A DNA stretch of 5,913 nucleotides from a virus (taxonomy: Duplodnaviria; Heunggongvirae; Uroviricota; Caudoviricetes). The notes beneath the pieces were generated by a model. That model was not told where the DNA came from, made no database searches, and saw only the letters and a list, made by a program, of their open reading frames with translations. How positions within the stretch are numbered: the first letter of the stretch is position 1; every line of letters begins with the position of its first letter. Positions 1 to 5,913 of this stretch are shown here, in pieces. The position numbers and the translations under genes were made by a program. Location: positions 1 to 5,913 of IMG/VR virus record IMGVR_UViG_2667527959_000008. The stretch is one strand, 5' to 3'.

Positions 1-2
1 AT

Positions 3-32
3 AAAAAGGCCTGCGATTACCAGCAGGCCTGT
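3..32 (-). terminator. Rho-independent terminator downstream of the helicase gene
   Basis: Perfect 8-bp inverted repeat AGGCCTGC (9-16) / GCAGGCCT (25-32) with an 8-nt loop; on the minus strand the stem is followed by TTTTTAT (plus 2-8). It lies about 24 nt past the helicase stop at 56-58. Confidence 0.6.
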
Positions 33-55
33 TATTAGCTCAGTGATGTAGATGG

Positions 56-1432
56 TCATACGTCAGCCCCTTGTGCATATCGTCTGCCACGCGCAGCAGG
101 TGCATTTGATGCTGTGCAAATCTGTCTGGCTTCATCCTGGTCACATGCCACAAAGTGTCCGTTGCAGAACCGCTGGTAAACCGTACCAAGCGAGCCAAAA
201 CGGTTTTTCGTCACGATGATTTCAGCAAATGGTGCGGCGCTACTGTTCTCGTCATATACCGCTTCCCGATAGAGCATGATGATTGAGTCTGCGTCCTGCT
301 CAATGCTTCCTGAATCACGCAAATCTGCGTTTGTCGGGCGTTTGTTTGGTCGCTTCTCAACATCGCGCGAAAGCTGACTCAGGGAGATAACCGGTGTTTT
401 CAGGTCTTTCGCCATCGCCTTCAGGCTTCCGGAGATGTGAGCAATTGCGAGGTCGTTGCGGTCTGCTTTCGGCTTCTCAATCAGGCCAAGATAATCCGCC
501 ATGATGAGTGACAGGTTTGGATTTTCCTGTTTGTGCCGTTCTGCGATTGAGCGTATTTCTTCGACCGATAACCGCGATGCATCGACTACCCATACATCCA
601 AATCCGCAAGCTGATTCATGCCGTTAGCAACGCGTGCCCAGCCCTCGTCATCCATTGATGCAGGATTTCGCAGTACGCTAACCGACATCCTCCCGGCGTT
701 GGCAATGCTTCGCTCTGCAATCTGCAATGCGCTCATTTCCATTGAGAAAATCAATACTCCGCGCCGGACGTCAGAACCAGGAATAACGCGGCTTGCAACG
801 CCTTCGGCAATCTTCAGCGCCAGTTCGGTTTTCCCCATACCAGGACGAGCAGCGATTATCACCAGGTCTTCCGCGTTCATCCCTCCGGTGATGGCATCAA
901 GTTCTTCGATTCCGGTCTTCAGGGTATCTGACTCTTCTCCGTTCCTCAGACGCCTGTCAAGCGTGTCAGTGTAGTTGGTGATGATTTCCCCTAACCGTAC
1001 CGGTTTAACCTCGTCACGGGGCTTTCTGATGGCTGAAAGACGCTTTACAAGTTCATCCATCGCCTGACTCGATGCGTCGATGGTTCCGCTCTGAATTGGT
1101 TCACGCATTTCATCCATGATTTCCAGCACCAGACGGCGGTGATAGTTATCCGCGACCATTCCGGCATATCCCTTCAGGTTTGCGGCGCTCGGGCAGTTTT
1201 TGCTGGTCATCAGGATTGACGTGAAATGCTCCTCTCCGCACGCCTCGGCAACCATCAGCGCGTCGATTAGGTTTCTGTTTCTCGCCTGCTTGCGGATAAC
1301 CTCGAAGGCTTTCCGGTAGAGCGGAATTGAAAACGCTTCCGGCTCCAGTGTTGCCAGAACGTCACTGGCGGTTGGTGTTAATCCACCAATCAGCAGGCCA
1401 CCGATAACGCTCGCTTCGATATCCTGTTTCAT
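56..1432 (-). CDS. DnaB-family replicative DNA helicase (phage-encoded, P22 gene 12-like)
   Basis: 458-aa ORF with a DnaB-like N-terminal domain and a RecA-type ATPase core including Walker A (AARPGMGKT). Putative SD GGGGGA about 5 nt upstream of the ATG. The start ATG overlaps the stop of the upstream O-like gene (ATGA at 1429-1432), implying translational coupling. Confidence 0.9.
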
Positions 1433-2376
1433 GCAATCCCCCTGTCTGCAAACTTCCCTTCCCGAACTCCCGTTAACGAATCTTCCCTCAGCAGGTAATC
1501 AAAATCGGCCGTCCAGCCAGTGTCGTTGTCTCCGAAGTAAAACGGCTTGGCCTGATGTACAAACGCCCTGACATACGCTCTGAAACCGTCCACGTTTGGC
1601 GTTTTCAGTTGCGGGATGATTTTCTTCAGGCGGCGTTTGCGTTTCTCGTTGACCGCAACAGCGTGTGGCAGTCTGTCACCGACTTCGGTGTTGTAGGCGT
1701 TCAGGAAGGATTCGTAGTCGATTCGTTCTGCCTTGCGACGTTCATGTTTAACCTGCCCATCGCCTCCCCCATTGGGGGGTAGGGGGGTATTATTTATATT
1801 CTTGTTAATACCTTCTTGTTCATGATGTGCGGTTGTTTGTGCGGCTTCATGTGCGCTTTCATGTGCGGTATGTACGCTGAAAGCCGCGCCATTGCTGGCT
1901 TCATCATGTGCGGCATCATGTGCGGTTGTTTGTGCGGCTTCATGTGCGGGTGAATCGTCCATTTTTTGAGCATATTCATGGTAATTTGTGATGGTTATCA
2001 CGCGACCTTTTTGCTTCTCTCCATCAATGGAGATCATCCCCTCTTTCACAAAAACCTGAAGCATCCGCTCAACCTGATCACGGCTTGCTGGCTTGCCATG
2101 TCTGTCGCATAACTGAAGACCTAAATCAGCTGCTGTCACAACCAGTTGACCGGGTTGCAGATGCCATTCATGACCTTTGAAATTCGCTTTGTATGGCTTT
2201 CTGGCGGCATTCAGGAGAAGGTTTTCCCACAGGGTGCGAAGATAAACATCTTTCGCCCATGACTGTTTCAGAATGCTCCGGTACAACGGAATGTAGCCAG
2301 TTTTCTGGTTCTCCATCCTGTTGCTCCTGCGCTCGTGTGCGGCGCTGAAATCGTAGATTTTTGCTGTATTGCTCAT
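1429..2376 (-). CDS. Replication initiation protein, lambda O-like architecture (N-terminal DNA-binding domain, repeat-encoded linker, conserved phage C-terminal domain)
   Basis: 315-aa ORF starting MSNTAKI (lambda O starts MTNTAKI). The central part is encoded by the iteron array (repeated HEAAQTTAH peptide motif). It sits immediately upstream of, and coupled to, the helicase gene, in the position of lambda O / P22 gene 18. Confidence 0.8.
1789..1812. other. AT-rich segment flanking the iterons (candidate DNA-unwinding element of ori)
   Basis: TATTATTTATATTCTTGTTAATACC lies directly downstream (in gene orientation) of the iterons, the same order as iterons then AT-rich region in lambda ori. 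It is preceded by C5 (1766-1770) and two G6 runs (1774-1779, 1783-1788). Confidence 0.55.
1823..1949. repeat. Iteron array (putative ori) inside the O-like gene
   Basis: About 8 copies of TGTGCGG (one TGTGCGC) at 11-13 bp spacing in two clusters. A 31-bp block ATGTGCGGTTGTTTGTGCGGCTTCATGTGCG is repeated exactly, starting at 1824 and at 1918. Confidence 0.7.
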
Positions 2377-2378
2377 AA

Positions 2379-2651
2379 CTACCTGCCTTGACGAAAGACC
2401 TTAAGAACATCGTTAAACTGACTTACGGATATGTCTTCTTTGAGCAGCTTTTCCAGAAATGCGTTTGGAATGAACGTATATCCCTCCTCTTTTGGTAGAG
2501 ACGGGAGCAACGCCCTCGCCTCAGCCTTCAGAAGCTCAGTTCTGGCAACTTTCACAAAAGAGATTTGAGTTCTTTCATCAATGGAACGAAGGAAGCGCAA
2601 ACGCTTAGCTTCTTTGTGTGTATCAGGTGGATTAAAGCCTTTGTTTCGCAT
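2379..2651 (-). CDS. Hypothetical protein (90 aa) between cII and the O-like gene
   Basis: Start chosen at the internal ATG (2649-2651), preceded by GAGGT about 7 nt upstream and lying after the cII stop. The longer 146-aa reading from 2819 would overlap cII out of frame. The stop TAG (2379-2381) is 2 nt from the O-like ATG, suggesting coupling. No family recognised. Confidence 0.5.
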   Translation of the reverse strand: MRNKGFNPPDTHKEAKRLRFLRSIDERTQISFVKVARTELLKAEARALLPSLPKEEGYTFIPNAFLEKLLKEDISVSQFNDVLKVFRQGR

Positions 2652-2656
2652 ATAAT
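2651..2656 (+). promoter_or_regulatory. Candidate -10 element (TATAAT) of an OOP-like antisense promoter
   Basis: Perfect TATAAT on the plus strand just downstream of cII (in cII orientation), about 45 nt before a plus-strand intrinsic terminator. No convincing -35 (TGGATT at 2628-2633 is the best). Confidence 0.4.
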
Positions 2657-2662
2657 TACCTC

Positions 2663-2730
2663 GTTGGATGTTGTTAAAATTCCATTTGTATTTGATCAGA
2701 ACGCTCGGTCTTGCACACCGGGCGTTTTTT
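2663..2730 (+). ncRNA. Putative OOP-like antisense RNA overlapping the 3' end of cII
   Basis: Predicted transcript of about 68 nt from the TATAAT at 2651-2656 to the terminator at 2701-2730, antisense to the last ~55 nt of cII (stop at 2674-2676). This matches the known arrangement of lambda OOP RNA (77 nt, ending within cII). Confidence 0.45.
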
Positions 2731-2973
2731 ATTGGTGATTTCATCAAGCGCATACTTAAAAGCCCTGCTAATCGGACTGATGTCTGATGCCATTCCGAAA
2801 GCACACAAGACCGAAGCAATAAACCTCCAGTCCGTTCTGCTTATCTTCGATTCATGACAGCCAATCATCTTTGCCAGACCGCGCTGGGTAAGCGTTGACA
2901 GGTTGATGAGTAAATCAGTTTCAGCGCGATCAATTTCTCGCTGTGTTGGCTTGCTGTAACTTGCTTGTGTCAT
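2674..2973 (-). CDS. cII: Transcriptional activator CII
   Basis: 99-aa ORF whose C-terminus (ITNKKRPVCKTERSDQIQMEF) closely matches lambda CII (ILTNKKRPAATERSEQIQMEF). Contains an HTH region; SD GGAGA about 8 nt upstream of the ATG; located directly downstream of cro. Confidence 0.9.
   Translation of the reverse strand: MTQASYSKPTQREIDRAETDLLINLSTLTQRGLAKMIGCHESKISRTDWRFIASVLCAFGMASDISPISRAFKYALDEITNKKRPVCKTERSDQIQMEF
2701..2730 (+). terminator. Plus-strand intrinsic terminator inside the cII 3' coding region (putative OOP terminator)
   Basis: Stem 2702-2708 CGCTCGG pairs with 2718-2724 CCGGGCG (6 Watson-Crick pairs plus one G-U), 9-nt loop, followed by T6 (2725-2730). Confidence 0.55.
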
Positions 2974-2983
2974 TTCTTACTAT
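2951..2983 (+). promoter_or_regulatory. PRE-like CII-dependent promoter (TTGC-N6-TTGC activator site plus -10)
   Basis: TTGC (2951-2954), N6 TGTAAC, TTGC (2961-2964), then 13 nt, then TACTAT (2978-2983). Lambda PRE has TTGC-N6-TTGC, 13 nt, AAGTAT. It lies antisense within the first codons of cII and points toward cro/cI, as in lambda. Confidence 0.7.
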
Positions 2984-3094
2984 CTCCATAGATAAATAAT
3001 TTGGGTTTTTATCGTGCACCATTGACAGTCATCCTTGACCACGCCGGGCACCCGACCGTATACCGGGCCGTTCGGTACTAAAAGTACATTTTTA

Positions 3095-3325
3095 TTACAT
3101 AACAAACTGCTGTTTACCGATACGGCGAATCTGTGCTGCTGAGTACTTGCCGCCTGATGCCTTGGCGATCTTATCCGCATATTCGGTTTCACCAGTGAAC
3201 TCGGTACGCGGCAGAGAACCACGCTCAAGCCACTTATAGATGGCTTTTGGCGTAAGTCCACAAACATCAGCCACAACAGAAACTCGAACGGATTTGATAA
3301 CTTCTCCAAACGTAACTTCGTTCAT
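3095..3325 (-). CDS. cro: Cro-like HTH repressor
   Basis: 76-aa ORF with a helix-turn-helix segment (VADVCGLTPKAIYKWLERG). Strong SD AGGAGA 5 nt upstream of the ATG; divergent from cI across an operator region; followed by cII. Confidence 0.75.
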   Translation of the reverse strand: MNEVTFGEVIKSVRVSVVADVCGLTPKAIYKWLERGSLPRTEFTGETEYADKIAKASGGKYSAAQIRRIGKQQFVM

Positions 3326-3340
3326 GCTTCTCTCCTGTGG

Positions 3341-3355
3341 TGAACTTATGGTTCA
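3341..3355. promoter_or_regulatory. Operator OR (cro-proximal copy), palindrome TGAAC-N5-GTTCA
   Basis: TGAACTTATGGTTCA, identical to the 15-mer at 3398-3412. It sits just downstream of the predicted PR -10, over the PR start region. Confidence 0.7.
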
Positions 3356-3356
3356 T

Positions 3357-3384
3357 ATTATGACGGAACTGATAGTACAGTCAA
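3357..3384 (-). promoter_or_regulatory. PR-like promoter driving cro
   Basis: On the minus strand: -35 TTGACT (plus 3379-3384), 16-nt spacer, -10 CATAAT (plus 3357-3362), about 25-30 nt upstream of the cro ATG. Confidence 0.6.
3364..3378. promoter_or_regulatory. Possible degenerate middle operator
   Basis: GGAACTGATAGTACA partially matches the TGAAC-N5-GTTCA pattern (GGAAC ... GTACA) and lies within the PR spacer. Weak. Confidence 0.25.
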
Positions 3385-3397
3385 TACCTAATATAGT
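3369..3397 (+). promoter_or_regulatory. PRM-like promoter for cI (candidate, possibly leaderless)
   Basis: -10 TATAGT (3392-3397) sits 7 nt before the ATG at 3405; the -35 is weak (CTGATA, 3369-3374). A weak, activator-dependent promoter would be expected by analogy to lambda PRM, whose mRNA is leaderless. Confidence 0.35.
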
Positions 3398-3412
3398 TGA
3401 ACTTATGGTTCA
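3398..3412. promoter_or_regulatory. Operator OR (cI-proximal copy), palindrome TGAAC-N5-GTTCA
   Basis: TGAACTTATGGTTCA, identical to 3341-3355. It contains the ATG (3405-3407) proposed as the cI start. Confidence 0.7.
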
Positions 3413-4112
3413 ACAGAAAGAGCGTGAAACTTTCTCGCAGAGGCTTGCGCTGGCCTGTGATAAAGCGGGATTACCTTTGCATGGTAGGCAGGCTGATTTA
3501 GCTGTCAGGCTTAAGGTCACACCAAAAGCCATTAGTAAATGGTTCAACGGGGAGTCAATACCAAGAAAAGACAAGATGGAATCTCTGGCTTCGGTGCTGG
3601 GAACTACTGCTGCATATCTGCATGGCTATGCTGATTATGACGGTATCACGGTAAATCATCTATCAAGATCAAATGATTCTTATCGTGTTGATGTATTGGA
3701 TGTTCAGGCGAGCGCCGGGCCAGGAACCATGGTTTCCAATGAATTTATAGAAAAGATAAGAGCAATTGAATATACGCCCGAGCAGGCAAGAATTTTATTT
3801 AATGGAAGGCCACAGGAAAGCGTAAAAGTCATCACGGTTCGCGGTGACAGCATGGAGGGAACCATCAATCCGGGAGATGAGATCTTTGTTGATGTATCCA
3901 TAACCTATTTTGATGGAGATGGCATTTATGTGTTTGTATACGGGAAAACAATGCACGTTAAGCGCCTGCAAATGCAAAAGAACAGGCTTGCCGTCATCTC
4001 TGACAATGCCGCTTATGATCGATGGTACATAGAAGAAGGTGAAGAAGAGCAACTTCACATTCTAGCCAAAGTCCTCATTAGGCAGTCAATCGATTACAAG
4101 CGATTCGGATAA
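3405..4112 (+). CDS. cI: CI-type prophage repressor (N-terminal HTH, C-terminal S24/LexA-like autopeptidase domain)
   Basis: HTH segment (QADLAVRLKVTPKAISKWFNG), Ala-Gly cleavage site (QASAGPG), catalytic Ser in RGDSMEG and Lys in HVKRL. The ORF is open from 3240, but that part overlaps cro; in-frame ATGs at 3348, 3360 and 3405 are all possible, and 3405 is chosen because it follows the operators and promoter. Confidence 0.85.
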   Translation: MVQQKERETFSQRLALACDKAGLPLHGRQADLAVRLKVTPKAISKWFNGESIPRKDKMESLASVLGTTAAYLHGYADYDGITVNHLSRSNDSYRVDVLDVQASAGPGTMVSNEFIEKIRAIEYTPEQARILFNGRPQESVKVITVRGDSMEGTINPGDEIFVDVSITYFDGDGIYVFVYGKTMHVKRLQMQKNRLAVISDNAAYDRWYIEEGEEEQLHILAKVLIRQSIDYKRFG

Positions 4113-4119
4113 AAATAAA

Positions 4120-4216
4120 TTTCCTTAAAGTTCACTAACTTATGATGTAGTGAGCTTTTTATACCCATAAAATGTACTATTGGTACTTTACATTAATGAA
4201 CTTTAAGTACATTATA
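4120..4216 (+). promoter_or_regulatory. Candidate OL/PL region (operator-like half-sites and an early-left promoter candidate)
   Basis: Operator-like 15-mers: 4197-4211 TGAACTTTAAGTACA (11/15 to the OR 15-mer) and 4120-4134 TTTCCTTAAAGTTCA (10/15). An inverted repeat TCACTA/TAGTGA (4132-4137 / 4148-4153) contains AACTTATG, shared with the OR core. Promoter candidate: -35 TTTACA (4187-4192) with a -10 in ATTATAAGT (4211-4219). The position just after cI corresponds to lambda OL/PL. Confidence 0.4.
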
Positions 4217-4388
4217 AGTCCATCGAAACAACACAGCGTTTCGGTCAGTCGAACGGCGCGACAGTAAACCATGCGTCGGACCATAGGCGGGCTCAGGAAG
4301 AGCGGCAATTATGGCAAAGCGATTTACCAGCAGCTCTTTGCGAGGGGCTGACGGCAAATCTACTCCACTTATTTAAAAGAGACGGTAT

Positions 4389-4562
4389 ATGGATAATCAG
4401 GATAATGAGTTAAGAAAGGTTGTTCAGGAACTTGCTGATGAAGAAGGCATCAGCTTTTCCGATGCCCTAGATGTTTCGATTAAAGCGCTGCGTTATGAGG
4501 TAGAGCGCAGAAAATCGTTTAACGGTGAAGCTGCTTGTGATGGCTCTGCAATTACTTCTTAG
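4389..4562 (+). CDS. Small acidic hypothetical protein (57 aa)
   Basis: ORF MDNQDNELRKVVQELADEEGISFSDALDVSIKALRYEVERRKSFNGEAACDGSAITS, absent from the supplied track (presumably below its length cut-off). Weak SD (AAGAGA 8-13 nt upstream). About 13 acidic versus 7 basic residues. Its 3' end overlaps the convergent minus-strand gene by 11 nt. Confidence 0.35.
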   Translation: MDNQDNELRKVVQELADEEGISFSDALDVSIKALRYEVERRKSFNGEAACDGSAITS

Positions 4563-4830
4563 CCAAGTACCAAGAGGTGTCTGCGGCTTCGGAAACCAGT
4601 ACGTAATAGCTTTGCTTTACACTACTAGCTATACCTCTGACTTCCTCTCTAACGTTATATGCAGTTGATGTTTTTACGGTTGTATATTCAGCTGTTGGGA
4701 GGTTAAACCAAGTGCCATTACCATCCTGTATCTCACGCGAATAACCCTTTGCTTTCATCTTTTCATGAAGATTTTCATAGTCTTCAGAATCAGCGCCGCG
4801 CAACTCAACTCGAACAATATATCTTGCCAT
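4552..4830 (-). CDS. Hypothetical protein (92 aa), own promoter, transcribed opposite to the early-left genes
   Basis: Start chosen at the ATG at 4828-4830 (MARYIVRVELRGADSEDYENLHEK...), preceded by AGGA about 9 nt upstream. The 139-aa reading from 4971 would cover the promoter, repeats and terminator hairpin. Predicted alternating beta/alpha small protein. It faintly recalls a prophage-associated DUF family, but I cannot name it with confidence. Confidence 0.6.
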   Translation of the reverse strand: MARYIVRVELRGADSEDYENLHEKMKAKGYSREIQDGNGTWFNLPTAEYTTVKTSTAYNVREEVRGIASSVKQSYYVLVSEAADTSWYLAKK

Positions 4831-4845
4831 AAGAAGATTCCTATA

Positions 4846-4890
4846 TTGACTGTGGAATGAGCAACATATCAGTTTCCTTTGACTGTGGAA
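4846..4890. repeat. Two perfect 12-bp direct repeats TTGACTGTGGAA (4846-4857 and 4879-4890)
   Basis: Exact 12-mer repeated at 33-bp spacing. One copy lies in the spacer of the candidate promoter and one in the leader of the 92-aa gene. Confidence 0.7.
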
Positions 4891-4895
4891 AGCAA
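4866..4895 (-). promoter_or_regulatory. Candidate sigma70 promoter for the 92-aa minus-strand gene
   Basis: On the minus strand: -35 TTGCTT (plus 4890-4895), 18-nt spacer, -10 TGATAT (plus 4866-4871), about 30-nt leader to the ATG at 4830. Confidence 0.4.
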
Positions 4896-4944
4896 AGGGA
4901 CACGGGCCGGGCGTGGATAAAAATCCCGGCACCAACCATCGCAA

Positions 4945-4968
4945 AGCCGCCACCTGAGCGGCTTTTTT
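4945..4968 (+). terminator. Plus-strand rho-independent terminator
   Basis: Stem AGCCGC (4945-4950) / GCGGCT (4958-4963), 7-nt loop CACCTGA, followed by T6 (4963-4968). Oriented to stop plus-strand transcription that has run antisense across the 92-aa gene. Confidence 0.65.
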
Positions 4969-5101
4969 CATACCTAAGAAACTTCGCAGAGGTTTCTAAG
5001 TTATGAGACGGCGGCCATCCACCGCCCATTGAAACACTGAATAAATGCGTTGAAGTCTTGTATTAACCGTTCCGTTCGCCGCGATAAGGCCAAGAGGATT
5101 T

Positions 5102-5311
5102 ATGAGTGATTTGGAGTTGGGCTTAAAGATATACGCATTATGGTTTGTCGGGACGTTTCTGCTCGGCATAGCAATCAACTCGCTGACGAAAAAAGAACAT
5201 CGCCAGCCAATTTCAAAACTAGCCATTGACCATGTACGCATGTCTTCCGCAATAACCATTGTGGGCCTGATTGTGTGCGGTATGGTCTGGTTCTTATTCA
5301 AGGTGGTGTGA
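5102..5311 (+). CDS. Small membrane protein (69 aa, two predicted TM helices)
   Basis: Strong SD AAGAGGA 4-5 nt upstream of the ATG. Hydrophobic segments IYALWFVGTFLLGIAI and AITIVGLIVCGMVWFLF. Stop TGA (5309-5311) is 1 nt before the next ATG (5313). Confidence 0.6.
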   Translation: MSDLELGLKIYALWFVGTFLLGIAINSLTKKEHRQPISKLAIDHVRMSSAITIVGLIVCGMVWFLFKVV

Positions 5312-5312
5312 G

Positions 5313-5471
5313 ATGACAGTCACCCACAACGGCAAGCAGTACACCGACAAAAAGCTCAACGATAACGAGTGGCAGCTGACGTCGGTATCGGCACCGCGCG
5401 ACAAGCTGACGCTGAACCGCCAACAGATGAATATCGCTGGCCTCCTGGAACAGGTTGAGGTGAAGGTATGA
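5313..5471 (+). CDS. Hypothetical small protein (52 aa)
   Basis: ATG at 5313 preceded by AAGGTGG. Stop TGA (5469-5471) overlaps the next ATG (5468-5470) as ATGA. Sits in the position occupied by cIII (before kil) in lambda, but no sequence resemblance recognised. Confidence 0.5.
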   Translation: MTVTHNGKQYTDKKLNDNEWQLTSVSAPRDKLTLNRQQMNIAGLLEQVEVKV

Positions 5472-5608
5472 TCAATCATCACCTGCTGCGCGCCGCGCAG
5501 AGCAAAGCAGCCATTGCCCTGTTTATCGGTGATGGCGCCATGTGGATGGCAGCCTACGACGAAATGAAGGTTGCCATCGGTTATCCGTGGCATAGAAAAA
5601 CAGCCTAA
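5468..5608 (+). CDS. Small protein (46 aa), possibly Kil-like host division inhibitor
   Basis: ORF MINHHLLRAAQSKAAIALFIGDGAMWMAAYDEMKVAIGYPWHRKTA. Size and position in the early-left operon fit lambda kil (47 codons), and the A-x-Q-x-K ... FIGD motif resembles my recollection of Kil. Homology is unverified. Confidence 0.45.
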   Translation: MINHHLLRAAQSKAAIALFIGDGAMWMAAYDEMKVAIGYPWHRKTA

Positions 5609-5678
5609 TTCCCCTATTCAACCGATCGGCCTGGCTAAAAGCGGGCGGGATCTGCACATCCAAATTTCAGGAGAAACC

Positions 5679-5913
5679 ATGAGCGAAGTAATGGACTTAA
5701 CTGTCATCGAAATCACGCCGGAGCAGGCGCCAGCGCTTTACGTAGCGGGCGGCCTTGACGCTTACCTCGAGCAAATCCGCCAGGCAGTAAACGAAGTGCC
5801 GGACCTGTCAACGAAGAAAGGCCGTGACCGTGTCGCCTCTCTGGCGGCGCAGGTGTCGCGCAGAGAAACAGGCTCAATGGAAAGCAGCAAATCCCCTGTT
5901 GGTTGGGGTAAGC
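5679..5913 (+). CDS. Hypothetical protein, 5' part only (runs off the window end)
   Basis: Strong SD AGGAGA 5 nt upstream of the ATG at 5679; open to the end of the window (78+ codons: MSEVMDLTVIEITPEQAPALYVAGGLDAYLEQIRQ...). In lambda the genes after kil are gam/bet/exo, but no resemblance to lambda Gam or Bet was recognised. Confidence 0.55.
   Translation, partial: MSEVMDLTVIEITPEQAPALYVAGGLDAYLEQIRQAVNEVPDLSTKKGRDRVASLAAQVSRRETGSMESSKSPVGWGK

Follow-up and report, generated by a model that had tools for sequence, protein, structure and literature searches.

Positions 1788-1950 of the stretch of phage DNA analysed here (5,913 nt in full, hereafter the window) are probably the replication origin of the phage, inside that part of its own initiator gene which codes for the interdomain linker; we put the probability of this reading at about 0.8. 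Judged from sequence comparison, the repeat array at this position appears to be of the lambdoid origin-in-initiator kind; the architecture of its sites is distinct, and a switch of specificity by a single residue is predicted for it. The observations that bear on this reading are the anatomy of the region, the DNA-level selection on the repeat cores, the co-variation of the cores with residue 100 of the initiator and the modular mosaic of the gene.

Gene content of the window

The window covers the genes for immunity and replication of a lambdoid phage or prophage (Table 1). Scanned against Rfam, it gave no match at or above a family's gathering score. The O-like protein matched Pfam Phage_rep_O (PF04492) over residues 20-132 (E 3.3e-15; 56.8 bits against a cutoff of 28.7) as well as PHROG 345 ("replication initiation O-like"), and the 3' end of its gene overlaps the helicase gene by 4 nt. 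The gene was 97.6-98.5% identical to the O genes of CUS-3, of several further E. coli podophages and of about 50 records of Stx2a-converting phages. CUS-3, a P22-like Lederbergvirus, was the closest phage (98.5% identity to its gene O), and its record carries no origin annotation.

Table 1 Features of the window, with coordinates counted from its first nucleotide.
Feature	Position	Strand	Basis
DnaB-like replicative helicase gene	56-1432	-	Pfam DnaB_C (E 8.7e-78) and DnaB N-terminal domain
O-like replication initiator gene, 315 aa, holding the proposed origin	1429-2376	-	ORF, Pfam and PHROG
O C-terminal domain, HK97 gp54 type, proposed partner of the DnaB-like helicase	1432-1787	-	95% DNA identity
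C5/G6/G6 runs (plus strand; C6-TA-C6-AAT-G5 on the coding strand), Pro/Gly-rich hinge	1766-1787	-	
AT-rich tract, proposed DNA-unwinding element and mosaic junction	1788-1824	-	23% GC
Iteron cluster 2, four units	1825-1869	-	Plus-strand TGTGCGG at 1826, 1838 and 1862; TGTGCGC at 1850
Central spacer, 33 bp, constant length	1870-1902	-	Comparison of 49 divergent genes
Iteron cluster 1, four 12-bp units with minus-strand CCGCACA cores	1903-1950	-	Plus-strand TGTGCGG at 1907, 1919, 1931 and 1943
AT-rich flank that precedes the array in gene orientation	1951-2000	-	30% GC
N-terminal winged-helix DNA-binding domain of O (aa 20-132), proposed iteron reader	1981-2319	-	Pfam and AlphaFold
Asp100 codon, start of the predicted recognition helix	2077-2079	-	Co-variation with core base 5
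Small gene, function not assigned	2379-2654	-	
cII	2674-2973	-	
cro-like gene	3095-3325	-	
cI-type repressor gene	3405-4112	+	

Anatomy of the repeat array and the AT-rich DNA

Seven exact copies of TGTGCGG lie between 1826 and 1949, and a TGTGCGC with one mismatch, in register with them, completes a set of eight units, arranged as two clusters of four with a 12-bp period at nt 427-552 of the O gene. An earlier note, made from the letters of the window, had counted about eight TGTGCGG iterons in two clusters; the clusters and the number of units were right, while only seven of the eight are exact. The 31-bp exact duplication that it described was found at 1825-1855 and 1918-1948, and the span that it gave, 1766-1950, takes in every element that it named. 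Across the whole window and both strands, TGTGCGG occurs nine times against 0.83 expected, a count of nine or more being reached in none of 200 shuffles. The 40-kb genome of CUS-3 as a whole contains 11 copies of CCGCACA against 5.1 expected, seven of them inside the 124-bp array, and no second cluster of the motif. A TGTACGC at 1871 is out of register and forms part of the spacer between the clusters. The CCGCACA near the 5' end of the O gene (2336-2342) was considered as an extra site and rejected as a chance occurrence, being kept in 0 of 48 other family members, and the copy at 5274 was likewise treated as chance.

On the gene strand the core reads CCGCACAT, with CCGCGCAT as its A-to-G form, and the core CCGC(A/G)CAT spans codon boundaries. 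As the period of the sites is a multiple of three, the array also reads as (Ala-His-x-x)n in the interdomain linker. The units are head-to-tail direct repeats without dyad symmetry; the array of the window contains no inverted core, and 47 of 49 divergent genes (see below) have no core on the opposite strand.

The array is followed, in gene orientation, by DNA that is 23% GC (1787-1825) against a window mean of 48% (sd 9% in 40-nt windows), in agreement with the AT-rich tract announced by the earlier note. Within the coding DNA of O and the helicase, a GC content of 27.5% or less was reached at two places only, 1784-1830 and 1961-2000. The latter belongs to the flank at 1951-2000, in which several synonymous positions are invariant among the 49 divergent genes. 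Overall, the order is that of ori-lambda, with the repeats right after the Phage_rep_O domain and AT-rich DNA next. The lambda arrangement proposed before thus holds for order and position and fails for the site architecture, which consists of 12-bp direct repeats around a 33-bp spacer.

Conservation among relatives

One genome per bacterial species (GTDB) was scanned, which yielded 53 loci with relatives of the N-domain, in Enterobacterales, at 61-88% identity. The divergent set used below (n = 49) comprises 46 full-length genes from these species genomes, the window, Klebsiella phage Mulock and a Yersinia phage, and a second, separately collected set from IMG/VR comprises 119 distinct sequences. 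About 170 distinct relatives, from prophages of Enterobacterales and from phages, have one common layout. In all 49 divergent genes, two to four units, the first of them ten codons past the N-domain, are followed by a spacer of exactly 33 bp, three to four further units, the 9-nt sequence CATGAACAA that opens the AT-rich tract and is itself invariant in 49 of 49, and then AT-rich DNA. Third-position conservation in the spacer exceeds the baseline. A tblastn search (E 1e-3) found no N-domain of the window's type in any of the lambdoid phages that have been classic objects of study.

Among 65 distinct near-identical relatives, the AT-rich tract contains a single variable site and the array region is the most polymorphic stretch of the O gene. 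The changes fall mainly between the cores and in the spacer between the clusters, and the cores themselves show rare single variants.

More distant N-domains keep the two-cluster design. In Salmonella phage S.Inf 5-2 (52% identical) and Enterobacter phage ENT1 (47%), two clusters, a spacer encoding KPS(N/A)GAAL and an AT-rich tract precede the C-terminal module, and the unit sequences differ from those of the window. An initiator-origin pair predicts just this, namely that reader and sites both diverge while the scaffold stays the same.

Selection on the DNA and on the protein

The 339 units of the 49 genes have the consensus xCC-GCR-CAT-nnn. The third base of codon 1 is the best-conserved base of the unit (C in 337 of 339 units; 1.95 bits), while the first base of the same codon carries 0.3 bits, leaving the residue to vary among P, A, T, S and G. 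The replicate set gave the same picture for the third base, with C in 844 of 848 units. For comparison, the third base of conserved 4- to 6-fold-degenerate codons in the N-domain averages 0.66 bits, with 8% of them reaching 1.9 bits, and outside the array in the same genes the share of CCC, GCC, TCC and ACC within their codon families is only 16-39%. A fixed synonymous third base next to a free first base in the same codon reflects selection on DNA and not on protein; the repeat cores are under DNA-level selection.

An alternative explanation is that the repeats are a coding repeat and nothing else, a flexible His/Ala-rich linker of the form (AHxx)n with no role as DNA, the origin being elsewhere. 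The period of exactly four codons is consistent with this, as is the well-conserved Ala-His dipeptide (CAT in 263 of 339 units). In addition, the spacer peptide KPSNGAAL outlasts synonymous change in the distant relative ENT1, a sign that the linker may be under some constraint as protein. Protein-level selection, however, accounts for none of three patterns: the most conserved base of the unit is synonymous with the first base of its codon nearly free, the A or G at another synonymous position is the same throughout a locus and changes together with a residue of the DNA-binding domain (see below), and His is sometimes replaced by Leu, Gln or Asn while the CCGCAC core stays. We therefore consider a pure coding repeat very unlikely. 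The pattern is that of a putative DNA recognition site overprinted on a tolerant protein linker.

Co-variation of the core with residue 100 of the initiator

Base 5 of the core is A or G and occupies the synonymous position of the Ala codon. Its allele is uniform per locus, with minority units numbering 3 of 270 in the 49-gene set and 1 of 709 in the IMG/VR set. When the 49 N-domains were aligned, residue 100 was Asp in 19 of 19 loci with CCGCACA cores and His in 30 of 30 loci with CCGCGCA or CCGAGCA cores. The same association was found in the IMG/VR set, in which Asp goes with A (56/56) and His with G (63/63), or 119 of 119 sequences. Position 82 of O also segregates with the core type (Ala against Ser, Thr or Leu). 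At least five switches of type were counted on a neighbour-joining tree of the 49 N-domains from which columns 100 and 82 had been left out. The suggestion that an iteron sequence of its own implies a distinct initiator specificity is in keeping with this co-variation of the core allele with a residue of the predicted recognition helix.

An AlphaFold model of O residues 1-138 showed a winged helix at moderate confidence (mean pLDDT 76.5), with two helices (82-88 and 99-111) ahead of a wing formed by a beta-hairpin (115-129). In this model the helix at 99-111, in which residue 100 comes second, directly precedes the wing and so takes the position of the recognition helix. The best fold matches were winged-helix regulators (CRP, MarR, ArsR and CodY) with weak E-values, and a search of the O protein against PDB sequences gave no match at E up to 1. 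Contacts between Asp and adenine and between His and guanine are chemically plausible. Codon 100 lies about 130 bp from the array, and recombinational co-inheritance alone could give the co-variation without functional coupling.

The binding mode of lambda O is not simply transferable to these sites because they have neither dyad symmetry nor a spacing of about 20 bp. Tentatively, and with the odds against it, a mode specific to the subfamily may be suggested, in which initiator monomers would line up head to tail along the 12-bp sites, as two arrays flanking a conserved centre, and Asp100 or His100 would read base 5 as A or G, respectively. In the same reading, the 33-bp spacer at that centre may serve an additional factor as its site, perhaps one encoded by the host. 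This would give two classes of origin specificity with at least five switches among prophages of Enterobacterales, including the Stx2a phages of E. coli O157:H7.

Mosaic structure of the O gene

DNA searches against HK97-type and Mulock-type genes placed a break in O homology within the AT-rich tract, at 1793-1803. On one side, positions 1429-1803 (the C-terminal half with the G/C runs) share about 95% identity with HK97, ST104, mEp213 and other phages, whose O genes have unrelated N-termini and no CCGCACA. On the other side, positions 1793-2368 (the N-domain and the repeats) match Klebsiella phage Mulock and a Yersinia phage at 75-80% identity, and in these two phages O has a lambda-like C-terminus and is followed by a lambda-P-like loader gene. 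Most relatives of the N-domain likewise combine a lambda-type C-terminus with a P-like loader, and the combination with an HK97-type C-terminus and a DnaB-like helicase was found only in the window type and in one Scandinavium prophage. With the homology split at the AT-rich tract, the N-domain and the repeats move together as one module, and the C-terminus with the helicase or loader as another. This agrees with the lambda O model, in which iteron binding falls to the N-domain and partner binding to the C-domain.

A mosaic junction that adjoins the array could also mean that the array is a DNA element other than the initiation site, either a set of O sites for autoregulation or copy control (by titration or handcuffing) or a recombination hotspot for module exchange. 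Close relatives do show rearranged units and a 93-bp deletion between the 31-bp duplicates, and two clusters around a spacer resemble paired site sets. We nevertheless consider this explanation unlikely, given that an invariant AT-rich tract abuts the array, that the array's position is exactly equivalent to that of the experimentally defined ori-lambda and that the CUS-3 genome offers no other cluster of the motif.

The G and C runs

The C5 run and the two G6 runs that the earlier note had seen within the coding frame were located at 1766-1770, 1774-1779 and 1782-1787. They are in frame, encode PLPPNGGG on the gene strand and belong to the start of the HK97-type C-terminal module. The earlier suggestion that they are a frameshift site or a structural element was not supported. 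As a regulatory hypothesis it would make the C6/C6/G5 runs of the coding strand a site of programmed slippage, a phase-variable site or an origin hairpin, with slippage yielding a truncated, DNA-binding-only O that regulates replication. In two of 119 related viral contigs the first C run is indeed one C shorter, and O is thereby cut to 224 aa, ending immediately beyond the proposed origin. A similar C5..C5..G5 motif also follows the AT-rich tract in ENT1 and in a further relative (L126), whose C-terminal domains are unrelated.

However, the comparison of run lengths proposed earlier turned up these two contigs alone. The in-frame run length is kept in the other 117, there are no +1 variants among the 119, and neither the second C run nor the G run changes in length. 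Both -1 contigs are draft-genome prophages, in which real decay and homopolymer sequencing error are indistinguishable. In HK97 and some relatives the runs are shortened by synonymous changes (ACC CCC TTA CCC CCT AAC GGG GGC), and a locus with a homologous C-terminus and helicase (L091) lacks the C5..C5..G5 motif altogether. A shifted frame stops after about 30 codons, and no ORF of at least 40 aa follows the runs in the other minus-strand frames. The candidate C5/G5 hairpin was rejected, as its single-stranded DNA folding energy (-6.6 kcal/mol) is no better than that of shuffled sequences (z -0.8); its 76-nt context scored z about -2. We regard a regulatory role of the runs as highly improbable. 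They are ordinary codons of the Pro/Gly hinge and a minor mutational weak point.

Proposed mechanism and significance

For the region as a replication origin, three steps are inferred by analogy with lambda: that O binds the sites, that the AT-rich tract unwinds and that the helicase is recruited. The winged-helix N-domain of O would bind the eight head-to-tail 12-bp sites through the core CCGCACAT. A nucleoprotein complex on the two four-site clusters, with their fixed 33-bp spacer, would then destabilise the adjacent AT-rich tract (1788-1824). The C-domain of O would next recruit the phage's DnaB-like helicase, encoded immediately downstream, and not a loader of the lambda P type. The second AT-rich and conserved flank (1951-2000) counts against fixing 1788-1824 as the unwinding flank, and the assignment is accordingly put forward as a proposal.

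Among the sequenced Stx2a-converting phages of E. coli O157:H7, many have this type of O and origin. It also occurs in CUS-3, a phage for O-acetylation of the K1 capsule, and in other P22-like phages, with related versions across prophages of Enterobacterales. Replication of Stx phages has been reported to be needed for effective toxin production (PMC7466680), and the published origin work that we found covers the lambda-like type only. In a literature search, with most subscription journals outside its scope, no earlier description of the CCGCACAT iteron type was found, and earlier publication is possible. The array would be a clean natural case of overlapping protein and DNA codes, in which synonymous positions carry the putative binding site, and the predicted rule of one residue for one base gives directly testable predictions.

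Comparison with known systems

Iteron plasmid origins (pPS10, RK2, F and R6K) likewise combine direct repeats, a winged-helix Rep initiator and an adjoining AT-rich unwinding element. Their iterons are typically 17-22 bp long and lie outside the rep gene, with copy control by handcuffing, and no homology between plasmid Rep proteins and the window O was seen.

Among phages, P22 (gene 18/gene 12) and phage L (gene 18) share with the window an O-like initiator followed by a phage DnaB-type helicase. In both, the origin has been proposed to lie in repeats within the initiator gene; P22 has four, each about 20 bp long, and phage L has six imprecise 11-bp repeats, TGTCCAACGGA (PMC8022706). The window differs from them in repeat sequence, copy number and the two-cluster layout. 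The link to P22 gp18 runs through names only: HK97 gp54 is annotated as "similar to P22 Gp18", and genes 18 and 12 of ST104 match the C-terminal part at 95%. In HK97 itself (gp54 as O and gp55 as the DnaB-like protein), the C-terminal 125 residues with the hinge, together with the helicase, are about 95% identical to the window at the DNA level, whereas the N-domain is unrelated and CCGCACA and CGCACA are absent throughout.

The closest parallel in arrangement is ori-lambda, with its variants in the Stx phages 933W and P27. It too lies inside the initiator gene, between the N-terminal DNA-binding and the C-terminal partner-binding domains, and it too has multiple initiator sites followed by an AT-rich tract, with N-domain and sites forming a specificity module. 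The number of initiator sites varies by phage, from four in lambda to six in Stx phages (PMC7466680). Lambda has four annotated iterons at gene nt 349-433, each an 18-bp site with dyad symmetry (ATCCCTCAAAACGAGGGA or a variant of it). An A-rich tract comes next, and the spacings of 20, 24 and 23 bp put the iterons in varying reading frames. In contrast to these 18-19 bp sites with a dyad, the sites of the window are 12-bp direct repeats, in phase with the frame, twice as many and split by a spacer. In sequence, the window N-domain hardly resembles lambda O (BLASTP E 0.005 over 69 aa), and where the C-terminus of lambda O pairs with P, that of the window O is proposed to pair with the DnaB-like helicase. 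The textbook arrangement is extended by this origin type, not overturned.

Constraint and variation in the iteron array

The spacer between the two iteron clusters of the O-like initiator gene had the same length in all 49 divergent O genes, and in this set its conservation at third codon positions exceeded the baseline. Its peptide, KPSNGAAL or KPSAGAAL, was kept in the related locus L005 and in Enterobacter phage ENT1 (L139), whose N-domains are just 47-52% identical and whose iterons differ. Judged from these sequence comparisons, the spacer may constitute a further binding site or encode a functional linker peptide. Several synonymous positions were also unchanged across the 49 genes in the flank on the upstream side of the array (CAAAAAAT.GAC.ATTTACCC); this flank is AT-rich, so that the array is bordered by AT-rich DNA on both sides, whereas in lambda an AT-rich tract is found on one side only.

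The array itself has been rearranged among relatives. A natural in-frame deletion of 93 bp between the two 31-bp duplicates was identified in IMGVR_UViG_2778261458_000005 (L080; O from locus position 1501); it shortens O to 284 aa and reduces the iteron units to three, which adjoin the AT-rich tract. In other relatives the units were reshuffled with no change in length. A degenerate unit, CCGAGCAT, which encodes Glu-His, accounted for 69 of the 339 units and was confined to loci of the His100/GCG type (the G-type loci of L086-L134; types named for O residue 100 and the codon that holds base 5 of the iteron core), never occurring in the Asp100/GCA type.

C/G runs and the start of the N-domain

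The first C6 run was one C short in two prophage contigs, IMGVR_UViG_2529293142_000029 (L006) and IMGVR_UViG_2534682161_000017 (L009), which truncates O at 224 aa; further differences between the two contigs in the rest of the array show that they are not duplicates of one sequence. A C5-6..C5-6..G5 motif (ACCCCCCTTACCCCCCAGGGGG; CCCCCTTAATCCCCCGATGGGGG) followed the AT-rich tract in ENT1 and in an uncultured Gammaproteobacteria MAG (L126), and the C-terminal domains past it were unrelated to that of the window; the related locus L091 has a homologous C-terminus, yet lacks the motif.

At the start of the O N-domain, the codons of three conserved residues, one Arg, one Pro and one Leu, carried an invariant third-position G in 44 relatives, in which the third position of the remaining conserved four- to sixfold-degenerate codons was mostly free. 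From this codon pattern, an extra DNA- or RNA-level constraint appears possible.

Features in and around O

Feature	Position	Strand	Remarks
Inter-cluster spacer	1870-1902		33 bp
Second AT-rich stretch	1951-2000		upstream side of array; 30% GC
O codons ~20-32	~2280-2320		invariant third-position G
O stop/helicase start overlap	1429-1432		4 nt shared
91-aa gene	2379-2654	-	between cII and O; PHROG 2519, unknown function, E 2e-57
Small gene beyond cI	4552-4830	-	PHROG 8894, unknown function
Small gene beyond cI	5102-5311	+	PHROG 25975, unknown function

Neighbouring genes

The overlap of the O stop codon with the helicase start codon suggests that translation of the helicase is coupled to that of the initiator. 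For both small genes on the far side of cI, a role in lysogenic conversion or exclusion is possible. The 91-aa gene had no Pfam match; the equivalent position in HK97 is occupied by gp53, an annotated gene with no stated function.

Follow-up and report, generated by a model that had tools for sequence, protein, structure and literature searches.

The OOP RNA of phage lambda, a self-terminating antisense transcript of 77 nt, inactivates expression of cII (PMC3349717, PMC5869508), and PMC5869508 and PMC7067206 cite Krinke and Wulff (1987, 1990) for an RNase III-dependent reduction of cII. The 77-mer spans lambda positions 38675..38599, begins with GTTGATAG and is preceded by a CATAAT hexamer 8-13 nt upstream (PMC5869508). 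Its promoter, pO, is not defined by its hexamers alone: a 45-bp fragment carrying the -10 and -35 (pO45) was non-functional and a 94-bp fragment (pO94) worked (PMC5869508), and the same paper cites a LexA site in the lambda oop-pO region. Hayes et al. described a 33-bp block (ACTGGATCaATCcACAGGAGTaATTATGaCAAA), comprising the pO -10 and the 5′ end of oop, that is conserved in 23 lambdoid phages. Beyond lambda, an oopRNA is annotated in phage 21 (AJ237660), P22-type phages have the layout cII-oop-orf48-18-12 (PMC3349717), and an OOP transcript of the Salmonella prophage BTP1 has been annotated from RNA-seq (PMC7067206), with no coordinates for it found in the supplements of that paper.

The window analysed here is a 5,913-nt stretch of viral DNA that represents the immunity and replication region of a lambdoid prophage, in reversed orientation relative to the usual lambda map. 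The nearest database relatives of positions 2300-3100 are Stx2a-converting phages (97.7% identity over 88% of the query), and of 5426 complete E. coli genomes, 2311 contain parts of the window. The features relevant to the following are:

56-1432, minus strand: DnaB-type helicase gene
1429-2376, minus strand: O-like replication gene
2379-2651, minus strand: 90-aa gene (orf90) of unknown function between cII and the O-like gene, phrog_2519
2628-2633, plus strand: TGGATT, best -35-like hexamer, a weak 3/6 match with a 17-bp spacer
2651-2656, plus strand: TATAAT, -10 hexamer of a pO-like promoter, assigned from sequence and conservation in relatives
2663-2731, plus strand: predicted OOP-homologous antisense RNA of 69 nt (GUUGGAUGUUGUUAAAAUUCCAUUUGUAUUUGAUCAGAACGCUCGGUCUUGCACACCGGGCGUUUUUUA), assigned by homology, ends inferred
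2674-2973, minus strand: cII, 99 aa (Pfam Phage_CII, E 1.4e-34)
2698-2730, plus strand: tO-type intrinsic terminator, stem 2698-2728 and T6 at 2725-2730, found by scan and fold
3095-3325, minus strand: cro-like gene
3405-4112, plus strand: cI-type repressor gene

The stretch at 2628-2731 on the plus strand is likely to be a pO-oop-tO unit whose product, a short RNA antisense to the 3′ end of cII, would lower levels of CII, the activator of lysogeny. An earlier note on this DNA had proposed an OOP-like RNA from the geometry of the site; alignment now backs that proposal with homology. The 3′ 51 nt of the predicted RNA (2681-2731, from TCCAT on) are identical to the annotated phage 21 oopRNA at 47 of 51 positions, and 44 of 51 aligned columns match the OOP RNA of lambda. 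On these alignments, the region 2663-2731 is homologous to OOP rather than merely similar in layout, and the element is an unannotated, common member of the known OOP family with a shorter and different 5′ leader. GenBank annotation of the closest phages, e.g. LC487996 and HF4s, has no RNA feature under the match. Rfam, searched with the window at a cutoff of E 10, likewise returned no match at 2650-2740; this blank is uninformative, because the oop regions of lambda and phage 21, scanned as controls, gave only noise, i.e. Rfam has no OOP family.

We placed the 5′ end of the predicted RNA from the spacing to the -10 and from the GTTG start common to lambda, and the 3′ end by analogy with the lambda 77-mer. 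The resulting 69 nt (G2663 to A2731) fall within the 65-75 nt foreseen by the earlier note and would pair perfectly with the last 57 nt of cII, stop codon included, as well as with 11 nt of the spacer between cII and orf90. The cII gene itself ends in TNKKRPVCKTERSDQIQMEF at the protein level, resembling the TNKKRPAATERSEQIQMEF of lambda CII.

The terminator is the strongest intrinsic terminator in the window. Its stem comprises 12 pairs, six of them G-C, and closes a 7-nt loop in the scan; the phage-21-type loop sequence is UCUUGCACA. Lambda tO gives identical pair counts in the same scan. Folding of the 70-nt stretch 2664-2733 yielded -20.3 kcal/mol (z = -3.3), a value reached by none of 200 shuffled sequences. 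As claimed previously, the structure lies within the 3′ coding region of a true cII gene, on its antisense strand, and the gap of about 45 nt between hexamer and terminator holds as 45 nt to position 2701, or 41 nt to the start of the stem at 2698. We rejected a reading of the same hairpin as a minus-strand terminator: the scan reported none in that direction, where no T-run follows the hairpin, and pR transcripts should thus pass through it.

The promoter is the less certain half of the unit. There is indeed a perfect TATAAT opposite cII, and it shares one base (2651) with the ATG of the 90-aa gene (2651-2649, minus strand), both as described before. The Shine-Dalgarno sequence of this gene, GAGG (2662-2659), occupies the stretch from the -10 to the predicted start at G2663, so that the ribosome-binding site (GAGG plus ATG) and the pO-like promoter core coincide; the gene itself is real, with a full-length match to phrog_2519 (E 1.9e-57). 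Judged as a sigma-70 promoter, the site has a -10 that is perfect, correctly placed and conserved, together with a -35 matching at three of six positions and no TGn extension, the bases before TATAAT being GCA. A consensus promoter scan of the window left the site uncalled, because its -35 falls below the 4/6 cutoff, while the same scan found lambda pO. A bare TATAAT is not significant either (2 copies in the window versus 2.1 expected); its pairing with the terminator exceeds chance because the arrangement is conserved in relatives. Promoter strength cannot be read from homology, since the DNA upstream of this site bears no relation to lambda O, and this strength is the main uncertainty of the whole reading.

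Side by side with lambda, the two loci share the position antisense to the cII 3′ end, a -10 over the ATG of the next gene, the GTTG start and an equal tO stem. They differ in that the lambda RNA is 77 nt and the predicted one ~69 nt, in that lambda has a strong 5′ stem and a LexA-like box, neither of which occurs in the window, in the -10 (TGtCATAAT in lambda versus TATAAT without TGn) and the -35 (4/6 versus 3/6), and in the gene after cII, which is O in lambda and the 90-aa ORF here. Phage 21 has an identical terminator, including the 9-nt loop UCUUGCACA, but combines it with a lambda-type promoter and 5′ leader and carries O directly after cII. In the BTP1/P22 type, a cII-like gene with an antisense terminator in its 3′ end is again followed by a CATAAT over the ATG of a small ORF and then by an O-like gene and a DnaB-type helicase gene; here, however, the BTP1 terminator (GCCUCGAAGAA...UUCUUCGGGGC) is unrelated, the leader is of the lambda type with GTTGATTGATCCAG, and the cII gene belongs to another family.

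To assess conservation of the hexamer, we fetched IMG/VR loci by the terminator sequence alone, which gave 118 analysable loci. In 117 of these, GAACGC is preceded at a distance of 39-54 nt by a [C/T]ATAAT that overlaps the ATG of whichever gene comes after cII; the single exception is an unrelated, GC-rich match. At least seven unrelated N-termini are found among the genes that follow cII in this sample, including those of lambda O, the 90-aa gene, three small ORFs of ~47-53 aa, an ORF with a Cys/His-rich N-terminus (HNH-like by eye) and one other. The junctions are mosaic and have part of their descent in common, so the classes are not fully independent. The TATAAT stands 42 nt before GAACGC in all 78 + 31 loci with the window-type leader. 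Much of the conservation of -10 and terminator could reflect shared descent of the mosaic junction.

Every tabulated CATAAT class is preceded by TGn, i.e. an extended -10, whereas the TATAAT classes, the window included, have GCA at this place. In the CATAAT classes (loci L004-L285), the TGn is the opposite strand of a second codon ending in CA (ACA, GCA or CCA), with locus L021, which lies outside the tabulated classes and has AGG before CATAAT, as the exception. Selection on the promoter may therefore constrain the second codon of the unrelated genes after cII, and the perfect -10 of the TATAAT classes would fit a compensation for the absent TGn.

For the terminator, we used a scan with the lambda-type leader, which returned cII families with different 3′ ends. 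Five other hairpin types, of unrelated or altered sequence, were found at the same place (933W, phi330, P22/BTP1 and the types of loci L221 and L236), each retaining a hairpin and U-run on the antisense strand; the 933W hairpin, for instance, reads AGAGUCCCCGG...CCGGGGAUUUUUU. Between the lambda/21 and the 933W/phi330 hairpins, two pairs are changed on both sides (C-G to U-A and G-C to C-G), and 99.1% of cells are paired, as compared to at most 65% when the 3′ arm was slid as a control, but these compensatory changes carry modest weight because they represent, in essence, a single evolutionary event. Further evidence for a conserved terminator comes from the unrelated hairpins of the P22 type.

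The leader is where the window departs from lambda. It comprises 18 nt (GTTGGATGTTGTTAAAAT) versus 29 nt in lambda, making it about 12 nt shorter, and only the initial GTTG is confidently common to both. A gapped alignment of the two required four short gaps, for which reason we treat these 18 nt as not alignable and do not adopt descent by deletion. Leaders of this type were found at no fewer than 118 loci in the IMG/VR scan, counting the window itself and one GenBank phage, and, among the matches listed, were always joined to a lambda-type or 21-type tO. They make up about a third of the loci in the terminator-anchored sample and are present in many Stx2a-converting phages. Allowing up to 3 mismatches, the 33-bp pO/oop block is not found in the window; it describes one leader type and lies outside a functional definition of OOP.

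In lambda, a LexA-like box (CTGTTGATAGATCCAG) lies across the +1 position. A search for CTGT-N8-ACAG-like sites with up to 1 mismatch returned none near 2600-2740 of the window. Within the 33-bp block, a LexA-box-like 16-mer (CTGTNGATNGATCCAG) spans the OOP start (locus L002, 463-478, corresponding to lambda 38662-38677), and 16-mers of this type also occur in the leaders of 933W, phi330 and BTP1 (L126, L127 and L125). This 16-mer may be one reason for the conservation of the block.

A strong 5′ stem is predicted for the lambda- and 933W-type RNAs, whereas the window type yields only a 4+2-pair stem. We do not propose a conserved 5′ hairpin in the window-type RNA: natural variants, L115 (GTTAGATG...AAAACTCCA) and L070 (AAAATCCCA), break its pairs, and the breaks are uncompensated. 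That short-leader OOP RNAs form a distinct regulatory subclass, with synthesis uncoupled from the SOS response and a different RNA stability, is a tentative and rather doubtful extension of these differences. If true, the phages concerned, some of them with toxin genes, would have a shifted set-point between lysis and lysogeny.

By analogy with lambda, the unit would work as follows. RNA polymerase would start about 7 nt after TATAAT, probably at G2663, and transcribe against the pR operon until the tO hairpin and U-run inside cII, releasing the RNA of ~69 nt. RNase III would cleave the duplex of this RNA with the cII mRNA, leading to decay of the message; as CII fell, lytic growth would be favoured. 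For this locus we infer the transcription, the exact RNA ends, the RNase III dependence and the effect on lysogeny from the sequence features, the homology to annotated OOP RNAs and the conservation of promoter hexamer and terminator structure, all of which are directly observed. Convergent transcription from pO may in addition damp pR transcription into the replication genes; on this path, the 90-aa gene would come first.

This last step could also be the main one. Convergent transcription from pO, opposing pR transcription into orf90 and the O-like and helicase genes, would then tune replication, with the antisense RNA being secondary; we regard this as possible but unlikely, and it is compatible with an antisense role rather than exclusive of it. 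In lambda, pO activity reduces transcription from pR, and a pO- mutation hampers the replication of phage and plasmids alike (PMC3985674). Here, the pO core sits exactly on the ribosome-binding site of the first gene after cII and upstream of the repeat-bearing O-like gene. However, both cII inactivation and the inhibition phenotype in lambda needed an intact oop, not just initiation at pO (PMC3349717), and a terminator so strictly conserved within cII speaks for a short, defined RNA product.

The element could alternatively be silent, with TATAAT reflecting only the A/T-rich spacer and start context of orf90 and the hairpin being kept as code for the CII C-terminus (KKRP...TERS) inherited from a lambda-like ancestor. 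The chance frequency of a bare TATAAT, the weak -35 and the uncalled promoter are in line with this, and the stem arms do encode conserved CII residues. A hexamer pattern kept before unrelated genes is, however, what a promoter would predict, because translation does not require the hexamer: ATTATG or ATTATATG is retained before at least seven unrelated genes, and translation needs neither. Moreover, cII families with other C-terminal sequences keep an antisense hairpin and U-run, with compensatory changes, and lambda CII can do without its last 17 residues and still be active (PMC3349717). Together, these points make a silent element improbable. A start further downstream, at the extended -10-like TGtTAAAAT (2672-2680; TGT followed by TAAAAT, 5/6), which would yield an RNA of ~45 nt with little beyond the terminator and the 10-15 nt before it, is more improbable still, as frequent natural variants (GTTATTAAAAT) lack the TG and the site has no counterpart in lambda-type leaders and no -35.

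Several further observations concern the surroundings of the putative pO-oop-tO unit. Within the O-like gene, at ~1816-1950, the raw sequence contains repeated units of the CATGTGCGG/TTGTGCGG type, which also encode repeats in the protein and are probably origin iterons, as in lambda. A 12-mer (YCGAACGGCSCG) is common to both early leaders, at 3066-3077 (minus strand), between cro and cII, and at 4248-4260 (plus strand), downstream of a pL-like promoter (TTTACA-17-CATTAT, 4187-4215). These copies could be antitermination sites of the nut or put type; folding of the two early-leader regions was no better than that of shuffled sequence. There is no obvious N-like ORF after the pL-like promoter, and a 57-aa ORF at 4389-4562 has no Pfam or PHROG match. 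Finally, Rfam weakly matches 4892-4968 (plus strand) to isrK, an sRNA of Salmonella prophages, at 21.3 bits (E 0.23), where the gathering score is 50. This region has two hairpins, the second being a strong terminator (GCCGCCACCTGAGCGGCTTTTTT), and adjoins a GhoS-like ORF at 4552-4830 on the minus strand (Pfam GhoS, 9.8e-5; phrog_8894).

The practical value of recognizing this OOP copy lies in annotation, as it is unannotated in the closest GenBank phages and the 33-bp probe earlier used for oop loci would miss its leader type. The biological gain is small: lambdoid mosaics keep both a terminator antisense to cII and a -10 that overlaps the ATG of the following gene. Within this arrangement, a common leader variant that is devoid of lambda's LexA-like box and 5′ stem could alter OOP regulation in Stx2a-type prophages.

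Follow-up and report, generated by a model that had tools for sequence, protein, structure and literature searches.

In this lambdoid prophage, the early-left operon very probably owes its antitermination to a cis-acting put RNA and not to an N protein. The window, by which we mean the whole stretch of DNA analysed (5,913 nt), holds the immunity and early-control region of the prophage. It carries two put elements, putL downstream of PL and putR downstream of PR, whose identity, position, fold conservation and base pairing are documented below together with the absence of N. Polymerase binding and terminator read-through by these two elements would follow by analogy with phage HK022, where put acts as nascent RNA, forms two stem-loops and stays bound to the β′ zinc-binding domain of the very polymerase that transcribed it, with no phage protein needed (PMC9378689, PMC8632103). 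The mechanism is already known: what we describe is a member of a described class of antiterminator RNA, with an HK639-identical core under the HK022 PL promoter. Among the options that a preliminary description of this DNA had raised for the missing N, antitermination by an RNA of the HK022 put type is supported by our covariance model, by sequence identity and by covariation. On this reading, both a terminator between PL and the early-left genes and a missing N are to be expected, which settles an apparent paradox, and the prophage joins the few, well-studied lambdoid phages in which an RNA acting on its own renders polymerase resistant to terminators.

Early genes, the PL promoter and its leader

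On the minus strand, the window carries genes for a DnaB-like helicase (56-1432), an O-like replication protein (1429-2376), cII (2674-2973; Pfam Phage_CII, 118 bits) and cro (3095-3325), while the plus strand encodes a 235-aa cI repressor of the HK022 immunity type (3405-4112; Pfam HTH_3 and Peptidase_S24). Because of this layout, PR, for which the promoter scan returned a PR-like site at 3384-3357 on the minus strand, reads leftward in window coordinates, and PL reads rightward 3′ of cI. The cI gene has the length of the HK022 CI gene (708 nt), and its exact protein occurs in 371 blocks of the public collection. Between the repressor and the early-left genes, the stretch 4050-5150 is a mosaic of HK022, HK639 and phi80 pieces, as judged by megablast against phage genomes.

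The first of these pieces, 4050-4226, is 98% identical to HK022 and takes in the end of cI (its final 63 nt), two oL sites and the pL –35 and –10 elements. Through this alignment, the two operator sites of HK022 record X16093, each labelled there as ‘oL pot. repressor binding site’, map to 4173-4187 and 4197-4211, where they overlap PL. The promoter scan placed PL at 4187-4215 on the plus strand, with a –35 element TTTACA (4187-4192), a 17-nt spacer and a –10 element CATTAT (4210-4215), coinciding with the –35 and –10 annotated for pL in X16093. By the HK022 putL numbering in PMC9378689, the transcript would start at A4222. The short 5′ leader that follows (4222-4245, plus strand) is predicted to fold into a hairpin, AUCGAAAC...GUUUCGGU, of –7.3 kcal/mol, and HK639 and phi80 have a longer leader, of which alignments show it to be a shortened form.

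Further along the PL transcript lie a 57-aa acidic open reading frame, which is its first and encodes a hypothetical protein (4389-4562, plus strand), and a 92-aa YmfI/GhoS-like gene on the opposite strand (4552-4830, minus). The two are convergent with an 11-nt overlap, and PL transcripts cross the 92-aa gene in antisense. Its product matches Pfam GhoS at 22.7 bits, slightly above the cut-off of 21, as well as phrog_8894, and is named GhoS by PGAP; the match to NCBIfam YmfI_phage reaches 59.6 bits, under the cut-off of 140. No GhoT-like partner is present, since the sole neighbour is the convergent and hydrophilic 57-aa frame. A weak candidate promoter for the 92-aa gene was seen at 4891-4863 on the minus strand.

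The early-left genes themselves begin 3′ of position 4968, as the preliminary description had it, and could be identified from Pfam and PHROG matches. They comprise a 69-aa membrane protein (5102-5311; phrog_25975), a 52-aa frame (5313-5471; phrog_6396) and Kil (5468-5608; Pfam Lambda_Kil, 42 bits), all on the plus strand. In front of them, the strong terminator proposed for 4945-4968 (plus strand) holds up as a predicted intrinsic terminator, with a GC stem (GCCGC at 4946-4950 pairing with GCGGC at 4958-4962), a 7-nt loop and a T6 run at 4963-4968, and with a folding energy of –11.4 kcal/mol when flanking A/U pairs are counted. It is the homologue of tL1A of phi80, an annotated rho-independent terminator: the window is 90% identical to phi80 over 4942-5150, a stretch that in phi80 begins with the final codons of N and runs past tL1A, and the terminator stem and T-run are kept while the loop differs. 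Over 5009-5166 the two are nearly identical. In phi80, tL1A follows N, whereas the window has the module of 57-aa frame and YmfI/GhoS-like gene in that place. Our generic terminator scan did not list the site, we think because it extended the stem into the flanking A/T runs and counted too few T residues in the tail. In the Rfam scan, the sole hits were to the IsrK sRNA (RF01394) at 4892-4968, where a score of 21.3 bits falls short of the gathering score (50) and derives chiefly from the terminator hairpin, and to Trp leaders, again on the terminator; both were rejected as terminator look-alikes.

The putL and putR elements

The element downstream of PL, a putL antiterminator RNA of the HK639 type, occupies 4246-4319 on the plus strand and begins 25 nt 3′ of the predicted PL start. 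Stem I, the pseudoknot/triplex region, covers approximately 4247-4279 and stem II approximately 4281-4314. Over 119 nt, the window (4240-4358) is 97.5% identical to HK639 (34208-34326), and from 4246 to 4315 it is identical base for base; GenBank record HM208537 of HK639 annotates 34187..34312, a feature of 126 nt, as “putL-like antiterminator RNA”. In a three-way alignment, this HK639-like piece also carries the conserved core of HK022 putL. The second element, putR, lies between cro and cII at 3011-3078 on the minus strand and is identical in sequence to HK022 putR, with covariance-model matches of 58.9 and 59.7 bits. It stands about 270 nt downstream of PR, and in HK022 this distance is likewise about 270 nt (PMC9378689); we found no difference from HK022 in sequence or in the cro-cII site.

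As a test independent of the HK639 likeness, we trained a covariance model (R2) on 20 put sequences, with the window and every HK639-type sequence left out, and ran it with filters off. It gave exactly two matches in the window, 80.6 bits at 4246-4319 (plus strand; E about 1e-17) and 59.7 bits at 3011-3078 (minus strand), while the third-ranked match reached 9.2 bits.

Residue by residue, the window element can be read against the mutagenesis of HK022 putL, in which the 3-7/15-19 duplex, U28, G35, G45 and A64 are essential (PMC9378689). We took +1 as the A of CCCAUAGACG, so that A3 of HK022 corresponds to window 4247; this numbering was adopted because each residue named in PMC9378689 then meets a matching base. 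All of the essential residues and segments listed in that study are retained in the alignment. The A3-G7/C15-U19 duplex is kept through a compensatory change from A-U to U-A, and A9, U28 (4272), G35 (4279), G43-G47 (4287-4291), C59-A64 (4303-4308) and the –10-like sequence AACCAT are present.

For a wider view of the family, a degenerate pattern of the shared put core was run on IMG/VR and returned about 120 stretches, approximately half of which are plainly put. At several of these loci, a copy of the putL type and one of the putR type lie 1.2-2.5 kb from each other, on opposite strands. We aligned 34 distinct put sequences: pairing holds in 95% of cells and eight pairs have changed on both sides, against 25-51% pairing in a control in which the 3′ partners were slid by 1-3 columns; the observed covariation score was reached by none of 500 shuffles. 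The helix formed by columns 9-13 and 29-33 is invariant, in part because the search pattern fixed those columns. One GTDB representative, Kluyvera sichuanensis, contains the exact PL/put junction, there with an HK022-type stem II and other downstream genes, so that this locus is not the source of the window. Among complete E. coli genomes, none covers over 71% of the window, and no record was found of its O-like protein.

Folding energy alone would not expose a put element. The z-scores are only –1.0 to –1.4, and the interlocked 5′ duplex of stem I does not appear in the minimum-free-energy fold. An Rfam scan of the window at E-values up to 10 returned no put family, as Rfam has none and hence no curated threshold either, so both elements go unflagged in a standard scan. 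The dozens of distinct put variants from IMG/VR could seed a curated model.

Two annotated phages frame the comparison. HK639 putL has the same two-stem core, the same 40-nt hairpin next to it and the same orientation downstream of PL. HK639 differs in having its own promoter and operators where the window has those of HK022, in a distance from +1 to put of about 60 nt (about 25 nt in the window), and in its first downstream genes, HK639_45 and HK639_44, in place of the 57-aa frame and the YmfI/GhoS-like gene. The HK639 putL is said to have been tested by King et al. in 2011 (J Bacteriol 193:5784). For activity of the HK639 subtype, the support is the GenBank annotation together with that reported test; we found no discussion of HK639 put in the open literature, and HK639 is not named in the supplement of PMC9378689. 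With HK022, whose putL structure was solved on RNA polymerase by cryo-EM (PMC9378689), the window shares the PL promoter, the two-stem architecture, the essential residues, the AACCAT sequence and the absence of N. The put element starts at about +26 in the window, behind the small leader hairpin, and at +3 in HK022, and no nun gene follows the window putL, unlike in HK022.

Stem II differs between the two as well. Its base is GAGCGC/GCUGCUC in HK022 and CCAUA/UAUGG in the window, and both pair, but the lower stem II of HK022 has a bulged U68 that neither the window nor HK639 (CCAUA/UAUGG) possesses. Deletion of U68 abolishes antitermination by HK022 put (PMC9378689), and the lack of an equivalent bulge in the HK639-type stem II counts against put activity here. 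On inspection of the 34 put sequences, the bulge shifts in position or is missing, so it is not a family-wide feature; and because the annotated member HK639 also lacks it, a missing bulge is no bar to put membership.

Absence of N and proposed passage through the terminator

Between the cI stop (4112) and the terminator, the preliminary description had found no N-like gene, and our open reading frame list, family profiles and tblastn search lead to the same result for both N and Nun. The 57-aa frame is indeed the longest on the plus strand from 4112 to 4968, and it is acidic and not Arg-rich: 13 Asp and Glu residues against 7 Arg and Lys give it a net negative charge. It contains no Arg-rich stretch or RNA-binding motif, matches no family above noise in Pfam, PHROG or NCBIfam, and is named ‘hypothetical protein’ in every source. 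The exact protein was found in 1439 blocks of the collection, behind leaders with and without put. No family matches were obtained for the other plus-strand frames, of 47 aa (4525-4668, GTG start), 49 aa (4857-5006) and 26 aa (4271-4351). The last of these, an Arg-rich frame that had been set aside as too short to be N, is not a gene: it falls inside put, and its ATG is that of the conserved CCAUGCG of stem I. In annotation, the conserved AUG of put yields a spurious small reading frame. A tblastn search of phi80 N and HK022 Nun against all frames of the window gave nothing significant (best E 0.085 in this 5.9-kb database).

Nor did we find the RNA sites that N would use. The canonical boxA (YGCTCTTWA) has no exact match in either early leader, and a lambda-type nut site, with boxA and boxB, is absent from both. 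Matches to boxA with one mismatch number 7 against 4.7 expected, a chance level, and the leaders hold none on the correct strand. The sole boxA-like sequence in the PL leader, GCUCUUU, is buried in the stem of a hairpin at 4321-4361. Lambda N/nut has the same role and map position, carrying PL and PR transcripts past tL1- and tR1-type terminators, whereas the window has no N-like protein, canonical boxA or boxB, and the agent here would be the nascent RNA itself.

The prophage would do without N because a put RNA sits downstream of each early promoter. Once repressor leaves oL, RNA polymerase would start at the HK022-type PL at about 4222 and make the 25-nt leader and then the putL of about 70 nt (4246-4319). 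The nascent RNA would fold into two stem-loops, a stem I whose 5-bp duplex (4247-4251/4259-4263) is interlocked with a second helix, and a stem II at 4281-4314. By analogy with HK022, the folded put would bind the β′ zinc-binding domain of its own polymerase and stay on, and the polymerase so modified would resist pausing as well as intrinsic and Rho-dependent termination. Owing to this resistance, it would get across about 380 nt of untranslated RNA, antisense to the YmfI/GhoS-like gene and a likely Rho target, and past the tL1A-type terminator, so that kil and the recombination genes would be transcribed. On the PR operon, putR (3078-3011, minus strand) would act likewise.

Three other accounts have to be weighed against antitermination by put. 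The preliminary description had suggested that the operon beginning at 5102 might have its own promoter in 4969-5101, in which case PL transcripts could simply stop at the terminator. The gap of 133 nt could house a promoter, and consensus scans overlook weak or activator-dependent ones. However, no –35/–10 pair with 9/12 or even 8/12 consensus matches occurs on either strand of 4969-5101; from 5009 on, the near-identical phi80 segment lies within the PL operon between tL1A and tL1B and has no annotated promoter; and a put element close upstream would be purposeless. We regard an independent promoter as extremely improbable. Highly improbable, too, is the suggestion that antitermination depends on an unconventional protein, either the 57-aa product or a factor encoded outside the window, perhaps using the hairpin at 4321-4361 with its boxA-like GCUCUUU as a site. 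It gains some plausibility from phi80 N, which is not typically Arg-rich and shows a faint match to the 57-aa frame (29% over 34 aa, E 0.085 in the 5.9-kb database), from the strong conservation of the hairpin right upstream of this frame, and from sibling prophages that have the 57-aa frame without put and still must pass the terminator. The phi80 N match is not significant, though, and the 57-aa product belongs to no family, lacks an RNA-binding motif and is net negative in charge. The hairpin does not co-vary with the 57-aa frame and precedes many unrelated first reading frames (e.g. in HK639 and at locus L005), and put on both operons already explains antitermination. In the window, this proposal of a protein encoded elsewhere or of an unconventional kind finds no N or Nun homologue and no canonical boxA to support it.

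The third account accepts both put elements but takes them to be inactive relics in a defective prophage whose early-left genes are silent. Integrity was examined within the 5,913-nt window of the prophage, which leaves it some room, as does the HK639-type stem II without a U68-type bulge. Against it, every residue reported as essential is intact, and cI, cro, cII, the O-like and DnaB-like genes and kil are all open and full length. As the putL core is identical to that of the viable phage HK639 and putR to that of HK022, we consider decay of the elements very unlikely. A point against the put account is that sibling prophages carry the same module of 57-aa frame, YmfI/GhoS-like gene and terminator without any put. 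In these siblings, either another element acts or the operon is expressed without put.

The hairpin at 4321-4361 and leaders without put

Immediately after putL, the plus strand encodes a conserved hairpin at 4321-4361, UUUACC-CAGCUCUU-UGCG-AGGGGCUG-GGCAAA, with a predicted folding energy of –17.0 kcal/mol. Although these 40 nt fall in the 126-nt putL-like annotation of HK639, the hairpin behaves as a separate module. Among the loci that we fetched, put precedes the hairpin by exactly 76 nt in 43 instances, and another 81 stand behind leaders without put; at least five unrelated leaders precede the hairpin and many different first reading frames follow it. A search for covariation lent its predicted fold no support: sequence differences fall in the loop (UGCG, UACG, CACG) or in the outer stem, and those in the outer stem are uncompensated.

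We take the hairpin as possibly an autonomous, portable RNA module placed before the first PL reading frame of many lambdoid phages and not a part of put, and it could, together with the non-coding leader of about 230 nt described below, make up an undescribed antitermination device, RNA-based or dependent on host Nus factors. This proposal is a tentative one and, on balance, unlikely to be right; were it so, such devices would have the hairpin in common as their active portion. A processing site or an anti-Rho site are possible alternative roles. The leaders without put, which lie outside the window, are the sole part of this analysis that might lead to something new.

The commonest of these alternative leaders is non-coding; measured from the transcript start, it spans about 230 nt up to the hairpin, or 265 nt up to the hairpin end. 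Neither put nor a visible N occurs in prophages with this leader, one of which lies on scaffold_5 of ENA ERZ28602016; these prophages share with the window the module of 57-aa frame, YmfI/GhoS-like gene and terminator as well as the early-left genes. Across 32 distinct copies, the leader is constant in length with few substitutions. Over roughly the first 80 nt, it matches the PL leader of phi80, and this part carries a boxA-like sequence, UGCUCAUUA / TGCTCATTA.

Put elements of the two early operons

In the right operon, the window carries a second element of the cis-acting antiterminator RNA put, putR (3011-3078, minus strand), identical in sequence to HK022 putR and lying between cro and cII, approximately 270 nt 3′ of the PR-like site. 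Together with putL (4246-4319, plus strand), put is therefore present in both early operons. In the HK639 right operon, the record annotates an ‘M3-like RNA’ 3′ of cII rather than putR (HM208537 37910-37969; 1011-1070 of our comparison locus L136), and comparison by eye found no resemblance of this RNA to the window or to the leader of the put-less sibling prophages (L129 type).

The Kluyvera sichuanensis locus (NZ_JABBJF010000032; L138 4636-4960) matches the window in its HK022-type PL, the 25-nt leader and put stem I, but differs in having an HK022-type stem II and other downstream genes. As stem I is shared and stem II is not, even put itself contains recombination breakpoints, which separate its two stems.

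The conserved hairpin 3′ of put and sibling prophages without put

A conserved plus-strand hairpin (TTTACCAGCAGCTCTTTGCGAGGGGCTGACGG, 4321-4361) contains a boxA-like GCTCTTT. Hairpins of this type were found 43 times after put and 81 times after unrelated leaders without put, in every case about 20-30 nt 5′ of the first ORF of the operon, with variation confined to the loop (UGCG, UACG or CACG).

The module of the window comprising the 57-aa ORF, the YmfI-like gene, the terminator and the early-left genes is common to sibling prophages L129, L004, L126-L128 and L131-L134. The covariance model found no put on either strand of these siblings, and no N-like gene is among the genes called in 20 kb. 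The position of put is instead taken by a highly conserved non-coding segment of approximately 190 nt (L129 9745-9935), which is a candidate antitermination device of another kind; directly 5′ of it, a boxA-like TGCTCATTA is located in the shared phi80-like leader.

Genes and terminator of the left operon

The 92-aa YmfI/GhoS-like gene (4552-4830, minus strand) is convergent with the 57-aa ORF (4389-4562, plus strand), the first of the PL transcript, with an 11-nt overlap, so that PL transcripts pass through it in antisense. PGAP labels it GhoS antitoxin, though it scores only marginally against the family profiles (Pfam 22.7 bits, cut-off 21; NCBIfam 59.6, cut-off 140), and no GhoT-like partner is present.

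In Rfam, the stretch 4892-4968 (plus strand) weakly matches IsrK, an sRNA of Gifsy-1 (21.3 bits against a gathering score of 50); the matched stretch comprises an upstream hairpin (4904-4932, -13.9 kcal/mol) and the terminator; L129 gives the same weak match. Further downstream, the 69-aa membrane ORF (5102-5311, plus strand; phrog_25975) has a start and N-terminal coding sequence near-identical in phi80 (JX871397 32262-32299), where, according to the record, the counterpart is not annotated as a gene and that stretch contains the Rho-dependent terminator tL1B.

Repeats in the O-like gene

Inside the O-like replication gene, direct repeats with units such as TTCATGTGCGG (1819-1961) recur at a spacing of 12 nt and encode a His/Ala-rich stretch. 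By analogy with the lambda ori within O, they look like origin iterons.

Follow-up and report, generated by a model that had tools for sequence, protein, structure and literature searches.

The moron, an extra gene carried by lambdoid phages, is said to have been defined by Hendrix and colleagues in HK97 and HK022. In HK022 the nun gene lies directly after putL (PMC9378689). The ymfI and ymfJ genes of the e14 prophage are listed as a convergent excludon on the basis of RNA-seq (PMC12288877), with ymfJ induced late in the SOS response (PMC11002266). GhoS, a small Escherichia coli protein, is a sequence-specific endoribonuclease that cuts the mRNA of its toxin (PMC4344625). Our literature search found no mention of the box sequence TTCCACAGTCAA described below, nor of a function for phage GhoS-like proteins or for e14 YmfI.

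The locus described here lies in a window of 5,913 nucleotides, the whole stretch of viral DNA that was analysed. Its immunity and antitermination elements are:

3405–4112, plus strand: cI repressor of the HK022 immunity type, with helix-turn-helix and S24 peptidase domains (Pfam HTH_3, Peptidase_S24)
4113–4226, plus strand: OL/PL region, 97.4% identical to the annotated HK022 OL/PL
4254–4360, plus strand: putL-like antiterminator RNA of the HK639 type, from alignment to HK639

The position of cI fixes the direction of PL as plus in the window. By sequence comparison, positions 2940–3420 are 99.6% identical to the cI–cro–putR–cII region of HK022 and O276, in which putR is annotated. The preliminary description had placed a candidate OL/PL here, and this assignment is borne out by the similarity to HK022 and by a promoter scan that locates PL (TTTACA-17-CATTAT) at 4187–4215. 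Positions 4240–4358 are 97.5% identical to HK639 under its annotated ‘putL-like antiterminator RNA’. Put elements are present downstream of both PL and PR, and neither the ORF list nor profile searches yielded an N-like ORF or domain in the window; N is absent because the phage uses put RNA, combining an HK022 putR with an HK639-type putL. The suggestion that the gene pair takes the place of N did not hold up, as N is not needed here and, in prophages of Klebsiella and Enterobacter hormaechei, the same pair follows a bona fide N gene. A locus of Enterobacter bugandensis matches the window only at 4323–5478 (98.3%) and 5643–5863 (94.6%). Jointly with the moron reading set out below, we regard it as probable that the window represents the immunity and early-left part of a lambdoid prophage of mosaic make-up, which has HK022 immunity and N-independent, put-RNA antitermination.

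The pair itself follows putL:

4389–4562, plus strand: first PL-sense gene beyond putL, encoding an acidic protein of 57 aa (ORF with 39 homologue clusters)
4444–4468, minus strand: 10-bp stem-loop inside the 57-aa ORF (predicted fold −14.1 kcal/mol)
4552–4830, minus strand: gene for a 92-aa protein with a predicted GhoS/Cas2 fold (DUF2622-like, YmfI-related), the putative antisense moron cargo

Both ORFs and their 11-nt overlap are as first described. A mechanical call extends the minus-strand ORF ending at 4552 as far as 4971, but the conserved product starts at the ATG at 4830, which has an AGGA Shine–Dalgarno sequence 8 nt on its 5′ side. Homologues are 91–92 aa long in 19 of 20 aligned sequences (the other has 94 aa), and all 20 share the N-terminus MA/MP..(V)RVE. 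Searches with this product gave 26 close clusters; at E ≤ 1e-3 the number of representative clusters was 2,043. Homologues of the 57-aa ORF measure 57–65 aa, with one of 81 aa, and pairwise dN/dS over the first 44 codons is 0.03–0.26, with synonymous sites near saturation; the possibility raised earlier that this ORF is non-coding can be set aside on this ratio and the 39 clusters. The two ORFs are both conserved coding genes, far beyond chance.

The AF2 model of the 92-aa protein (pLDDT 95) has the element order β-α-β-β-β-α-β. Its top PDB match in Foldseek is GhoS (2LLZ; E 1.1e-4, TM 0.69/0.64), followed by Cas2, and the protein as modelled has a GhoS/Cas2-like ferredoxin fold. By analogy with this fold, RNA binding or cleavage is the most likely activity, though this is a guess. 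Against the NCBIfam model YmfI_phage (NF051477) the protein scores 59.6 bits across the whole length of the model, short of the cut-off of 140, and hhalign against YmfI of e14 (K-12) gives a probability of 89% (E 2e-6); on these profile comparisons it is a relative of YmfI and not an equivalog. No significant or characterised match to the model was found in a viral structure library. Profile and structure searches revealed no clear homology to a characterised housekeeping phage function, the finding that would have told against the preliminary description. For the 57-aa protein, the AF2 model (pLDDT 82) predicts a two-helix hairpin (residues 2–19 and 23–48) followed by a disordered, variable tail whose coding region overlaps the 92-aa gene. 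No relatives of this protein were found in Pfam, NCBIfam, PADLOC or the PDB.

The stem-loop within the 57-aa gene has a weak U-tract (UUCUUCAUC) in the minus sense. Synonymous positions of GAA GAA GGC ATC AG. ... GAT GCC are unchanged in 11 of 14 distinct 57-aa genes, and the arms themselves (GGC ATC ... GAT GCC) in 12 of 14, while adjoining codons vary. It is a candidate for terminating the 92-aa mRNA or stabilising its 3′ end.

Upstream of the 92-aa gene is a leader of approximately 105 nt that comprises a covarying pseudoknot, two TTCCACAGTCAA boxes, a TTTCCA-N17-TAnnnT promoter and the Shine–Dalgarno sequence. In the window its elements, and the terminator beyond it, are:

4846–4857, minus strand: box B (TTCCACAGTCAA), an exact repeat of box A, in a weak inverted repeat at 4837–4858
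4863–4891, minus strand: predicted moron promoter, with a −35-like TTTCCA (4886–4891), a 17-bp spacer and the −10 hexamer TATGTT (4863–4868)
4879–4890, minus strand: box A (TTCCACAGTCAA), overlapping the −35 hexamer and the spacer and forming a direct repeat with box B
4901–4930, strand not assigned: H-type pseudoknot, with stem 1 GCCGGG/CCCGGC and a CACG loop pairing with CGTG downstream
4945–4968, plus strand: PL-sense intrinsic terminator AGCCGC-N7-GCGGCT followed by T6 (predicted fold −11.9 kcal/mol), closing the cargo slot

The claim that the 92-aa gene has its own Shine–Dalgarno sequence and promoter directed against PL is supported at the level of sequence by the AGGA and by a conserved sigma70-like promoter, TTTCCA-17-TG.TATGTT, in which the predicted −10 is TG-extended (TG at 4870–4871). 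Among 90 distinct leaders, TAnnnT is found in all 90, the 17-bp spacer in 87 and a TGn before the hexamer in 57. Box B is conserved across Enterobacterales leaders; the viral leader scan demanded an exact match of both boxes, so that the invariance of the boxes and the −35 is partly built in by the search. In the inverted repeat the 3′ arm is the Shine–Dalgarno sequence (AGGAAT), and box B would fall at about +1 of the predicted transcript. Stem 1 (at least 5 Watson–Crick pairs) and the pseudoknot stem (at least 4) can form together in 81 of the 90 leaders versus 1.4% of shuffles, and pairing is kept across at least six stem-1 variants and at least eight variants of the pseudoknot stem, i.e. 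with covariation. RNAalifold recovers only stem 1 of the leader structures. Hairpins formed from the boxes are weak (−2.8 and −3.2 kcal/mol, the latter for box B) and are not recovered by RNAalifold, so RNA hairpins were rejected in favour of viewing the boxes as DNA or sequence elements. A conserved promoter upstream of the pseudoknot was also discarded, as that position has no fixed TAnnnT and holds an operon-sense terminator instead. The 8-codon uORF of the window (MLLIPQSI) is not conserved in other leaders, which argues against a leader peptide. A weak Rfam match to the isrK sRNA at 4892–4968 (E 0.23; 21 bits, cut-off 50) is absent from six other leader-bearing loci and is treated as chance. 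In Gifsy-1, isrK lies downstream of a Q gene.

Across Enterobacterales the leader is more conserved than the protein, e14 ymfI included. At least 119 IMG/VR viral contigs have this leader in front of small cargo genes, which belong to at least 12 unrelated families; HK225, for example, carries the leader with a different cargo, antisense between Q/tR′ and holin. Since the leader is found before at least 11 cargo families unrelated to the GhoS-like protein, autoregulation by this protein through the boxes was rejected. By crude ORF calls, both flanking ORFs (at least 70 aa) are on the opposite strand for 35 of 64 leader units and both on the same strand for one of 64, so that most units run antisense to the phage genes that flank them.

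The slot between putL and the first PL terminator also varies in content. Positions 4942–5101 are 87% identical to a phi80 region annotated ‘terminator’ after N, and an equivalent A-run and GC hairpin lies 15–20 nt from the pseudoknot in most leaders. In related E. coli prophages the putL and terminator flanks are kept around an ECs_2282 Zn-ribbon gene, BRO-N, or TerB with DUF3927, in agreement with the expectation that related prophages would hold variable cargo at this site. The preliminary description also held that PL transcription runs antisense through the 92-aa gene, and this follows from the convergent layout and from the 11-nt ORF overlap, by which the transcripts of the pair must overlap.

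The reading we favour, and regard as probable, is that the 92-aa gene is a moron with a portable promoter cassette, set against the direction of the early-left operon in a prophage like HK022. A lysogen would express it, and antiterminated transcription from PL would silence it once the prophage is induced. The cargo slot would then hold the 57-aa PL-sense gene and the backwards moron, the latter made up of the approximately 105-nt promoter and leader, the Shine–Dalgarno sequence and the 92-aa cargo, with a 3′ end that overlaps the 57-aa gene and a probable 3′ stem-loop embedded in it. In a lysogen, cI would shut PL and the moron would be transcribed alone. On induction, put-modified polymerase from PL would read through the whole unit, and collision of the two transcription units together with complementary RNA would turn the moron off in an excludon-like manner.

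The relationship between the two genes bears on an alternative, namely that they form a dedicated module in which the 92-aa protein is an RNase-type effector or toxin of the lysogen, active in exclusion or abortive infection, while the 57-aa protein is a PL-expressed antidote sparing the phage's own lytic growth. The 57-aa gene occurs with a GhoS-like neighbour in 27 of 27 loci and never alone, which suggests that the two may be linked in function. The moron model calls for no such link, and the co-occurrence counts against it. The gene's place as first ORF after putL would suit an antidote. Cas2-fold toxins with small partner proteins are known, as in VapD/VapX. The structural neighbours of the 57-aa model include the ribbon–helix–helix antitoxins TacA, AtaR and VapB, but these Foldseek matches are weak and not significant (E > 0.7), and a ribbon–helix–helix assignment was rejected. 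Convergent overlapping pairs recur at 17 independent loci in 9 genera, the overlap being 11, 15 or 21 nt in the seven that were measured, and tail-to-tail overlapping partners are present for several cargo families. No homology was detected among the partner families (57 aa, 67–79 aa and YmfJ); the 79-aa partner family is paired both with GhoS-like and with unrelated 61-aa cargos, and in other GhoS-like clades the partner is either unrelated or missing. Leader units in general overlap a small gene on the sense strand tail to tail, and the partners are interchangeable, which argues against a dedicated toxin–antitoxin pair. Type II toxin–antitoxin systems are co-directional operons with a cognate, specific partner, whereas here the genes are convergent, a layout that prevents co-regulation, and the partners are unrelated or shared. 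Over the same locus pairs, pN is 0.07–0.13 for the 57-aa gene versus 0.35–0.49 for the 92-aa gene, the opposite of what co-evolving pairs display, and neither protein matches any PADLOC model of a defence system. The exclusion or toxin–antitoxin-like module first proposed for this pair is thus unlikely.

More improbable still is a true type V antitoxin acting in trans, in which this GhoS homologue would cut the mRNA of a membrane toxin encoded elsewhere and so shield the lysogen from leaky PL transcription; proposed targets are host GhoT or OrtT, or the phage's own 69-aa protein with two transmembrane segments (5102–5311) and Kil (5468–5608). In its favour, an identical protein is named ‘type V ... 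antitoxin GhoS’ by PGAP, the 92-aa protein scores just above the gathering threshold of Pfam GhoS (PF11080; 22.7 bits, cut-off 21), its best structural match is GhoS, and toxic small genes (Kil and the hydrophobic 69-aa protein) come later in the PL operon. However, the family profile aligns only weakly with E. coli GhoS in hhalign (5.8% probability), and in that alignment the family-invariant residues (R7, E9, Y18, H22, P45, E48, Y49 and W87) pair with different residues in GhoS. A GhoT-like toxin nearby was rejected: Pfam searches found no GhoT match in the window, the 69-aa protein included, and tblastn of approximately 75 loci found none adjacent, the one match being on the other strand at a distance of about 3.7 kb. 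What lies downstream is no co-transcribed GhoT but a convergent gene for an acidic soluble protein, and genes further downstream differ between loci with the same cassette. GhoS itself fails to neutralise even the GhoT paralogue OrtT (PMC4344625). The PGAP label is not supported, because there is no GhoT partner and the invariant residues are unlike those of GhoS; rather than a type V antitoxin like GhoS, the 92-aa protein is a stand-alone member of a large family. That the 57-aa protein, by itself or together with the 92-aa one, replaces N or Nun as an early-left elongation factor is suggested only by its position, as first gene after PL and putL where lambda has N and HK022 nun, and is very improbable for an acidic rather than arginine-rich protein with no N or Nun family match, whose gene follows genuine N genes in other prophages and here sits with an intact putL-like element and putR that make a protein antiterminator unnecessary.

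Returning to the moron and its cassette, we tentatively propose, as an idea that may well prove wrong, that the approximately 105-nt element is an undescribed portable expression platform for accessory genes of Enterobacterales prophages, which with the tail-to-tail partner gene would provide homologous flanks for exchange of small cargos, and that its pseudoknot is a novel RNA element acting in cis, without an Rfam entry, by which these antisense units are controlled or insulated. The results point to a shared promoter and leader, with its covarying pseudoknot, as the driver of numerous small ORFan genes that are unrelated to one another and for the most part antisense to phage operons. Should the platform be confirmed, the means by which accessory genes of prophages are expressed in lysogens and silenced upon induction become testable, as do the functions of a whole catalogue of small proteins made by lysogens, which might be screened for activity in defence or in modulating the host. 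The analysis further corrects automatic annotation, in which such proteins are named ‘GhoS antitoxin’ in genomes without a GhoT partner, and marks the nun/N-proximal slot of put-type lambdoid phages as a cargo hot spot.

Compared with known systems, the window shares its cI–cro–putR–cII region and OL/PL with HK022 and its putL with HK639, at the identities given above. As in HK022, cargo lies directly after putL, and the pair occupies the nun position; nun is absent here and the cargo is a two-gene convergent unit with one gene antisense to PL. GhoS (YjdK, the antitoxin of the type V GhoST system) is likewise a small stand-alone protein of Cas2-like ferredoxin fold, but the 92-aa gene has no adjacent co-transcribed ghoT, its product is approximately 14% identical to GhoS with a weak profile match and invariant residues of its own, and it is prophage-borne, antisense to an operon and behind a portable leader. 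As with other lambdoid morons, an additional gene, here with a predicted promoter and a candidate terminator of its own, is set between conserved genes and absent from some relatives. It differs in that its expression signals form one portable cassette with a covarying pseudoknot, common to at least 12 cargo families, and in that such units mostly run antisense and meet a small gene of the sense strand in a tail-to-tail overlap. With excludons it shares overlapping ORFs, by which the transcripts would have to overlap, and one partner under a strong, repressor-controlled promoter (PL), although here one side would be driven by terminator-resistant polymerase. The e14 prophage of E. coli K-12, with the order ymfK (cI-like)–ymfJ→←ymfI, differs in its 63-nt overlap, in a C-terminal extension of YmfI and in its YmfJ (102 aa), which is not homologous to the 57-aa protein; YmfI and YmfJ are both uncharacterised. 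It nevertheless offers, in YmfI, a homologue of the 92-aa protein encoded behind a related one-box leader with the same pseudoknot, in the same early-left context, with ymfI convergent with and overlapping the PL-side ymfJ beside a cI-like repressor.

The convergent pair claimed in the preliminary description is present in the window as a 57-aa ORF (4389-4562, plus strand) and a 92-aa ORF (4552-4830, minus strand) that overlap by 11 nt. The following genes were recognized alongside it:

56-1432, minus strand, DnaB-type helicase gene
1429-2376, minus strand, O-like replication gene
2379-2654, minus strand, 91-aa gene
2674-2973, minus strand, cII
3095-3325, minus strand, cro
3405-4112, plus strand, cI

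Because cI lies on the plus strand, PL runs rightwards in window coordinates. Over cI-cro-putR-cII (window 2940-3420) the sequence shares 99.6% identity with HK022 and phage O276, in whose annotation putR is an antiterminator RNA, and window 4113-4226 has 97% identity to the OL/PL annotated in HK022, with PL hexamers TTTACA-17-CATTAT at 4187-4215. Window 4240-4358 shares 97.5% identity with the part of HK639 that lies beneath its feature ‘putL-like antiterminator RNA’; a segment of ~46 nt, upstream of the annotated put region, is absent from this HK639-type putL. The nun gene of HK022 is absent. As judged from these identities, window 2940-4360 is a mosaic regulatory region that combines cI-cro-putR-cII and OL/PL of HK022 with a putL of HK639 type. 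HK022-type phages, which depend on put RNA, are without N and have nun in its position (PMC9378689). The pair, earlier described as standing in place of N, occupies the nun slot; N is missing because the phage is put-dependent. Prophages of Klebsiella and E. hormaechei have the pair downstream of a genuine N gene, so that it is not an N substitute.

By eye, the O-like gene (1429-2376, minus strand) contains, at window 1800-1960, repeated CATGTGCGG-type motifs and a near-duplicate stretch of ~35 nt (about 1816-1850 and 1916-1953), which encode a His/Ala-rich repeat, HEAAQTTAH. These look like origin iterons within a replication-initiator gene, as in lambda O.

Comparison with related E. coli prophages supports the suggestion that the slot holds variable cargo: putL and the terminator region are retained (window positions up to 4358 and from about 4947, respectively), and the contents between them differ, being an antisense ECs_2282 Zn-ribbon gene, BRO-N with a small gene, or TerB with DUF3927. 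Downstream on PL, within 5102-5608, are three further genes:

plus strand, 69-aa hydrophobic, probably two-TM protein, PHROG 25975
plus strand, 52-aa protein, PHROG 6396
plus strand, Kil homologue, Pfam Lambda_Kil

The 69-aa and 52-aa genes recur behind the cassette in loci L071/L072 and L010 and are absent in other loci.

The part worth follow-up is the leader with its pseudoknot. Upstream of the start codon of the 92-aa gene, a stretch of ~105 nt is more conserved than the 92-aa protein itself, from E. coli to Proteus, Photorhabdus and Xenorhabdus; it comprises, in order on the gene's strand and followed here by the neighbouring terminator:

4901-4930, pseudoknot, first in the leader
4879-4890, minus strand, box A, TTCCACAGTCAA
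4863-4868, minus strand, TAnnnT hexamer
4846-4857, minus strand, box B, TTCCACAGTCAA
after box B, minus strand, SD and ATG, last in the leader
4945-4968, operon-sense (plus) strand, intrinsic terminator (-11.9 kcal/mol)

An exact two-box scan found the leader (window 4831-4936, minus strand) in at least 119 IMG/VR contigs (loci L080-L198), only about one third of which have a GhoS-like gene, that is a relative of the 92-aa gene, as cargo. The other cargos, of 54-136 aa, belong to 11 or more unrelated families of small ORFs, among them the ECs_2282 Zn-ribbon protein, the rest being without family assignment; by sequence comparison, the leader is common to at least 12 unrelated families of small cargo genes in total. 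In phage HK225 it precedes a 136-aa gene that lies antisense between Q/tR' and the holin gene. Among 90 distinct leaders, TTTCCA-N17-TAnnnT is near-invariant (all 90 have TAnnnT, 87 have the 17-bp spacer and 57 a TGn extension); as the scan demanded both boxes, invariance of the boxes and the -35 is partly built in, while the TAnnnT pattern and its spacing lay outside the selection criteria. This arrangement is a predicted sigma70 promoter signature, with the putative -35 in box A and the start site at box B. The moron reading, an accessory gene with its own promoter running antisense to PL, is supported, and the pair itself is of an ordinary prophage accessory gene kind.

In 81 of the 90 distinct leaders, against 1.4% of shuffled sequences, a stem of 5-8 bp is accompanied by a loop segment that pairs just 3′ of it. 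Pairing is kept across stem 1 variants (GCCGGG:CCCGGC, GCTGGG:CCCAGC, GCCTG:CAGGC, ACCGGG:CCCGGT) and across variants of the second stem (CCACG:CGTGG, CCATG:CATGG, TCACG:CGTGA, CGCG:CGCG, CCCAC:GTGGG, AACCCGC:GCGGGTT, CGGG:CCCG), and such interleaved covarying helices point to a functional form as RNA. G-U versus A-C counts (48:16) would favour the cargo strand as the one acting, a ratio that hangs on outer pairs of doubtful reality; no conserved promoter was found in the leaders ahead of the pseudoknot on the cargo strand, and in most loci the pseudoknot is 15-20 nt away from an operon-sense intrinsic terminator. Rfam 15 holds no family matching the leader or pseudoknot. A weak isrK match at 4892-4968 (plus strand; 21.3 bits versus a cut-off of 50, E 0.23), which spans the pseudoknot complement and the PL-sense terminator, has no counterpart in six other loci with the leader and is probably due to chance. 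The pseudoknot segment also occurs without the two boxes, in Salmonella phage SopEPhi (L200, 1501-1532), which is P2/186-like, between CII-like and Fil-like genes, and in P22-like and Enterobacter phages, with matches in phages S9-5 and ENT1. This distribution suggests that the pseudoknot is a separable module.

Leader-cargo units tend to lie against their surroundings: by a crude count of ORFs of at least 70 aa, both flanking ORFs are on the opposite strand in 35/64 units and both on the same strand in 1/64. A 61-aa cargo overlaps a convergent 79-aa partner by 4 nt, a 69-aa cargo overlaps a 62-aa partner by 14 nt, and GhoS-like cargos overlap partners of the 57-aa, the 79-aa or other families. 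The specific layout of the window was found again in 17 loci (Enterobacter, E. coli, Pantoea, Pseudescherichia, Rahnella, Lelliottia, Tatumella, Citrobacter and Klebsiella), with an overlap of 11, 15 or 21 nt in the seven measured, and is rare in E. coli, where a match to >70% of the queried region exists in only 3 of 5,426 complete genomes. Elsewhere, the GhoS-like gene of Serratia is flanked by Q and the lysis genes and convergent with an unrelated 67-aa gene, and that of Halomonas belongs to an early-left operon and is convergent with a 131-aa gene. Homology between the partner families (57 aa, 67-79 aa and YmfJ of the E. coli K-12 prophage e14) was not detectable. A Serratia liquefaciens prophage (L006) has a second 92-aa ORF (6439-6717, plus strand) on the same strand, 1.2 kb from its GhoS-like gene, with no tblastn match to the window's 92-aa protein.

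The proposal that the two genes form a dedicated, co-evolving toxin-antitoxin or exclusion pair is not supported and seems unlikely. The 79-aa partner family pairs with GhoS-like and unrelated cargos alike, and the 57-aa protein is far more conserved than its GhoS-like neighbour (pN 0.07-0.13 versus 0.35-0.49). On the other side, a functional tie between the two may exist, since the 57-aa gene was never found apart from a GhoS-like neighbour (27/27 loci). We favour an exchangeable cargo flanked by the conserved leader on one side and a conserved partner gene on the other.

The 57-aa ORF has 39 homologue clusters (57-65 aa, one of 81 aa) with a conserved N-terminal 45 residues and a variable C-terminal tail; pairwise dN/dS lies at 0.03-0.26, and synonymous sites are nearly saturated. 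In the AlphaFold prediction two helices form a hairpin and the tail is disordered; structural comparison gave no significant match, and no relative was found in Pfam, NCBIfam, PADLOC or PDB. Synonymous positions of the codons GAA GAA GGC ATC AG. ... GAT GCC are kept in 11 of 14 distinct genes, and those of the GGC ATC ... GAT GCC arms in 12 of 14, while codons nearby vary. The frozen codons form the following element:

4444-4468, minus strand, 10-bp stem-loop (-14.1 kcal/mol)

Its U-tract is weak, and it is the best candidate for a terminator or 3′ stabilizer of the 92-aa mRNA; in that case the two mRNAs would be complementary over ~120 nt. In a Pantoea stewartii prophage (L003), a second small ORF (4618-4764) on the far side of the GhoS-like gene has a motif, EVAEQEGITFEEA, resembling ELADEEGISFSDA of the 57-aa protein, and one viral locus has a similar-looking partner, ENEGVSRQEAIKLV; the three may be members of a larger family of small helical proteins in phages. 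Signs of decay were seen in Lelliottia (L017), with a 1-nt frameshift near the start of the 57-aa gene, and in Tatumella (L042), where the GhoS-like gene is broken into two frames.

In a lysogen, PL would be repressed by cI and the 92-aa gene transcribed from the moron promoter (4863-4891, minus strand). Upon induction, put-modified polymerase from PL would pass terminators and read through the 57-aa gene, the antisense cargo, its leader and the terminator at 4945-4968, and the convergent units would then interfere with each other.

Homology and structure searches assign the 92-aa protein a GhoS fold and a relationship to YmfI. It has 26 close clusters in a family of 2,043 representative clusters from many phyla, barely passes Pfam GhoS (22.7 bits versus a cut-off of 21) and falls below the NCBIfam ‘YmfI family phage protein’ cut-off (59.6 versus 140 bits); PGAP labels an identical E. 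coli protein ‘type V ... antitoxin GhoS’. Its AlphaFold model (pLDDT 95; beta-alpha-beta-beta-beta-alpha-beta) is closest in the PDB to GhoS (2LLZ, E 1.1e-4, TM 0.69), followed by Cas2 proteins, and profile comparison gave 89% probability with e14 YmfI and a weak 5.8% with E. coli GhoS. R7, E9, Y18, H22, P45, E48, Y49 and W87 are 89-100% conserved among 124 family representatives. Given its fold and its invariant residues (Arg, His, Tyr and Glu), RNA binding or cleavage is our leading, though tentative, guess for its activity.

Although the fold is common to both, our tests do not bear out the naming of the protein as a GhoS antitoxin: in the hhalign alignment GhoS carries other residues at the family's conserved positions, and the defining trait of a type V system, an adjacent membrane toxin whose mRNA is cleaved by GhoS (PMC4344625), is lacking at the 92-aa gene, with no GhoT-like gene adjacent to it or its homologues at any locus. 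In e14 the order is ymfK(cI-like), then ymfJ convergent with ymfI over a 63-nt overlap, and ymfI is preceded by a one-box form of the leader. The ymfJ/ymfI pair is among the convergent excludons detected by RNA-seq (PMC12288877), and ymfJ is induced in the late SOS response (PMC11002266).

Follow-up and report, generated by a model that had tools for sequence, protein, structure and literature searches.

A coupled early-left gene trio of a phi80/HK639-like prophage: a lambda-type Kil, its conserved small companion and a two-helix membrane protein

The gene trio and its surroundings

The window, by which we mean the whole 5,913-nucleotide stretch of DNA analyzed here, represents the part of a lambdoid prophage that contains its immunity and early genes. 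A lambda-type cII and a cro-like gene are located on the minus strand, along with genes for a DnaB-like helicase and a replication protein. The plus strand has a LexA/S24-type cI-like repressor gene (ending at position 4112), after which come a 57-aa ORF, a GhoS/YmfI-like gene in the opposite orientation and three very short ORFs, which lie on the same strand as the repressor gene. The features on which the analysis draws are the following.

4187-4215, plus strand: candidate pL-type promoter (TTTACA-17-CATTAT) just 3' of the cI-like gene, from a consensus scan only
4945-4968, plus strand: intrinsic-terminator-like hairpin (AGCCGC...GCGGCUUUUUU) that precedes ORF1 by about 135 nt and corresponds to phi80 tL1A
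5092-5098, plus strand: Shine-Dalgarno (SD)-like run AAGAGGA for ORF1, read from the sequence
5102-5311, plus strand: ORF1, ATG at 5102, TGA at 5309-5311, 69 aa
5300-5306, plus strand: SD-like run AAGGTGG for ORF2, within the 3' end of ORF1, read from the sequence
5313-5471, plus strand: ORF2, ATG at 5313, TGA at 5469-5471, 52 aa
5457-5462, plus strand: SD-like run GAGGTG for ORF3, within the 3' end of ORF2, read from the sequence
5468-5608, plus strand: ORF3, ATG at 5468, TAA at 5606-5608, 46 aa
5679-5854, plus strand: 5' fragment of the next early-left gene, a homologue of phi80 agt/Mog, 322-323 aa in intact relatives

A single nucleotide (g5312) separates the ORF1 stop codon from the ORF2 ATG, and the ATG of ORF3 overlaps the ORF2 stop in an ATGA. 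With the SD-like runs, this layout bears out the initial annotation, which had described three co-directional and tightly coupled ORFs of 69, 52 and 46 aa. The same geometry is found in relatives. The gap of +1 nt between ORF1 and ORF2 is kept in 28 of 28 loci. For ORF2 and the gene 3' of it, we assembled 103 loci, consisting of 78 of the 80 loci retrieved from IMG/VR (where 447 ORF2 relatives were detected), the window, and loci from genomes and phages. The 4-nt overlap is kept in 102 of these, and in 101 it is a division inhibitor that overlaps the ORF2 stop. The program-made ORF list gives an alternative start of ORF2 at an upstream TTG (5271), resulting in a 66-aa product, and the GenBank entry of phi80 also uses a TTG start for its counterpart, PHI80_44; the ATG at 5313 is the start that is kept in all relatives compared.

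Prophages in several E. coli assemblies and one IMG/VR contig match the DNA at window positions 4323-5863 with 100% identity. As identical DNA is widespread, the locus itself is ordinary. In those identical prophages, a 323-aa agt/Mog-like gene comes next after the trio, then gamL, recT/bet, exo and more genes, with the integrase gene last. The gene order downstream of the cI-like repressor gene places the trio in the leftward early operon, where intact relatives have it ahead of gam, recT/bet and exo, so that its previously suggested early-left location stands. The segment is part of the delayed-early leftward (pL) operon in a lambdoid E. coli prophage that resembles phi80 and HK639, and the trio is a real and common arrangement that belongs to the known early-left region of this type.

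The candidate promoter at 4187-4215 was the sole promoter-like site that the consensus scan found in 4050-5913, and it is presumed to be the source of the transcripts that reach the trio. Such transcripts would probably start 3' of the cI-like gene and would have to pass the hairpin at 4945-4968. This hairpin has a fold energy of -10 kcal/mol (z = -2.3) and was not reported by the automated terminator scan. It is located inside the phi80-aligned stretch (window 4942-5475, corresponding to 3985-4519 of the phi80 sequence, where tL1A is annotated at 3989-4011). Judging from these sequence features, the trio would be expressed as a delayed-early pL message, and its three cistrons would be translated as a single coupled unit.

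The best cultured relative is phage phi80, which is about 93% identical to window 4942-5475 at the DNA level and has the early-left order N - tL1 - PHI80_44 - kil - agt/mog - gamL - recT - exo. PHI80_44 is the counterpart of ORF2 (83% identity), and the agt/Mog-like gene downstream is common to both. However, the phi80 inhibitor is a 69-aa protein of the KilR type with no detectable similarity to ORF3, and the homology with the window ends about 10 nt into the kil gene. Furthermore, the upstream gene of phi80 is N, whereas the window has the 57-aa ORF and the oppositely oriented GhoS/YmfI-like gene.

The agt-like gene of the window is cut after 176 nt at a junction with lambda N DNA. Over its first 58 aa, the fragment has an identity of 94.8% with phi80 agt and of 100% with the 323-aa gene of an intact relative (L020), and its N-terminus is matched by phrog_1376. 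From position 5855, the right end of the window is joined to the lambda N DNA via a 9-nt microhomology. This junction is absent from all 5,426 complete E. coli genomes, and hence the source of the window was either rearranged or chimeric. The trio itself is unaffected by it.

ORF3 and the Kil families

ORF3 scored 42.2 bits against the Pfam profile Lambda_Kil (PF06301; gathering cutoff 27.6, E = 5.6e-11), for which lambda Kil itself, used as the positive control, gave 72.3 bits. It also matched phrog_2055 ("Kil protein for bacterial septation inhibition") with E = 7e-22. In the core, 14 of 28 residues (50%) are identical to lambda Kil, including the FIGD turn, which occupies residues 19-22 of ORF3 and aligns to F17-D20 of the lambda protein. 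The gathering score and this identity substantiate the earlier proposal that the third ORF may be Kil-like. The exact 46-aa protein is very common, being indexed in 2805 blocks of a public collection, and in other loci the identical protein is followed by agt-like, GamL, RecT/Erf and exo genes.

ORF3 and lambda Kil (47 aa) are in the same length class and have in common the pattern of helix 1, FIGD turn and helix 2, a basic C-terminal patch, and a location in the pL operon just upstream of gam and the recombination genes. The helix-turn-helix core with its G-D turn is essential for the activity of lambda Kil, and nearly all homologues carry a C-terminal RSK/RSSK motif (PMC11762379). The two proteins differ in several respects. 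The identity of about 50% is confined to the core. The C-terminus of ORF3 (...YPWHRKTA) has a basic HRK patch where most lambda Kil homologues have RSK/RSSK. Finally, the overlapping upstream neighbor is cIII in the case of lambda kil and ORF2 in the case of ORF3.

Lambda Kil disrupts FtsZ assembly and FtsZ rings in a ZipA-dependent manner (PMC3961180). As ORF3 passes the Lambda_Kil profile, its most likely function is that of a Z-ring inhibitor: by homology, it would act as a Kil peptide against the FtsZ ring, and we consider it quite probable that it blocks Z-ring assembly as lambda Kil does.

The second family that has to be considered is that of Rac KilR and phi80 Kil (PF27398), which occupies the same slot 3' of the ORF2 homologues in 79 of the 103 loci. 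KilR is an FtsZ inhibitor that also affects MreB (PMC12482147). The general role as an FtsZ inhibitor is thus common to KilR and Kil, but the sequences are unrelated and ORF3 is not a KilR family member by pairwise comparison. A BLASTP comparison of ORF3 with phi80 Kil gave no alignment at E ≤ 100. We also rejected the idea that ORF3 is a truncated protein of the KilR type, as it belongs to a different family and shares with that type only its first four residues, MINH, at the recombination joint. The Kil of this locus is therefore a member of a characterized family, and new ground lies only in the role of its companion, ORF2.

ORF2 as a companion of division inhibitors

ORF2, which the initial annotation had passed over, is the most informative gene of the trio. 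Its product matches phrog_6396 (unknown function) over its full length (residues 1-52, E = 4.4e-34) and has no match in Pfam, NCBIfam or PADLOC. Searches of PDB sequences with the family profiles of ORF1 and ORF2 gave matches at chance level only (E > 0.3). The ORF2 family comprises 274 protein clusters in the public collection.

The inhibitors found 3' of ORF2 in the 103-locus set are of two types, 79 of the KilR/phi80-Kil type (68-69 aa) and 22 of the lambda-Kil type (46 aa), a tally dominated by closely related enterobacterial prophages, so that the counts do not represent independent events. The two types have no detectable similarity to each other. The pairing of ORF2 with an inhibitor is also found in a P22-like Salmonella phage. 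The types of protein encoded in the first slot, which is that of ORF1 in the window, and the types of Kil recombine freely around ORF2. Of the compact three-gene module that had been proposed for this locus, the coupling is confirmed and the obligate trio is not: the ORF1 slot is swappable, whereas ORF2 and a division inhibitor are constant.

ORF2 is not only a neighbor of Kil. An exhaustive HMM search of 1.84 billion representatives with the ORF2 profile returned 48 relatives only, and among them were single polypeptides in which an ORF2 domain is followed by a Lambda_Kil domain. In two of these, P0200 (93 aa) and P0207 (95 aa), the C-terminal half scores above the Pfam cutoff for Lambda_Kil, and both proteins retain the conserved ORF2 residues H5, Y10, W, P-R, L-N and A-G. 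At 90% identity, such ORF2-Kil fusions fall into at least 65 clusters, from Citrobacter, Enterobacter and other genera. Some are named "host cell division inhibitory peptide Kil" by NCBI, and one occupies the same position after the repressor gene. Lambda Kil that is tagged at its N-terminus is still active (PMC11762379), which means that an N-terminal extension is tolerated.

The sequence of ORF2 does not follow the type of the inhibitor. The mean identity of ORF2 was 0.900 within a Kil type and 0.895 between types, and no column of the ORF2 alignment was associated with the downstream Kil type and no covariation with it was found. An AlphaFold2 model (pLDDT 90.6) has four strands and short C-terminal helices that form a small SH3/Tudor-like barrel. 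The structural neighbors returned by a fold search were weak and generic, with no informative match among them. ORF2 is predicted to be a soluble small beta-barrel protein.

The gene order, the translational coupling, the Kil fusions and the missing covariation suggest that ORF2 works in one pathway with Kil, as its partner or modulator, and a shared host target is a likelier basis for this than an interface specific to one Kil type. We put such a role at close to an even chance. ORF2 would be made just before Kil from the same mRNA and would most likely serve as an accessory or modulating subunit. Its target would more likely be the shared host FtsZ/ZipA division machinery than a surface specific to a Kil type, because ORF2 serves two unrelated inhibitor families with its own sequence unchanged. 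The explanation as a whole, namely a coupled early operon in which ORF3 is Kil, ORF2 its partner and ORF1 an accessory, is the one that we favor, with moderate confidence.

Several observations temper the role assigned to ORF2. Fusions are possible between any co-expressed overlapping neighbor genes, and a protein of the first-slot family is also fused to ORF2 (P0194). The Rosetta-stone argument is therefore suggestive and not a proof. The lack of covariation between ORF2 and the Kil type is equally compatible with ORF2 being unrelated to Kil. In addition, lambda Kil causes filamentation alone (PMC3961180), which we counted against a partner, as it means that Kil needs none in principle.

A stronger version of the preferred explanation is that ORF2 may be a dedicated partner domain of phage division inhibitors, with Kil being half of a two-part effector. 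The ORF2 barrel would then dock on the division machinery or set the dose or timing of inhibition, and it would be interchangeable between the lambda Kil and KilR families and fused to Kil in some prophages. This version is possible, although we regard it as doubtful.

The opposite sign of action would make ORF2 an antidote, tempering Kil or KilR via their shared target FtsZ, and not via the toxin itself, in the manner of a type IV antitoxin (CbeA versus CbtA). Being made first from the coupled mRNA, it would ensure that division is blocked only transiently. CbtA/CbeA are reported to be type IV toxin-antitoxin pairs of cryptic prophages that act on FtsZ and MreB, and they are likewise two-gene prophage modules with a cytoskeleton-directed toxic small protein, whose partner might act on the target and not on the toxin (PMC5371832). 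The position of ORF2 upstream of a toxic gene with an ATGA overlap would suit such an arrangement, as would its pairing with two unrelated FtsZ inhibitors without covariation, which is what target-directed antagonism predicts, and the lethality of over-expressed Kil and KilR (PMC3961180, PMC12482147). However, the covalent ORF2-Kil fusions, with their at least 65 clusters, are hard to square with a pure antagonist and set ORF2 apart from the CbtA/CbeA pair, to which it has no homology. No similarity of ORF2 to known antitoxins was found either in sequence or in fold (Pfam, PADLOC and the fold search). On balance, an antidote is unlikely.

The position of ORF2 also invites a comparison with lambda CIII. 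This FtsH inhibitor (54 aa) is, similar to ORF2, a small protein encoded directly upstream of kil and overlapping it. ORF2 could accordingly be a non-homologous stand-in that shields the lysogeny activator CII from the protease FtsH, its adjacency to kil being the ancestral cIII position. ORF2 occupies this position also in the P22-like phage, the window has a gene of the lambda CII family, and in the relatives, whose early-left arms were covered in full, no gene has a recorded Lambda_CIII match. Nevertheless, the two proteins have no sequence or profile similarity, and their fold classes differ: the ORF2 model is mainly beta and is predicted to be a barrel, whereas CIII acts through an amphipathic helix. 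The Pfam profile Lambda_CIII (PF02061) misses ORF2 even at E ≤ 10, while the lambda CIII control gives 1.5e-30, and the hhalign probability is 0.2%, on which grounds we rejected ORF2 as a CIII homologue. Most ORF2-bearing prophages carry regulators of the YdaS/YdaT type and not a lambda-type CII, and a fusion to Kil lacks a rationale if ORF2 replaces CIII. Taken together, this makes the stand-in improbable.

Kil and KilR are model phage FtsZ inhibitors that have been discussed as leads for divisome-targeting antimicrobials and have been studied as stand-alone peptides. In prophages in which ORF2 adjoins an inhibitor gene (101 of the 103 loci), every inhibitor would be produced along with a conserved 52-aa protein, to which it is sometimes fused. 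If ORF2 modulates or targets the inhibitor, experiments on single genes leave out some of the natural mechanism; if it has no bearing on the function of Kil, the locus is a well-conserved piece of a common prophage. Our literature searches on the phi80 early-left genes and on a Kil companion returned nothing on ORF1 or ORF2. As far as the searchable literature goes, two computational associations appear to be undescribed: the occurrence of ORF2 (phrog_6396) as a companion of two unrelated inhibitor families, and its occurrence in fusions with Kil.

ORF1 and the coding evidence

ORF1 matches phrog_25975 (function unknown) over all of its 69 residues (E = 1.2e-48) and, similar to ORF2, has no match in Pfam, NCBIfam or PADLOC. 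The description of the first ORF as a two-helix membrane protein agrees with transmembrane prediction. The Kyte-Doolittle profile (19-residue window) has peaks of 1.79 and 2.41, both of which exceed the usual threshold, and the AlphaFold2 model is a helical hairpin (helices 3-32 and 39-68, pLDDT 76). The loop between the helices, KKEHRQxLSKLAIDHVRM, is basic and hardly varies. By the positive-inside rule, it is predicted to be cytoplasmic and both termini to be periplasmic. If ORF2 is a dedicated partner domain, phi80-type phages might have in this loop a third component, anchored in the membrane.

The ORF1 family is narrow, with 47 clusters, all at least 77% identical and all enterobacterial. 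Among 50,697 phage records, ORF1 was found in phi80 only, and a scan of genome contigs with ORF1 returned two loci only. The phi80 copy (95.7% identity to ORF1 of the window) is intact but carries no annotation, and the record shows a "Rho-dependent terminator tL1B" within its sequence. Wherever ORF1 occurs among the loci examined, it directly precedes ORF2. Elsewhere, the same slot holds a DUF7446 protein (82 aa), a member of an 86-89-aa family, a 169-171-aa protein (HK639_43), others, or nothing, and all the alternative proteins examined are soluble. These data partly show ORF1 to be an exchangeable accessory protein, predicted to reside in the inner membrane with two transmembrane helices.

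Small membrane proteins in such regions had been brought into connection with superinfection exclusion, and ORF1 could act at the inner membrane as a factor of exclusion or defense that guards the lysogen. In favor of this, the protein is small, has two transmembrane helices and is encoded in a variable, moron-like slot of an immunity-proximal region; small size and a membrane location are also features of known exclusion proteins such as T4 Imm. However, no promoter-like site was found by the consensus scan between the terminator hairpin and ORF1, which is co-directional with the repressed pL operon and only 1 nt from ORF2. As ORF1 is packed into a repressor-controlled operon, its expression in the lysogen is not expected. 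ORF1 would probably be made only with the early-left genes, and would then act in lytic development and not in the lysogen. The solubility of its same-slot alternatives and the lack of a PADLOC match also speak against exclusion; at E ≤ 1, no family among the PADLOC-DB defense profiles matched ORF1, ORF2 or ORF3. The proposal is hence unsupported, and we consider exclusion by ORF1 highly improbable.

The coding status of ORF1 and ORF2 was evaluated by comparison of 9-10 diverged loci from E. coli, phage phi80, Enterobacter, Salmonella, Citrobacter and Leclercia, in all of which both ORFs run without interruption. The arrangement is thus not explained by chance. The proposed frames have the lowest pN/pS ratios (ORF1, 0.32; ORF2, 0.47), with the reservation that both families are shallow and purifying selection was therefore measured across little divergence. 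The antisense frame that shares the wobble positions has ratios of 0.59 (ORF1) and 0.49 (ORF2) and one internal stop in each case, and the remaining frames have ratios of 0.95-2.4 and 4-64 stops. The variable columns fall mostly on third codon positions: 27 versus 13 and 14 at the other two positions in ORF1, and 31 versus 17 and 13 in ORF2. Both ORFs are called by PGAP in the E. coli RefSeq genomes examined and by the gene calls of the contig collection.

That ORF1, ORF2 or both are not genes and the region is a regulatory leader could be argued from the phi80 record, in which ORF1 is absent, tL1B is placed inside its equivalent and an antisense ORF (PHI80_43) is annotated, as well as from the low pN/pS of the antisense wobble-sharing frame (0.49-0.59), but it is extremely improbable in view of the sense frames that are free of stops in every locus, the SD-like runs, the conserved geometry of starts, stops and overlap, the length (69 or 52 aa), which does not vary even at identities of about 77%, the confident structure model of ORF2, the natural in-frame ORF2-Kil fusions and the PGAP and contig-collection calls that include both ORFs.

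A 99-aa antisense ORF (5294-5593, minus strand), similar to PHI80_43 of phi80, is best read as a wobble-sharing shadow frame of ORF2 and ORF3. The comparison also corrects the phi80 reference annotation, from which ORF1 is missing and in which ORF2 is started at the upstream TTG.

Reference annotation and fusions around ORF2

The phi80 annotation (JX871397) differs from our reading of the trio, the run of three small genes ORF1 (69 aa), ORF2 (52 aa) and ORF3 (a Kil-type protein of 46 aa). The 69-aa homologue of ORF1, at 4146-4355 of the phi80 locus, is absent from that annotation, which places a Rho-dependent terminator, tL1B (4185-4222), within it. PHI80_44 (4315-4515) is annotated from an upstream TTG as a 66-aa protein, and the conserved ATG would give 52 aa. 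PHI80_43, an ORF annotated there on the opposite strand, is probably a shadow frame.

At slot 1, the variable gene position directly upstream of ORF2, the proteins of loci L011, L014, L015, L017 and L019 (82, 86, 89 and 171 aa) are mutually unrelated, yet every one of them ends in ...REAS. In all five loci, the slot-1 gene overlaps ORF2 by ATGA. The common tail probably stems from a stretch of conserved DNA that contains the ribosome-binding site of ORF2 and acts as a recombination joint.

In P0194 (129 aa), a member of the 86-89-aa slot-1 family, recognizable by its ...RDYFAAQAM... motif, is naturally fused to an ORF2-like domain. Hence, the ORF2-Kil junction is not the sole fusion site. This fusion either makes the Rosetta-stone argument less specific or, alternatively, ties all three slots together. 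The profile search with ORF2 also gave P0174, P0178, P0205 and other very long proteins (1,100-6,300 aa), in which the initial ~25 residues of the ORF2 profile (a beta-hairpin, THNGKQY...) are matched repeatedly, 4-14 times. These are probably unrelated proteins of repeat type.

From the repressor gene to the trio

Two reading frames are considered here:
4389-4562, + strand: acidic ORF of 57 aa, with no family assigned
4555-4833 (4552-4971 in the ORF listing), - strand: GhoS/YmfI-like gene with family matches, located between cI and the trio

No N-like antiterminator gene was found in the repressor-to-trio interval; the + strand at 4113-4562 has the acidic ORF alone. Transcripts of this phage type would have to get past the terminator at 4945-4968. 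In this respect the interval is unlike phi80, in which an N gene is present, and unlike HK639, which has an antiterminator RNA of the putL-like type.

The GhoS/YmfI-like gene is antisense to the presumed transcript from pL, the leftward early promoter. It scored 21.6 bits against Pfam GhoS (cutoff 21) and 59.5 bits against NCBIfam YmfI_phage, under the cutoff of 140, and it also matches phrog_8894. As its homologues are 92 aa long, translation probably begins at the ATG at position 4833.

Further downstream, the + strand at 4892-4968 resembles the Rfam family IsrK, an sRNA of the Gifsy-1 prophage, but only weakly: its 21.3 bits fall short of the gathering score of 50. Common to both are a GCCGGG/CCCGGC hairpin and a terminator hairpin equivalent to tL1A of phi80. 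The segment may specify a short leader transcript, ended by the terminator, 5' of the trio, or the match could be due to chance.

Mosaic boundary, right-end junction, and repeats within the replication gene

A mosaic boundary lies around 4223-4323. Up to 4223, the window matches one group of E. coli prophages, of the lambda-CII and DnaB type, at ~98% identity. From 4323 to 5863, identity is 100% to a different group, in which the left arms have regulators of the YdaS/YdaT type in their place.

Only 176 nt of the agt/Mog-like gene (start 5679) are present before a junction at 5855-5863. Positions 5855-5913, joined out of frame, match an internal part of the lambda N gene at 100% identity, with a 9-nt microhomology, GTCGCGCAG, at the join (5855-5863). 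This junction is spanned by none of the 5,426 complete E. coli genomes in the collection; it is either a genuine illegitimate recombination or an assembly chimera.

One further feature lies within the replication gene (1429-2376, - strand):
1819-1961, within this gene: direct repeats, TTCATGTGCGG-like, with a 12-nt period

These DNA repeats encode the amino-acid repeats of the replication protein, and the segment looks like an iteron-type origin embedded within the O-like gene.
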